Shown piece after piece: positions 1 to 64,000 of a DNA stretch of 64,000 bases. Positions within the stretch are counted from its first letter, which is position 1. Every line of letters starts with the position of its first letter. The stretch covers positions 63,101-127,100 of the forward strand of contig JBNPEG010000021.1 of the NCBI GenBank assembly GCA_051117555.1, given 5' to 3'. Source of the DNA: Elainellaceae cyanobacterium (GTDB taxonomy: Bacteria; Cyanobacteriota; Cyanobacteriia; CAZCXK01). The position numbers were made by a program, and so were the translations under genes. The notes under the pieces are model-generated. The model was not told the DNA's origin and made no database searches. It saw nothing but the letters and a program-made list of their open reading frames with translations.

Positions 1-108
1 TGACTCATCAAACTGGCTAGGCATCACAACCGGTTCAATCCCCACACTGTGCAGCAGCCGTCGCCGAGCTGAAGAAGCCGATGCGAGTACAAATGTTGGA
101 GTTCCCAT
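1..108 (-). CDS. maf: Maf family nucleoside triphosphate pyrophosphatase (5' part; runs off the window edge)
   Basis: Manual translation from the ATG at 108: [36 protein letters not shown]. This has the Maf N-terminal LASxSxxRxxLL...F(D)E motif. Not in the ORF track. Confidence 0.85.
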
Positions 109-148
109 AACAATGCCCGCGATCAGTAAACCAAATTAGTCAACCGAA

Positions 149-238
149 CTATAGCAATCCCAGATGGGTTGTGAGCGGTGGGGCGGCGCCCGCCCCACCG
201 CTCACATACAATTCACAAGCGATTTAGGATCGCTATAG
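149..238. mobile_element. ~90-bp palindromic MITE/REP-like element, family A copy 1
   Basis: Terminal inverted repeats CTATAGCAATCC / GGATCGCTATAG and a central GC hairpin GTGAGCGGTGGGGCGG..CCGCCCCACCGCTCAC. Homologous copies at 1211-1302 and 48131-48224, and a partial copy at 34067-34102. Confidence 0.8.
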
Positions 239-247
239 TCAACCCAA

Positions 248-790
248 TTAATAAACCGAAAAAGAGGATACGACTTGCCGAAACTTCTCTTTCACCTTTG
301 ACCAGCGTCGCTCGGTCGTTGAAATATTAAAGGTAAATAGCTTGTTCCGCCGCACTGCAACACTCGCAAGATTATGTCGAGACTGATTGGGAAGCTGAAC
401 GGCATACTCCAATAGGTAATAGGTCGTGTTGTTCTTTGTAGATGTCCGTGATTCGGCATTGACTAACTCAGCCTGACGCTCAGACGATGCGGCAGTTGAG
501 CCTTGAGCCAAGCGCTGTCCCACCTCGCTGGGGCTACCCAAATCTTCTAACGATTGCCCATCTGGAACGTCGCTAATAATGACGCTGACGTTTTCCGTTG
601 GCTCAATCAAATCATGAAAGACAACATCCGGACCATCCGAAACTTCGACCGGAACCCAACCATTGGGATATAAAAATTCATAACCCTCATACGAGTTTAC
701 ATAGCTTTTCAGACCGGATGCTGTTGAAATGCAACTCTGCAAACTCAGACTCAAGACCACCAAAAAGATTGCTGCAAATCGCTTCAGCAT
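248..790 (-). CDS. psbP: Photosystem II PsbP family lipoprotein (CyanoP)
   Basis: Lipobox SLQSC, followed by GYEFLYPNGW, DVVFHDLIEPTENVSV and the C-terminal VVSSFSVY typical of CyanoP. Confidence 0.9.
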   Translation of the reverse strand: MLKRFAAIFLVVLSLSLQSCISTASGLKSYVNSYEGYEFLYPNGWVPVEVSDGPDVVFHDLIEPTENVSVIISDVPDGQSLEDLGSPSEVGQRLAQGSTAASSERQAELVNAESRTSTKNNTTYYLLEYAVQLPNQSRHNLASVAVRRNKLFTFNISTTERRWSKVKEKFRQVVSSFSVY

Positions 791-898
791 GGCTTAGATT
801 TCCTCAAAAACCCTCTACTACCGGCACTGATACAACACGAGTATTGGTATCACTGTCTGGTATATAGGTTTATTCTGCCATCACGGGGGGCGATCGCC

Positions 899-1189
899 CT
901 AGAGATTCTCTAAAGCATCCCTCCAATCAGGGCACTGATCAGTGTCTCGCCATCCATAGGGATGAAACCCGCAAACGAGAATCGTGCGCTGATTACGGCT
1001 CTGCCCATAGGCGATTCCGTGATAATGAGCGCACCCTATACATGCCCTAGGGCGAGACGTCGGCACATCATTAAACCCAAGCTGCGATCGCAAAATGTGC
1101 TGTTTGCTCTGAAGTCGATGCCATTTATCGTGAGCAGCTTTTCTTAAAAGATAGTTGGCAGTTTTAAATGGGTCCGAGGTCGTACTCAT
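899..1189 (-). CDS. Conserved cyanobacterial hypothetical protein, Cys/His-rich C-terminus
   Basis: Motif CIGCAHYHG...LVCGFHPYG...CPDW, a likely metal-binding motif seen in small cyanobacterial proteins. Confidence 0.7.
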   Translation of the reverse strand: MSTTSDPFKTANYLLRKAAHDKWHRLQSKQHILRSQLGFNDVPTSRPRACIGCAHYHGIAYGQSRNQRTILVCGFHPYGWRDTDQCPDWRDALENL

Positions 1190-1210
1190 AGATGATGTTA
1201 TCTACAGACC

Positions 1211-1302
1211 ATATAGCAAGCCCAAATGGGTTGTAAGTGGTAGGACGGGCTGCCCGCCCCACCACTTACACACAATTCACAAGCGATTTAGAATCGCTAT
1301 AT
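1211..1302. mobile_element. Palindromic MITE/REP-like element, family A copy 2
   Basis: ATATAGCAAGCCCAAATGGGTTGTAAGTGG...CCACTTACACACAATTCACAAGCGATTTAGAATCGCTATAT aligns with 149-238. Confidence 0.8.
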
Positions 1303-1732
1303 ATTCTAGGCTACCCACAACATTCGCTTGTAATGAGATCTAGCGAGAAAATATAAAAAAAGTACACCGTTTAGAAATATTCATAACAGTCTTGTCAAAC
1401 CATTCTAAGTTTCCCAGTACGCTGAAAATAGCCACTCTCATTTCTCAAAATGGATGAACTAAGATGAACTAAATGGTGGTGAAGAACCCGCGCGATGCAT
1501 CGGCTCCCCCTAGACCTAAGTCATGCCCAATTCTGAGACTTGATGTAAGAAACTGCCTCCAAAATCGAAATTCGGGAGGCAGTTGGGTGATTTGTAGGGG
1601 TGCGTATCTGTTCCCTATTTTCGAAACATCTTGTTAGGTTTGGCAGTACCCGCACGGGTACTCTTCACGCCTAAAAGCTACACTTAAATCGCTACACTCA
1701 AATCGAGTTGAACTGAGTATTATAAGAACGCA

Positions 1733-3256
1733 ATGGCTTCTCTCACTCAATCTGCTGCTTCTGCTCTGCCCAACTTGCCCGATACAGTAGATGGCCTACC
1801 TACTATCTGTGGTTGGGAGCTCGAATTACAGTCTGCGCTGTCGCCCAGTCAAGCCGTCTTTTTGCCGCAAACCAATGTGCAAATTGACCAAATTTCAGCC
1901 GGATTTGCGATCGCCCTTCACATGCATCAGCCCATCATTCCGGCTGGCGAAAACGGAGAATTAATCAGTAATCTGCAGTATATGTTTGAGCACCCCTACG
2001 AGGGAGATAATCATAATGCAGGGCCCTTCTCATACTGCTACAGCCGCATCGCAGACTTCATCCCTGATCTAATCAATCAAGGGTGTAACCCCCGCGTCAT
2101 GCTCGACTATTCTGGCAATCTACTTTGGGGATTGCACCAGATGGGGCGCCACGACATTCTCAACAATCTCAAACGCATCACGTGTGATTCTGCCTATCAG
2201 CCATACGTAGAATGGCTGGGTACCCTATGGAGTCATGCCGTTATCCCATCGACCCCGATTCCAGACATCAAGCTGCATATTCAAGCGTGGCAGCATCACT
2301 TTGCTTCGCTGTTTGGGTGGGAGGCTCTGCAACGTATCAAGGGGTTTTCGCCTCCAGAGATGCACTTGCCCAATCATCCTGATACGCTGTACGAATTCAT
2401 TCGAGTGCTCAAAGAATGTGGATATCGCTGGCTTATGGTGCAAGAGCATTCCGTCGAATTGCCCACCGGAGAACCCTTGCAAAATAAGCATATTCCCCAT
2501 CGTCTGGTGAGTCGAAATTCGTCTGGAGACACCATTAGCATCACCACGTTGATTAAAACCCAAGGCTCCGATACTAAACTGGTTGCTCAGATGCAGCCGT
2601 ACTACGAAGCCAAAACACTCTCCCAGACAACCATCAGTGGCATCCGCATCCCCCCCTTGGTGACTCAGATTGGGGACGGCGAGAATGGCGGGGTGATGAT
2701 GAATGAGTTCCCGGCTGCGTTTCGCAATGCCTGGTATGAAATGCGCGATCAGGGGAGAGGAACAACGGGCGTCGTTGGCATGAATGGAACGGAATATCTA
2801 GAGCTGATTGAGGCATCGGGCTGTAATCCTGACGATTATCCGGTTTGCCAGGCGATCGCCCAACATCGAATTTGGGAGCGGGTTGACCCCAATTCTGCGA
2901 CACCCGATGCCGTCAGCAACGCCATTGATGATTTAAAACAGGAAGATTCTAATTTTCATATGGATGGCGGCTCATGGACGAATCACATCAGTTGGGTTCA
3001 AGGCTATGAAAATGTTCTCAATCCTATGGAGAAACTAAGCCGAGCGTTTCATCAAACCATCGATCCGCTCCTCTCATCGCAGCAGGGCGCATCGTCTTCC
3101 GAGAGAATTACCCGACAGCATCGCTATCGAAATGCCTTGCTTCATAACCTGCTGTTGCAAACCAGTTGTTTTCGCTACTGGGGACAAGGCACCTGGACAG
3201 ACTATGCCCAAGAAATTTATCGACGAGGGCACGCTATTCTCAGGCATGATTTTTAG
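1733..3256 (+). CDS. Glycoside hydrolase family 57-like protein
   Basis: N-terminal LHMHQP motif, then GFSPPEM and GDGENGG motifs typical of the GH57 fold; 507-aa ORF. Confidence 0.75.
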   Translation: MASLTQSAASALPNLPDTVDGLPTICGWELELQSALSPSQAVFLPQTNVQIDQISAGFAIALHMHQPIIPAGENGELISNLQYMFEHPYEGDNHNAGPFSYCYSRIADFIPDLINQGCNPRVMLDYSGNLLWGLHQMGRHDILNNLKRITCDSAYQPYVEWLGTLWSHAVIPSTPIPDIKLHIQAWQHHFASLFGWEALQRIKGFSPPEMHLPNHPDTLYEFIRVLKECGYRWLMVQEHSVELPTGEPLQNKHIPHRLVSRNSSGDTISITTLIKTQGSDTKLVAQMQPYYEAKTLSQTTISGIRIPPLVTQIGDGENGGVMMNEFPAAFRNAWYEMRDQGRGTTGVVGMNGTEYLELIEASGCNPDDYPVCQAIAQHRIWERVDPNSATPDAVSNAIDDLKQEDSNFHMDGGSWTNHISWVQGYENVLNPMEKLSRAFHQTIDPLLSSQQGASSSERITRQHRYRNALLHNLLLQTSCFRYWGQGTWTDYAQEIYRRGHAILRHDF

Positions 3257-3322
3257 CCAAGATTCTTGACAGAGTTCAGATCAGAACTGCTAGTATATGA
3301 AAGCTGGTTTGCATAAGCCTGT

Positions 3323-3394
3323 TGGGGTGTCGCCAAGTGGTAAGGCAGCGGGTTTTGGTCTCGCCATTCCTAGGTTCGAATCCTAGCACCCCAG
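3323..3394 (+). tRNA. trnQ: tRNA-Gln (anticodon TTG)
   Basis: Acceptor stem TGGGGTG/CACCCCA, D arm GCCAAGTGGTAAGGC, anticodon arm GCGGG-TT-TTG-GT-CTCGC, T arm GGTTCGAATCC. Confidence 0.97.
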
Positions 3395-3529
3395 TTAATT
3401 AGTTATTAATTCTCACTCTCCTTTTAGTTAGCTGGCGTCTGTGAACGGAGGCCGGACGATGCTCTCCTTGAAACGCATCATGATGGTTTTGGAATGCATT
3501 CCGTTTCTCAAGATGATCGCAGAGGATTG

Positions 3530-3976
3530 CTAAAACGGAATATCGTCATAATCTGCCGGGTCCATAGGGGGCGCTTCGGTTGGAGCTGATGATGTCGCAA
3601 CCTGCGGTTGAGATGAAGATTCATAACTCGCTGTTGGAGCAGACACTGCCGGTGAGGAAGTGCCTCCCTCTAGGCTGCCAATCCGGTAGATTCGCTGAGC
3701 AGTCAGTTCGGCTTTTTTTTCTCGAAACCCCTCGGGGCGATCGAACGTATTCATATTAATGCGACCCTCAATAATGAGGCGATCGCCCTGATGATATGTC
3801 TCCTGAATTTCCTGGGCTAGATTTCCCCAGCCGATGACTTTCAGCGTTTCTGGCGGATCGCCATCCCGCAGCCCATCAAACTGAACCAGCATTTCTGCAA
3901 TTGGAATCTGATTATCGGATGTATAGCGGAGTTGAGGATCTTGGATAATCTCCGCCATCAAGATACAGCTATTCAT
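3530..3976 (-). CDS. ssb: Single-stranded DNA-binding protein (cyanobacterial SSB paralogue)
   Basis: OB-fold MNSCILMAEIIQDPQLRYT...GDRLIIEGRI, a low-complexity linker and the acidic DDIPF C-terminus. Confidence 0.9.
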   Translation of the reverse strand: MNSCILMAEIIQDPQLRYTSDNQIPIAEMLVQFDGLRDGDPPETLKVIGWGNLAQEIQETYHQGDRLIIEGRINMNTFDRPEGFREKKAELTAQRIYRIGSLEGGTSSPAVSAPTASYESSSQPQVATSSAPTEAPPMDPADYDDIPF

Positions 3977-4196
3977 ATCAACTATCTCCTACCCAAATTG
4001 AAACCCCAAAAATTTGCTAGAGCGGATCGATCACGAGTGATGAAATCCACTCCAGCGATTGACTGCAATCTCGCAGTTTTATTGATCGGAACAGAGTGTA
4101 GTCGCGCCATTACATGCCATGAGCGACTAGTCTTCTATTGTGCCTAATCAATAGGCAGCTCGTCTAAAAAGCCTCATGATAGAAGACCGCGAGCCC

Positions 4197-6752
4197 TTAC
4201 GAGGACGTTAACGCCTCCATGTCGGAGCGACTTTCCTCCATGCCTTCTTCCCGCTCGACGAAATCATGCACACGATTGCGATAGTCTCGCAGGGTTTCAT
4301 CCACCCAACTCCGGTCATTGCTGTTGGCATAAAGATGTACCAAGGGTTCACCCGCATCGGGTAATACTAAGACCCAACTATCTTTATCGTGAGGATTTAG
4401 CACTTTAACACCGTCTGTCAAATCCAGCACGTCACTGGGATGAGTTTCGACCATGTAGCGCATTAAGGCTCCTTTTACCAACCACGGGCAACGCACCGTC
4501 ACGCCCTTGTGACAGACGCGAGGCAACTCAGAGCGAAGCTGACCGAGCGATCGCTCTTGAATAGTCAGCATTTCAATCAGCTTTGCGATGCAAAACATCG
4601 CATCAAAGCCTGGATGAAGCTGGGGAAAGATAAAGCCCATCTCGCCACTGCCGCCGAAGACGACATTGGGATTGGTATGGCAAGATTCCATCAGCGATGT
4701 TGGATTAGCCTTCGTGCGAACCACTTCAGCATCGTGGCGCCGAGCAATTTGTTCAACTGCGCTAGATGCGTTAACAGGCACAACCACAGCGCTCCGAGGC
4801 TGAGCAGTGAGAATGATGTGGGTCATTAGAGCCGTCAACAATTCGCCACGAATCGCGCTGCCCGACTCATCCACGAGGATCAGTTGTTCACCATTGGCAG
4901 ACACTTGAACCCCTAAATTAGCATTCAGCGCCTCAACCACGCTGCCAAGCTGGTCAAGCATGACCTCCCGATCTGCGGCAGACGGCATAATCTGGCTGAG
5001 ACTAGCATTGAGTACAACTGCGTCACAGTCAAACTTGTTTAGCAATCGAGGTAAAACAGCACCGGATACGGCATATACGTAGTCGATGACGACTTTAGAA
5101 TTGCTATTGCGAACTGCTTCCACATTCAGATGTCGCTCAAAGCTGGTGCTATAGATATCGATCACCTGGCTGGGATACACCATATTGCCGATTTCCTGAA
5201 TCTGGGCTCGACGGAAATCTTCTTTGAAATAAGCTCCCTCAATCTTTTTCTCACGGGCTTTAGAGAGCGCAATACCTTTGCTATCAAAAAACTCGATGAG
5301 AATGTGGTCAGAGCGATCGGGATGAATGCGGACGTGGACTCCCCCTTCAACGGGAAGCGTTGGCACAACTGCCCGTGCTACTGGAATTGCTGTTGCTTCT
5401 AAATTTTGGACATTGACCCCAACCGACATGAGTCCAGCGATGAGCGATCGCGACACCATCCGGGAAATGCTGCGCTGATCGCGAGATACGATCACAGAGG
5501 AGCCGGTTTTGAGCGTGGAGCCAAACGCAGCACCCAGTCGAACTGCAAACTCGGGTGTAATATCAACGTTCGCCAATCCGGATACACCCCGTTGCCCAAA
5601 CAAGTTGCGATGGGCAACATGTCCCCAAATTAGATTCATATTGAGAATTGCACCCGGTTCAATTTTCTTACTCGGCCAAACCCTCACTTCTGGGCTGATT
5701 TGGGCCTCTTCTCCAACGGTTGAAAGCGAGCCAATCACCGCACCTTCTAAGACATGTGCTCGTCGGTCAACGCGGGTTCCGCGTCCGGCGACACAGGCTC
5801 TCAGATGGGCTTCTTCGCCAATAAGCGCTCCATTCCAAACGATCGGGCGCTTCAAGTCAGCATCTGCTCCAATGGTGACGTTATCTCCGATGACCGTTCC
5901 TGGTTCAATCTGAACCCGTGCGCCAATACGGCAGTTGTTGCCAATCAGGACAGGGGAGTGAATACGGGCTGATGAATCAATTTGAGTGTTTCGGCCAATC
6001 CAGATATTGGGCGATCGCTCGTCATAATCAAACTCTAATTTGACCTTGCGATAGAGCGCATCATATTGAGCTTCTCGATAGGCGTTGAGATGCCCCACAT
6101 CACACCAATATCCCTCAGCCACATAACCATACATCGGCTCGCCTTTTTCTAGCAGCGAGGGAAACAAATCTTTTGAGAAGTCAGATTCCTGATTTTCAGG
6201 CAAATACTGTAGAACATCGGGTTCCAAAATATAGGTCCCAGTATTAACCGTATCGGAAAAGATTTCGCTACTTGACGGCTTTTCCAAGAATCGCTGAATG
6301 CGATGCTGTTTATCTGTAATGACGACCCCAAATTCGACTGGGTTGGGTACATGCGCTAAGACGAGTGTGGCTTTTGAACCTCGTTCCTTATGAAACCGAA
6401 TTGCTTCACTCAGGTCAAAATCAGTGATGCTATCTCCACTGATGACTAAAAATGTGTCATCCAATAATTCAGCGACGTTTTTGACACATCCTGCGGTGCC
6501 CAGAGGCTGATCCTCTTCGACGGCGTACGTAATTTGCACACCAAAATCGCTGCCATCCTGAAAATAGTCACGCATGACATCAGGCAGGTAATACAGCGTT
6601 GCAATGATTTCTGTAATCTGATGTCGCTTAAGCAGATTAATGATGTGCTCGGAAATCGGTCGGTTCAGGATAGGCACCATCGGCTTTGGGAGATCACAGG
6701 TTAGCGGTCTGAGCCGCGTTCCTGATCCACCAGCCATCAGCACTGCTCGCAT
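4197..6752 (-). CDS. Bifunctional mannose-1-phosphate guanylyltransferase / phosphomannomutase-like protein
   Basis: N-terminal [18 protein letters not shown] nucleotidyltransferase, hexapeptide (LbH) repeats and a C-terminal PGM/PMM fold (LFGQRGVSG). Confidence 0.9.
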
Positions 6753-7378
6753 ACATCCTCCTTGCTGTTAGCAATCTCCACTGTGTCCAGCGGCGATTTC
6801 AATATCCGCTTGTCTCTGCAATAATCCAATCTTCACTCGCCACACCAAGCCTCCTTAAAGCAGGAGCCTAGACGATCGCCAGATAAAACCATATCTCTGA
6901 ATCGATCAACAGAACAATTTTCAACCAGGTCATTAAGACGTACCGCCCTACCATTAGCTTACCGAGATATGACGTTTGTCTTACGCCTCCGAAATACTTC
7001 CTCGTCGCTCTACCGAAAATTATCTGCAGAGAGATGTCATCTCAATAAGGAAATCGCAAGTGAGCTTGGGCTGACCTTGTAATTGCGCATATTGATACTC
7101 ACTAACATCAGGTCTGCAAGCACAGTGAGCAGATTTAGTACGATCCTGGATTAGGACAATTGAGCATAGTGCAAAGTGCAGCCAGAATTCCGTTGGCTAT
7201 CCTACACTTAAGTATAAAGACCTCAATAGCAGTTCTTAGAGACAGTTCTGGTTTGATTTACTTATTACCATGATTTAACCGATGTTTTCTACTTATCCAG
7301 GTTAAATCGAATCGTTCCGTGAATATGTGATGACTACGCTGAGGTCAACGTTTAGTGTTAATTGAGGAGATTTGAGTC

Positions 7379-7558
7379 ATGAACCTCTTGATAACTATCT
7401 TATTAATTGTTGTGTATTTGGGGGGTGGTGTGAAATTTTGGAGAGGGTTCAAGCGAACAAATTTTGACCAGGGGCGCCTATATCTGACCTTGCTTTGGCC
7501 TGTACTGCTAACAAATAAGTCATATCGAGAGAATTTTAACCGAGCCCTCAAAGGATAA
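7379..7558 (+). CDS. Small (59 aa) membrane protein, not in the ORF track
   Basis: GAGGAG SD just upstream of the ATG at 7379. Translates to MNLLITILLIVVYLGGGVKFWRGFKRTNFDQGRLYLTLLWPVLLTNKSYRENFNRALKG*. Co-directional with the next two genes. Confidence 0.75.
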   Translation: MNLLITILLIVVYLGGGVKFWRGFKRTNFDQGRLYLTLLWPVLLTNKSYRENFNRALKG

Positions 7559-7602
7559 AAGACGGGTGACATCTCACGCGGATCGGCGCATGTTGTTAAG
7601 GA

Positions 7603-8346
7603 GTGAGTCTAGTGTCAAAGGGGCGAAGCCAGAAATCTGATGCACAAAACTTAGCCAATTTTTTGGGCGATCGCTCATCCGATTGGCAAGCCCAACTTTC
7701 AGCCGTTGCCTCACGGTTCAACAAAGAATATAAACGTGAACCCTTTGACTTGCCGCCTGAAGTTGAGGCAATGCCGATTTTCCGAGAGTGGACAAGCGGT
7801 GCTCTGTCATCAAAAACGGCATCACCATTTTGGGAAATTGCTCAACCCCGGAAGAATCAGCATTGCTTAGATTTAGGGTGCGGGGTCAGTTTTCTAATCT
7901 ATCCTTGGCGTGATTGGGAAGCCTTGTTTTATGGGCATGATATTAGCGTCGTGGCGCGAGATACGCTAAACACAAGAGGGCCTCAACTCAATTCCAAACT
8001 ATTTAAGGGGACTCAGCTTGGAGTTGCCAACCAGCTCAATTATGATGCTGACTATTTTGATTTGGCGATCGCCACGGGGTTTAGCTGTTATTATCCGCTT
8101 GATTATTGGCGCGATGTTCTTGCAGAGGTGAAGCGTGTTCTCAAACCAGATGGATTCTTTGTCTTTGATGTCATTGATTCTGACGCTGAGGGCGCCGAAA
8201 ACTGGGCGATTCTAGAAACCTATCTAGGAGCGGAGGTCTATCTAGAATCGCTGGATGATTGGAAACGTCTCCTCAAAGAATCAGGGGCAAAAATTGTCAA
8301 ACAGCTTCCAGGTGAGCTTTTTCACCTGTTTAAGGTGAAGTTTTGA
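7603..8346 (+). CDS. Class I SAM-dependent methyltransferase
   Basis: CLDLGCG motif I, FDLAIA and RVLKPDG motifs. Confidence 0.85.
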   Translation: MSLVSKGRSQKSDAQNLANFLGDRSSDWQAQLSAVASRFNKEYKREPFDLPPEVEAMPIFREWTSGALSSKTASPFWEIAQPRKNQHCLDLGCGVSFLIYPWRDWEALFYGHDISVVARDTLNTRGPQLNSKLFKGTQLGVANQLNYDADYFDLAIATGFSCYYPLDYWRDVLAEVKRVLKPDGFFVFDVIDSDAEGAENWAILETYLGAEVYLESLDDWKRLLKESGAKIVKQLPGELFHLFKVKF

Positions 8347-9131
8347 CCCCCCCCATCTGGCTGATTGGTGGCACCCAAGAAAGCGCGCGGTTGGCACGGG
8401 CGATCGCCCAAACAGACTGGGCTTGCATCATTACAGTCACCACAGAAGCCGCTAAGCGCCTCTATCCCAATGTGCCCAACGTGGCGGTTTGGGTGGGGCT
8501 GCTTGATGAAACGTGCATTCGAGAGTTTGTCACCCAGCATCGAATTGGAATCATTTTGGATGCGTCTCATCCGTTCGCGGTTGATATTTCTAAGCTGGCG
8601 ATCGCCTGTGCCACCACCCAGGGTATTCCCTATCTTCGCTATGAGCGTCCTGAGGTAGCCAAGTCTGGCTCTCTTACCAGTCAACAACACCCGTTCAAAC
8701 AGTTTGATAATTTATTTGAAAGTAACGTCTTAATCGGTCATCGGGTATTGTTAACCATTGGCTATCGGCCATTACCTCAGTTTCGAGACTGGCACAGTAA
8801 AGCCACCCTCTTTACTCGAATTCTGCCCTCCAAAACAGCGCTCAGCGTTGCCCTAGATTCGGGGTTTACCCCCGATCGCATCATCGCAATTCGTCCCCCT
8901 TTATCAACAGATCTTGAACGCGCCCTGTGGCATCAGTGGCGCATTACGCTGGTCGTCACAAAAGCATCTGGAAAAGCGGGGGGAGAACCGATCAAACAGC
9001 AGATTGCCGATGAACTAGGCATCACATTGGTCACGATCGCCCGTCCATCCGTTCACTATCCCCGACACACCCAGTGTCTCGACGAGGCGATCGCTTTTTG
9101 TCGTGACCAGGCGGAGGGTCAAAACGCCTGA
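8343..9131 (+). CDS. cobK: Cobalt-precorrin-6A / precorrin-6A reductase (CbiJ/CobK)
   Basis: IWLIGGTQES, ILDASHPFA, YLRYERP and VVTKASG motifs. Confidence 0.9.
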   Translation: MTPPIWLIGGTQESARLARAIAQTDWACIITVTTEAAKRLYPNVPNVAVWVGLLDETCIREFVTQHRIGIILDASHPFAVDISKLAIACATTQGIPYLRYERPEVAKSGSLTSQQHPFKQFDNLFESNVLIGHRVLLTIGYRPLPQFRDWHSKATLFTRILPSKTALSVALDSGFTPDRIIAIRPPLSTDLERALWHQWRITLVVTKASGKAGGEPIKQQIADELGITLVTIARPSVHYPRHTQCLDEAIAFCRDQAEGQNA

Positions 9132-9388
9132 ATCCATTCCTTAATCTCATACTCCGTCCACACGCCGCCCGTCCAGTAGGGGTCAGATTCGACCAGTTGC
9201 CGAACGGTTGCCTCATTCTCGGCATCATAGATGCCGAACACTTTAGTGACATCTTTGGTGGGTCCGATGGTGATCAAGACCCCCGATTCTTTTTGTTTGG
9301 CGAGTCCGTCTAGGTGCGCCTGGCGATAGGGAGCCCGCTTTTCTAAGACGTCGTCGCAATAACATCCCCACATGATGTATTTAGGCAT
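9119..9388 (-). CDS. YciI family protein
   Basis: KRAPYRQAHL...GPT...VESDPYW YciI signature. Confidence 0.85.
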   Translation of the reverse strand: MPKYIMWGCYCDDVLEKRAPYRQAHLDGLAKQKESGVLITIGPTKDVTKVFGIYDAENEATVRQLVESDPYWTGGVWTEYEIKEWIQAF

Positions 9389-9457
9389 AACTACCAGCCC
9401 ACTAAAACAGTACTTTTTACGCTCGGTAGCGCATCATTGTCTAGCATTGCAATTCAC

Positions 9458-11935
9458 TTAGCTGCGCAGCTCCACTCCAAATTTTTCTGCAAGGCTATCT
9501 CGCACGTTTGCATGCACCGGGTCAACATCAACGTCTGTTAACGTGCGATCGCTCGCCCGATAAATCAGTCGAAATGCCAAACTACGCTTTCCCTCTGGAA
9601 CGCCTTTTCCTCGATACTCATCGAACAGTTCGACCGACTCTAACAAGGGGGGGCCAGCTTTTTGAATTGCTCGTTTTAATTCTGCCACCGAGACTTGAAT
9701 TGGCGAATAGAGGGCAATGTCTCGATCCGAAGACGGATACGTAGAAAACGGCTTAAAGATTGGATTGATTCGCTCCTCTTGATCCATCTGATCAAGCATG
9801 ACATCCAAATCTAGTTCAAAGACATAGACCTGATCGGGTAATTCTCGTTCTTGACGAAGTTGCGGATGAAGCTGACCAAACGTTCCCAATCGCTGACCTT
9901 GAACCCACAACGACGCTGTACGCCCAGGGTGTAGCTCAGAATGGCGACAATCAGGCTGATATTCTACACCCAACCCTAGCCGTTGAAATGCGCTTTCCAA
10001 AATGCCCTTTGCTTCGAACCAGGTCAGAGGAACTTCACGTCCGCTATTTACCCAGCGCCCATATCGAGTGTCGCCTCCGATAATTCCCGCGACGCGATCT
10101 GCTTCGTCAAATCCATCTTCAGTGCGCCAAAACACTCGACCAATTTCGAAACCGTTTAGGGCGCCGCATCCTTTCTCTAAGTTGTATTGAAATGCATCAA
10201 TCAAACCGGGCAGCAGTTCGGTACGCAACGCAGAATATTCAGCAAAGAGGGGATTGGCAAGCTCGATCTGATTAGTGAACCCGGGTCGAACGAGAGAATA
10301 ATGAATGAGTTCTGTTAACCCGACTGCCTGGAATGCTGTTCGAATTTCTCGGGTTAGAGCGTAATCGACTGAAAGATATCCAAGCTCTGATTTGTCGGGC
10401 AAGGTATCGCAGAATTTGTTGTATCCATAGAGACGAGCGACCTCTTCAATGAGGTCAATTTCGCGTTCCAAATCTCGATACCGATAGGGCGGAACGCGCA
10501 CCGTCCACACGTTTGCCTGACTCGCGGGCGTGAGCTGGCATCCTAACGCCGTGAGCACGTGCTCCACATCTCCTGCAGTGAGTTCACCGGGCTCTATATC
10601 CGATGTGGATGAAGGCCCTACTCCATTTACTGACTGCATAACGGCAATCGGCCCTAACACATGGTTAATACGCTCTAAGCGAAGTTCGATCGTTCGAGAA
10701 AATGAAGCAAAATCGGGACGATGATCAGCGATCGCCTGTGTTAGTAGTGTTCCACCACTCAAACTGCACATCAGCAAGAGCGCACGGCGACATGCCAAGT
10801 CTAGTTCCGCTTGATTGACCCCGCGCTCATATCGAGTCGATGCCTCACTCCGCAACCCTTGACTTCGAGCAGACCGTCGAGTCGCTACCGGGTCAAAAAT
10901 TGCAGCTTCTAAGACTAAACGAGTCGTTCCGTCATAGACTTCGGTGTCCTCCCCACCCATAACACCCGCTAGGGCAACGGGGGCATCATTAGCCGTAATT
11001 AACAAGGTTTGTTCAGACAGTTTACGCACCTGCCCATCCAGAGTTTTCAAGGATTCGCTTGGATGGGCAAAGCGCACTCCGATTGTCAACGAATCTTGAC
11101 CTGCAACCTGGGAAAGGCGATCGGCATCAAATGCGTGTAGTGGTTGCCCCCATTCGAGCAAGACATAGTTGGTAACATCGACCACATTATTGATTGGGCG
11201 AATGCCCGAAGCTTGTAATCGCTGCTGAAGCCATCGCGGAGACGGGGCGATCGTAACATTCTCAATTTGGGTGCCGATGTAAGCGGGACAAGCGTGTGGC
11301 TCGGCTACACTCACAGTTAACCCACTTCCTTGAGTCTGAATAGACATTGGCGGCACATCAGGGAGATGAAGCTGAGCCCCCGTAATTGCTGAAATTTCGC
11401 GAGCAATTCCCACCATGCTAAGTGCATCGGCTCGATTGGCTGTTGACGTAAGGTCTAACACGACGTCATCCAACCCTAAGAAGGGGCGAGCATCCTCTCC
11501 CGGCTTCAGGTTTGTCTCAGAAAATATGTGAATCCCCTGTGACTCCTTGGCCAAACCCAATTCAGCTAACGAACAGATCATGCCCTCGGACGGAACATCG
11601 CGTAATTTTCTAGGTCGAATCTTTAAGTCGACAATGGGCAAATACGTACCAACGGTCGCAACAGGTACAAACGTATCCGTCTTGACATTAGACGCTCCAC
11701 AAACAATGGTTGAAGGAGCATCGCGACCAATATCGACCGTACATACGCGTAGCTTGTCCGCATTGGGGTGGGCTTTACAGTCTAAGACGTTGCCAATAAC
11801 AACCCCATTTGCCCAGGCGCGCCGGTCTTCAATATCTTCGACTTCAAACCCTGCCATCGTTAGCGTTTCCGCCAACTTGTCCGGGGTCATCGTTAGATCT
11901 ACCAGTTCAGATAGCCAGTTTAGTGAGATGCGCAT
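9458..11935 (-). CDS. pheT: Phenylalanine--tRNA ligase beta subunit
   Basis: [36 protein letters not shown]5 domain [14 protein letters not shown] and FDX-ACB C-terminus. Confidence 0.97.
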
Positions 11936-12288
11936 TGCCTCGCGTGCTCTTAAGCCAGTTAAGTTATGCTACGCCCCCTATTCTACTGCCCAGACGCGAA
12001 ATTCCTCCTAGTTTCTGGATAACGCATTGGGGATGACGTAAAGGTAATTAATCCTGCTCTCTAAAAAAGGTGAACACAATGGGCTTTTACTAAGATTTCA
12101 ATCAAAATGGGAATAACTTCAGCAATTCTTTAAGAGATTTCCCGCAAGAATGGGGCTGCATTCTGCCTTTCCTGCCAAGATAATGGAATCATCGTGTCAA
12201 ACTTTGGGCAAGCATCCAGATTTGTGGGTCTGTTGATACAGGTTGCGAGGGTTGACACTTTGGTGCGCGATAAAGCGAGTAATGTGGA

Positions 12289-13899
12289 ATGAGCTACTGT
12301 TTGAACTCAGCCTGCCCTCATCCTGAAAATTTGGCTCACACAGAATTTTGCCAAGCCTGTGGCTCTACGCTACTGCTACGCGATCGCTATCGAGTTATTC
12401 GAGCGCTAGGGCATGGAGGGTTTGGAGCAACATTTCTGGCAATTGATGAATCGTTGCCGGGTCATCCTAATTGCGTCATCAAACAGTTAAGACCTGCTGC
12501 GTCGTCGCCCCACGTCCTAAAAATGGCGAGAGACCTGTTTGATCGAGAAGCCAAGACGCTCGGAAAAATTGGCGATCATCCCCAAGTTCCTAGACTGCTC
12601 GATTATTTTGATGCCAATCAGGAATTTTATCTAGTTCAAGAATTTATCAGTGGTTCGACGCTCCAGCAAGAGGTCAAGCGATCGGGGCCATTTAGTGAAG
12701 CAGGGGTCAAGCAGTTTCTCAGCGAAGTCTTGCCGATGCTGCAATATATTCATAGCCAGCAAGTCATTCACCGAGACATTAAACCTGCAAATTTGATTCG
12801 TCGCTACCAAGATAAGAAACTAGTCCTCATTGATTTTGGAGCCGTTAAAGATCGCATCACGCCGACTCGCGCAGGCGCATCTGAGCAAACGGCACTGACC
12901 GCGTATGCAATTGGCACCCCAGGCTATGCCCCTCCCGAACAGATGGCAATGCGCCCAACCTATGCCAGCGATGTGTATGCATTAGGTGTCACATGCATTT
13001 ATCTACTCACAGGCAAAGCGCCTAAAGACATGGACTACGACACGGCAACAGGCGAGGTGCTGTGGCAAGATTATGTGCACGTTAGTGACCATTTTGCGGA
13101 CGTTCTGACGAAAATGTTGGAAGTGTCGGTCCGGCATCGCTATCAATCAGCAGCAGACGTTCTCAGAGCCCTTGACCTGGTTCCCTATATGGACAGTCTG
13201 GCGGAAAGTATGGTATCACGCCCCAATCCGCCCTCGTCCAAAACGTCTGACTATAGCTCCGATAATCTTGCGAGCCCGCTTCCACCCTCAACTCCGACTG
13301 CTAGACTTGCTGCACAGATCCGCGCTCGAAAAATAAGAAACTCATCAGGTTCAACCAGCTTCCAGGTAGACTCGTCTCGAAAAGGGCCTCGATCTCATCC
13401 TTCTACAGGGTCGGGGAATTCGTCGGGGCGAGCTAATAAGTTAACTTCAACCGTGAACAAGTTCGACGAACGGCAAATCTTAGATGCATATGCTAAAGGA
13501 CATCGTAATTTTGCGCATCGTGACCTGAGCTTACTTAATTTGCAAGAGGCTCAATTATCGGGGGCAAATTTCCATCAGGCAAATTTGCATCAAGCAAAAC
13601 TCAGCGGCGCAAATTTTCAAAAGGCCGATCTGGGTGAAGCTGATTTGGCGCAGGCTAATTTGAATCAGGCAAGCCTGAAAGATGCCAATTTAGTGGGTGC
13701 GTTTTTGATGAATGCTGACCTGGGTCGAGCCGATCTGCGCGGTGCCAACTTGAGCTATGCCCACCTCAGCAATACCAACCTCCGAGGAGCGAATTTGTGT
13801 GGAGCAGACCTAACAGGTGCTAAGGTATCGGATGCTCAGCTTGCGATGGCTCGAACCAACTGGAAGACGATTCATCCACGCGGCAAGCGCTTGTGGTAA
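12289..13899 (+). CDS. spkB: Ser/Thr protein kinase with N-terminal Zn-ribbon and C-terminal pentapeptide repeats (SpkB type)
   Basis: LGHGGFG, HRDIKPAN, DFG and GTPGYAPPE kinase motifs; A(D/N)LxxA pentapeptide repeats. Confidence 0.85.
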   Translation: MSYCLNSACPHPENLAHTEFCQACGSTLLLRDRYRVIRALGHGGFGATFLAIDESLPGHPNCVIKQLRPAASSPHVLKMARDLFDREAKTLGKIGDHPQVPRLLDYFDANQEFYLVQEFISGSTLQQEVKRSGPFSEAGVKQFLSEVLPMLQYIHSQQVIHRDIKPANLIRRYQDKKLVLIDFGAVKDRITPTRAGASEQTALTAYAIGTPGYAPPEQMAMRPTYASDVYALGVTCIYLLTGKAPKDMDYDTATGEVLWQDYVHVSDHFADVLTKMLEVSVRHRYQSAADVLRALDLVPYMDSLAESMVSRPNPPSSKTSDYSSDNLASPLPPSTPTARLAAQIRARKIRNSSGSTSFQVDSSRKGPRSHPSTGSGNSSGRANKLTSTVNKFDERQILDAYAKGHRNFAHRDLSLLNLQEAQLSGANFHQANLHQAKLSGANFQKADLGEADLAQANLNQASLKDANLVGAFLMNADLGRADLRGANLSYAHLSNTNLRGANLCGADLTGAKVSDAQLAMARTNWKTIHPRGKRLW

Positions 13900-13925
13900 G
13901 GTGCTGATGAATTTATGAACAAGAC

Positions 13926-14231
13926 ATGGCTACTCCTAACGATATGTCGTCAGACCGCTCAAATCAAAACCGCTTAAATCGCTCTAACTTGAGTAATGAA
14001 GAAATTGCTCGATTAAAAGCGGAGTTGAAGACCCCCTACCGAGGTCTAAGACAATTTGTTTATGTAGTGTGTGGAGCATCTGGATTAATTGGGGCATTTG
14101 TTTTTTTGTCTCAACTCATTGCGGGGCGAAATGTGGAGAATGCTTTTCCAAATTTTGCTCTACAAGTTGGTGTCGTCGCCTTAATGGTGTGGCTTTTTCG
14201 TTTAGAACTTCGAGCCAGTCGCAAGCGTTGA
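13926..14231 (+). CDS. DUF3493 (LPA1 C-terminal-like) membrane protein
   Basis: RLKAELKTPYRGLRQFVY followed by two hydrophobic helices. Confidence 0.75.
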   Translation: MATPNDMSSDRSNQNRLNRSNLSNEEIARLKAELKTPYRGLRQFVYVVCGASGLIGAFVFLSQLIAGRNVENAFPNFALQVGVVALMVWLFRLELRASRKR

Positions 14232-14249
14232 CTCGATGGTTAGATGACT

Positions 14250-14282
14250 AATTGATTTCCAATTGATTTCCAATTGATTTCC
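14250..14282. repeat. Tandem repeat 3 x AATTGATTTCC
   Basis: Three exact 11-bp units, read directly from the sequence. Confidence 0.9.
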
Positions 14283-14478
14283 AGGCGATCGCCATAGGGC
14301 GTCTGGCAAGGAGTCGCTTAATGTTTCTACACAGAAGTTTGCAAGCATTAGGATGCTGAAATATAAAGAAAACATTATGAAATTTAGAGGATTCGGGGAA
14401 CATTTGAGATATTAATAGAGAGTTCAAATGGGGTCAGCCTATATAAAGACCCTAACTATAAACCCTTAAATACGTCAT

Positions 14479-14516
14479 AAAGCGCTGTCGAAATAAATGA
14501 GTTTCGACAGCGCTTT
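14479..14516 (-). terminator. Perfect 15-bp stem inverted repeat, likely a terminator
   Basis: AAAGCGCTGTCGAAA / TTTCGACAGCGCTTT, immediately 3' of the stop of the 14522 gene, between convergent genes. Confidence 0.7.
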
Positions 14517-14521
14517 GTAGA

Positions 14522-16114
14522 TCATGGATAAGTTACTGCATAAGGTGACGAAATCGCTTCGGCCTCACCCGTGCTGACTAACGCCTGATAGACAAATGCG
14601 GCCACATCTGCACGAGTCGCCACTTCATTGGGCGATAGCTGATTGATATCAGGATAATTGACAACGATGCTACGTTCAGTCGCCGCTGCAACTGACGCCT
14701 TTGCCCAATCTGGGATGAGGCCAGAGTCAGAATATTTATTGAGTGCATTTGCATTACCCTCATCGAACCCCAATCCACTGGCTAACGATACTAAGACCTG
14801 TACCCGTGGAATTTGCTCGTCAGGACGAAACATTTGCCCTGGATACCCGCTCATAAACTCACTGCGATACGCTTCACGAATAGCTCTATACGCCCAAAAG
14901 CTTTGACTCACATCCACAAAGTTGATCAACGGGCGTTTCGGTTCGGCTTCAAACGCCTTAGTTACAATTGCAGCAAACTGGGCGCGAGTCACAGGGTCAT
15001 TGGGGCGAAAGGTTCCGTCAGGGAAGCCCCCGATAATGCCTCTGGACGCCAAGGCTTCGATATACTCTTGCGCCCAATGTCCTTGAACATCGGGAAATCC
15101 GACAACCCGCGCAACAAATTCAACCTCTCCAGCAATTTGCTCTGAATCGACCTGATTTCCGACTGCAAGCAACACGTTATTACGAGTGGAGTTATTGATG
15201 GCATACCGCCCATTATTTACGATGATATTTTCGCCAGGGTCGTCCGCAGTTCCTAAGTTGGGCATTGCCTCGGCGATCGCCACCACTCCATCTCGACTAT
15301 TGTTGCGAATCACATTCCGACGAAGGATAGGACGGGCTCGGTTGGATGCCACCACACCATCCACATTCTCAACGATCTGATTACCCTCAATTAACGGAGT
15401 AGAAGTATCTCCTACAGCAATAGCAAATCCAGTATTCTGAAATTCATTATTCCGAATTTTGCCGCTTGACTGGCGTACGACTGAGATACCATTGGCGTCA
15501 TTTTGGATAAACACATTGCTCTCGATTGTGGGATTCCCCGTTCCCGTCACAAACACGCCTTCTCGCAAACTATTCGAAAACGTGTTGTTGCGAATCGTTG
15601 GGTTTGTTGACTCAACCCAGACGCCAGTGCCGCGACTGTTTGGGTTTGTAACCGTGACGCCTCGAAGCTGGCTGTCATCTAGCATAACAATCGTGACATT
15701 TTGTCCTGCAAAGCTCGGGCTCACTAAACTGCCGCTGCCGATGATAACGGATGTTCCACCATTATTGGGTTCATCTCCCCGAACAATAACTCCAGGGGGA
15801 ATCGTCAGCGGAAATACCTCGCCCGTGTCTCTCGTATAGCTACCCGGAGCAAGCTGAATGACAGTGTTGTCGGTGGCCTGCTCAAGCGCATACGCAATCG
15901 TTCGATAGGGAAAATTCTCACGCCCGCTCGTTGGCGTATCAGCACCCAAAATTGGATTAACGTAAACAACTCGTGAATTAGCGGGAAGTTGCTGAGCTGT
16001 TCTCACCGGAGACGCAGAACCAGCAAGTGCTGTCAGTGATGCAAGTGATGCAACCGTTCCACCGGCACAAATTAGCAGTGTAGTTAAACTGATGTTGAGA
16101 GAGCGCTTAATCAT
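14522..16114 (-). CDS. DUF1565 / right-handed beta-helix protein with C-terminal S-layer homology (SLH) domains
   Basis: Signal-like N-terminus from MIKRS (16114), YVNP..G.D...G...PYRTI, PbH1 repeats, and SLH motifs FPDVQGHWA, GFPDGTFRP and TRAQFA. Confidence 0.85.
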   Translation of the reverse strand: MIKRSLNISLTTLLICAGGTVASLASLTALAGSASPVRTAQQLPANSRVVYVNPILGADTPTSGRENFPYRTIAYALEQATDNTVIQLAPGSYTRDTGEVFPLTIPPGVIVRGDEPNNGGTSVIIGSGSLVSPSFAGQNVTIVMLDDSQLRGVTVTNPNSRGTGVWVESTNPTIRNNTFSNSLREGVFVTGTGNPTIESNVFIQNDANGISVVRQSSGKIRNNEFQNTGFAIAVGDTSTPLIEGNQIVENVDGVVASNRARPILRRNVIRNNSRDGVVAIAEAMPNLGTADDPGENIIVNNGRYAINNSTRNNVLLAVGNQVDSEQIAGEVEFVARVVGFPDVQGHWAQEYIEALASRGIIGGFPDGTFRPNDPVTRAQFAAIVTKAFEAEPKRPLINFVDVSQSFWAYRAIREAYRSEFMSGYPGQMFRPDEQIPRVQVLVSLASGLGFDEGNANALNKYSDSGLIPDWAKASVAAATERSIVVNYPDINQLSPNEVATRADVAAFVYQALVSTGEAEAISSPYAVTYP

Positions 16115-16446
16115 GGGAAGAGATGTCTTCGGATATATGGAGCGATTCGTTAAGGCGCAATTATGATTTGCTGGGTTTGCCCGAGACTTTTGGCATGTCA
16201 TGGGTAATGTACCTGAAATTTTAAAGGATAGTTAAAGCTGCCTATTAGCCCTATTTACGTCTAGACCCGATCGATTGACAACTCTTTAGTGTATAGCCTT
16301 ACGGGCTCAGGTTTGTGTGGTGAGCCCCCGCAGCGCGGGGTACGCGTTTAGCACATGTGTTAGGGTCCCCCGCTATCGCTGCCCGGAAAAGGGGGTATTT
16401 ACGGGTTATTAAAGTCCCCCTTTTTCTTTTTAGGGATTTAGACCTG

Positions 16447-16572
16447 TGTAGTGTCGTGACACAGCTAAAATAGTGCAAACCCTTAAAGGGCTGAAACTCT
16501 TGAAACCGGTGCGTTACGCTGCGCTAACGGCACCCTGCCAATGCATTATTTTAGCTGTGCCACGCCACTACA
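16447..16572. mobile_element. 126-bp MITE with 31-bp terminal inverted repeats and an internal REP-like hairpin
   Basis: Left arm TGTAGTGTCGTGACACAGCTAAAATAGTGCA vs reverse complement of right arm TGTAGTGGCGTGGCACAGCTAAAATAATGCA (3 mismatches). Internal GGTGCGTTACGCTGCGCTAACGGCACC. Confidence 0.75.
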
Positions 16573-16977
16573 TTTGATTCCGTTCACCTAGCTTATGCTG
16601 AACTCTTAGGGCTTGTTAAAAATAACTTCATGGTGGTGCGTTGCGCTGACGCTTTAGCGTAGCCATGCCTGAAAGGCTATACAGCACCCTACGGCTCAAT
16701 CAAATCGTGACGTTGTTTCTTTACGGCCTCTTAGGTTGTTTGAATTGAATCGATTAAGGCTAAATCATCGATGATCCGCGCTTACATCGCGCTATGGTGT
16801 ATGAGAGGGCGATCGCCAGACGTCTGTCACGATTCTAGACAATCCTCCAATCTCACCATACAGGACGCAACCCATCTAACCCCGATTTCGTCCTCAGTCT
16901 TATCCAATGACTCAACTCTGAGATTTCCGTTTACCGTTGAGCATCCACACAACACTGTGACACGCGAGCATGTAGTT

Positions 16978-17529
16978 ATGAAATTCTTCATTCGATCATT
17001 ATCGGCAGTGGGGCTTGCCATCGGCTTATGCGCGGGCAGTCTGCTGTTCAATTCCCCTGCTGGGGCAGCCGAGCGAGTCGTTTTGAAGTATAAGATCTTT
17101 AATCGCTCTATCCCTGTACAGGATCTGAGTGACTTGGCAGAAACAGGTGAGGTTTCGCCAACGCTCAGGGCATACTTTAGGTTAACGAATCGAGATCCTG
17201 ACGATCTTCGTTCAGCTCTCAACCGCGAAGTTCCCGTCAATTTGATTGCGCTCGATCGTATTCTCAATAGCCCGATCGGCAACATTGCCATTGATGAAGT
17301 GAGCAAGACGATACATACGTCGTCTGGGGAGGGCGATCGCCAAGCAATGCGGTCAGCCCTCATTTTGTCAGCAACGGGAGACAACCGCATCAGTCTGATT
17401 GAGGTCATCGAAAACTATCCAACCGAATCTGTTCACGTAGAGGGCGATCGCCTAGTCGCAGCGTATGAGGAAATCGCAGCCCTCCAGCGTCGAATTGATC
17501 AATTAATGGATAGCATCGGATTATTTTAA
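16978..17529 (+). CDS. DUF1400 (alpha/beta hydrolase-associated) secreted protein
   Basis: Signal peptide MKFFIRS...AGAAERV, then SIPVQDLSDLAETG and ISLIEVIENYP DUF1400 motifs. The upstream extension in the ORF track is probably not coding. Confidence 0.8.
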   Translation: MKFFIRSLSAVGLAIGLCAGSLLFNSPAGAAERVVLKYKIFNRSIPVQDLSDLAETGEVSPTLRAYFRLTNRDPDDLRSALNREVPVNLIALDRILNSPIGNIAIDEVSKTIHTSSGEGDRQAMRSALILSATGDNRISLIEVIENYPTESVHVEGDRLVAAYEEIAALQRRIDQLMDSIGLF

Positions 17530-17577
17530 CGATCTGGCAATTTGATACTGAATCCTGTCTGGTATCGATATTGGCTG

Positions 17578-17781
17578 CTAATATGCCAAGGTATCTAGCG
17601 TTTCTCGCAAATAGCTCAACACGAGCTCATCATGACTCAACTCAGGGCTTTGGGCACGATCTACTTTTTCCATACGCCAGCTCTGAAAGCCTGAGCTAGC
17701 AGAAATCGCCCGTTTGAGACTATCCCATGTCATCTGGTCATCTGAAAATCGACTGTGGGATAAAGATGGAGAACTCGCCAT
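17578..17781 (-). CDS. Conserved small cyanobacterial hypothetical protein
   Basis: TWDSLKRAISASSGFQSW...YLRETLDTLAY, a recognisable conserved cyanobacterial motif. Confidence 0.75.
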   Translation of the reverse strand: MASSPSLSHSRFSDDQMTWDSLKRAISASSGFQSWRMEKVDRAQSPELSHDELVLSYLRETLDTLAY

Positions 17782-18020
17782 AGCAAAACCTCTAAAAAGT
17801 GCCAGAAAAGTGCCAGATCAAAGCTGCTTACTTGAGATGACGACATAACTTCATCTGCATCAAGAGCCGCAACCTTTATTCAGGAAATTTTCCTGGTCCT
17901 AATCTGTGCATTATCCATACGACGATAACTTATCTCTCCGGTGACCTGTTGTGCTGAGATACACCATCATGCTCATTTCCCGAGAATTCCCCAAAGCAAT
18001 TCAAAATCAATGACCGCTGC

Positions 18021-18968
18021 TCAACTTGACGGAGGCTCTGACTCGTCAGGATTGATCGATTGAGTAACATTTGGATTGTGCGGATCTTCTCCGTCCTGTG
18101 TCTCTACCTCAGAGCCAGTATCCGTTTCAGAGGCATTTGCATTTGGCACCGTATCCGTTGTCCCGTCTGTTTGAGGGACTGGCTCTTCTAATTCATTCCC
18201 GTTAGATGAGGCGTCCGTTGCGGAGCCAGCATCGGGGGTAGATTCAGGTGGGACGGCTTCTGGCGAAGACTGTTTGGGCTGATCGGCGTCGTCCGCTGCT
18301 GATGTGTCAGTCGTTGTGTCTTGTCCTGATGCGGATGCGGCGGCTCCCTCGGTTGCAAGTTGAGGTGTTTCTACGACCATGTCTGGAAGAATTCTCTCGA
18401 CCCGCAACCCGATCACGCTAAAGTCCTTGGAAATGTGTTCAACGGCGTAGGGATTAGTGTCATTGACCTGAGACTCAGGCGCTAGTAAGACTCTTAGTAC
18501 ACTGGCTGGAACTTGTAGAAACACGTTGCTGAGCAAAAATGCGATCGCCCCAAGCAGCAAGCCACCCAGTCGCCACTGCGGCAGAAATGCGATGGAGGAA
18601 GCATCCAACGGAGGGGCGTTAAATAGTTTCCAAAGGGCGATCGCCAACACTCCTGAGACAACGATCGTCAGCACTTTCACCGGCGTCGTCCTAAACAGGT
18701 GCAGAATTTTCCGCTGCTCATCTGTTAGGCGATCGGGTTTAATCGCAACGACTAGCAAGCTAAAAATATAGAAAGGACGCTGCCACTGCATCCAAAATAC
18801 CGGCGCAATACCCACAACAGCGACAAATAAAAACTCCAGACCGACGGGCAGCACCGGATCGCCAGCAGCGAGTCCTAAAAAACAGAGTTCTAGAAAAATT
18901 GGGACGGCTGCGGCTCCAGCCAAGTGAATCCAGAGATAGGGATCTAACCGAAACGAGCGCATATTCAT
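18021..18968 (-). CDS. Low-complexity tail membrane protein
   Basis: MRSFRLDPYLWIHLAG N-terminus, four TM helices and an acidic S/T/P-rich tail. Confidence 0.8.
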   Translation of the reverse strand: MNMRSFRLDPYLWIHLAGAAAVPIFLELCFLGLAAGDPVLPVGLEFLFVAVVGIAPVFWMQWQRPFYIFSLLVVAIKPDRLTDEQRKILHLFRTTPVKVLTIVVSGVLAIALWKLFNAPPLDASSIAFLPQWRLGGLLLGAIAFLLSNVFLQVPASVLRVLLAPESQVNDTNPYAVEHISKDFSVIGLRVERILPDMVVETPQLATEGAAASASGQDTTTDTSAADDADQPKQSSPEAVPPESTPDAGSATDASSNGNELEEPVPQTDGTTDTVPNANASETDTGSEVETQDGEDPHNPNVTQSINPDESEPPSS

Positions 18969-19028
18969 GGGTCCAAGGCTTCACTGTCATACTAATCCAC
19001 CAGTGGACTCATATACTATGCTGGAATG

Positions 19029-19940
19029 TTAAGTAAACGATGATGAACAGTCTAATGCCTCAACCCATGCTTGAATTCGAGCGTTGACCTCGTCGGGCAC
19101 CTCATCATGAGGGCAGTGCCCTGCTTGGAGATAATACTCGGTGAGTTGAGGATAATGCCGACGAAACATTGCGCCTCGTTCGCGGGCATTCATCCACGGG
19201 TCGCCCTCTCCCCAAAGCATCAGTAGAGGGCAAGATACGCGTTGCAGCAATGCATCGACAGGTTCGCCTCGGGGCGACTTAAACACAGATGCAAACACCC
19301 TGGCAGCTCCTGGGTCACAAGACGGACGATAAATCTCTTCTACAAGCTGATTGGTCACCGCGGCCTTATTAAGGTAAACCTTCTCAAGAGTTTTACGAAT
19401 AATGGAACGCCGCCGCACATATTGAAACAGCATAAAACTGGGCAAGGGCTGAAGCAAAATAGACCGAATCAGGCTCTGCCAAATTTTTCTGGGCGATCGC
19501 CCAGAATCGGATGACTCGGCAGGCAGGCTGTCGCTGAAAGGACCTGCACTATTCAATAAAATCAATCCTGCGACCGAATCTGGATGGTGAGCCGCTACAC
19601 ACAGCGAGGCATATCCTCCTAATGAGTTGCCTACCAACACGGTGGGGCGCTTTATATGAGTTTGGATAAAATCGTGAAGCTGATCGCGCCACACATCGCC
19701 GCTATAAACCCAGTCAGGCTTTGCTGATCGACCAAACCCCAGCAAATCAATTGCCCAGACGTCAAACGCGGGCGTTAGCCCTGAAATATTTTTATGCCAA
19801 TGATCCGTCGAGGCTCCGAACCCGTGGACTAATAGCAGCGGGGGGTGCTGAGATGGGCGATCGCCCGCCTGCACATAATGAATAGGCTGCCCTCGCCACT
19901 GCCAATATGAGTGCTTCGGAGATGCGATGGATGTTTGCAT
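19029..19940 (-). CDS. Alpha/beta fold hydrolase
   Basis: LLVHGFGAS, IDLLGFGRS, GNSLGG nucleophile elbow and AGHCPHDE. Start taken at MQTS (19940). Confidence 0.9.
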   Translation of the reverse strand: MQTSIASPKHSYWQWRGQPIHYVQAGDRPSQHPPLLLVHGFGASTDHWHKNISGLTPAFDVWAIDLLGFGRSAKPDWVYSGDVWRDQLHDFIQTHIKRPTVLVGNSLGGYASLCVAAHHPDSVAGLILLNSAGPFSDSLPAESSDSGRSPRKIWQSLIRSILLQPLPSFMLFQYVRRRSIIRKTLEKVYLNKAAVTNQLVEEIYRPSCDPGAARVFASVFKSPRGEPVDALLQRVSCPLLMLWGEGDPWMNARERGAMFRRHYPQLTEYYLQAGHCPHDEVPDEVNARIQAWVEALDCSSSFT

Positions 19941-20161
19941 ACTTGAGGCGAAACTGTAACGTAATATTAATAATTTTACCGCAATCCCTTGGTACACCTT
20001 AAATAATTTATGTCTTGAGAATTTTCAAGATAATGGGGCAGATCATCACCGATGCAGTCTTGCTCCTCCAGATGGATGCTAAGCAGCGTTCTACATTTTT
20101 AGACTAAGGCAGTCTATCCTGACCCGTTCACTTAGCCTCACGGGGGATTTTCAAATTACCC

Positions 20162-21607
20162 ATGAAAGCCCGATCTAAATTTAAGCAAACCAAAACTAAA
20201 AAAAGTCTTTGGTTTGAGCGATTGATGGCAATCACGGCGCTCATCAATCTGTGTCTTGTCGCGTTCGACATTAGCTATATCCCCCTGCGCGACTTTTATC
20301 TACGCCGCATTCCTCAATTGACTCAGTGGTATGGCCGCCAGTTCAAAGGCATCGAACCTCATCGGGAAACCACTGCGTATCTAAACGCTGTTAATGAGCT
20401 AGAAGAACAGCTCGAACAGCAGGGTGAGGCTGCACTAGATACGACGCAAACCCAACAGTTGCTTCAAGAATTGCGCGTTCGCAGTGACGACATGGTCGAT
20501 GAAAATCCGTTTCAAGTTGCTGACAAATCGGGCACTCTAGAGCGAATTAAAAACCGAATGCGCGAGCGAATCGATGTTGATTCGTCTAAAGATGCCTTTA
20601 CGCAGTTTTGGAATGCTGACTATCTCAGCAGCGAGGGGTGGCGACAAGAAATTGTCTATTTTAATCAAGATATTCGCCCGCTGATAGAAACTAACTACTA
20701 CCGAGGTATTGGAGAAGATGGGCGGCCTATCGATGAGTTTTGGCGTATCGATATCTGGTTCGTTGCCATTTTTGGCATCGAGTTTTTAGCCCGAACCCTT
20801 TATTTGAGCCTTCGATATAAAGGCACCAACTGGTTTGACGCAATGCTCTGGCGATGGTACGACATATTGCTATTCATTCCGTTCTGGCGCTGGTTACGCA
20901 TTATTCCAGTCACTGTCCGTCTCCACCAATCTCGACTCGTCAATCTAGCCCCTATTCAATCCCGAGTTACTCGAGGGCTGGTTGCCAGTGTTGCTGTTGA
21001 GCTGACCGAAATTGTCGTCATCCGCATCATCGATCAAATGCAAAATTTGATTCGTCAAGGAGACGTTGCCCGGTGGATTCTCAATCCTGAACCAGAACGT
21101 CGGTATATTGACATCAACGGTGTTGACGAAATCCAAGCTATTTCTCAACGAATCGTGATGGTTTTGGTTTACAGGGTCTTGCCTCAGCTAAAGCCTGAAA
21201 TGGATGCCGTTCTAACTCATAGCGTCGGCAATGCAGTACATTCAACTCCTTTATATCAAGGTTTCCAAGCGATTCCGGGATTTAGCAACGTCCCCGATCA
21301 ATTGACCAAGCAGTTGGCGGCTGAAGTGACAAAAAATGCTTACAGCACGTTGACTAATGCAATGGAGGATTCGGTCGGTGCTGAGCTTACTCAAAAACTC
21401 ATCTTAAAATTGGGAGAAACGCTTCGAGACGAAATTCAGCAAGAAAATACGGTTGAGGAACTCGAGTATTTACTGACGGTTCTTTTAGAAGAAATCAAGA
21501 TTAACTATGTGAAGCGCATTCCTGACGAAGAACTCGACCAACTCGAAGACCAAGCATACAAACTCTACGAAGTCACTCAAATTGGAAAAAATAGAGAGAA
21601 AAAATAG
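20162..21607 (+). CDS. Conserved cyanobacterial membrane protein with voltage-sensor-like TM segments
   Basis: 481-aa ORF with TM segments ITALINLCLVAFD, IDIWFVAIFGIEFLAR and WYDILLFIPFWRWLRII, and a helical C-terminus. Confidence 0.7.
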   Translation: MKARSKFKQTKTKKSLWFERLMAITALINLCLVAFDISYIPLRDFYLRRIPQLTQWYGRQFKGIEPHRETTAYLNAVNELEEQLEQQGEAALDTTQTQQLLQELRVRSDDMVDENPFQVADKSGTLERIKNRMRERIDVDSSKDAFTQFWNADYLSSEGWRQEIVYFNQDIRPLIETNYYRGIGEDGRPIDEFWRIDIWFVAIFGIEFLARTLYLSLRYKGTNWFDAMLWRWYDILLFIPFWRWLRIIPVTVRLHQSRLVNLAPIQSRVTRGLVASVAVELTEIVVIRIIDQMQNLIRQGDVARWILNPEPERRYIDINGVDEIQAISQRIVMVLVYRVLPQLKPEMDAVLTHSVGNAVHSTPLYQGFQAIPGFSNVPDQLTKQLAAEVTKNAYSTLTNAMEDSVGAELTQKLILKLGETLRDEIQQENTVEELEYLLTVLLEEIKINYVKRIPDEELDQLEDQAYKLYEVTQIGKNREKK

Positions 21608-21721
21608 AGATTAGGACATTACGTTTAATTGAGAAGCCAATTCGAAGACTCTACGCTAAACTGAGATACAGCGAAGATCAGGGTTGATCTGAGCTTTTTC
21701 CAGAATCGCGTCTCCTGGAAG

Positions 21722-21745
21722 AAGTGGGCAACGCCCGCTTTTTTT
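21722..21745 (+). promoter_or_regulatory. rimP leader hairpin / attenuator
   Basis: AAGTGGGC-AAC-GCCCGCTT followed by a T run, upstream of rimP-nusA. Matches the widely conserved GTGGG..CCCAC-type rimP leader. Confidence 0.65.
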
Positions 21746-21820
21746 ATTGAAGGTTATAAGATTCTGTTCGTTAGTTTTGTCCAATTATTGGGCATGAGCA
21801 TTAGAAAATCAATCGGGACG

Positions 21821-22276
21821 ATGACTCATCCTCTCATTCCACAAATCATTGACTTAGCAGCACCTGTTGCAGAAAGTTTGGGCTTAGAAATTGTCGGAGC
21901 AGTGTTCCATACCAATCAAAACCCTCCGGTGCTGCGAGTCGATATTCGCAATCCTCAAACGGATACAGGGCTTAATGATTGTGAGCTCATGAGTCGCGCT
22001 TTAGAAGCTGCTCTTGATGCATCTGATCTGCTTCCAGATGCTTACATCCTCGAAATTTCTAGTCCCGGGATTTCGAGTCATTTGGCGAGCGATCGCGACT
22101 TTATTTCATTCAAAGGATTCCCGGTTATTGTTACAACGTACGAACCCTATGAGGGGCATCAATCGTGGGAGGGGAAGCTCATTCGGCGGGATGACAATGC
22201 TGTGTATCTCAATCGGAAAGGACGGGCGATCGCGATTCCGAGACACCTAGTTAGCAACGTTCTACTCACCCATTAA
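21821..22276 (+). CDS. rimP: Ribosome maturation factor RimP
   Basis: MTHPLIP start, DCELMSR and YILEISSPG motifs; lies directly upstream of nusA. Confidence 0.93.
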
Positions 22277-22449
22277 TCCGATTCCATTAGCAATTAATGC
22301 GCCTATTCGCGTCATCATCTCCCCCTGCTTTATCCCGTTACCAATGCGTTAAGCTCAACATCTCAGACGCCGCCCTTGCGATTTAAGCATCTATTATCTG
22401 CAATGCCGTCTCAACTCGGCGTATCAATATCCTTACGGAGGTCCTCACT

Positions 22450-23904
22450 ATGTCAATGGTTAATTTACCTGGGCTTCAAGACATGATCGAAGGCATCAGC
22501 CGCGAACGAAATCTGCCCAAGCATGCCGTCCAAGCCGCACTACGCGAAGCTCTCCTGAAAGGATACGAGCGCTATCGTCGCACTCATCGTCCAGATGCCG
22601 AAATATTTGACGAAGAGTACTTCGACAACTTTGATGTTGAGCTCGACATTGAAGAAGAAGGATTTCGGGTCCTCGCCACCAAGACGATCGTGGAAGACGT
22701 TACCGTTCCTGATCACCAAATTGCGCTTCGAGAAGTTCAAGAGGTTGCGGCTGAAGCCCAGTTAGGTGACACCGTGATTTTAGATGTCACCCCCGATCAG
22801 GGTGATTTTGGTCGCATGGCGGCCATTCAAACGAAGCAGGTGCTGGCTCAAAAGCTACGCGATCAGCAGCGCAAGCTTGTCCAAGAAGAATTTCAAGATT
22901 TAGAAGGCACAGTCCTGCAAGCCAGGGTGCTTCGATTCGAACGACAATCTGTCATCATGGCGGTCAGCAGTAGCTTTGGTCAGCCAGAAGTCGAAGCAGA
23001 GCTTCTCAAGCGGGATCAATTACCCAACGATAACTATCGAGTCAATGCCACCTTTAAGGTTTACTTGAAGAGAGTATCGGAAGGGTCACATCGAGGACCT
23101 CAGCTCTTAGTGTCGCGTGCTGATGCTGGCTTGGTAGTATACCTGTTTGCCAATGAGGTCCCCGAAATTGAAGATGAAGTGGTCCGTATCGTTGCTGTTG
23201 CGCGAGAAGCAAATCCTCCCTCGCGGCATATTGGTCCACGCACCAAGATCGCGGTTGATACGCTAGAGCGAGATGTCGATCCGGTGGGTGCCTGCATTGG
23301 TGCACGGGGATCTCGTATTCAAGTCGTCGTTAATGAATTGCGAGGTGAGAAGATTGATGTGATTCGCTGGTCGCCTGATCCGGCCACCTACATTTCAAAT
23401 GCGCTTAGTCCTGCGCGAGTTGATGAGGTTCGGCTAATTAACCCCGAAGAGCGTCAGGCGCATGTCCTTGTTCCGGAAGATCAGCTCAGCTTGGCGATCG
23501 GCAAAGAGGGCCAAAACGTTCGGCTCGCAGCTCGATTGACCGGCTGGAAGATTGATATTAAAGATTCTGCCAAATATGACTACGACGCAGAAGATCGCAA
23601 AATTCAAGAATTAGAAGAAGGTCGTCGTCGAGCTCACGAAGAGGCTCTCGCAGCAGACGCTGAATTTGACGAACTTGAGGAAGACGAACCTGATGCAGAC
23701 ATGGCTGAAGAAGAGCTCGATGCTGAGCCCGTAATGCCTGTTGCAGAAAATGATGCAGACCAGGAAAGCGATGGGGATCACGAGAGTGGGGAGGATCAGG
23801 AGAGCGAGGAGGCGATCGCCTCAAATGATTCGGAATCTGCCCAAACTAAAAACGATGGATTTGGCGCCGAAGCCAGCGCCGCAACAGAACGCCCTGGTCA
23901 TTAG
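22450..23904 (+). CDS. nusA: Transcription termination/antitermination factor NusA
   Basis: FGRMAAIQTKQV, S1 and KH domains (DPVGACIGARGSRI, SLAIGKEGQNVRLAARLTGWKIDI) and an acidic tail. Confidence 0.97.
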   Translation: MSMVNLPGLQDMIEGISRERNLPKHAVQAALREALLKGYERYRRTHRPDAEIFDEEYFDNFDVELDIEEEGFRVLATKTIVEDVTVPDHQIALREVQEVAAEAQLGDTVILDVTPDQGDFGRMAAIQTKQVLAQKLRDQQRKLVQEEFQDLEGTVLQARVLRFERQSVIMAVSSSFGQPEVEAELLKRDQLPNDNYRVNATFKVYLKRVSEGSHRGPQLLVSRADAGLVVYLFANEVPEIEDEVVRIVAVAREANPPSRHIGPRTKIAVDTLERDVDPVGACIGARGSRIQVVVNELRGEKIDVIRWSPDPATYISNALSPARVDEVRLINPEERQAHVLVPEDQLSLAIGKEGQNVRLAARLTGWKIDIKDSAKYDYDAEDRKIQELEEGRRRAHEEALAADAEFDELEEDEPDADMAEEELDAEPVMPVAENDADQESDGDHESGEDQESEEAIASNDSESAQTKNDGFGAEASAATERPGH

Positions 23905-23975
23905 GTATCTAGTGCAGCTTCGCCTATATCTTCTGTATAGCCCCAATTATTAGTCAACGCGCTAGCATAGATCCT

Positions 23976-24227
23976 ATGGAGCAAAATTATCGCCGCTGCA
24001 TCAGCTGCCGAAACGCTGCTCCCAAACAAAATTTCTGGCGAATTGTTCGAGTATACCCATCTCGAACGCTACAATTAGATAATGGGATAGGGCGTTCAGC
24101 CTATATTTGCCCCGATCCCGAATGCCTAAAGGCAGCTCAGAAAAAAAATCGTTTAGGTCGGGCTTTAAGGGTGCCTGTGCCACCGGCCATTTATGAGCAA
24201 CTTTGGCAGCGTTTGGCGGATGAATAG
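23976..24227 (+). CDS. ylxR: YlxR / DUF448 RNA-binding protein
   Basis: RRCISCR...GRSAYIC...CL..A.KKNRL.RAL, in the usual position between nusA and infB. Confidence 0.9.
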   Translation: MEQNYRRCISCRNAAPKQNFWRIVRVYPSRTLQLDNGIGRSAYICPDPECLKAAQKKNRLGRALRVPVPPAIYEQLWQRLADE

Positions 24228-24881
24228 GAGGAGCAGCTTTCTTTGTACTACTAAGATGAAATGTCGGTTCGCATCAATCAGCCGAACGGCCATCCATTCA
24301 AAAATTTTTGTGCAGATCCTGGCGTTTCCTGCGCATGTAGCTTTAGTTTGTAATTTCAATCGTGAATAATCCGTAGCGTGTACCTGTCTCAAATTTATTA
24401 TCTGAGGCATTTGGGAATGGACTTGGTTATTCATTCACTAGACTTGACGTTGAGGCATCTAGAAAATTTAGAATTTGACAATTATTCGGTTGCCTTGGCA
24501 GTCATGGACAAATTTGAGCGATAATACGTCGGTCAGCAGAGTTGTGGTTTCAGACATTTCGATACCCTAGTAGAGGTGCTAGAAAACCGAACCAAGTTCT
24601 GCTTACATAGGCTTGAATAGTAGCTGTAAAATCTTGCTGCTATCTTATGTAAAGACTTTCCGACTCCAGTCGGATTCGTGCATGATGGTTAAGGATGCTT
24701 ATCAAGGAGTGGCATATCAAAACAAATACCCCTTCGAAATTAGAGCATAATCGTTTGCATTTCTTATTTGAGAGAGGTGGTCACCATCCTCACTTCTTGG
24801 AAGTTGAGATATGAAAACCGTCGTTTCTTTAGGGCAGTAGATCGTATGTAACAAGCAGTCGGAACGAAGAGGAAAGAGTGG

Positions 24882-27800
24882 ATGAACAACGGCAAAGTCA
24901 GGATATACGAGCTTTCGAAAGAATTAGATTTAGATAATAGAGACATTTTAGAGGTCTGTGGTCAGCTAAATATTTCAGCAAAGAGTCATAGCAGCACAAT
25001 CACTGAGCAAGACGCGAATCGAATTCGCACCGCTGCCGAAAAGTATACTCCTAGCCGATCCTCCTCCAGCAAACATGCTGCCGCTGGTCATTCCACAGGG
25101 GCTCGGACCAAGTCGACCGCATCTAAAGCGCCCGTGAAGAAAAAGCAACAGATATTAGAAGTTCGCAAGCATCGTCCAACCACTGCGGATTCGCCCAAGC
25201 GTCCTGAAGTCGCCGCGAAGCCGCCGGTGTCGCGCCCTCAACCTCCATCGACCCCTCCTGCGCCAACACCGCCTTCTGCTACGCCAGAACAGCCGGAGAA
25301 AGCTGTTCCAGTTGAAGCGTCAAATTCCGATAGCGCAGTCGCTGAGTACTCTGCGCTGCCAGAATTACAGCGCCCATCCGCCTCGAAGCCGATGGAGTCG
25401 CCCGACGATAAGGTAGATTTACCAGATCAGGAATTAGATAGCGTAGATCACGAGCAGGATGAGGACGAAGATGTTCCAGAACTTATCAAGCCGCCTGCGC
25501 GACCCACTGAGGACGATACCAGCCCTCAACCTACGACAGTCGAACGTCCTATTCTAAAGCGTTCAAAGCCGCAACGCTCTGACTCGTCTAAGCCAGAACG
25601 TCGTGATGCTAATGAGGCTGAGATAAGGCAGCCTGTTAAATCAGATCAGAATGGCAGGTCGGGTCAAGCCCCTGAGGTGAAGAAGCCTAGTGCACCTCGG
25701 CCAAAGCCTGCTACAGAACTCCGTCGGCCTCCATCCCGTCCTTCGACGGAGGAAACGCGTAAGAAAGATGAACCACGGGATGACGATGATCTCGTTGCCA
25801 TTCCTGACGATACGACTGATCTAGAGCTTCGTCGTCCAATGCCTCCTCGCCCACCGAAGAGACAAAAAAATCGGGTGGAAGAAGAGGACGATGAGCAGCA
25901 AGAGCTTCTTCAGCGCAAAGCTCCTAAGACAAAGCGTCGTACTCAACCTGTTATCGAAGAAGAGGAAGAAGAAGATCTCGATGACATGCGAGCGGGGAAC
26001 GAGGTCAGCCAGTCTCAAGTGAGCCTGTCGCTGATGCGTCCACCCAAGCCCAAGAATTATCCGGGGCAGAAAAAGACTGCTTCTGTTACTCCTGCGTCGC
26101 AGCGTCCGAAAAAGTCAGATCCCACCAAAGATACGAGTCGATCACAACGCCGCGATCGCCGTGAGTCCGAGAATAAACCGGAGCGTCCTGAACTTATTAC
26201 GTTAACGGACAGCATCTCCGTTCACGATTTAGCCGAAGCGCTGACCGTACCCGAAACGGAAGTCATTAAAGTCCTTTTCCATAAAGGGATTGCCGCCAAT
26301 ATCAATCAGATTCTCGATATTCCTACCGCAACGATGGTTGCTGAGGAATTTGAAGTCAGGGTTGAAACAGCTGAAGCTGAGGCTGAAGCGAAGAAAACAA
26401 CCGAGATGTTAGACGAGGCTGATCTCGATAGCCTGCAACGACGTCCACCCGTGGTCACGATCATGGGACACGTTGATCATGGCAAAACGACCCTGCTTGA
26501 TTCCATCCGCAAGACCAAAGTGGCTCAGGGAGAAGCGGGCGGCATTACCCAACATATTGGGGCATATCATGTTGATGTCACTCATGGCGACACCGATCAG
26601 CAGGTCGTTTTCCTTGACACTCCTGGGCACGAAGCCTTTACCGCAATGCGGGCTCGAGGAGCACGAGTGACTGATATTGCCGTGTTAGTGGTCGCAGCTG
26701 ATGATGGAGTTCGACCTCAAACGATCGAGGCGATTAGCCACGCGAAGGCCGCTGGTGTGCCCATCGTTGTTGCCATCAATAAAGTTGACAAAGAGGGGGC
26801 TCAACCGGATCGGGTTAAGCAGGAATTAACCGAACACGGACTGGTGTCAGAGGAGTGGGGCGGTGACACTATTATGGTTCCAGTGAGCGCCATCACAGGT
26901 GATAACCTGGATACCCTCTTAGAAATGCTGCTCTTGGTTTCTGAGGTCGAAGACTTATATGCCAACCCCGATCGCTCTGCACGAGGCACTGTGATTGAGG
27001 CAAACCTAGACAAAGCGAGAGGCCCCGTAGCGACATTATTGGTTCAAAATGGAACCTTACGAGTGGGCGACAGCTTAGTTGCTGGCTCTGCATTTGGTAA
27101 AGTTAGGGCAATGATTGACGATCGCGGAAGGCGCGTCGAAGCAGCTGATCCATCATTCGCTGTTGAAGTATTAGGACTTAATGATGTCCCTGCAGCGGGT
27201 GACGAATTTGAAGTCTTCACCGATGAAAAAGAGGCTCGTTCTGTGTCGGCTGATCGGACAGAGCAGCAGCGTCAGTCTCGCTTACAGCAGGCAATGGCAT
27301 CTCGCCGAGTCAGCTTGAATAGTTTTTCTGCTCAGGCTCAAGAAGGCGAACTGAAAGAACTCAATCTCATTCTCAAAGCCGATGTTCAAGGGTCGGTGGA
27401 AGCGATCTTAGCATCCCTTCAACAGCTACCTCAAAAAGAGGTTCAGGTTCGAGTCTTGCTTGCTGCGCCGGGTGAAGTGACAGAAACGGATGTTGACTTG
27501 GCGGCAGCGAGTAGCGCAGTGATTGTCGGATTCAATACAACATTAGCTAGCGGTGCTCGGCAAGCTGCCGATCGCGCTGGAGTTGACGTTCGCGAATATA
27601 ACATCATCTACAAGCTGCTTGAAGATATCGAAGGCGCAATGGAGGGTCTGTTAGAGCCTGAGATGGTTGAAGAGCCGCTGGGTCAAGTTCAAGTTAGGGC
27701 GGTATTCCCGGTTGGCAAGGGCTCAGTCGCAGGATGTTATGTACAATCGGGCAAGGTCATCCGAAATTGCCGCGTCCGAGTGCGTCGAGGTAGCGAAGTT

Positions 27801-27968
27801 GTCTACGAAGGAAATCTAGACTCCCTGAAGCGGATGAAAGATGATGTTAAGGAAGTCAATGCCGGTTATGAATGCGGTATTGGCATCGATCGCTTCAACA
27901 GTTGGGAAGAAGGCGATATCATCGAAACCTTCCGAATGGTGTCGAAACGCCGGACTCTTTCTGCCTAG
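24882..27968 (+). CDS. infB: Translation initiation factor IF-2
   Basis: [12 protein letters not shown]-terminus, [28 protein letters not shown] and NKVD GTPase motifs. Confidence 0.98.
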
Positions 27969-28034
27969 ATTGTGAATGGCCAGTCACCCGTGTAAGAAAT
28001 GGGTGGCTGGTTTTTTAATGGACTCCTTCGACGT

Positions 28035-28664
28035 ATGGAATCGAATACATTTCAAGTGTGCGATCGCGATCTCTCAGATGATAGTCTGTCTCAGCTTCTT
28101 GAGGCAGACTCCATTGCCATTGATACTGAGACAATGGGGTTATTGCCCCAGCGCGATCGCCTTTGCCTGGTTCAACTCTGCGATCCTCAAGACCGCGTGA
28201 CTGCTGTTCGTATTGAAATCGGCCAAAAAGAGGCTCCTAACCTTAAACAACTATTGGAAACTCCAACCATTCTTAAGGTCTTTCACTTTGCCCGATTTGA
28301 CATTGCAATGCTGCGATATCATCTAGGCATTCAAGTGGCCTCATTGTTCTGCACCAAGATTGCTAGCAAGCTTGCCCGTACCTATACTCCTCGGCATGGA
28401 CTCAAAGACGTCGTGCAAGAGCTAGAGCACGTCGAACTCGATAAGAGCGCTCAAAGTTCAGATTGGGGAAATGTTGCGAATCTTTCGCCGGATCAGCTTC
28501 AGTATGCCGCGAACGACGTTCGCCACTTGCTTAGCGTGCAGCTCAAACTCACTGAAATGCTCAAACGAGAGGGACGGCTGGATCTTGCCCAGCAGTGTTT
28601 TGCATGTCTTCCGGTTTTGGCAACCCTGGATTTGTTGCAGTATCACAACATTTTTGAGCATTAA
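28035..28664 (+). CDS. rnd: Ribonuclease D-like 3'-5' exonuclease (DEDDy)
   Basis: IAIDTETMGL, KVFHFARFD, SDWG and YAANDV motifs. Confidence 0.85.
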   Translation: MESNTFQVCDRDLSDDSLSQLLEADSIAIDTETMGLLPQRDRLCLVQLCDPQDRVTAVRIEIGQKEAPNLKQLLETPTILKVFHFARFDIAMLRYHLGIQVASLFCTKIASKLARTYTPRHGLKDVVQELEHVELDKSAQSSDWGNVANLSPDQLQYAANDVRHLLSVQLKLTEMLKREGRLDLAQQCFACLPVLATLDLLQYHNIFEH

Positions 28665-28684
28665 TAAGCAGCATTAATGGGTGC

Positions 28685-31600
28685 CTAGTCCACTGCCTGC
28701 TCTGCCTCAACTGGCAATGGGGCAGGCGGATGTTGTGCTAAGACGGACTTCAGGTATTGCCCTGTATACGAATCAAAGGATTGAGCGACCGTCTCTGGAG
28801 TGCCGACTGCAACCAGTTCTCCCCCGCGATCGCCCCCCTCGGGACCTAAATCTACAAGCCAATCGGCAGAACGAATTACGTCTAAATTGTGCTCGATGAC
28901 AATGACCGAATTCCCCTTATCGACGAGGCGTTGTAAAACATCCAAAAGTTTGTGGACATCATAGAAAGATAATCCCGTTGTTGGTTCATCAATGAGATAA
29001 AGGGTTTTTCCCGTAGCGCGGCGAGACAGTTCGGTTGCCAGCTTCAATCGTTGTGCCTCCCCACCAGATAGGGTCGGAGCTGTTTGCCCAAGCCGCACGT
29101 AGCCCAAGCCCACATCAACCATCGTTTGCAGCTTAGCAGACGCCTTCGGAATATTTTGGAAAAAGTCTGCTGCCTCTTCAGCCGTCATGCTTAACACATC
29201 GGCAATCGACTTTCCTTTATATTTCACTTGCAGAGTCTCTCGGTTGTAGCGGGCTCCCTTACATACTTCGCACTGGACATATACATCGGGCAGAAAGTTC
29301 ATTTCAATAACATTGACGCCCTGTCCGCCACACGCTTCACATCGCCCGCCTTTGACATTAAACGAAAACTGCCCTGGCTTGTAGCCTCGTGCTTTTGCCT
29401 CGACCGTTTGGGCAAACAAATCACGAATGACATCAAATACGCCGGTGTAGGTTGCAGGATTCGAGCGCGGCGTTCGACCAATGGGCGACTGGTCAATGAC
29501 GATGGCCTTGTCCAGAGAATTCAGCCCGACAACTTTATCGATTTCCTTCGGCATGGGGATTTTACGGCCAAAATGATGCTGCAACGCCGGATAAAGCAGC
29601 TCATTGACGAGCGTGGATTTCCCAGATCCTGATACACCCGTGATGCATACCAGCATGCCGAGTGGAATTTCCACGTCTAGATTTTTGAGATTATTACGTC
29701 GAGCATTTTTTACGACTAACCGTCTACCATTCCCGTTACGACGAGATGCAGGCGTATGAATCACCCTCTGCCCCGATAGATAGGCTCCCGTTAGAGATTC
29801 TTTGCTCGACAAAACAGAATTCAGGCTTCCTTGGGCAATGATTGCGCCCCCGTGTACTCCCGCCCCAGGACCAATATCCACAATATAGTCGGCAGCGCGA
29901 ATGGTTTCCTCATCATGCTCAACCACAATTAAGGTATTTCCTAAGTCGCGGAGTCGATTCAGGGTCAATAGCAATCGTCCATTATCGCGTTGGTGGAGTC
30001 CGATACTGGGTTCATCTAGCACATACAGAACCCCTGTCAGCCCGGAGCCAATCTGAGTCGCAAGACGAATTCGCTGGGCTTCTCCCCCTGAAAGCGTCAT
30101 GGCCGTGCGATCAAGCGTCAGATAATCTAATCCAACATCTAATAAAAATTGGAGCCGTGCTTTGATTTCGCGCAAGACTAAATCCCCAATCTGCGCTTGT
30201 CGAGAGGTGAGTTGCAAATCGTAGATGCGCTGCAGTGACTCTCGAATAGATGCGCTCGTAAAATCTTTGAGGCGATACTGCCCAATTCGTACGGCCAATG
30301 CTTCAGGACGCAGGCGATCGCCCCCACACATTTCACAGGGTTGTTCAATTAAATAGTGTTCTAACTTTTGCTTGTAGAGCTCTGAGGTGCTTTCTCGATA
30401 CTGCCGCTCCAGCATTGGCAAAACGCCTTCATAACGGCGATTATAGCCCCGGCGTTCGCCATATCGAGAGTCTGACTCGATATAGATTTTCTCCTTAGAA
30501 CCGTGCAAGACAATAGCCTGCTGATCGGGAGTAAGCTGATTCCACGGCGTTTGAATTTCAAAGCCAAAAGCTTGCCCCACGCTGTAGAGCAATGAAAAAT
30601 AGTACGTGTTGTCTTTTTCTGACCAGGGGGCGATCGCTGCATAGAGCGGCAACGTCGGGTCAGGAACCACCAATTCCTCAGAAAAACGGCGTAGGGTGCC
30701 TAGTCCGTGACAGTGGGGACACGCTCCATAGGGAGAATTAAAAGAAAACAGGCGGGGAGACAGCTCTTCCATGACTGCCCCATGTTCAGGGCAAGCAAAA
30801 TTTTCAGAAAACACTAGCTCCTTTGGTAATGCGTCGTCGTCAGCAAGGGAGCTTGGATTATAGGCAGATCCCGTTTCGGCTGCCTGGTAACGAGACGATC
30901 GCCGTTTTGACAGTTCGACAACCTTGCCATCGGAGGATTGATCTTCGTCTTCCGATGAATCTTGAGTGGATGACACGATGTCGATAATTGCAATTCCGGC
31001 TGCCCGCTTCAGGCAAGTTGAGAGCGAGTCAACCAGCCTTTCTTGCATGCCCTCTCGCTTGACCAGACGGTCTACGATGACCTCAATGTCGTGAAATTGG
31101 TTTTTATCTAACTGAATGGGGTCTGATAGATCTCTGACCTCACCATCGACTCGAACGCGAACAAACCCCTCCGATGCCAGACTCGACAACAGTTTTTTAT
31201 GAGTCCCCTTTTTGCCGCGCACCACAGGGGCCAAAATCTGAAACCGCGTGCGGTCAGGGAGTTCTAAAATGCGATCGCACATTTGATCGATCGTTTGGGG
31301 CGAAATCGAGCGATCGCAATGGGGACAATGAGGCTCTCCCGCGCGACCATACAATAGACGAAGATAATCATAGATTTCAGTGACCGTACCCACTGTCGAG
31401 CGAGGGTTGTGGGAGGTCGATTTCTGATCGATCGAGATCGCCGGACTCAAGCCCTCGATGGCATCAACATCAGGCTTATCAACTTGTCCCAAAAACTGAC
31501 GCGCATACGCACTCAGAGATTCGACATAGCGCCGCTGGCCTTCAGCAAAGATCGTGTCAAATGCCAGCGACGACTTGCCTGACCCCGAAACTCCTGTGAA

Positions 31601-31765
31601 TACGATGAGGCGATCGCGCGGTAGCTCTAGATCGATATTCTTTAAGTTGTGCTGCCGTGCTCCCCGAATTCGGATGACATTTTGAGACGGCTTCGCCGAC
31701 TTAGCATGACGCCCGTTTGCCGAGGCGGTGCTCTGGTTATCTGCGGTACTCGCTTTTTGAGACAT
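28685..31765 (-). CDS. uvrA: Excinuclease ABC subunit A
   Basis: Two ABC ATPase halves ([26 protein letters not shown]) and Zn fingers. Confidence 0.98.
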
Positions 31766-31864
31766 GAGGGGCACGCTAACAGGCTACAAATCGATCAGCA
31801 ACAGATTTTAACAATTTTATCGCTATTCTCTCGAATCCACCTGCTAATCCTAAACATGAACCCC

Positions 31865-31957
31865 ATAGCGGTATGCGCTTGAGTTAGGCACGGAGGTGTA
31901 GGCCGCGCCGCACTCCACACCAGCATTTATGGACTTAGCACCATTGCAAATTGCTAT
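31865..31957. mobile_element. TATAGC-ended mini-element, family B
   Basis: ATAGCGGTATGCGCTT...GTGTAGG...CACACC...CTTAGCAC...TTGCTATA is similar to the reverse complement of 34103-34179. Confidence 0.55.
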
Positions 31958-32361
31958 AAGCAGGTTTAAAAAGCAGATTTAAATCGGAGAATCCTATCCT
32001 ACACCTGATATTAGATTAATACGTGCGTCCTACTCCGTGCATCCAAAATACAGCCTTATATGGCCTTAATATAGCCTCACGTTCTTGCCATGAGGACATC
32101 AAACGTGCGTATAATCCTTGCGCCACTGGGGCTCTTGATACACATCTGAGCCCGGTAGGGTTCAATCATAGCTAGCTTTAATACAGATTAGGAGACGAAT
32201 CGGAAGAAAATTATACGTCGGAAGAATCTGAATGCAAGGGCTATCGTCGTATCCTGTGACATCGCTCCCATCTCGATTACGGCCCGTCATCGCTCAGTCA
32301 TGACCCCCCTGACAGAGCTACAATAGAGCCAATATGTTGCTCAGTTGCAGGTTTTACGAGT

Positions 32362-33846
32362 ATGACAGTTGCTGCTCCTGCCAAAACAAACTACGAAGCC
32401 ATTATCGGGCTAGAAACTCATTGCCAACTCAGCACCGAGACGAAAATTTTCTCAACTAGTTCGACTGAGTTCGGCGCAACTCCGAATACCTACATTGATC
32501 CGGTTTGCATGGGGCTACCGGGAGTGTTGCCCGTCCTCAACCAAACAGTATTGGAATATTCTGTCAAAGCAGGACTGGCACTGAATTGCGAAATTGCACC
32601 TTACAGCAAATTTGACCGAAAGCAATATTTTTACCCAGATTTGCCTAAAAACTATCAGATTTCTCAGTACGATTTGCCGATTGCCCAGCATGGCTGGCTC
32701 GAAATTGAGCTGGTTGATGATGCTGGCAATCCCGTCCGCAAGCGCATTGGCATCACTCGCCTACACATGGAAGAAGATGCTGGCAAATTGGTCCACGGGG
32801 GGAGCGATCGCCTATCCGGATCAACCTTCTCGCTCGTAGACTACAACCGCGCTGGCGTGCCGTTGGTTGAGATCGTATCAGAGCCTGACATCCGTTCTGG
32901 GCAAGAAGCTGCCGAATATGCCCAAGAACTGCGGCGCATTATGCGCTATCTCGGCGTGAGTGACGGCAACATGCAGGAAGGATCACTTCGATGCGATGTC
33001 AATATCTCAGTGCGCCCCGTGGGGCAGGAGAAATTTGGCACGAAGGTCGAAATTAAAAACATGAACTCGTTTAGCGCGATCGCCAAAGCCATCGACTACG
33101 AAATTGAGCGGCAGATTGCCGCCCTCGAAGCTGGGGAGCCCATTATCCAAGAAACTCGCCTCTGGGAAGAAGGAGCACAGCGCACTATTAGTATGCGTGT
33201 CAAGGAAGGATCGAGTGACTATCGATACTTCCCAGAGCCTGATCTCGGCCCTATCGAAGTTTCGTCAGAACAGCTTGAACAATGGCGATCAGAGCTGCCC
33301 GAGCTGCCCGCAGAAAAGCGGCGACGCTATGAACACGAACTTGAGCTGTCACCGTATGACGCAAGGGTGTTAACTGACGATCTCACCATCGCTCGTTATT
33401 TTGAATCGGTGGTGGCTGCTGGAGCCACTCCAAAACTTGCTGCCAATTGGATTACCCAGGACATCAGCGCATATCTCAACAAAAATAAGCTGTCTATTAC
33501 CGAAATTGCTCTCGCGCCCAACAGCTTAGCTGAGCTAATTACGCTGATTGAAGACAGCACAATCAGCACCAAAATCGGCAAAGATATTCTTCCCGACCTT
33601 CTGACACAAGGCGGATCTGCCAAAGAGCTAGTTGAGAAGAAAGGGCTAATTCAAATTTCTGATGCTAATGCGATTGAGCCCATCATTGATGAGGTTTTAA
33701 CCAATCATCCCGACGAGCTTGAAAAATATCGGGGTGGCAAGAAAAAGCTTTTAGGCTTTTTCGTTGGACAAGTCATGAAGCAAACGGGCGGCAAAGCCGA
33801 TCCAAAATTAACCAACCAGCTTCTCAAGAAAAAGCTAGATGGCTAG
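32362..33846 (+). CDS. gatB: Asp-tRNA(Asn)/Glu-tRNA(Gln) amidotransferase subunit B
   Basis: [44 protein letters not shown] and [10 protein letters not shown]. Confidence 0.98.
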
Positions 33847-33972
33847 CAGTTCGGCAAACCTTACATCTCAGTTCCCAAACTTATTCGGTAGCTGCGCCCT
33901 ATAATCTGTCAGCGTCAATGCAAGAAGTCTGTGACGGTTCTTCTGTGCCTGAGATACGAGTGAGGTCAGGAC

Positions 33973-34008
33973 GAGGGGTGTCACCCCTTTTCATTAAAAG
34001 GTCATAAT
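33973..34008 (+). promoter_or_regulatory. Palindromic operator (HetR-box-like) plus -10 box, unit 1
   Basis: GAGGGGT-GTC-ACCCCTT at 33973-33989; CATAAT at 34003-34008. Confidence 0.6.
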
Positions 34009-34013
34009 GTGAT

Positions 34014-34061
34014 AAGGAATGAACCCTTATGTGGGAGAGTCGACGGTAGCTCTCCTTTTTT
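34014..34061 (+). ncRNA. Putative ~48-nt sRNA, copy 1 (NsiR1-like)
   Basis: AAGGAATGAACCCTTATGTG followed by the terminator GGAGAGT..GCTCTCC-T6. Homologous to copy 2. Confidence 0.55.
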
Positions 34062-34066
34062 CATCT

Positions 34067-34179
34067 CTATAGCGATTCTAAATCGCGTGTGAATTGTGTG
34101 AGTGTGCTAAGCACAGAGATGGGGGTGTAGGCCATGGAGCCCCTACATCAACGGGTTTAACGTAAGCGAATACCGCTAT
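34067..34179. mobile_element. Chimeric TATAGC-ended mini-element (family A end fused to family B)
   Basis: 34067-34102 matches the family A arm CTATAGCGATTCTAAATCGC.TGTGAATTGTGTG; 34103-34179 matches family B (31865-31957) in reverse orientation. Confidence 0.65.
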
Positions 34180-34216
34180 CACGAAAAAAATTTTTCATTT
34201 TTAAAGAAATTATCTA

Positions 34217-34252
34217 AGGGGGTGTCACCCCTCATCCCCAACATGGCATAAT
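34217..34252 (+). promoter_or_regulatory. Palindromic operator (HetR-box-like) plus -10 box, unit 2
   Basis: AGGGGGT-GTC-ACCCCTC at 34217-34233; CATAAT at 34247-34252, the same spacing as unit 1. Confidence 0.6.
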
Positions 34253-34257
34253 ATGTT

Positions 34258-34308
34258 AAGTAGATGCACCCTGATGGTCGGGAGAGTTTTATGGCTCTCC
34301 CTTTTTTT
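34258..34308 (+). ncRNA. Putative ~51-nt sRNA, copy 2 (NsiR1-like)
   Basis: AAGTAGATGCACCCTGATGGTC followed by the terminator GGGAGAGT..GCTCTCCC-T7. Confidence 0.6.
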
Positions 34309-34657
34309 ATGCCCAAATCTGTCGGCAATCCTAAACTGCGACTCTATTTACATCTAGAAGCTTTCATCACAAAGAGCTCCAGGATGGTCTTCAGATGCGC
34401 TCTATCGCAATTTTCCAATTGCGCTAAGTCTAGATAGGACGTTGGCTAGTTCAACATCGTCTCAGGACATTCCAATTTGGCAGGCGATCGCCCGCTAAAT
34501 TCTTAACCGACGGTTCTTTTTAGCCCTCTATCGTGAGTCAAGAGCGTAATTGAGCAAACGGTTAACGTCTCAGGATTCGATAACCCGAACTCAAACCTCG
34601 TAATATAGAAAATGGAATTCATATTAGTACCTGTCGCTTAAATCAATCTCAATACTC

Positions 34658-36124
34658 ATGTTTGAAGCTCTTTCAGAACGTCTAGAGGGAGCCTGGAAGA
34701 AGCTCCGGGGTCAAGACAAAATCTCTGAGGCAAATATCCAAGAAGCCTTGAGAGAGGTGCGACGAGCCCTACTTGAGGCAGATGTCAGCCTGCAAGTAGT
34801 GAAGGATTTTGTTTCAGATGTTCAAACCAAGGCACTGGGTGCCGATGTCATTGCAGGGGTTCGTCCTGATCAGCAGTTCATTAAGATTGTTCACGATGAG
34901 CTCGTTTCGATCATGGGAGAAACGAATGCTCCTCTTGCAAAGGCTGACACTCCACCAACAATCGTATTAATGGCAGGGTTGCAAGGAACAGGTAAAACCA
35001 CCGCCTCTGCTAAGCTTGCCCTTCAGCTACGCAAACAAAATCGCAGCTCAATGCTGGTCGCTACCGACGTGTATCGTCCTGCTGCTGTTGATCAGCTCAT
35101 CACGCTAGGGCAGCAGATTAATGTTCCGGTCTTTGACCTGGGTACCGATGCAAATCCTGTTGAGATTGCTCGACAGGGGGTTGAAAAAGCCAGAGCAGAG
35201 GGCATTGACACGGTCATCATTGATACAGCAGGCCGATTACAAATTGACCAGTCGATGATGAGTGAATTGGCTGAGATCAAGCGTACCGTCAATCCAGATG
35301 AGGTGCTGCTGGTAGTCGACGCCATGACGGGTCAGGAAGCCGCAAACTTAACGCGCACCTTCCATGATGAAATTGGCATCACTGGAGCAATTCTCACAAA
35401 GCTAGATGGAGACACCCGAGGAGGTGCGGCTCTGTCAGTCCGCCGGATTTCGGGGCAACCCATCAAATTTGTCGGCGTTGGTGAAAAGGTCGAAGCATTA
35501 CAGCCCTTTTATCCCGACCGGATGGCATCTCGAATTCTAGGGATGGGCGATGTCTTGACGCTTGTCGAAAAGGCGCAGGAAGAAGTCGATTTTGCAGAAG
35601 CTGAGAAAATGCAGGAGAAAATTCTCTCGGCGCAGTTCGATTTCACCGATTTTCTCAAACAAACCCGCATGCTTAAGACTATGGGGTCCTTAGGCGGCTT
35701 GGCAAAGCTCATCCCTGGCATGAACAAAATTTCGAGCGACCAGCTTGAGAAAGGGGAAACCCAGCTTAAGCGGGCAGAAGCCATGATCAACTCAATGACC
35801 CAAGAGGAACGGCGCCATCCAGATTTATTGTCGGGTTCACCGAGCCGCCGTCGTCGAATTGCTAAAGGGTCTGGGTATGGGCTGGATGATGTCAGCAAGC
35901 TCGTGAGTGATTTCCAAAAAATGCGATCGCTCATGCAGCAAATGGGGCAGGGCCAGTTGATGCCTGGAATGCCTGGAATGCCTGGAATGCCTGGAATGGG
36001 AGGAAATGCTGGGGCTCCTGGCAATATGGGAGGAGCTCGACCGGGTTGGCGTGGCTATCCAGGGCCTGCGGGATCGTCAAAGAAAAAGAAGAAAAAGAAG
36101 AAAAAGGGATTTGGTTCCCTGTAG
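34658..36124 (+). CDS. ffh: Signal recognition particle protein Ffh
   Basis: GLQGTGKTT, DTAGR and TKLDGD motifs, and a Met-rich M domain with an MPG tandem repeat. Confidence 0.98.
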   Translation: MFEALSERLEGAWKKLRGQDKISEANIQEALREVRRALLEADVSLQVVKDFVSDVQTKALGADVIAGVRPDQQFIKIVHDELVSIMGETNAPLAKADTPPTIVLMAGLQGTGKTTASAKLALQLRKQNRSSMLVATDVYRPAAVDQLITLGQQINVPVFDLGTDANPVEIARQGVEKARAEGIDTVIIDTAGRLQIDQSMMSELAEIKRTVNPDEVLLVVDAMTGQEAANLTRTFHDEIGITGAILTKLDGDTRGGAALSVRRISGQPIKFVGVGEKVEALQPFYPDRMASRILGMGDVLTLVEKAQEEVDFAEAEKMQEKILSAQFDFTDFLKQTRMLKTMGSLGGLAKLIPGMNKISSDQLEKGETQLKRAEAMINSMTQEERRHPDLLSGSPSRRRRIAKGSGYGLDDVSKLVSDFQKMRSLMQQMGQGQLMPGMPGMPGMPGMGGNAGAPGNMGGARPGWRGYPGPAGSSKKKKKKKKKGFGSL

Positions 36125-36286
36125 AGATGAGTGTCTCATACCACACAAAATGGTCATTCTCTGAATTTAAGTGGTATCATCAATAGTTTCAGGCTTAAAA
36201 TTGACCTGACGTATGGGCTCACGATCCCACAAACCTTTTTAACTTTAAAACGCACCGCTAGATTTCTCAGGAGTATACGATTCAGC

Positions 36287-36535
36287 ATGATCAAGCTGCG
36301 ACTCAAACGATATGGTAAAAAGCGCGAGGTTAGCTATCGGATTGTTGCAATGAATAGCAGCAATCGCCGAGATGGGCGTCCGCTTGAAGAACTGGGCTTC
36401 TATAACCCCAGAACCGATGAAACCCGGTTGGAAGTTCCCGCTATTGTCAAACGCCTGCAAAGCGGAGCACAACCAACCCCAACGGTACGCCGACTTCTAG
36501 AAAAAGCAAACGTCTTTGAACAGGTCAATGCCTGA
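36287..36535 (+). CDS. rpsP: 30S ribosomal protein S16
   Basis: [12 protein letters not shown]...YRIVA...[15 protein letters not shown]. True start at 36287. Confidence 0.97.
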
Positions 36536-36542
36536 TTAAGTC

Positions 36543-36935
36543 GTGTCTGATTCGCATACTCATTCGTCCCCATCCTCGTCTGCTGGTTCGCAATCGTCGG
36601 AGCCAGACTATACTCAGCTTGTTAGATTTTTGGTTCAGCCATTTTTAGAATCCCCCGATTCTTTGAAGGTTGATTCCGAAGTGTCTGAGCGCACGGGTCG
36701 TGTGCTGATTCGTTTGGCAATCGAAGGAGAAGACAAAGGGAGGGTCTTTGGACGCGGTGGGCGCAATATTCAAGCAATTCGGACGGTCATTCACGCTATA
36801 TCAAAGGCGGCAGGTCATGTGGCGCATCTCGAAATTTATGGGGGAGCGCCAACTGAGCCCACATCGCACGACAGACCTCGTTCGTCAAAGCCACCGTCTC
36901 GCCGCCCGTCTCGTCCTCGTTCTCGAAATACCTGA
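36543..36935 (+). CDS. khpA: KH domain RNA-binding protein (KhpA)
   Basis: DKGRVFGRGGRNIQAIRTV KH motif, directly downstream of rpsP. Confidence 0.9.
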   Translation: MSDSHTHSSPSSSAGSQSSEPDYTQLVRFLVQPFLESPDSLKVDSEVSERTGRVLIRLAIEGEDKGRVFGRGGRNIQAIRTVIHAISKAAGHVAHLEIYGGAPTEPTSHDRPRSSKPPSRRPSRPRSRNT

Positions 36936-37083
36936 TCGATTCATGGGCACGGGGGAGATATCGATGTCTAAGGCGTATAGGGCAGAGTCTAGGCGATCGA
37001 ACTGATTATTCAAATCAGCTTAATGGTATATGTGTCTAGTTTTTTTACTTAAGTTTGGCAACTTGGGGAGGTTGATAGGTGAG

Positions 37084-37257
37084 ATGGCAGAGATTCGTCT
37101 AGCAGAAAACGAATCGCTTGAATCGGCGTTGCGACGCTTTAAGAAAAAAATTCAGCGGGCTGGAATTTTGTCTGAAGTTAGACGACGCGAGCGCTACGAA
37201 AAGCCTAGCCTGCGTCGAAAGCGCAAATTAGAGGCCGCACGTAAGCGGTTTCGATAA
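37084..37257 (+). CDS. rpsU: 30S ribosomal protein S21
   Basis: [15 protein letters not shown]...YEKPS. Start at the ATG at 37084. Confidence 0.95.
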
Positions 37258-37376
37258 TTGAGTTAGGCAGTGACTGCATCGTCACGCAGTGCTTTTGTTA
37301 GTGTATTTAACACGGTTGAGACGTTTGCAATCCGAGGGAGCTAGACGGGTTTCAAACGTCTTTTAAATAAGACTAC

Positions 37377-38357
37377 ATGCCAAACAGTACCATCATCGAA
37401 TTACCTGACCAAACGAGTGCGATCGCCCTTGCAGGTTCTCACGAAGAAAATCTCAAACAACTGTCGCGGCTAACTGGAGCAACGGTTGTGCTGCGTGGGC
37501 AAGAGTTGATGATCTCTGGAATTGATCGAGCCATTGAGCAGTGTCAAGCACTCGTGCGATCGCTCGAACCTTATTGGAGCCGTGGTAAGAGCATCACCGG
37601 GGTTGACATTCTTACAGCGCGACATGCCCTCGACACCGCCAGCCAAGATGAGCTGCGCAGTCTGCAACGGGATGTCTTAGCTCGGACTCGCCGTGGAGAA
37701 GACATTCGTGCTAAAACATTTCGTCAACGTCAGTATATTCAAGCAATTCGCACTCATGATCTGACCTTTTGCATCGGCCCCGCCGGGACTGGCAAAACAT
37801 TTTTGGCAGCGATCGTTGCAGTACAAGCGCTGCTGGCCGATGAATATGAGCGCTTGATCCTGACGCGTCCTGCAGTCGAAGCAGGCGAAAAACTCGGCTT
37901 TTTGCCCGGAGATTTGCAGCAAAAGGTCAACCCCTATCTCAGACCGCTCTACGATGCGCTCCACGAACTCATCGATCCAGAAAAAATCCCGAGTTTAATG
38001 GAGCGAGGCGTCATTGAAGTGGCTCCGATTGCCTACATGCGGGGTCGAACGCTCAACAACTCGTTTGTCATTTTGGACGAAGCCCAAAATACCACGCCTG
38101 CTCAGATGAAGATGATTCTAACCCGGTTAGGGTTTGGTTCTCGCATGGTGGTCACCGGCGATATTACCCAGACTGACCTCCCCAGCTATCGACAGTCTGG
38201 GCTTGCCCTTGCCGAGCATATTCTTCGCCCAGTTAATGAGATTGCATTCTGCCGCCTCACGCAGGGTGATGTGGTTCGGCATCCGCTGGTGCAGCGCATC
38301 GTCGAAGCCTATGAGCGCTATGAGAGTAAGCATGAGAGCAAGCAAACGAAGATGTGA
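37377..38357 (+). CDS. phoH: PhoH family ATPase
   Basis: GPAGTGKT, RPAVEAGEKLGFLPGD, YMRGRTL, DEAQN and VVRHPLV motifs. Confidence 0.95.
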   Translation: MPNSTIIELPDQTSAIALAGSHEENLKQLSRLTGATVVLRGQELMISGIDRAIEQCQALVRSLEPYWSRGKSITGVDILTARHALDTASQDELRSLQRDVLARTRRGEDIRAKTFRQRQYIQAIRTHDLTFCIGPAGTGKTFLAAIVAVQALLADEYERLILTRPAVEAGEKLGFLPGDLQQKVNPYLRPLYDALHELIDPEKIPSLMERGVIEVAPIAYMRGRTLNNSFVILDEAQNTTPAQMKMILTRLGFGSRMVVTGDITQTDLPSYRQSGLALAEHILRPVNEIAFCRLTQGDVVRHPLVQRIVEAYERYESKHESKQTKM

Positions 38358-38457
38358 GGTAGGGTGATTGGCATGCGATCGCCGCGACACCAGCACATCC
38401 ACTCACCAGCACATCCACTATTTTGTGTGCCTAGAATTTTACCTGCCCAGACGCAGA

Positions 38458-40473
38458 TCACATTACGGCAGATTCTTCAGTCTGCGGGTGAAAATAATCA
38501 TAAATCTGCTGTGCCAGTTTAGGGCCGATCCCCGGTACTTCTGAAATTTGCTCAGCGGTAGCTTCCCGAATGTAATCAATCGATCGGAAATGCGCCAGCA
38601 GCTCCTTCTTGCGATTACTGCCCAATCCAGGGATCTCACTCAAGCGCGATCGCCGCATCCGATCGGTGCGCTTCTTGCGATGAAAACTGACAGCAAATCG
38701 GTGTGCTTCATCCCGCAGTCGCCTAAGTAATTGCACTCCAGGCTGCTCTGGATCGGTATCGAGAGGAACCGACTCACCCGGTAGAAAAATTTCTTCCCGC
38801 TGTTTAGCCAGCGACACGACTCTCACCTCCTCCAGGAGATTCATCTCCCGCAACACGGTAACGACCGCCGAAAGCTGCCCCTTGCCGCCGTCAATCATGA
38901 TTAAGTCGGGGAAATCAGTGGAGGAGGGTGAAGACAACGCTTGAGAAGATAGGGACGTCGAGATCGAGGCTTGATCTGACCGCCCATTTGAAGAGGCTGC
39001 TAATGTCGCGTCCGATCCCGATTGAAGAGCGCTAACCGCAGACGCACTCCTCTCTGATTTCTGCTTCGCATATCGGCGAAATCGCCGCTGGATAACTTCT
39101 GCCATACTGGCAAAGTCGTCTGAATGCCCAGCCCGCACCTCGGGATTTTTGATCTTGTAGTGGCGGTAATGCTGCTTAGCGGGTAAGCCATCCACAAAGA
39201 CCACCTGAGACGCAACGGCATCTGACCCTTGAATATGTGAAATGTCGTAGCCTTCGATGCGATGCGGCAAGTCGGGCAGATCGAGTAGTTCAGCCAGGTC
39301 GAGCATGGCGCGATTATTGCGATCGGCAAACCGCTGAGTTCTTGCTAACTCATAGCCTGCATTGCGCTCAACCATTTCGATCAAATCGGCTTTCGCCTGG
39401 CGCTGAGGCACATAAACAGATACTTTGCGCCCCCGTTGCTGAGAGAGATAATTGGCTAAAATCTCGCTTTCAGGGAGCTCATGCTGAACCAGAATCTCGG
39501 CAGGAATCTCAACCGGATCAACTGTTTGGTAGTGGTCTTCAAGCGCCCGTTGCAAAATTTCGCCGGGTGTCCCCGATTGGGCATCGGCAAAGAATCCTAA
39601 ATGGCCGACCAATCGTCCTGCTCGAACCTGGAATAGCTGAATACACGCATGCTGATCGTCTGCCATGAGGGCGATCGCATCTCGGGTTACCGTATCATCC
39701 GGGCTAGATACTTTCTGATCCGCTCCTAGATTCTGAATACCGCGAAGCTGATCTCGGTAGCGGGCTGCCAGTTCAAAATTTAGAGTCTCAGCGGCGTGCT
39801 CCATCTGCTCGGTGAGAATGTCTTCCAGTTCCTTTGTCCTGCCCTGAAAGATCATGGCAACCCGCTGAATGATTTTGTGATAGTCGTCTGGGGAAATGAG
39901 CTGCTGGCAAACTCCAGGACACCGACCAATGTCATAGTTAAGGCAAGGTCGATCCTTGAACAGCGGCTGAGGGCGTTGTCGCAGTGGAAAAATGCGTTTA
40001 ACGAGGCTGAGAGTCCGTCGCAGTGCCCCCACATTGACATACGGCCCGTAGTAGCGATCGCGCGTTGTGCCTAATCTGCGCTTTCGAGTAATAAAAATTC
40101 GAGGATAGTCATCAGACCAGGTGATGCAAAGATAGGGATATTTTTTATCATCCCGAAGCAGCACGTTGAAATGGGGCTGATGCTGCTTAATTAAGTTTGC
40201 TTCGAGGGCAAGCGCCTCTGCTTCACTGTCGGTGACAATAAATTCGATCTCAGCGACCTGCATAACCATGAGGGCAATGCGTGGACTGAGACTATGATCA
40301 TCCCGAAAATAAGACCGAACGCGCGATCGCAGCTTTTTTGATTTACCAATGTAGAGGATGTTATCGTGGGCGTCTCTCATAAAGTAGACGCCCGGAGTTG
40401 GGGGAATTTCTTTGAGTCGAGTTTCGAGTCGTTCGGGATCTTTGACTAAGGGCTGAGGTCCATGAGTTGCCAT
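38458..40473 (-). CDS. uvrC: Excinuclease ABC subunit C
   Basis: GIY-YIG (GVY..YIGKS), [25 protein letters not shown] and HhH C-terminus. Carries an S/A-rich insertion. Confidence 0.97.
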
Positions 40474-40627
40474 CAGTTACGCTAGTGCATCCTTTCTAAT
40501 CGCGCTCTGCTTATAGCATAACCAGAATTGGCGATCGCCGTGTATTGTAACGGGTTATGGCAACTGGTTAATCTCAAGATAGGGTATTGGTAAGCACACA
40601 TTTGAAGGCAGAATTAATACACATCCC

Positions 40628-41080
40628 ATGGAAATCTTAGACTTCGTTGCCTGGTTTATTGTCATTGGAGGGTTAGCAGGCATCGGCTTTGCTGCCATGA
40701 TGTGGGCATATTTGGGAGCGGGCAGCATCTCAGTTGTGTTTGATGACCCTGTCCAGTTGCCTGAAGACCCTATAGAAGTGAGCGATGTTAAGGCATTTGA
40801 CTCTATTCAGCATGGAATCGATGCCTTCAAAAACAAGACCTATCGAGACGCTGTTGTGGAGTTTAGTAAAGCAATCCAGGCGGCTCCTCAATTCGCTGAA
40901 GCCTATCACAATCGAGGTCTAGCATTTGCCAACCTGCGCCAAGACGGGGATGCCGCACGAGACTTAGCGCGAGCAAGCGAACTCTACATGGAACAAGACA
41001 ATCAAGCCGGGATAGCTGCGATTAGGCAAAATTTTGAGGTAATAAAAACCAGAAAAGACGAGGCGCAAAACTCTAAATAG
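40628..41080 (+). CDS. Membrane-anchored tetratricopeptide repeat protein
   Basis: N-terminal TM helix; TPR motif AEAYHNRGLAFANL. Confidence 0.8.
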   Translation: MEILDFVAWFIVIGGLAGIGFAAMMWAYLGAGSISVVFDDPVQLPEDPIEVSDVKAFDSIQHGIDAFKNKTYRDAVVEFSKAIQAAPQFAEAYHNRGLAFANLRQDGDAARDLARASELYMEQDNQAGIAAIRQNFEVIKTRKDEAQNSK

Positions 41081-41081
41081 C

Positions 41082-41276
41082 CTAGTGCTTTCTAATATCT
41101 TCCACTCGATCGTGAATCGTGTCTTGAGTGTCATCCAGCCAATCTTCGATGTCTTCAAAAATTTCTTCAACTTTGGGGCTGGTCATTTCTACCAGCGGAT
41201 CCCCCACCACGCGCACAATCAGTCCGCTCACCGTAGTAATAATCAAGACACTAAACCAGCCGAGACGATAATTCAT
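41082..41276 (-). CDS. Small hypothetical membrane protein
   Basis: 64 aa with one TM helix and an acidic amphipathic C-terminus; abuts the convergent TPR gene. Confidence 0.5.
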   Translation of the reverse strand: MNYRLGWFSVLIITTVSGLIVRVVGDPLVEMTSPKVEEIFEDIEDWLDDTQDTIHDRVEDIRKH

Positions 41277-41537
41277 ATGGATAACGCCAGACGCATTCGA
41301 CGAGTCAATTTACTTTCCACTTCCTACCGAGGTATCGCATGTCTGTTTAAACAGAATTATCATGGAATTTTGCCGAAGAACCCGGATAACAGCAAGGCGC
41401 CTACCTGAGTTTTTTACCTGAGTTCTTGAAAAGTGCTTCCGCATCGTAATGCTGTCTTGGGTTCATGATAAGCTCTTAGTTCTCTTAATTTTTCGTCTTA
41501 GTGCTTCATGTAGTGTTTTACCGTTTGGATACCAGGG

Positions 41538-42467
41538 ATGAGCATCGCTTCACTAACCGGACAAGACTTTTTGAGCATGGCTGACCTGAGTGCGACTCAC
41601 GTATATCAGTTGTTAGATTTAGCAGCCGCAATGAAAGCTGGAGACGTTGAGCCACGTTGCAATAAAGTTTTGGGGTTACTCTTTAATAAAGCGTCGACTC
41701 GGACAAGAGTGAGCTTTTCAGTAGCCATCTATCAGTTGGGGGGGCACGTGCTTGACCTCAACAGCAACGTGACTCAGGTTAAGCGAGGCGAACCCACTCA
41801 GGATACCGCGCGAGTTCTCGATCGCTATTTAGATATCGTCGCAATTCGCACCTTTGAACAAGGCGAATTAGAAACCTTCGCAAACTACGCCAATATTCCG
41901 GTTATTAATGCGCTCACCGATCTAGAGCATCCGTGCCAGGTTTTGGCAGATTTGCAAACCGTCAAAGAAACCTTTGGTCGCTTAGAGGGGCTTACGCTGG
42001 TCTATTTGGGCGATGGCAATAACGTTGCTCACTCCCTAATGCTGGGGTGTGCACTCGTCGGCATGAATGTCACGGTGGCAACCCCAGCGGACTTTCAACC
42101 CGACGCTCAAATTGTCAAACGTGCCCAAGAAATAGCGGGCGATCGCACGCACGTCCGCGTTAGCCAAGACCCACAGACAGCCGTCAAAGGAGCCCACGTT
42201 CTTTACACAGATGTTTGGGCCAGCATGGGACAAGAAGATTCAGCATCGAACCGAATCCCCATCTTCCAGCCCTATCAGCTCAATGAAACCCTCATGAGCC
42301 TTGCTGACTCTAGCGCGATCGCCCTCCACTGTCTTCCGGCTCATCGGGGTGAAGAGATTACTAACGGTGTGATGGAAGGCTCTCAATCCAAAATTTGGGA
42401 TCAAGCAGAAAATCGTCTTCATGCTCAGAAAGCCCTGTTAGCAAGTCTCTTGGGAGCAGTTGAATAA
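41538..42467 (+). CDS. argF: Ornithine carbamoyltransferase
   Basis: STRTRVSF, HPCQ, GDGNNV, TDVWASMG, HCLP and QAENR motifs. Confidence 0.97.
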   Translation: MSIASLTGQDFLSMADLSATHVYQLLDLAAAMKAGDVEPRCNKVLGLLFNKASTRTRVSFSVAIYQLGGHVLDLNSNVTQVKRGEPTQDTARVLDRYLDIVAIRTFEQGELETFANYANIPVINALTDLEHPCQVLADLQTVKETFGRLEGLTLVYLGDGNNVAHSLMLGCALVGMNVTVATPADFQPDAQIVKRAQEIAGDRTHVRVSQDPQTAVKGAHVLYTDVWASMGQEDSASNRIPIFQPYQLNETLMSLADSSAIALHCLPAHRGEEITNGVMEGSQSKIWDQAENRLHAQKALLASLLGAVE

Positions 42468-42544
42468 TGTGGAGAGTTGAAAGAGGGGTGGAAAATCTTG
42501 CAGCGGGGTCGGAGACTATCTAGAAGTCGTTTGAACGTTGAGCT

Positions 42545-43411
42545 ATGGCTGGCACTCTGTATGTGGTTGGGACTCCAATTGGCAACCTGGAAGACATGAC
42601 CTTCCGGGCGATTCGGATATTGGGAAACGTCGATTGGATTGCCGCCGAAGACACTCGCCATACGGGTAAACTGCTCCAGCACTTTCAGATTTCGACGCCT
42701 CAAATTAGCTATCATGACCACAACCATCAGAGCCGCATTCCTGACTTGCTCTCACGGCTGAAGGATGGACAGGCGATCGCCCTAGTCACGGATGCAGGGA
42801 TGCCAGGAATTTCTGATCCGGGCTATGAGCTGGTGTGTGCGTGCATTCACGAAGGCATTCTCATTGTTCCAATTCCTGGACCAACCGCCGCAATTACGGC
42901 ATTAAGCATCGCCGGATTATCCACGCAGCGGTTTATCTTTGAAGGGTTTTTGCCCACTAAAGGGACTGATCGACGCGAGCGCCTAGAAACCTTGCAAACC
43001 GAATCTCGTACCATTGTGCTCTATGAAGCACCCCATCGACTTCGAGAAACATTGGCAGACTTATCCCATACGCTTGGGGGCGATCGCCCCGTGACCCTAG
43101 CGAGAGAGTTAACAAAGCTTTACGAAGAGGTGTGGCGCGGCACCCTCCTTCAGGCTATCGACCATTATCATCATCGGGAGCCCCATGGTGAATATACAGT
43201 CGTCATTGCGGGGGCGACGCTCGATCAGCCGCATTTGTCAGAATCTGCTCTGAAAGCCGAGCTAGAACAGCTCATTCGACAGGGCACATCTCGTTCCCAG
43301 GCCAGTCGGCAACTCGCTCACCAAACGCCGTTATCGCGTCGTCAAATTTATCAGTTAGCCCTGTCAATTCCTGCCCTGGATAGCACCGACGCTGACGACA
43401 CGCCTTCGTAG
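42545..43411 (+). CDS. rsmI: 16S rRNA (cytidine1402-2'-O)-methyltransferase
   Basis: LYVVGTPIGNLED, AEDTR, DAGMPGISDPG, YEAPHR and ARELTK motifs. Confidence 0.96.
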   Translation: MAGTLYVVGTPIGNLEDMTFRAIRILGNVDWIAAEDTRHTGKLLQHFQISTPQISYHDHNHQSRIPDLLSRLKDGQAIALVTDAGMPGISDPGYELVCACIHEGILIVPIPGPTAAITALSIAGLSTQRFIFEGFLPTKGTDRRERLETLQTESRTIVLYEAPHRLRETLADLSHTLGGDRPVTLARELTKLYEEVWRGTLLQAIDHYHHREPHGEYTVVIAGATLDQPHLSESALKAELEQLIRQGTSRSQASRQLAHQTPLSRRQIYQLALSIPALDSTDADDTPS

Positions 43412-43511
43412 ATCGGCCTGGTATGACGGAAACCCTGAGAAGAGGTTATGCTGTCGGTCAGTATGTTAAACCTCTCATAATTGGCTCCAAACTATTACAC
43501 CCAGTGGTCGT

Positions 43512-44267
43512 ATGTTGTTCTGTTCAACCTCTCACCTCTATTCTTCGAACTATCTGCAAACCGCTCTCTCTGTCGGTCTGATTAGTGTGTCACTCGTTAT
43601 CGGAGGCTGTAGCAGTCGGCAGACAGGAGTCCCTTCTCCAGACGACAGCGCATCTGAAGCTGCGAATACGTCAGAATCCGCCCCGTTCACCTCATCCCCT
43701 GAAGCAACTCAGGTGAATGAAATCGATACCCCAGTGCCAACGGAGTTCCTCATCTCGGCAGAAGGAATTGGGGATGCCAAGCTTGGCATGACCTTTGGAA
43801 CCCTCAAGCAAACGCTGGGTTCAGAGGTGGAATTCACCGAAGAGACATCCCTAATGTCTGATTTTGATGCGATCGCCGTCCGTAAAGATGATGCCGTTCA
43901 GTATTACATCCTCCATTTGGCAGGCGATCCATTTACTGAGGAAGATGTCATTCAGGGATTGATGACGGATAATTCTAGTTTCATGACTGCCGAAGAGGTC
44001 GGAGCTGGAACTCCTATTAAAGATGCGGAAGAGTCATACGGCAAAGCGACTCTCTCTTATCACACTCGAAATGAATCTAGAGAATATGTGCGCTTTGAAA
44101 ATCATCCGGCTAATAATGTGTCATTTCAGGCAGGCAACGGCGAACAAGACCCCACCGGGATCTACTCTGCACCGAGTAGCGAATACAATGAAACACCGGA
44201 CTTTGCCGATAGCGCTAGCATTCAATCGGTGCTGGTCGTCTGTCTAGTCGAAGACTGTGCCGGATAA
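43512..44267 (+). CDS. Hypothetical lipoprotein
   Basis: Lipobox IGGC, an S/P/T linker and a domain beginning ISAEGIGDAKLGMT. Confidence 0.7.
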   Translation: MLFCSTSHLYSSNYLQTALSVGLISVSLVIGGCSSRQTGVPSPDDSASEAANTSESAPFTSSPEATQVNEIDTPVPTEFLISAEGIGDAKLGMTFGTLKQTLGSEVEFTEETSLMSDFDAIAVRKDDAVQYYILHLAGDPFTEEDVIQGLMTDNSSFMTAEEVGAGTPIKDAEESYGKATLSYHTRNESREYVRFENHPANNVSFQAGNGEQDPTGIYSAPSSEYNETPDFADSASIQSVLVVCLVEDCAG

Positions 44268-44296
44268 TTTTAAAGTCTGGGTCTACCCCTTGCGCT

Positions 44297-44572
44297 ATGA
44301 AAACCATTGGAACTGTTTTGATTTCTCTCATCATTGCCGGTTGGGTCGTGGCGATCGCCATCTTTTCGATTCAAAATGTGTTTATCACCGGCGAGAACGG
44401 AACGAATCAGCTCGTGTCCTTAAGATTTCTAAACTTCAGCTCCATCGAAATGCCGCTGGGGGTTGCATTGGCATTCTGTCTTGCTTTAGGGATTATTGGC
44501 ACCGCGATCGCAATCCCAATTTGGAACGCAATTGGAGCGCCGTCCTACGACGATAGCGACGACGACTTTTAG
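44297..44572 (+). CDS. LapA/DUF1049 family membrane protein
   Basis: IAIFSIQN...VSLRFL...MPLG motif with two TM helices. Confidence 0.75.
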   Translation: MKTIGTVLISLIIAGWVVAIAIFSIQNVFITGENGTNQLVSLRFLNFSSIEMPLGVALAFCLALGIIGTAIAIPIWNAIGAPSYDDSDDDF

Positions 44573-44659
44573 AAATGACGCCATCTAGAGGCGACGCTAC
44601 CAAAGGATTCTTTAGAATCCATCCATCAAAATTAATATAGTCGCCCGTTTTAATCAGTC

Positions 44660-45775
44660 TTAGAACCTCTCTAATGAATAGACTTGTCCGTCGATGAGCA
44701 TGCGCGTAATCCCCTTAGCCTGCAAGTAAGAACTGGTTTTTTGCAACAGTTGCCCATCTGGAATTTTCACAACTCGCTGGGTGCGGCGATTCGAAAAGCG
44801 ACGCGCAACTCTGTGGTTATCAAACACAGGAAGCGTCCTTTCCTGAATTTCGCCATCTGGAATCTGCCCCAATTCAGCAAAATCTTTAAGGGGACGAGTA
44901 ATCAGCTCAGAGGCTCGGTCAATGACCAAATAGCAAGGCTTTGGAATTGAAGCATCGGACAACGGCAAAATGGAAACGAACGTTTTGCCCTGAAGACGAG
45001 CACTTGCAAAATCGTCTAGACCTCCCTCGTCTTCCAATCCATAATCCTCGTCAGAGTCATCCTCATCGAGATCATCACCGTCTTCGTCCACTAGATTTGT
45101 GAAATCTTCTTCCGGATCGAGTAAGTCTTCATGGAGAACTTCAGCGTAAATGCTAGCTTCTTCCTCATAGTCTTGCTTACCCGGATCGCTTCGATCGGCC
45201 TTAAGCGTCGGACTAGCGGGTGATTTCGGCTCACGGGATTCAAGATTCTGAACCACTGGCTCCTCATCCTGAAACGTATCGTCGGATTCGGGAGAGTCCG
45301 ACGAGCCTCGTCGCCGCCGTCTACGAGCTGGCATGATATCCGGCACCCCTCGGTTTTTCTTCTTCGGAGGTTCTACGGCTGGAGTCGGCTGCTCGGCTTT
45401 GACAACGTCGTCTTCGACTGCTTCGACGGCATCCTGGGACGGTTCTTTGATAAGTTCCCTAATCGGTTGTTCAGTAGGCTCCTTAACAGGTGGTTCAACA
45501 GGGGGTTCAGTAGACTTCTTAACAGGTGGTTCCGCTGGTGTTGAAGTCGAAGCCGGGACGTCCACCACTGCGGTAGACGCCTTTGTACTTCCGGCTCGTT
45601 TTTGCTGAACAAGCGCCTCGTAAGCGTCTTCTGAAAGGCTCTGCTTTAGAATGCGGCTGATGGTGCTATTGCTCACGCCATAGCGGCTCGCTAGGGTCGA
45701 GGTCGTTTCCTGAGGCTGATGATACAGCTTCAAAATTTCTTGCTTATCAGAATCAGAGAGTTTCTTCGGAGCCAT
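44660..45775 (-). CDS. Conserved cyanobacterial HTH-domain protein with acidic linker
   Basis: N-terminal HTH (TSTLASRYGVSNSTISRIL), EPPV repeats, an acidic tract and a conserved C-domain (CYLVIDRASELITRPL). Confidence 0.75.
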   Translation of the reverse strand: MAPKKLSDSDKQEILKLYHQPQETTSTLASRYGVSNSTISRILKQSLSEDAYEALVQQKRAGSTKASTAVVDVPASTSTPAEPPVKKSTEPPVEPPVKEPTEQPIRELIKEPSQDAVEAVEDDVVKAEQPTPAVEPPKKKNRGVPDIMPARRRRRRGSSDSPESDDTFQDEEPVVQNLESREPKSPASPTLKADRSDPGKQDYEEEASIYAEVLHEDLLDPEEDFTNLVDEDGDDLDEDDSDEDYGLEDEGGLDDFASARLQGKTFVSILPLSDASIPKPCYLVIDRASELITRPLKDFAELGQIPDGEIQERTLPVFDNHRVARRFSNRRTQRVVKIPDGQLLQKTSSYLQAKGITRMLIDGQVYSLERF

Positions 45776-45851
45776 GCCGTCTATTTGCTGAGTGTCTTAG
45801 CTGTGAGCTCATTTGCTATTCCAGTTTAGCGTCATGCAGGTTGGGTCTGGT

Positions 45852-46874
45852 CTATGCCCGCCTGCGAATTCCTCGGCGCGATCGCGTTGAAAGACTATAT
45901 TCAAGAGCTGCACCAATGCTAAACAAAACGCCACTAAAGACCCAAAACACTTCGGGCAGAGCGCCTGTGGTGTAATTGTCAAAGCGCTCAATAGCATATG
46001 CAAACCACATATCGGCGATATAAAAGCAGAAGGCCGCCGCGGCGATGAATCGCCACGAGATGGAAAATCGCCCTCCCCAGAATGCTAGCAGCAGCATCGT
46101 CGCCATGATTACTAGAAAAATGTCACCTACTACATACAGTAATGCCACGATGTCAGCATAGGGCTCAAGCTGATTATTCAGCGCATTGACCCATCCGGGT
46201 GCATTGGAGGCTGATGATGCTACATCTGTCTCGTCAGATACAGGGGATTCTTGAGGCAGAGGTACCTCTTGAGCAAAAATCCACGGCGTGCCCGATGGCG
46301 CGATCGCCTCCGTCTGCCAATTCCCGACTGGTTCAGCGATGGGTGCCCCAGAATCAGGATACCGAACCGTTTCTTCGCTGCCCGCATACGAGACAAAATA
46401 TGCAAGAATAATCGCGGCGATCGCAATCCCTGCAACAATAATCCACTGGGTTGGCGTCAAATTAAGCTGCCTAGAAACGACTGCCATCAGCATTCCTATC
46501 CCCAGGAAAAGATACGTCATTAGGTAAAACAAGTCAGCAGGAGACACATTCGGTGACAATTCCCAGACGAGTTCCCACCACCCTAATAACAAATTGCCGA
46601 TAAAATAAGATGCCATTCCCAAACCTAGCAGCAGCCAAACGAACCGACCACTCACAATCTGCGAACTGTTCCAGTTGCGAAAACACAACATCGCAGCTCC
46701 TAGCATGGCGACGTTCTCTATGATGTAGGTTACGACACTATACCAACCAGGACGAGGCAGGATGGGGCTACCCAATAAGAAAACCAGCAGCGCAATAATT
46801 CCCCATGCAGTGGCTGCCAAAATAATATTTTGAACGGATAGTAGGGAACTGACATTGGAAGACTTTTTGCTCAC
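45852..46874 (-). CDS. Polytopic membrane protein (stand-alone MASE-like sensor domain)
   Basis: About eight hydrophobic helices with VSPADLFYL, YVVGD and IADMWF motifs; no cytoplasmic output domain. Confidence 0.7.
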   Translation of the reverse strand: MSKKSSNVSSLLSVQNIILAATAWGIIALLVFLLGSPILPRPGWYSVVTYIIENVAMLGAAMLCFRNWNSSQIVSGRFVWLLLGLGMASYFIGNLLLGWWELVWELSPNVSPADLFYLMTYLFLGIGMLMAVVSRQLNLTPTQWIIVAGIAIAAIILAYFVSYAGSEETVRYPDSGAPIAEPVGNWQTEAIAPSGTPWIFAQEVPLPQESPVSDETDVASSASNAPGWVNALNNQLEPYADIVALLYVVGDIFLVIMATMLLLAFWGGRFSISWRFIAAAAFCFYIADMWFAYAIERFDNYTTGALPEVFWVFSGVLFSIGAALEYSLSTRSRRGIRRRA

Positions 46875-47278
46875 GGTCTGCTCCTAAGAACATACATTTG
46901 GGGGCTGGCAGAGGTGAAGACTCGACAAATTACAAAATTATAAATTACTGCTAACTTACAGATTTTTCTAGAAACGCAACGAAATGAAACTAGAGAAACG
47001 TAATGAAACTAATGGTGCCAAATTACTTATCGCATTCCTCAGTTGCTGACAAACCGAATCAAAAGAGTGGCTGCGATCGCTCCACCACCCACACCTTAGG
47101 AATCTGCTGGTAGCTTATTTTCAAGCATCTAAGATTTTTATAGCAATAATGAACGTTGCAATTATGCGTAATCGATTGGCGTGCATACTATAAAACACTG
47201 ATTTGAATATTGCTTTGATCGAGCTGGCACCAACAAATAGAGATTGAACAATTAAGAACCACTAAGAACCAACAAATG

Positions 47279-47950
47279 CTACTGCCAAACCTTACCAGTT
47301 GGAGATTGCTTCAGCCAAGCTAAAAATTGATTTCGATCTTGATTAGGCATATCTTGAAGCGCGTCCATCACACGTCCGGTGAAATTGGCATTACCAAAAT
47401 GGTCTTTGCCAATTCGATAGAGCTCTTGAAGGAGGGTATTCAAATGATGCTCTTGCCAAGGGGGAACTTGTAACGTTGCGAGAGGGTCTATGGTGAGCAG
47501 TTGATTAATGGCATCCGGGGTTTCGGCTTGAGGAAATTTCCATTCTTGAAATACCTCGGTAATTTCTTTTTGAAAAATTCCTAGCTGGCGAGCCCCAAGT
47601 AAATCTTCGATGTCGATGTAAACAGCCTGCAAGAGCAGCAAACATGCCTGAGTAAATGTCGGGCTGGCAGCACCGTCGTCTTGCGGCCCGGATGGGGGAC
47701 CTGAAAACTGTTCTAAACGAACTTTTCCCCAAATGCTGTATCGATCGGGTTCTTCAAGCAAGACACATGCTTTACCACGATTGTCTGTCAGGTCACGCCA
47801 AAATGCTCTGGCTTCTTCTTCTTGAGCGGCATTAAACATGCTAATCAAGCGGAATGTTTGCCCTTGATAGTGAAGAATCGGGATCTTTTGATCCCGCTTC
47901 GGGTGTTGAATGGCTGATATTTCAACATCCTGCCGCTTTAAGATAAACAT
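47279..47950 (-). CDS. Npun_F0813 family protein
   Basis: MFILKRQDVEI...ILHYQGQTFRL...FWRDLTDNRGKACVLLEEP, a conserved cyanobacterial family. Confidence 0.8.
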   Translation of the reverse strand: MFILKRQDVEISAIQHPKRDQKIPILHYQGQTFRLISMFNAAQEEEARAFWRDLTDNRGKACVLLEEPDRYSIWGKVRLEQFSGPPSGPQDDGAASPTFTQACLLLLQAVYIDIEDLLGARQLGIFQKEITEVFQEWKFPQAETPDAINQLLTIDPLATLQVPPWQEHHLNTLLQELYRIGKDHFGNANFTGRVMDALQDMPNQDRNQFLAWLKQSPTGKVWQ

Positions 47951-48130
47951 GATGCTGCCAATTGATTCCTGTCAAGGCTAGGGTAAGAACCGACTATTTA
48001 TAAAATAAAAACCGTTGTTAAACGGATGCCATTATCACAATCCATCAGAGATAAAGGGCGATCGCCCCTGCTACGTTCATAATTATTTAAGCCATTGCAG
48101 GGTTGTTTTCAAGTTTAACTCTGTACGCAT

Positions 48131-48224
48131 CTATAGCGATCCTAAATCGCTTGTGAATTGTGTGTGAGTGGTGGGGCAGGCGGCGCTCGCCCCACCACTC
48201 ACAACCCATTCGGGATTGCTATAG
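48131..48224. mobile_element. Palindromic MITE/REP-like element, family A copy 3 (inverted)
   Basis: CTATAGCGATCCTAAATCGCTTGTGAATTG...CAACCCATTCGGGATTGCTATAG is the reverse complement of the 149-238 type. Confidence 0.8.
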
Positions 48225-48806
48225 ATCGAGCTAAATTAACGTGGTAACAAGTCTACGGGTTGAATGGAAATTTGATCACAAGGCTACGGGTTGAGTGGGC
48301 AAGATTATCACAAACATCGTCATCAAAATCGATTTACGGAGGAGAATATTTTGGATTACCGGGTAGCATAGCCGGATATTTGGTGGGCAGTGGTTGGCAA
48401 TTATCAGTTAGCAATCAGCAGGTATATCCATTCCCTAGATCCAATTTCTAGATCCAATTTACAGATTACGGCGAGCAGCCATACGCCTAAAGGCAGGCTC
48501 CGCCAACGCCAGTACAGTTAATCATCTATAGCCTTTATTCGAGGAATTGGTATTAGCAGGGCTTCTAGCTCTTGAATTACAAAAACTGTCAGAATTTGAT
48601 CAATAATTAAGGCTATCCGCTAAATCAAATAATTAAGTGTGTTGAATCCGGCTTTATGATTATGTTTGTACATTAGATGTGGATTTAACCGTTGGGAAGG
48701 CGATCGCCAGTGAGTCACCTTTCCGCTATGTTTTCCAAGTTTAAAAAATTAAGATAACCTAGCAAAATAGATAAATCACTGCTCTATAACTCAATAACTC
48801 AATTTT

Positions 48807-48880
48807 GCTCCAGTAGCTCAGCGGATTAGAGCATCTGCCTTCTAAGCAGACGGTCGTTGGTTCGAATCCAACCTGGGGCG
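48807..48880 (+). tRNA. trnR: tRNA-Arg (anticodon TCT)
   Basis: Acceptor stem GCTCCAG/CTGGGGC, anticodon arm TCTGC-CT-TCT-AA-GCAGA, T arm GGTTCGAATCC. Confidence 0.96.
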
Positions 48881-49225
48881 TTGCTAATTGTCCTGCTCTT
48901 TTGAGATATCTCAGCCTAGGCTCTCAGCATTGCTAGTCTGGGGGAGGAATTCAACTGCAAACGCACTAGCATGGGCTTAGATCATCGGCACAGGAGACGT
49001 GTGGTAGCCTTGTGCTCACAGCAGGATCGTATGGAATGTCATGGTTGGCAGATTTATGCATGTGCGAATTTGCAGGCTGTCTTCGACGCGGCGGGTTTAA
49101 TCATCAGGTCTTTCGTTCGTTGGCTTTATCGATGCGCCCCCTGATCCATTATTTGCTCAATCACCATCTCCCTCAAATCGATCTACATTAAGACATAAGG
49201 GATTTACAACACACAGATCAACGCC

Positions 49226-49864
49226 ATGATTGAAATCCTAGCCGCACTCTCTGCATCTGCGGCCGCAGGAATGAGGATCGCTTTACCCCTGCTGTTGATT
49301 GGGCTACTGCAGAGCGAGACTCTTTGGGCGAATGTCCCAATTTTGTCGCACATTCCTCCTGCCATTGTCTTAGGAGTTTTGGTAAGTTGGTCGCTGGTCG
49401 AACTGCTTTGCTCTAGGGAGCTTTTAGGACAGCGCCTCTTACAGATGGTGCAGCTTTTATTTAGCCCGATCGTAGGTGCCATTATTGGAATCACCATCGC
49501 TCGCATTACCGAGGTAGACGATTGGTTGATTGGCTTGGTTGGCTTAATAGGCGGATTACTTGCGCTTGTGCTTCAGCTTGTTCAAGTCGGCTGGTTCTAT
49601 CGCCTGCGAGGTCTCCCCAAGTGGTTCACCTTTGTTCAAGATTTTTTGTGCGTTGTCCTCGTGTTTCTAGCCTTTGATGCACCTCACCAAGGCGGAATCA
49701 TCGCCCTGTTGCTACTTTGGATCGCAATCCGCAGTTCGACCACATGGCGGCATTGGCAAAAAGGCCACGATCGCTCGTCTACGTTAGGATATGAGAAAAT
49801 TTTGGGCAAAGGAATTTCGGGCGATCGCCCGAAACGACAACGAAATTCATCCTCCGATATCTAG
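49226..49864 (+). CDS. DUF4126 family membrane protein
   Basis: LSASAAAGMRIALPLL N-terminus and multiple TM helices. Confidence 0.75.
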   Translation: MIEILAALSASAAAGMRIALPLLLIGLLQSETLWANVPILSHIPPAIVLGVLVSWSLVELLCSRELLGQRLLQMVQLLFSPIVGAIIGITIARITEVDDWLIGLVGLIGGLLALVLQLVQVGWFYRLRGLPKWFTFVQDFLCVVLVFLAFDAPHQGGIIALLLLWIAIRSSTTWRHWQKGHDRSSTLGYEKILGKGISGDRPKRQRNSSSDI

Positions 49865-49905
49865 ACGATTATCTATACATGATCTCTATACGATCGAAAG
49901 CTTCA

Positions 49906-50850
49906 CTATTTTTGATGGACGTGAGCCGCCTTCAGCATATGGTAAGTGATCAAGAGCTGAGTCAGGGCAAGAGGATAACTCTGTAGTGTCTCTCCAGTTG
50001 TACCTGTTAGTTTGCCAATTTCCTCATTGCCTTCTAAGCTGCAAAACTGACCTAGGTAGGGAACTTCACTACAAAGAGTACGTTCTAGCTCTTTAACTTG
50101 TTCACTCGTAGCATGAGCGTCGACTTCGAGCACATCAACCGGTCTGCCCATGTCTCGATCGAGCCCCAACCGAATCGCGCCCCCTAAATGGTTTCCACTC
50201 GGATTTAAAATTTTGGTGAAGTCTGGATGCGGAATCGTCGGCCTCAACACCAGCCGAACATTGAGAAGAACTTCGCTCTGATTAGGTTCTGAGTCAGGCG
50301 GGTAGAAACTGACCACAACGTCAGCCCACTGACGCTGGGGGCGAATAAATGACTCTGAATCAGGTTCTCTCCTACTAAGCTGCTCTAGCACCTGCTCGTC
50401 AGAATAGCCGCGTTTGCGGGTATCTCGCTTGATTTTCCAAGTGGCTCGCAACTCTTCCGGGGGAGCGAGATAAACTTTCACATCATAAGCATCCCGCATT
50501 CCACGTGTCGAGTATCCTAGAAGCCCCTCGACAATGACAAATTGACTCGGTTTGATATACTCAGGCGGATCAAAACCACCTGTGGAATGGTTATAGATGG
50601 GCTTTAGGATCGGTTGCCCAGTTCGCAGAAGCGCAAGATGTTGCTGAATGATATCTAAATAATTGCAGTCGGGATGTAGAGCAGAGATACCGATTTCAGC
50701 CCGTTGACGGCGGTCATACCGATGATAGTCATCTGTACAAATGACTGTAACGTTATCCTCTCCTACGATCTTTGCCACTCCTCGTGTTAAGGTCGTCTTT
50801 CCAGCAGCGCTATCGCCGACAATACCGAGAATAATAGGTCGACTCGACAT
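49906..50850 (-). CDS. prk: Phosphoribulokinase / uridine kinase family protein (PRK paralogue)
   Basis: GIVGDSAAGKTT P-loop, ICTDDYHRYDR, KPIYNH, VEGL and WKIKRD motifs. Start at MSSRP (50850). Confidence 0.8.
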   Translation of the reverse strand: MSSRPIILGIVGDSAAGKTTLTRGVAKIVGEDNVTVICTDDYHRYDRRQRAEIGISALHPDCNYLDIIQQHLALLRTGQPILKPIYNHSTGGFDPPEYIKPSQFVIVEGLLGYSTRGMRDAYDVKVYLAPPEELRATWKIKRDTRKRGYSDEQVLEQLSRREPDSESFIRPQRQWADVVVSFYPPDSEPNQSEVLLNVRLVLRPTIPHPDFTKILNPSGNHLGGAIRLGLDRDMGRPVDVLEVDAHATSEQVKELERTLCSEVPYLGQFCSLEGNEEIGKLTGTTGETLQSYPLALTQLLITYHMLKAAHVHQK

Positions 50851-51003
50851 ATGGTTACCCCAACACAAGACGTTAAATTCTTAAAAGATCATCAACAAAA
50901 TGAGCTTCTCCTAATTTTAGGTAGGAAGGGGATCGAACTCAAGTCTAAACTTCTCAAGAATTCTATAGTTCGGCTAACTGCGAACCCAAGACTTTAAACA
51001 ACG

Positions 51004-52176
51004 CTATAGCAAACCTGCAAAATGCAGCGGGCCGTGGCCGCTGATCAACTCTACTATCAGCGCAATAAACCCTAGCATTGCTAAACGACCATTCCAGACT
51101 TCTGCGGCGGTGGTCAGCCCCCATTCCCACTTTTCTTGAGGATACATTTTGACGTTCTTGGCGGGTCGAGTCACTTCGCTGAGCTGAATACTCGAGGAAT
51201 TGAGAGCTTCGATCACCATGTCCGCCAAATCTCGGATAAAAACGGGATGGGTATTGAGAGCAGGCACGCGATGAAAGTGCTGGATGCCAGCTTCCTCAGC
51301 AAGCTCCCGATATTCAATATCGATTTCTTGAAGGGTTTCAATGTGTTCTGAGACGAAACTAATAGGGACCACAACCAGATTCTGAACCCCCTTCTCGGCA
51401 AGCTCAGCGATCGCATCTTCTGTGTAAGGTTTCAGCCACTCGACTGGACCCACTCGGCTCTGATACGCCAATGTATAGTCATTAGGCCGATTGAGGGTTT
51501 GCATAATCAGCGCTGTGCATTCTTCTATTTCGCGCTGATAGGGGTCCCCTGCTTCATCGACATAGCTTTGGGGTACACCATGGGCGCTAAAAAAGATATG
51601 AGCCCCATTGGGATCATCCAGTTGGTCTAGCTCATTGGCGATTAAATCTGCCATCGCATTGAGGTAACCCTCTCGGCCATACCACGACGGAATCACCGTA
51701 TGTTCAATCTGATCTAGACTCGCTTCTTCGTCCCAAATTTGCTCTAAAAGCCTGAAGCTAGAACCACTTGTGCTGATGGAAAACTGCGGATAAAGAGGCA
51801 AAATGACCAAACGCTCAATCTGATCTCGTTTAATTCGGGCGATCGCCTCTTCCGTAAAGGGGTACCAATAGCGCATACCAATATAAACTTGAGCATCTTG
51901 CCCCTTCTCCAGTAGAGAATCCTGGAGCGCGCAGGCTTGCTCTTCCGTAATGCGCCTCAGGGGAGACCCTCCGCCAATTTGCTTATAATTTTCTTTTGAC
52001 TTTTGTGCGCGACTCGTAGAAATCAACCACGCGAGGGGACGCTGGAGCCACGGAAATGGGAGGCGAATAATTTCTGGATCTGAAAAAAGATTAAATAAAA
52101 ATGGGCGGACATCTTCTAGATGATCAGGTCCACCTAAGTTCAGCAATAAGACACCAACACGACCTGTAGCAGCCAC
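51004..52176 (-). CDS. hemH: Ferrochelatase with C-terminal CAB/HLIP domain
   Basis: LLNLGGP, GGGSPL, FSAHG, QSRVGP and SEHIETL motifs; C-terminal [16 protein letters not shown] motif. Confidence 0.97.
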
Positions 52177-52378
52177 AGCTTCCCTTCCATTTAACGTTTG
52201 TTACTTATTTTAACGATAAAATTCCTCGTGGATCGAGCAGGCATTTCAAGACAAAACTTGATAAAACGAAACGCTAATCGCCCATTCATTAATTTGGTGG
52301 GTACACCAGAACTTAAATCTCTCTTAAGTTCTTTCATTAAAGACTACGCAGTGACCTATCTGCAAGAAAAAGTTGACC

Positions 52379-53590
52379 ATGCCAAATCAGCAGACAATTG
52401 ACTCCAAAATTGCTCACGTGAACCAGCGATTGAAGATTGCCCAACTCGGTCTACAAGTTGAACGACGCGGGCAAAAATTGAGTCTCCGGGGCACCCTCCC
52501 GCCTCGTCCTGCTAGCCATCGTTTGCACCCCTATCAACAACGAATTAGCCTGGGTCTGCCTGCAACTCTTCCGGGATTAAAGCAGGCAGAACAACAGGCA
52601 AAAGTAATTGCGGCTCATCTCATCCAAAATACGTTTGACTGGCGAGACTATTCTCCCGTTCAAGATGGTGGAAGGCTCTATCAAATGGACTTGTCACAAA
52701 AACTTCAAGCCTTTGAAGATTCATTTCTCAGAAGGTCTGATCGGACTCCTCTTGCAGCATCCGCGAAAACTACATGGGAAACAGCATATGCACCCTATTT
52801 TCGCAAGCTCGTGGCGATCGCCCATTCTAGTCCTCGCCTCAGTCTCGTCGAAGCAATTTATCAGACCATTCAAACAACCTCCCCCAATTCTCGAAGTCGT
52901 CAAGTCTGTTGTACGGCTCTCAATGCTTTTGCCCAGTTTCTTAATCTCGAACTTCCCTATGAGTTACGAGAATTCTGGGGGCACTACAGCCCACGTGATG
53001 CAAAAGCACGAGTGTTACCGTCTGATGAGGACATTCTTACAGCCTATGAGCAAATTCCTAATGCTGCCTGGAGATTTGTCTATGGGGTTATGGCAACGTA
53101 CGGACTCAGAAATCATGAAGTCTTTTTCTGCGACTATGCGGCGTTAAAACACAATCGTGAGCCCGCCATTATCGAGGTGCTCGACACCACCAAAACGGGC
53201 AACCACGAAGTTTGGCCCTTCTATCCCGAATGGGTGGATCGATTTCAATTACGAGACATCAATCTTCCCAACATTAATACCAATCTTAATCACACAACTC
53301 TGCAACGAGTTGGACAGCAAGTTAGTTGTCAATTCCGTCGATATCGTCTTCCGTTTTCACCGTATGATTTGCGCCACGCTTGGGCAGTTCGCACGATCCA
53401 TTTCGGCATCCCCGATACGGTCGCCGCTCGCATGATGGGACATTCAGTCACTATTCATACCCGTACCTATCATCGTTGGCTGACCCATCGCGACCAGCAA
53501 CACGCTGTTGAAGCAGCCCTGAGTCGCAGAGCGCAAGCCGCTGCCCCGCTCCCTTCCTCTATAACCAACCCCATCACTCCCGATTATTAA
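52379..53590 (+). CDS. Tyrosine recombinase (XisA/XisC-like site-specific integrase)
   Basis: N-terminal arm LSLRGTLPP; catalytic YGLRNHE, TKTG, YDLRHAWAVR, MGHS and HTRTY. Confidence 0.88.
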   Translation: MPNQQTIDSKIAHVNQRLKIAQLGLQVERRGQKLSLRGTLPPRPASHRLHPYQQRISLGLPATLPGLKQAEQQAKVIAAHLIQNTFDWRDYSPVQDGGRLYQMDLSQKLQAFEDSFLRRSDRTPLAASAKTTWETAYAPYFRKLVAIAHSSPRLSLVEAIYQTIQTTSPNSRSRQVCCTALNAFAQFLNLELPYELREFWGHYSPRDAKARVLPSDEDILTAYEQIPNAAWRFVYGVMATYGLRNHEVFFCDYAALKHNREPAIIEVLDTTKTGNHEVWPFYPEWVDRFQLRDINLPNINTNLNHTTLQRVGQQVSCQFRRYRLPFSPYDLRHAWAVRTIHFGIPDTVAARMMGHSVTIHTRTYHRWLTHRDQQHAVEAALSRRAQAAAPLPSSITNPITPDY

Positions 53591-53794
53591 AGGAATGATT
53601 CAAACTGGATAAGTACAGACGACACCCATCTGTGTGAGTTCTATAGCTCTACAGGTCTAGATTTGCGTCTGAATTTCCCCGCGGCTTGGGGATTCCATAT
53701 ACGTCTAATGTCCTCACGCGAGAGCGTCAGGCTATATGGGTCAGCCAACCGGAGATGCGAGGCTCTGAGCCAGACGTATAAGAGCTACATCGAG

Positions 53795-54214
53795 CTATTT
53801 TGCTGTGTTCTGCCGCTTCACCTCGTAGGTATAAAAACGCTGAAATACGCCAACCGTTTTGAATTGATAGGCTGGCAGGGAGCCATCTAGCCAGTCTATG
53901 GATAAAAGTTGGTCGACGGCTAAATCCGTCTCATAGATGCTGAGAACCCAGTAATTTTGTCTCTCTGTGTTCTCAGAAATCAGTTCTCTAATTTGAGCTT
54001 GGTTGTCGTCTATCAAAGAAACACAAGCATTTTCGAGGACATTACCGAAAATACTGGGTGCTTGGGTGCAAACGTTTGACCTTAAGTATGCGTCAAAGCG
54101 AGCGATCGCATAGTCGTCATAGGCAGTCTTATCAGGATTGGTCAGCCCCATCGCCACCCCCACTCCAACAAACGCCATGCCAAATAGATATGCGCCAATT
54201 CTGAATGGTTTCAT
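53795..54214 (-). CDS. DUF4359 family protein
   Basis: Signal/TM segment then TNP..AY..YA, C..C, TERQNY..LSIY.T and TVGVF motifs. Confidence 0.75.
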   Translation of the reverse strand: MKPFRIGAYLFGMAFVGVGVAMGLTNPDKTAYDDYAIARFDAYLRSNVCTQAPSIFGNVLENACVSLIDDNQAQIRELISENTERQNYWVLSIYETDLAVDQLLSIDWLDGSLPAYQFKTVGVFQRFYTYEVKRQNTAK

Positions 54215-54306
54215 TACTCATCTCGCTGGTATCTTAATTATCGTGAAATAATAGGACGTGATAGAGCATCGTTACTAACTCCTTGTGCTATATTGGGAAA
54301 CGCCAT

Positions 54307-54380
54307 GGCGAGCGTAGCCAAGAGGTTAAGGCAGTGGATTGTGGTTCCACCATTCGCGGGTTCGAGTCCCGTCGTTCGCC
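54307..54380 (+). tRNA. trnH: tRNA-His (anticodon GTG)
   Basis: Encoded G-1, acceptor stem GCGAGCG/CGTTCGC, anticodon arm GTGGA-TT-GTG-GT-TCCAC. Confidence 0.97.
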
Positions 54381-54589
54381 CTGAATCAGCCTCAGCCATT
54401 TGCTGAATGGTTCACACCCCCAGCTTCATTGATATCCTCTTATGAGCATTGGGTTCTTGCAATCAAGAGGATACGCACGAAGCATCCCGGTCAGCGTGCA
54501 CTCACGAAAATGTCAACCGGGTCCACCAGCAAACTGGATCTAATCAATTGAATTGAGTTATAGTTATAAATTGTGAGTTTTTTCAGATT

Positions 54590-54952
54590 ATGAACGCTCA
54601 AGAGGTTATTCGCTCAATCGAATCAGAGCAACTTAAATCAGACTTGCCGATCATCCATGTCGGCGATACGATTCGTGTTGGCGTTCGGATCCGTGAGGGT
54701 GGGAAAGAGCGCGTCCAGCCCTACGAAGGGACTGTTATCGCGATGCGTAACGGCGGCATCAACGAAACTATAACAGTTCGTCGAATCTTTCAAGGGATAG
54801 GCGTAGAAAGAGTTTTCTTACTGCATTCTCCTCGAGTTGCAAATATTAAAATTTTGCGTCGCGGTAGAGCACGGCGGGCAAAACTATACTACCTACGCAA
54901 TCGTGTAGGAAAGGCAACCCGATTGAAGCAGAGATTCGATCGCGCTCTATAA
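54590..54952 (+). CDS. rplS: 50S ribosomal protein L19
   Basis: GDTIRV...KERVQPYEG...GIGVERVF...RRAKLYYLR. Confidence 0.98.
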
Positions 54953-55090
54953 TCGCGCTCTGTAGAAGCTATGATCTAGACGAACGATGGTTTAGACAGT
55001 CTATTGGTTGCTGGCTGTCCCAGCGATAAAATCAATAAACTGCTAAACTAAATTGGTGAATTGGGGCAAAGTCGTCCTGTTTAGAATTGT

Positions 55091-55163
55091 GCGCTCTTAG
55101 TTCAGTTGGTAGAACGCAGGTCTCCAAAACCTGATGTCGGGGGTTCGAGTCCTCCAGGGCGCG
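55091..55163 (+). tRNA. trnW: tRNA-Trp (anticodon CCA)
   Basis: Acceptor stem GCGCTCT/AGGGCGC, anticodon arm CAGGT-CT-CCA-AA-ACCTG; usual position upstream of secE. Confidence 0.97.
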
Positions 55164-55362
55164 CTGCCAGAGTTTAGGGTGTGAGCGATCGTTTTCCAGC
55201 TCACGATGTGAAAGGGGCAACTGCTGTCTTGCCAAACAGCCCATGTTAGGTAGACTAGTCTAGTTGAGTCGTTTCATTGGATTACATGGGCGATCGCTCG
55301 TATATCATTTAGAGTTACCTATTCGGCTAATTATTTAGTGTGCCAGGGATAGAGGGGAGAAC

Positions 55363-55590
55363 GTGTCAAAGAAAAGCGAGGCAAACGTTCAAGATACTAA
55401 GAAGTCTGAATTTAATGCCGTTGAATTTTTGCGCGGTACCAAAGAAGAGCTAGATAAAGTTGTTTGGCCTAGTCGTCAGCAACTGATCAGCGAGTCCTTG
55501 GCAGTGATCTTGATGGTAGCGCTCTCTGCTAGCATCATCTATTTGGCCGACCAGTTGTTCAGTTTTGGTGCAGATCAGGTATTTCGATGA
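55363..55590 (+). CDS. secE: Preprotein translocase subunit SecE
   Basis: EELDKVVWPSR motif followed by one TM helix. Confidence 0.95.
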   Translation: MSKKSEANVQDTKKSEFNAVEFLRGTKEELDKVVWPSRQQLISESLAVILMVALSASIIYLADQLFSFGADQVFR

Positions 55591-56231
55591 CTTTTGCGTC
55601 AGACGAGCAAGATAACAGTTTTTCCATTCACGACGAAGATGACGGCGATAGCGGTTCTGTCGCCCGTTCGGCTGCCCGTTGGTATGCCGTACAGGTTGCT
55701 TCGGGATGTGAGAAAAGAGTCAAGATGAACTTGGAGCAGCGCATCGAAACCCTTGATGTCGCGAATCGCATCCTGCAGATTGAAATTCCTCAAACTCCAG
55801 TTCTAAAGCCTCAAAAAGGAGGAAAGCCCAAAGAGACGACGGAGAAAGTTTTTCCAGGATATGTCCTGATTCGAATGGCGATGGACGATGAAACCTGGCA
55901 AGTTGTCAAAAATACTCCCAACGTCATTAATTTTGTCGGTGCTGAGCAAAAGCGCCGTTATGGTCGTGGGCGAGGTCACGTAAAACCCATGCCGTTGGGG
56001 GCATCGGAAGTCGAGCGTATCTTCAAGCAAGCTCAGGAGCAAAAGCCTGTTGTCAAGGTCGATATGGCGGCTGGAGACAAGATACTTGTTCTCTCTGGTC
56101 CTTTCAAAGATTTTGAAGGTGAGGTGATTGAGGTCAGTCCAGAGCGAAGTAAGCTTAAAGCACTACTCTCCATTTTTGGTCGAGATACCCCAGTGGAATT
56201 GGAATTTAATCAAGTCGAAAAACAAAGTTAA
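55587..56231 (+). CDS. nusG: Transcription termination/antitermination factor NusG
   Basis: WYAVQVASGCE, FPGYVL, KOW motif GPFKDFEG and IFGRDTPVEL. Confidence 0.97.
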   Translation: MTFASDEQDNSFSIHDEDDGDSGSVARSAARWYAVQVASGCEKRVKMNLEQRIETLDVANRILQIEIPQTPVLKPQKGGKPKETTEKVFPGYVLIRMAMDDETWQVVKNTPNVINFVGAEQKRRYGRGRGHVKPMPLGASEVERIFKQAQEQKPVVKVDMAAGDKILVLSGPFKDFEGEVIEVSPERSKLKALLSIFGRDTPVELEFNQVEKQS

Positions 56232-56240
56232 TCAAAGTCA

Positions 56241-56666
56241 ATGGCAAAGAAGGTTGTTTCAGTTATTAAATTAGCTATTTCTGCGGGGAAGGCAAATCCT
56301 GCACCTCCTATTGGTCCTGCTCTAGGTCAGCACGGGGTGAATATCATGATGTTTTGCAAGGAATATAACGCCAGAACCGCAGATCAAGTCGGGTTGGTTA
56401 TTCCAGTTGAGATCTCCGTCTATGAAGATCGTAGCTTTACCTTTATTCTCAAAACTCCTCCTGCTTCAGTGTTGATCAAGAAAGCTGCTGGTATTGAGCG
56501 GGGCTCAGGCGAGCCAAATCTCAAAAAAGTGGGTTCAATCACGAAGGCTCAACTTCAGGAAATTGCTCAAACTAAAATGCCTGACATCAATGCAAATGAT
56601 ATTGAGGCAGCCATGAAGATTGTTGAGGGGACAGCCCGGAATATGGGAGTGACTGTTTCAGACTAG
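56241..56666 (+). CDS. rplK: 50S ribosomal protein L11
   Basis: [29 protein letters not shown]. Confidence 0.98.
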
Positions 56667-56728
56667 AGGGGGCGATCGCCCCTCGTCTGTTTCATTACTC
56701 ATCCGTTTTTATCGTTGTAAACCACATC

Positions 56729-56766
56729 GGGGGAGAGGCGTCATGCTTCGACAGCACCCCAAGGAG
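56729..56766 (+). promoter_or_regulatory. Putative L1-binding autoregulatory RNA element before rplA
   Basis: GGGGGAG-AGGC-GTCAT-GCTT-CGACAGC-ACCCC hairpin with an asymmetric internal loop, adjoining the AAGGAG SD of rplA. Confidence 0.5.
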
Positions 56767-56774
56767 ACAAACCG

Positions 56775-57494
56775 ATGCCTAGAAAACTCTCGCGACGACT
56801 CAAAGAGTTGACTCAGATGGTCGAAGATCGACCCTATGAGCCATTAGAGGCGCTTTCATTACTGAAGCAAACCGCTACAGCCAAGTTTCCAGAATCAGCA
56901 GAAACTCATATTCGTTTAGGGATCGACCCGAAGTATACAGACCAGCAGCTCAGGACGACCGTTGCATTGCCCAAAGGCACCGGTCAAGTCGTGCGAGTGG
57001 CCGTTATTGCTAGAGGCGAAAAGGTCACTGAAGCAACTGATTCAGGAGCAGATATTTCTGGATCGGAAGAATTGATTGAAGAAATCCAGAAGGGAATGAT
57101 GGATTTTGACGTGCTAGTCGCGACACCTGATATGATGCCTAAGGTGGCGAAACTAGGACGTTTATTGGGTCCTCGCGGATTAATGCCTTCCCCCAAAGGT
57201 GGAACCGTTACCTTCGATCTTGCTCAGGCGATTAACGACTTTAAGGCAGGAAAGCTTGAGTTTCGTGCCGATCGCACCGGGATTGTCCACATCATGTTCG
57301 GCAAGGCATCATTCTCGGCAGAAGATCTGCTGATTAATCTAAAGGCGCTTCAAGAATGTATCGATCGCAATCGCCCCTCTGGTGCTAAGGGCCGTTATTG
57401 GAGAAGTGTTTACGTTGCAGCGACCATGGGACCCTCCATTGAGGTTGATATCAGTGGTCTTCGTGACCTCAAGATGTCTGAGATCGCTGCGTAA
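56775..57494 (+). CDS. rplA: 50S ribosomal protein L1
   Basis: LGIDPK..DQQLR, LPKGTG and [14 protein letters not shown]. Confidence 0.98.
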
Positions 57495-57585
57495 TACATC
57501 TGACAAGATTTTTTGTTATGCTCGCAATTCCCAGACGCGAGGCTAGGAGGGTAATCGGAGAGTTTTATTCATCCAGTTGAATAGT

Positions 57586-57636
57586 GTAAGCCGGAGATAG
57601 CAGGTGCCGGAGGCTTAATATCCTGCTGAGGTTTGC
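57586..57636 (+). promoter_or_regulatory. L10 leader (ribosomal protein L10/L12 autoregulatory RNA)
   Basis: CCGGAGATAGCAGGTG..CTTAATATCCTGCTGAGG matches the L10-leader core. A downstream GC hairpin with a T run (57735-57761) precedes rplJ. Confidence 0.75.
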
Positions 57637-57825
57637 GTTCATCCTTTTGACGTCTTCATGTTTGAACAGGGTTGGGACATCTAACCCCCATTGGGGTTAT
57701 GACCACTCAAGCATTGGGAAGTAAGGATAGCGTGACCCCGGACTCTAAGTGCGGGGTTTTTCTCTGGTTTGCTGGAGACAAAACAAGTTTGGTGTAATTC
57801 CAATGCTGAAGGAGGTGAGATAAGG

Positions 57826-58413
57826 ATGGGGAGAACGCTGGAAAACAAGAAGGAAATTGTGGAGGAGCTCAAACATCAGTTGAGTGAATCCCAATTGGCG
57901 ATCGTGATTGATTATAAAGGGCTATCAGTTGCTGAAATCACCGACCTCCGGGTGCGCCTGCGCCCGAGTGGGGCGACCTGTAAGATCACCAAAAACACGC
58001 TAATGCGGATTGCGGTTGATGGTGATTCGACATGGCAGCCGATGACTCAATTTTTGAGTGAATCCTCTGCATTTCTATTCTTGAAGGATGACTTGGGTGA
58101 AGCAATCAAAGCTTACCAGGGCTTCCAGAAAGATAGAAAAAAGACGACCCTGCGTGGCGGGGTAATGGAAGGTCGGGCACTTAGCGAAGACGAGATCAAA
58201 GCTATCACCGAATTGCCGTCCAAAGAGCAACTTATTGCTCAAATTGCTGGCGCAATCAATTCCATTCCAACCAAGTTGGCTGTTGGAACCAATGCCGTTC
58301 CAACAAAACTAGCTATCGGGATCAAGGAAGTTCCTGCTTCGTTGGGGCGTGCCATTCAAGCCGTATCTCAGAAAGAAGAGGGAACAGGTTCAGATGAATC
58401 CAAGGCCGCCTAG
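57826..58413 (+). CDS. rplJ: 50S ribosomal protein L10
   Basis: AAGGAGGTGA SD, then [19 protein letters not shown] and LPSKEQL. Confidence 0.97.
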
Positions 58414-58493
58414 GATTCGGAGATTGGAGCCTTATCTAAATCCGTTGTTTTGTGTGTTAACCGTTCACGATTTATTGTATTTGGAGAAATAGT

Positions 58494-58901
58494 ATGTCAG
58501 CGAAAACCGATGAAATTTTGGAACAGCTTAAAACATTGACCTTGTTAGAAGCTTCCGAGCTCGTCAAGCAAATTGAAGAGGCTTTTGGTGTTGATGCATC
58601 CGCGCCTGCTGGCGGAGGCATGATGATGATGGCTCCCGGAATGGCTGGCGGAGGCGCTGCTGCACCGGCTGAGGAAGTTGAAGAGCAGACTGAGTTTGAT
58701 GTCGTTCTTGAAGAGGTTCCTGCCGACAAGAAGATTGCCATTCTCAAGGTCGTTCGTGCCCTCACTGGGTTAGGGCTGAAAGAAGCCAAGGATATGGTCG
58801 AGTCTGCGCCTAAAGCTATCAAGGAAGCAGTTGCCAAAGAAGCGGCTGAAGATATGAAAAAACAACTGGAAGATGCAGGCGCGAAAGTGAATGTTAAATA
58901 A
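58494..58901 (+). CDS. rplL: 50S ribosomal protein L7/L12
   Basis: [21 protein letters not shown] and TGLGLKEAK. Confidence 0.98.
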
Positions 58902-59052
58902 AAATAGATAACTAGTACAAGACGGCGGAAGTTTCATAACCTTTCATAACCACAGTGTGAGCGTCTCACTCACGCCGTGGGCAAGATGCCTGCTCTCAAA
59001 TGGTCGGCTTATTGCTGCCAAACAGTACTAGTTTAGTTTTCCAGATTTCCGT

Positions 59053-59079
59053 AGGAGCCTACATAGGCTCCTTTTTTTT
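59053..59079 (+). terminator. Rho-independent terminator of the rplJL transcript
   Basis: AGGAGCCTA-CA-TAGGCTCCT followed by a T run. Confidence 0.75.
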
Positions 59080-59245
59080 GGGATGGCGAACGTATGAATG
59101 CCCTGCTAGCGCGAAAGCATTTAGATTTTCATGGCGATCGTCCTCGGTCGCGTATTCCTTACTTTGGGGAAGCAACCGAGACGGTATGCTCGCATTGCCA
59201 AGGCAAACGAACTTCATTACACACAAGAATTTACAATTTCTCGTG

Positions 59246-59791
59246 TCAGGGCTTGATGTTAAGTAATCCCTGCTCCTTCAACTTGGGATCAAATCGAAGT
59301 GGAGTTTTTAATCCTCTATCCTGAAGAATAGCAAGAATTTCTGCTTCGACTCGGCGAGCAATCTTCTTGAGAGTCTTAGCATGATCTGTTTCATTCGTTA
59401 CGGCTTGATAGGCAGCGCGTTCTTCTGCTGTCATCTGAATTTTGATATCAATGGGCTGAGTCCATTGAGTTGCATGACTCAAATTTCCGGATGGAATTAA
59501 TCCATTTTCAGCAATCCAAGCATCACGAATAGTCTCTAAAAGCGTCCGATTGGGTTGAGACACTGTTTCAACCTTGATCCAGCAGCACTGATTGGGGCAG
59601 CGTACTAGATGTTGCTGAAGGCTCATGAAAATATCACGAGAATAGCCAACAAACTGCAAACATTTCTCTTGATCATAAATGGCATAGATGCCTACCTTGC
59701 TGGCGAATTGTTCGGGCAATTGTCCGTTCGCACTGATATAGGGAAGATAGTCTAGGGCAGCTAGGGTTGATGAGTCGGCAGAGGGGAGCAT
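59246..59791 (-). CDS. GIY-YIG nuclease family protein
   Basis: VGIYAIYD...LQFVGYSR...L.QH, similar to the plant GRXS16-type N-terminal GIY-YIG domain. Confidence 0.8.
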   Translation of the reverse strand: MLPSADSSTLAALDYLPYISANGQLPEQFASKVGIYAIYDQEKCLQFVGYSRDIFMSLQQHLVRCPNQCCWIKVETVSQPNRTLLETIRDAWIAENGLIPSGNLSHATQWTQPIDIKIQMTAEERAAYQAVTNETDHAKTLKKIARRVEAEILAILQDRGLKTPLRFDPKLKEQGLLNIKP

Positions 59792-59814
59792 GAGTCTCTA
59801 GTGGATAAATGTGA

Positions 59815-60141
59815 TCAATGTATTTTTTGATAAATGGCGCATAGGCGATTTGGCTTGAAGATTTTCGCCTTGAACATAAAATTGGGAGGCACATTGACGA
59901 TAGTGTAATCGGGAGAATCATGATACTGCTCATATTCAACCGGCATTCCTTTGGTTGCAGTTGCCGTGTAAGGAACGGGTTGAAACAGTAGTTCTGTAAA
60001 TTCGACGCGATCGCACCCTAGTTGATTACAAATCTGTTGACAAAATGCCTCGCTTTTTAACAACGCAAACAATGCGGCTTGCGCCTCAGAGTCTAGTTCA
60101 AAGCGAGCGTCAAACTGTTCAACGATTTTCAGTCGAGCCAT
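59815..60141 (-). CDS. Hypothetical protein
   Basis: 108-aa ORF with an ATG start, co-directional with and close to the GIY-YIG gene. Confidence 0.6.
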   Translation of the reverse strand: MARLKIVEQFDARFELDSEAQAALFALLKSEAFCQQICNQLGCDRVEFTELLFQPVPYTATATKGMPVEYEQYHDSPDYTIVNVPPNFMFKAKIFKPNRLCAIYQKIH

Positions 60142-60398
60142 AGTGTGTATTAGAGAACGACATTTTTTGAGCGAAATCGAGTTTTAGCGAAATCGAGCGA
60201 GATAAAACACCCCCTTTATTGAAATGTGTCTTTATCCCTCTCTAGATCAGACTATGAGATTCGAGGACACCTGTCATCCGGTGTGAAGGGCTCATCGATT
60301 AAGAATTATGGAGTGGAAACCATCTCTAGAGGGGTAGAGTGCGATCGCACTTTGATATTAAACTTAACCGTGTATATACCGTGGAGGGTAACGTTACT

Positions 60399-60878
60399 TT
60401 GCTAGACGAACAAGCCAAAAAAACGATGCTGCGAAAAATCCCTCATGGACTGTATGTCTGTGGTGTAAAGGATGGGGATGAGATCAACGGGTTTACAGTC
60501 AGTTGGTTGATGCAGTCATCATTTAAGCCTCCCCTCGTCGTCAATTGCGTGAAAAATGATTCGCGATCGCACGACATGATTAAAACCAGCGGAGTATTCT
60601 CTATCAGCTTTTTAGATGCTGGGCAGAAAGAAATTGCTCAGAAATTCTTTAAGCCCCAACGCCTAGTCGGGAATAAGTTTGAAGATGTAGAATTTCACGT
60701 TGGCGAAACGGGCTGCCCGATTGTTTCCAACTCGCTGGGATATGTCGAATGCCAGGTTGTCGGGTCTGTGGAGAAGGGAGATCACACCGTCTATGTGGGA
60801 GAGGTCATTGCTTCGGGTGTGCACCGTGAGGGAGATCCTCTTTTGCTTGAAAACACGGGCTGGCAATACGGTGGCTAG
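60399..60878 (+). CDS. Flavin reductase family protein
   Basis: GGAGG SD and TTG start; GLYVCG, SFKPP, GDHTVYVGEV and YGG motifs. Confidence 0.88.
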   Translation: MLDEQAKKTMLRKIPHGLYVCGVKDGDEINGFTVSWLMQSSFKPPLVVNCVKNDSRSHDMIKTSGVFSISFLDAGQKEIAQKFFKPQRLVGNKFEDVEFHVGETGCPIVSNSLGYVECQVVGSVEKGDHTVYVGEVIASGVHREGDPLLLENTGWQYGG

Positions 60879-60891
60879 CAACTGCTCATCT

Positions 60892-60928
60892 CGTATAGGC
60901 TTATCCCGTATAGGCTTATCCCGTATAG
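60892..60928. repeat. Tandem repeat ~2.5 x CGTATAGGCTTATCC
   Basis: 15-bp units read directly from the sequence, just after the flavin reductase stop. Confidence 0.85.
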
Positions 60929-60986
60929 ATAGTATGCATTGACTCCGAATCTTCTTGCCGTTACCTATTCTGGATATATAAAGATT

Positions 60987-61340
60987 ATGCCTCTGATTAA
61001 AGTTCAATCGTCAGTTTCTGCGGCTGACAAATCAGACATAGACACGATGCTCAAACAGTTATCTGCTCGTTTGGCAAGCCATTTGGGTAAGCCCGAATCA
61101 TACGTGATGACTGCCTTTGAACCGGATGTGCCAATGACATTTGGAGGCACTACTGATCCGACGTGTTACATCGAGATCAAGAGCGTTGGCACGATGAGCC
61201 CTACTCAAACCAAGGCAATGAGCGAAGAGTTTTGTGACGCGATTAATCAAGCGCTTGGAATTGCACCCAACCGGACCTACATCGAGTTTGCAGATGCGAA
61301 GGGCTCGATGTGGGGTTGGAATGGATCGACGTTTGGGTGA
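60987..61340 (+). CDS. MIF / phenylpyruvate tautomerase family protein
   Basis: Start MPLIKV (Pro-1 after Met removal), GKPESYVM, RTYIEF and WGWNGSTF. Confidence 0.9.
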   Translation: MPLIKVQSSVSAADKSDIDTMLKQLSARLASHLGKPESYVMTAFEPDVPMTFGGTTDPTCYIEIKSVGTMSPTQTKAMSEEFCDAINQALGIAPNRTYIEFADAKGSMWGWNGSTFG

Positions 61341-61350
61341 TTCAGATCCG

Positions 61351-62004
61351 ATGCTAAACGCGATTTTGTTTGATCTGGATGGGACGCTCGCAAACACCGA
61401 TCCCATCCATTTTCAAATCTGGAAAGATCTACTTCATGAGTATGGTTTAGACATTGACCACGCATTTTATCAGCAGCATATTAGCGGTCGGCTCAATGTT
61501 GATATTCTTCAAGATTTATTGCCCCATTTATCAGCCGATGATGGGCGCACATTTAGCGGTAATAAAGAAGCGGAGTTTCGTCGACGCGCAGCTAGGTCCT
61601 TGACTCCGCTGGCAGGGCTTATGGATTTGCTCAACTGGGTGAGCGATCGCCAACTAAAGCGCGCCGTTGTCACCAATGCGCCCCCGGATAATGCCCACTT
61701 TATGCTACAAACCCTAAACTTAGACACCGCCTTTCCGGTCGTGGTGCTCGGTGAAGCCGTTGCATCGGGAAAGCCTCACCCAATGCCCTATCAAGAGGCC
61801 ATGCGCCAGTTAGACGTAACCCCAGCAGGGTGTCTCGCATTCGAAGATTCGCCATCCGGGATACAATCAGCCGTTGGCGCGGGCATTTTAACGATTGGCG
61901 TGGCAACGACTCATGATCCCGAGACTCTTGAAAGGGCTGGAGCCACGTTAGTCGTTCACGATTTCACCGATTCGAGATTACACGAGTTGCTGAATTGGAG
62001 TTAA
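61351..62004 (+). CDS. HAD family phosphatase (beta-PGM/CbbY-like)
   Basis: FDLDGTL, VTNA, GKPHP and FEDSPSG motifs. Confidence 0.9.
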   Translation: MLNAILFDLDGTLANTDPIHFQIWKDLLHEYGLDIDHAFYQQHISGRLNVDILQDLLPHLSADDGRTFSGNKEAEFRRRAARSLTPLAGLMDLLNWVSDRQLKRAVVTNAPPDNAHFMLQTLNLDTAFPVVVLGEAVASGKPHPMPYQEAMRQLDVTPAGCLAFEDSPSGIQSAVGAGILTIGVATTHDPETLERAGATLVVHDFTDSRLHELLNWS

Positions 62005-62009
62005 GCCAG

Positions 62010-63080
62010 TCAAGCAACGTTTGAAGCGGGCTCGAATGTAGGTATTGTTGACTGGAGCGCGCTGGATTGGGATGCCTCTGACATCTGGGCGATCGCCCGA
62101 TCGAGAAGATCACAGCCCTGGACAACTGATTCGATGCGACATAGCCGATCGCGGAGTTCGGCGGCTCCGACAAAGCCTTTTGCATACCAGGTCATGTGTT
62201 TTCTGGCTTGTCGAATGCCGCGATCGCCCTTATAGTCCCACAGCATGCAGAGATGTTCTCGCGCACACTGAAGACGCTGCAAAGGGCTGGGCGATTCTCG
62301 CCGGTTTCCCGTTTTCAAGTAATGATCAATTTCTCCGACCAAAAAGGGATAGCCCAGCGTTCCCCGCGAGCACATGACTCCATCAGCTCCGGTCTGCTCT
62401 AAGCATTGAATCGCCGCTTCAACCGAGAAAATATCGCCATTGGCAATCACAGGAATGCTTAGGGCTTCTTTGACCCTAGCAATCCAATCCCATTGGGCAG
62501 ACCCGTTATAGCCTTGGGCACGAGTTCGTCCATGCAGCGTCAGCAATTGCGCTCCAGCGTCTTCCATGCGCTGGGCAAACTCAACCGCATTGATGGTATC
62601 GTCGCTCCAGCCGATACGCGTCTTGACGGTCACGGGCACATCTACTGCGTTAGCAACCGATTGCACAATCGCTGCTGCCGTATCAGGATCGCGCAATAGC
62701 GACGACCCTCCCCCATTCTTCGTAATTTTGTTGACCGGACAGCCCATATTGATATCTACCGTATCTGCGCCCTGTTCAACCGCTTTCTGAGCCGCCTCTG
62801 CCAAAAAATCGGGGCGGCAATCAAACAGTTGAATGCTGATTGGGCGTTCATTTGGGTCAATGTCCATGATGATTGGCAGGTTGCGCACATGGTGGAGTTC
62901 GCTGGCGCTGACCATCTCGGTATACATCATGGAATCAGGCGCATAGCGCCGCACTAGCCGCCGAAAGGTTAAATCGGTGACCCCTGACAGGGGAGATTGC
63001 AACACGCGACTCGCAATGGTCACAGAGCCGATGGTCAGCGGAGTAGCAAGTCGGGCTTTGAGATCGGCAGACAGGGTCAT
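62010..63080 (-). CDS. dusB: tRNA dihydrouridine synthase DusB
   Basis: SPLSGVTD, DINMGCP, VTVKTRIGW, LHGRT and NGDI motifs. Confidence 0.93.
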   Translation of the reverse strand: MTLSADLKARLATPLTIGSVTIASRVLQSPLSGVTDLTFRRLVRRYAPDSMMYTEMVSASELHHVRNLPIIMDIDPNERPISIQLFDCRPDFLAEAAQKAVEQGADTVDINMGCPVNKITKNGGGSSLLRDPDTAAAIVQSVANAVDVPVTVKTRIGWSDDTINAVEFAQRMEDAGAQLLTLHGRTRAQGYNGSAQWDWIARVKEALSIPVIANGDIFSVEAAIQCLEQTGADGVMCSRGTLGYPFLVGEIDHYLKTGNRRESPSPLQRLQCAREHLCMLWDYKGDRGIRQARKHMTWYAKGFVGAAELRDRLCRIESVVQGCDLLDRAIAQMSEASQSSALQSTIPTFEPASNVA

Positions 63081-63106
63081 TGGGGATGGTTGAGAGGGTA
63101 GGCAAT

Positions 63107-64000
63107 TTAGAAGCGGATTTCGTATTCTAATACAGCTCGGGTGTCGTCTGAGAAATTGGTGGTGCCCCGCAACAGAAATTGGTCGTTGAGTCGGTAGCGG
63201 ATGTTGAATTGGGTCGGTTCTTCGACCGTAAGCAACTGCAATATTGAAAAGGACAAATCATTGGTGATGTCGAATCCAAGTTCGGCAGCAAGCGCTAGGG
63301 ATGCCGTTGCCTGATCGGTGCTGCCACGTTCGCGACCGTCATCAATGACGGTGGTGGGGAACAAGCGGAAGTCGCTGATGCCTAATGCATTGCTGAGCAG
63401 AGTTTGCAACCCGGTTAATAAGGCAGATCCAGCGAGGTTGGCGATCGCCAATGCGCTGTCTCCCCGTCCGAGCGTATCTACAAAACCACCGCCGAGCAGT
63501 GCAATAATCTCGTTCTCGCTTCGGGGGGGACTGCTTCTCAGTTCGATATTGCTAAATAGTTCGCTAGCAGGGCCCATGACGCTGGCTTCTACGCGAACCG
63601 TTTGGACTTCTCCAAAGTCAAATGCAGAGATATCCGCAATTTCCGAGGTGGTAAACGGCGAGGTCGAGACGACAGGGCTGCGCGTTTCTTCAAGAACAGA
63701 CGTGACAAGCTGGATGTCTAAGATTGGGTCTAGTCCGCGATTGGGACTGAATTCTGCGATATTGGTATGAGTGCGGTCTAGATTGAATTGTGACGTAAAC
63801 ACGTTGACCTGACCGCTCCGCAGACGAATCGTTCCGGCTGGGCGAATATCGTCAATAGTGCCGTTGATGAATAAATTTCCGGATGCCACGAAGTTGAGAA
63901 TCGGGGCTCGAGTCAACAAAATTCCGTCGCCTAACGTAATCTCTAAGTCATTAAATTGGGGTGGGGAGACAAATCCGCCAAAGTCAGCAAACGACGTCTG
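63107..64000 (-). CDS. tamB: Translocation/assembly module TamB (DUF490), C-terminal part
   Basis: The reading frame is open to the window edge. LDPILDI, L.SSPPRSENEIIALL and a terminal beta-strand YEIRF. Confidence 0.85.
   Translation of the reverse strand, partial: QTSFADFGGFVSPPQFNDLEITLGDGILLTRAPILNFVASGNLFINGTIDDIRPAGTIRLRSGQVNVFTSQFNLDRTHTNIAEFSPNRGLDPILDIQLVTSVLEETRSPVVSTSPFTTSEIADISAFDFGEVQTVRVEASVMGPASELFSNIELRSSPPRSENEIIALLGGGFVDTLGRGDSALAIANLAGSALLTGLQTLLSNALGISDFRLFPTTVIDDGRERGSTDQATASLALAAELGFDITNDLSFSILQLLTVEEPTQFNIRYRLNDQFLLRGTTNFSDDTRAVLEYEIRF

Follow-up and report, generated by a model that had tools for sequence, protein, structure and literature searches.

Two predicted NsiR1-related small RNA genes with HetR-type palindromes in their promoters, between gatB and ffh of an Elainellaceae cyanobacterium

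The 64,000-nucleotide stretch of an Elainellaceae cyanobacterium genome analysed here (the window) contains two tandem cassettes between gatB and ffh. We consider it probable, at about 0.7, that these are two genes of a sister family of the small RNA NsiR1, called the HetR-box type below, which has the same seed as NsiR1 but a different promoter and would be controlled directly by HetR. This reading is drawn from sequence comparison.

In the proposed mechanism, transcription would start from an extended -10 element (TGn followed by CATAAT or TATACT); there is no -35 hexamer, and a HetR-type palindrome occupies the -35 position. A HetR dimer would bind the palindrome and activate the promoter, in the same way as at hetP and hetZ. 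The transcript would be about 50 nt long, with GUAGAUGCACCCUGAUG as its unpaired 5' end and a terminator hairpin behind it. This conserved, unpaired 5' end may then pair with mRNAs, as NsiR1 of Nostoc does with the hetF and alr3234 mRNAs (PMC9045159).

Results and Discussion

Anatomy of the tandem cassettes

A preliminary description of this DNA had proposed two homologous cassettes, offset by 244 bp, between gatB and ffh, and every element was recovered at its predicted position. The features are as follows; the ends of both RNAs are predicted.

32362-33846, plus strand: gatB (Asp/Glu-tRNA amidotransferase subunit B; Pfam GatB_N 403.7 bits, GatB_Yqey 191.9 bits)
33973-33989 (centre 33981), no strand: copy 1 palindrome GAGGGGTGTCACCCCTT, putative HetR operator centred about -35
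34003-34008, plus strand: copy 1 -10 hexamer CATAAT, 22 bp past the palindrome centre
34015-34061, plus strand: copy 1 predicted RNA, about 47 nt, with a diverged 5' region AGGAAUGAACCCUUAUG
34033-34055, plus strand: copy 1 terminator stem, with a T-run (six T) to 34061
34063-34190 (limits approximate), no strand: inserted MITE-like, dispersed repeat between the copies, absent in genome G003
34217-34233 (centre 34225), no strand: copy 2 palindrome AGGGGGTGTCACCCCTC followed by ATCCCC, putative HetR operator at about -35
34244-34252, plus strand: copy 2 extended -10 element TGgCATAAT, with CATAAT at 34247-34252, 22 bp past the palindrome centre
34259-34308, plus strand: copy 2 predicted sRNA, about 50 nt, with an unpaired 5' seed GUAGAUGCACCCUGAUGG
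34280-34301, plus strand: copy 2 terminator stem, with a T-run (seven T) to 34308
34658-36124, plus strand: ffh (SRP54; Pfam SRP54 255.9 bits)

When 116-base stretches of the two copies were aligned, the mean column identity was 78%. The terminator scan called both cassette terminators among 5 terminator-like sites in the region, compared with 0.6 expected from shuffled sequences, and the sigma-70 scan called no -35 hexamer for the promoter of copy 2. The 13-mer GGGGTGTCACCCC occurs twice in the 6.06-Mb genome, both times in these cassettes, and its reversed control does not occur. The RNA of copy 2 was predicted to fold at -16.1 kcal/mol (z -2.17), with about 20 nt at the 5' end mostly unpaired and the rest forming the terminator hairpin; that of copy 1 reached -12.1 kcal/mol (z -0.78), which is not better than shuffled sequences. 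A frame of 57 codons starting from the ATG at 34264 reads through the terminator and was not taken as a gene. A search of sequencing runs with the stretch turned up no RNA run; it matched two soil DNA runs only, with small shares of 0.17 and 0.07, and carries no information about expression.

State of the two copies

The two copies are not in the same condition. Copy 2 and the corresponding copy of the congener G002 share 98% identity within a rearranged spacer, which we take as a sign of selection. Copy 1 is without three features found throughout the family, namely the seed, the TG of the extended -10 element and the CAYCCC box; at 34000-34001 it has GG in place of the family TG (85 of 109 cassettes with T, 84 with G), and there are 4 changes between its 5' region and that of G002. 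Over the roughly 39 bp that run from the palindrome to the end of the -10 box, G000 and G002 have the same copy 1 sequence, and its terminator stem is intact in both. With a DNA profile of palindrome, extended -10 element, seed and terminator, trained on 143 cassettes found in other genomes, copy 2 was matched at E 3.6e-23 (profile positions 7-103) and copy 1 at E 4.1e-10 (positions 6-102), and no third place in the genome was found at E < 0.01. In our reading, copy 2 would be the conserved working copy and copy 1 an older duplicate that has kept its promoter and terminator, with a drifting seed.

It was suggested earlier that a MITE separates the units, and this is reasonable. In the sister genus G003 the copies are 115 bp apart with no insert, while the congener G002 carries it. 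Because the intervening DNA counts as an insertion when compared with G003 and its first 40 or so bases are repeated at dispersed places in the genome (about 150 BLAST rows), we describe it as MITE-like, with approximate ends.

The alternative with the best standing is that copy 2 alone is functional and that copy 1 is a decaying duplicate, serving at most as a second HetR binding site; we would put the chances at even. The loss of the three family features points this way, as do the fold of the copy 1 RNA and the lack of any Rfam row for it, and the upstream copy in G003 is damaged too, in other ways (one seed base is missing and the T-run is broken). On the other hand, the identity from palindrome to -10 box, the intact stem and the profile match of copy 1 argue against simple decay. 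This alternative is compatible with the HetR-box reading and refines it.

The palindrome as a candidate HetR site

The preliminary description mentioned neither the likeness of the palindrome to the HetR recognition site nor the six canonical NsiR1 genes elsewhere in the genome. HetR binds a strong site, GAGGGGTCTAACCCCTC, in the hetP promoter, for which the consensus tnantngnGGGtcaanCCCanca has been published (PMC4192349), and gggn5ccc was indispensable in the HetR-DNA crystal structure and in EMSA (PMC4649674). Both copies carry GGGG-TGTCA-CCCC, that is, the GGG-N5-CCC core. Copy 1 (GAGGGG-TGTCA-CCCCTT) and copy 2 (AGGGGG-TGTCA-CCCCTC) each agree with 11 of the 12 arm bases of the hetP site, and the family consensus from 109 cassettes, aatAgGGGGTgwcACCCCtCA, matches the published one at its specified flanking positions. 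The palindrome thus fits the published HetR recognition type, from which we infer that HetR may bind there.

The HetR protein of this genome has 300 aa (PF03574, 269 bits) and aligns to the crystallised Anabaena protein without gaps. It keeps R62, H69, E71, K73, R74 and K76, which comprise the basic HTH cluster together with the base-contacting residues R62, K73 and E71 of the HetR structure (PMC4649674).

The putative operators can be compared with the hetP and hetZ promoters of Anabaena sp. PCC 7120 (PDB 4YRV, 4IZZ). They share the GGG-N5-CCC core, the GAGGGG/CCCCTC arms, the position upstream of the start site, a T and an A at the inner ends of the G and C runs, and CA following the right arm. 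In contrast to those promoters, the putative site would drive a non-coding RNA instead of a protein gene, and its centre is at about -35, compared with about -45 at hetZ of Nodularia by our own count on the sequence quoted in PMC3610870. Since the difference equals one helical turn, the site would lie on the same face.

The genome-wide distribution counts against the HetR reading: GGGG-N5-CCCC is found at 66 sites, compared with about 76 estimated from base composition, and so is not enriched. The sole site elsewhere with perfect arms (C54:43305) is flanked by TPR genes and, on its opposite side, by an unassigned 122-aa ORF and a gene of the Npun_F2552 family; among its neighbours there is no hetZ, no hetP and no gene with a known HetR link.

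It is also conceivable that the RNA family is real and that HetR, or another dimeric regulator, uses the palindrome as an operator to repress an extended -10 promoter that is otherwise constitutive. The site overlaps -35, an extended -10 promoter needs no -35 contact, and a role of HetR at vegetative-cell genes has also been proposed (PMC4192349). However, at the known sites of this type, hetP and hetZ, HetR activates, also in E. coli (PMC13342950), and the -10 hexamers here are good without reaching the consensus; the association with hetR described below is compatible with either sign of control. We regard repression as unlikely, and activation by HetR as the probable sign of control under the HetR-box reading.

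Relation to NsiR1

The kinship with NsiR1 proposed earlier is supported, since copy 2 aligns with the Rfam NsiR1 model (RF02399) end to end, at model positions 1-60, and has an identical 16-nt 5' core. The 5' sequence of NsiR1 given in the preliminary description is correct: the Rfam consensus reads UGGUAGAUGCACCCUGAU, and copy 2 agrees with it. The conserved NsiR1 core GUAGAUGCACCCUGAU is likewise identical in copy 2; copy 1 differs there, as listed above. When both copies were searched against RF02399, the similarity of copy 2 proved real, at 31.4 bits (E 3.8e-4), but this is below the gathering score of 39 bits, and copy 1 gave no row at E up to 10. Because of this score, copy 2 is assigned to a sister group and is not a member of NsiR1 by the rule of Rfam.

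Six canonical NsiR1 genes, scoring 40.3-56.7 bits, are spread over five contigs of the same genome. Each of them carries TCCGGA or TCCTGA near -35 (about 35 bp upstream of the RNA) and lacks a palindrome; neither copy of the tandem pair has either motif at -35, where the palindrome takes its place. The canonical genes in this genome neighbour housekeeping genes, none of them with a CHAT domain, and no CHAT or hetF gene is found beside the gatB cassettes. The genomic context is different, as had been proposed, being downstream of gatB compared with upstream of hetF for NsiR1. Canonical NsiR1 was over the cut-off in 28 of 41 relatives. Rfam returned 22 NsiR1 rows for 20 cassette loci, at 31.3-38.3 bits with none reaching 39, and 8 of these loci had no NsiR1 row at E up to 0.01. 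Since every copy tested falls below the cut-off, standard Rfam annotation misses the HetR-box type.

For the NsiR1 genes of Nostoc, individual promoters with the DIF1 motif TCCGGA at -35 are described in PMC9045159, and according to PMC13342950 the sigma factor HetZ recognises TCCGGA as its -35 element, with HetR activating hetZ and hetP via HetR sites. A review states that NsiR1 is common to heterocyst formers (PMC6596454), and 'RNA162' of Limnospira PCC 8005 is said to resemble NsiR1 (PMC8400943).

Compared with NsiR1 of Nostoc/Anabaena sp. PCC 7120, the predicted RNA is alike in size (about 50-60 nt), in its unpaired 5' end with the same core and in its intrinsic terminator. Both occur as self-contained units of promoter, RNA and terminator that are prone to tandem arrangement, and both appear to be linked to the HetR circuit. 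They differ in the promoter (HetR-type palindrome with extended -10 in the gatB-linked type, DIF1 TCCGGA at -35 in NsiR1), in the terminator (GGGAGAG/CUCUCC here, CCCC...GGGG in the Rfam consensus) and in distribution, the gatB-linked type occurring in many taxa without heterocysts. As with the sibling copies NsiR1.1 and NsiR1.4 (PMC9045159), slightly different sRNA copies in one genome may split targets or timing. Unlike those siblings, the copies here differ in promoter class, so that a split would concern the input (direct control by HetR, or control via sigma-HetZ) and not the seed alone.

The wider family

The cassette is conserved in relatives. It is encountered throughout filamentous cyanobacteria, both those that form heterocysts and those that do not, and its usual place is directly downstream of gatB. 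One genome per species was scanned with the pattern GGGG-N5-CCCC-N20-36-GTAGATGCAC, and at least 120 loci were obtained. Among the loci listed, about 15 in other phyla and one non-cassette match in Leptolyngbya are attributed to chance; the rest share the entire cassette. The heterocystous carriers among the matches listed include Anabaena, Dolichospermum, Westiellopsis, Scytonema, Rivularia and Mastigocoleus, and further carriers among them include Microcoleus, Lyngbya PCC 8106, Symploca, Spirulina, Leptolyngbya, Phormidesmis, Limnothrix, Coleofasciculus and ESFC-1. The latter belong to genera not known to form heterocysts. Anabaena cylindrica and Raphidiopsis brookii D9 are further examples of cultured carriers. 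Tandem arrays are also found, with 7 copies at a period of about 143 bp in Scytonema HK-05 and 3-5 copies elsewhere.

The spacing from CCCC to GTAGATG is exactly 28 bp in 109 of 144 distinct cassettes and 27-29 bp in 132 of them, and because of this fixed spacing the palindrome centre is situated about 35 bp before the seed. The consensus of the 109 cassettes is aatAgGGGGTgwcACCCCtCAcccc, then TG, one base, (T/C)ATA(A/C)T, seven bases and GTAGATG, in which the conservation of GGGG, CCCC and GTAGATGCACCCT(G/A)A was forced by the search patterns and that of the remaining positions was not. RNAalifold on a MAFFT alignment, which is not structure-aware, gave 7 terminator pairs only.

A second scan used the seed only and did not require the palindrome; it returned 47 copies at 39 loci. 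In 31 of these copies (one of which, in locus L278, looks spurious) a GGG-N5-7-CCC palindrome is combined with GGAGAGC-type terminators, and in 5 copies TCC[GT]GA is combined with CCCC/GGGG-type terminators. The other 11 were flagged with neither, and most of these carry degenerate palindromes or DIF1 variants. The palindrome thus pairs with one terminator type and DIF1 with the other, and we therefore recognise two lineages with one shared seed. Nostoc PCC 7120 is not among the 39 loci. In Table S3 of PMC4734099 the seed is found once, in the entry of the known NsiR1.

The 3' end of gatB was found just upstream on the same strand at 47 of 140 loci in one set and at 8 of the 39 loci of the seed-only scan, Nostocaceae included, the flanks being limited to 300-400 bp for most loci and 1500 bp for some. 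A neighbouring ffh was seen in close relatives only: our genome (L092), G001-G003, G013, G039 and the loci L114 and L209.

These data bear on the idea that the pair are ordinary NsiR1 genes transcribed by sigma-HetZ and that the palindrome is incidental. The 5' core identical to that of NsiR1 and the end-to-end Rfam alignment speak for it, as does the fact that canonical NsiR1 is common in the same genomes. Against this, the DIF1 motif of all six canonical copies is missing from both cassettes, the palindrome, its spacing and the extended -10 element are conserved across 109-144 cassettes, and the 20 cassette loci all stay below 39 bits. We consider the idea very improbable.

We give just as little credence to the palindrome being a hairpin with another role (a gatB terminator or a repeat element) followed by functionless relics: in copy 1, TTTTCATT comes directly behind the palindrome, the minus strand at the copy 2 palindrome was flagged as terminator-like and the copy 1 seed drifts between congeners, but across the family the palindrome is followed by CAYCCC and not by a T-run, the hairpin has just 4-7 pairs, the 13-mer is not dispersed in the genome, and the seed, -10 element and terminator are conserved across many cyanobacterial families.

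Co-occurrence with hetR and the host

In 41 relatives, 25 have both the cassette and hetR and 14 have neither; the cassette alone was found in one (G014) and hetR alone in one (G035). A larger sample of 401 genomes of the class gave the exact cassette pattern in 170, hetR in 211 and the reversed control pattern in none. The cross-table, compiled by hand from the pattern and hetR tables, has 168 genomes with both, 188 with neither, 2 with the cassette only and 43 with hetR only. The two genomes that have the cassette and no hetR match are G014 (99% complete) and G141 (62% complete). Some of the 43 hetR-bearing genomes without the exact pattern, for example G012, G026, G028, G036 and G038, have BLAST-level matches, and the cassette is absent in all ten listed families without hetR. 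These counts are an association and not a test, and they overstate the support because related genomes are not independent.

The host itself has hetR, for which a check had been proposed, with a TCCGGA motif upstream. Its nifD was matched at 847.5 bits. No HetP-family gene was found in the genome, which is rated 100% complete, by a search that was positive in 3 of 41 relatives. The earlier suggestion that the host has no heterocysts is thus probably right, and the organism is likely a nitrogen-fixing filament without them.

Possible targets and regulation

Since the seed is the same as that of canonical NsiR1, the same kind of mRNA targets would be paired. Three crude target scans yielded no convincing candidate. 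Exact anti-seed 10-mers in the genome are mostly on the opposite strands of the sRNA genes, with scattered coding matches; the best other one, C220:12762, is probably inside a gene. When the seed was paired by RNAduplex with 8448 candidate start regions, as delimited by a crude ORF caller, no outlier emerged (best z -4.8), and the gatB and ffh mRNAs, at -16.9 and -17.6 kcal/mol, are within the background, of which the 1% quantile is -19.8. One of the known NsiR1 targets of Nostoc comes from the HetP family, of which the search of this genome gave no member.

In the proposed circuit, the gatB-linked RNA would answer to HetR directly, and the six canonical NsiR1 genes would do so via the sigma factor HetZ reading their DIF1 promoters. 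Because of this dependence of the canonical genes on sigma-HetZ, the two types would provide the same seed with different timing or at a different threshold.

Conclusion

The gatB-linked family is widespread and apparently undescribed. In the papers searched, we came across no account of a HetR site in front of an NsiR1-like gene. The preliminary description had raised the possibility of an ancestral HetR-sRNA circuit; a circuit older than heterocysts fits the distribution of the cassette, with its carriers with and without heterocysts and its co-occurrence with hetR. We tentatively suggest, at somewhat less than even odds, that the HetR-box sRNA is an ancient direct output of HetR, common to most hetR-bearing filaments and predating the heterocyst. 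Together with DIF1-type NsiR1 it would represent two promoter versions of one seed, acting as a feed-forward arrangement on the same targets (HetR to sRNA; HetR to sigma-HetZ to NsiR1).

The role of HetR in filamentous cyanobacteria without heterocysts is regarded as an open question (PMC11298460; PMC4192349). A small conserved gene with a textbook-like putative HetR site, present in 168 of 211 hetR-bearing genomes sampled, would make this question testable. If our reading is true, the NsiR1 seed is wired into the circuit twice, directly through HetR and through sigma-HetZ, and the cassette would represent a direct HetR target whose conservation spans the entire range of hetR and a ready reporter of HetR activity in species without heterocysts.

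Canonical NsiR1 genes and tandem arrays

Six canonical NsiR1 genes, that is, matches above the Rfam RF02399 gathering score, were found in the genome from which the window comes (G000; loci L001-L006), with scores of 40.3-56.7 bits. They lie at the following contig positions:

C1:11613-11665, canonical NsiR1 gene
C48:30153-30205, canonical NsiR1 gene
C111:31787-31840, canonical NsiR1 gene
C117:5984-6037 and C117:6197-6248, canonical NsiR1 genes
C189:121765-121816, canonical NsiR1 gene

All six carry TCCGGA or TCCTGA near -35. The genes are scattered, with only one tandem pair, 213 bp apart, and their neighbours are housekeeping genes (ABC transporter, RlmN-like, YebC, HisF-like); a CHAT/hetF gene adjoins none of the six.

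The tandem repetition of the classical NsiR1 array is likewise seen in the HetR-box type, the cassette found between gatB and ffh in the window: at five loci (L124, L122, L179, L202, L230) it is repeated 4-7 times in tandem, one copy every 118-143 bp. L124 lies at the following position:

AP018194.1:35483-37189, Scytonema sp. HK-05, HetR-box type tandem array

Across the relatives (41 genomes) and class (401 genomes) samples, the cassette is present with no hetR match in two genomes, G014 (99% complete; three canonical NsiR1 matches) and G141 (62% complete). Either hetR is missing through an assembly gap, or the lineage lost hetR and kept the RNAs.

Other palindromes and repeats

The sole HetR-type palindrome with perfect arms (as in the hetP HetR site) in G000, GAGGGGTTTGACCCCTC (C54:43305-43321; locus L232, 9306-9322), may mark a further HetR target. 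To one side of it lie an unassigned 122-aa ORF and a gene of the Npun_F2552 family, and to the other side a pair of TPR genes. In the window, the insertion separating the sRNA units (34063-34190) begins with a dispersed repeat of about 40 bases that occurs in about 150 other places in G000. A weak Rfam RAGATH-25 match covering the GGCGATCGCC palindrome (34460-34499, minus strand; 11.4 bits, E 9.2) was taken as chance.

hetR and nitrogen fixation in the host

TCCGGA and TCCTGA also occur 140-245 bp upstream of the hetR start codon on contig C248 (locus L091, about 1097-1102 and 1196-1201), as would be expected if putative sigma-HetZ feedback acted on hetR in this host. No patX-like ORF was recognised in the part of the L091 stretch upstream of hetR that was read. 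On contig C150, nifD (25641-27050, 847.5 bits) is followed 2.4 kb downstream by a second, nifD-like frame (29426-30694) scoring 348.6 bits, under the cut-off, which is possibly nifE. Judged from these two frames, the host is a likely diazotroph.
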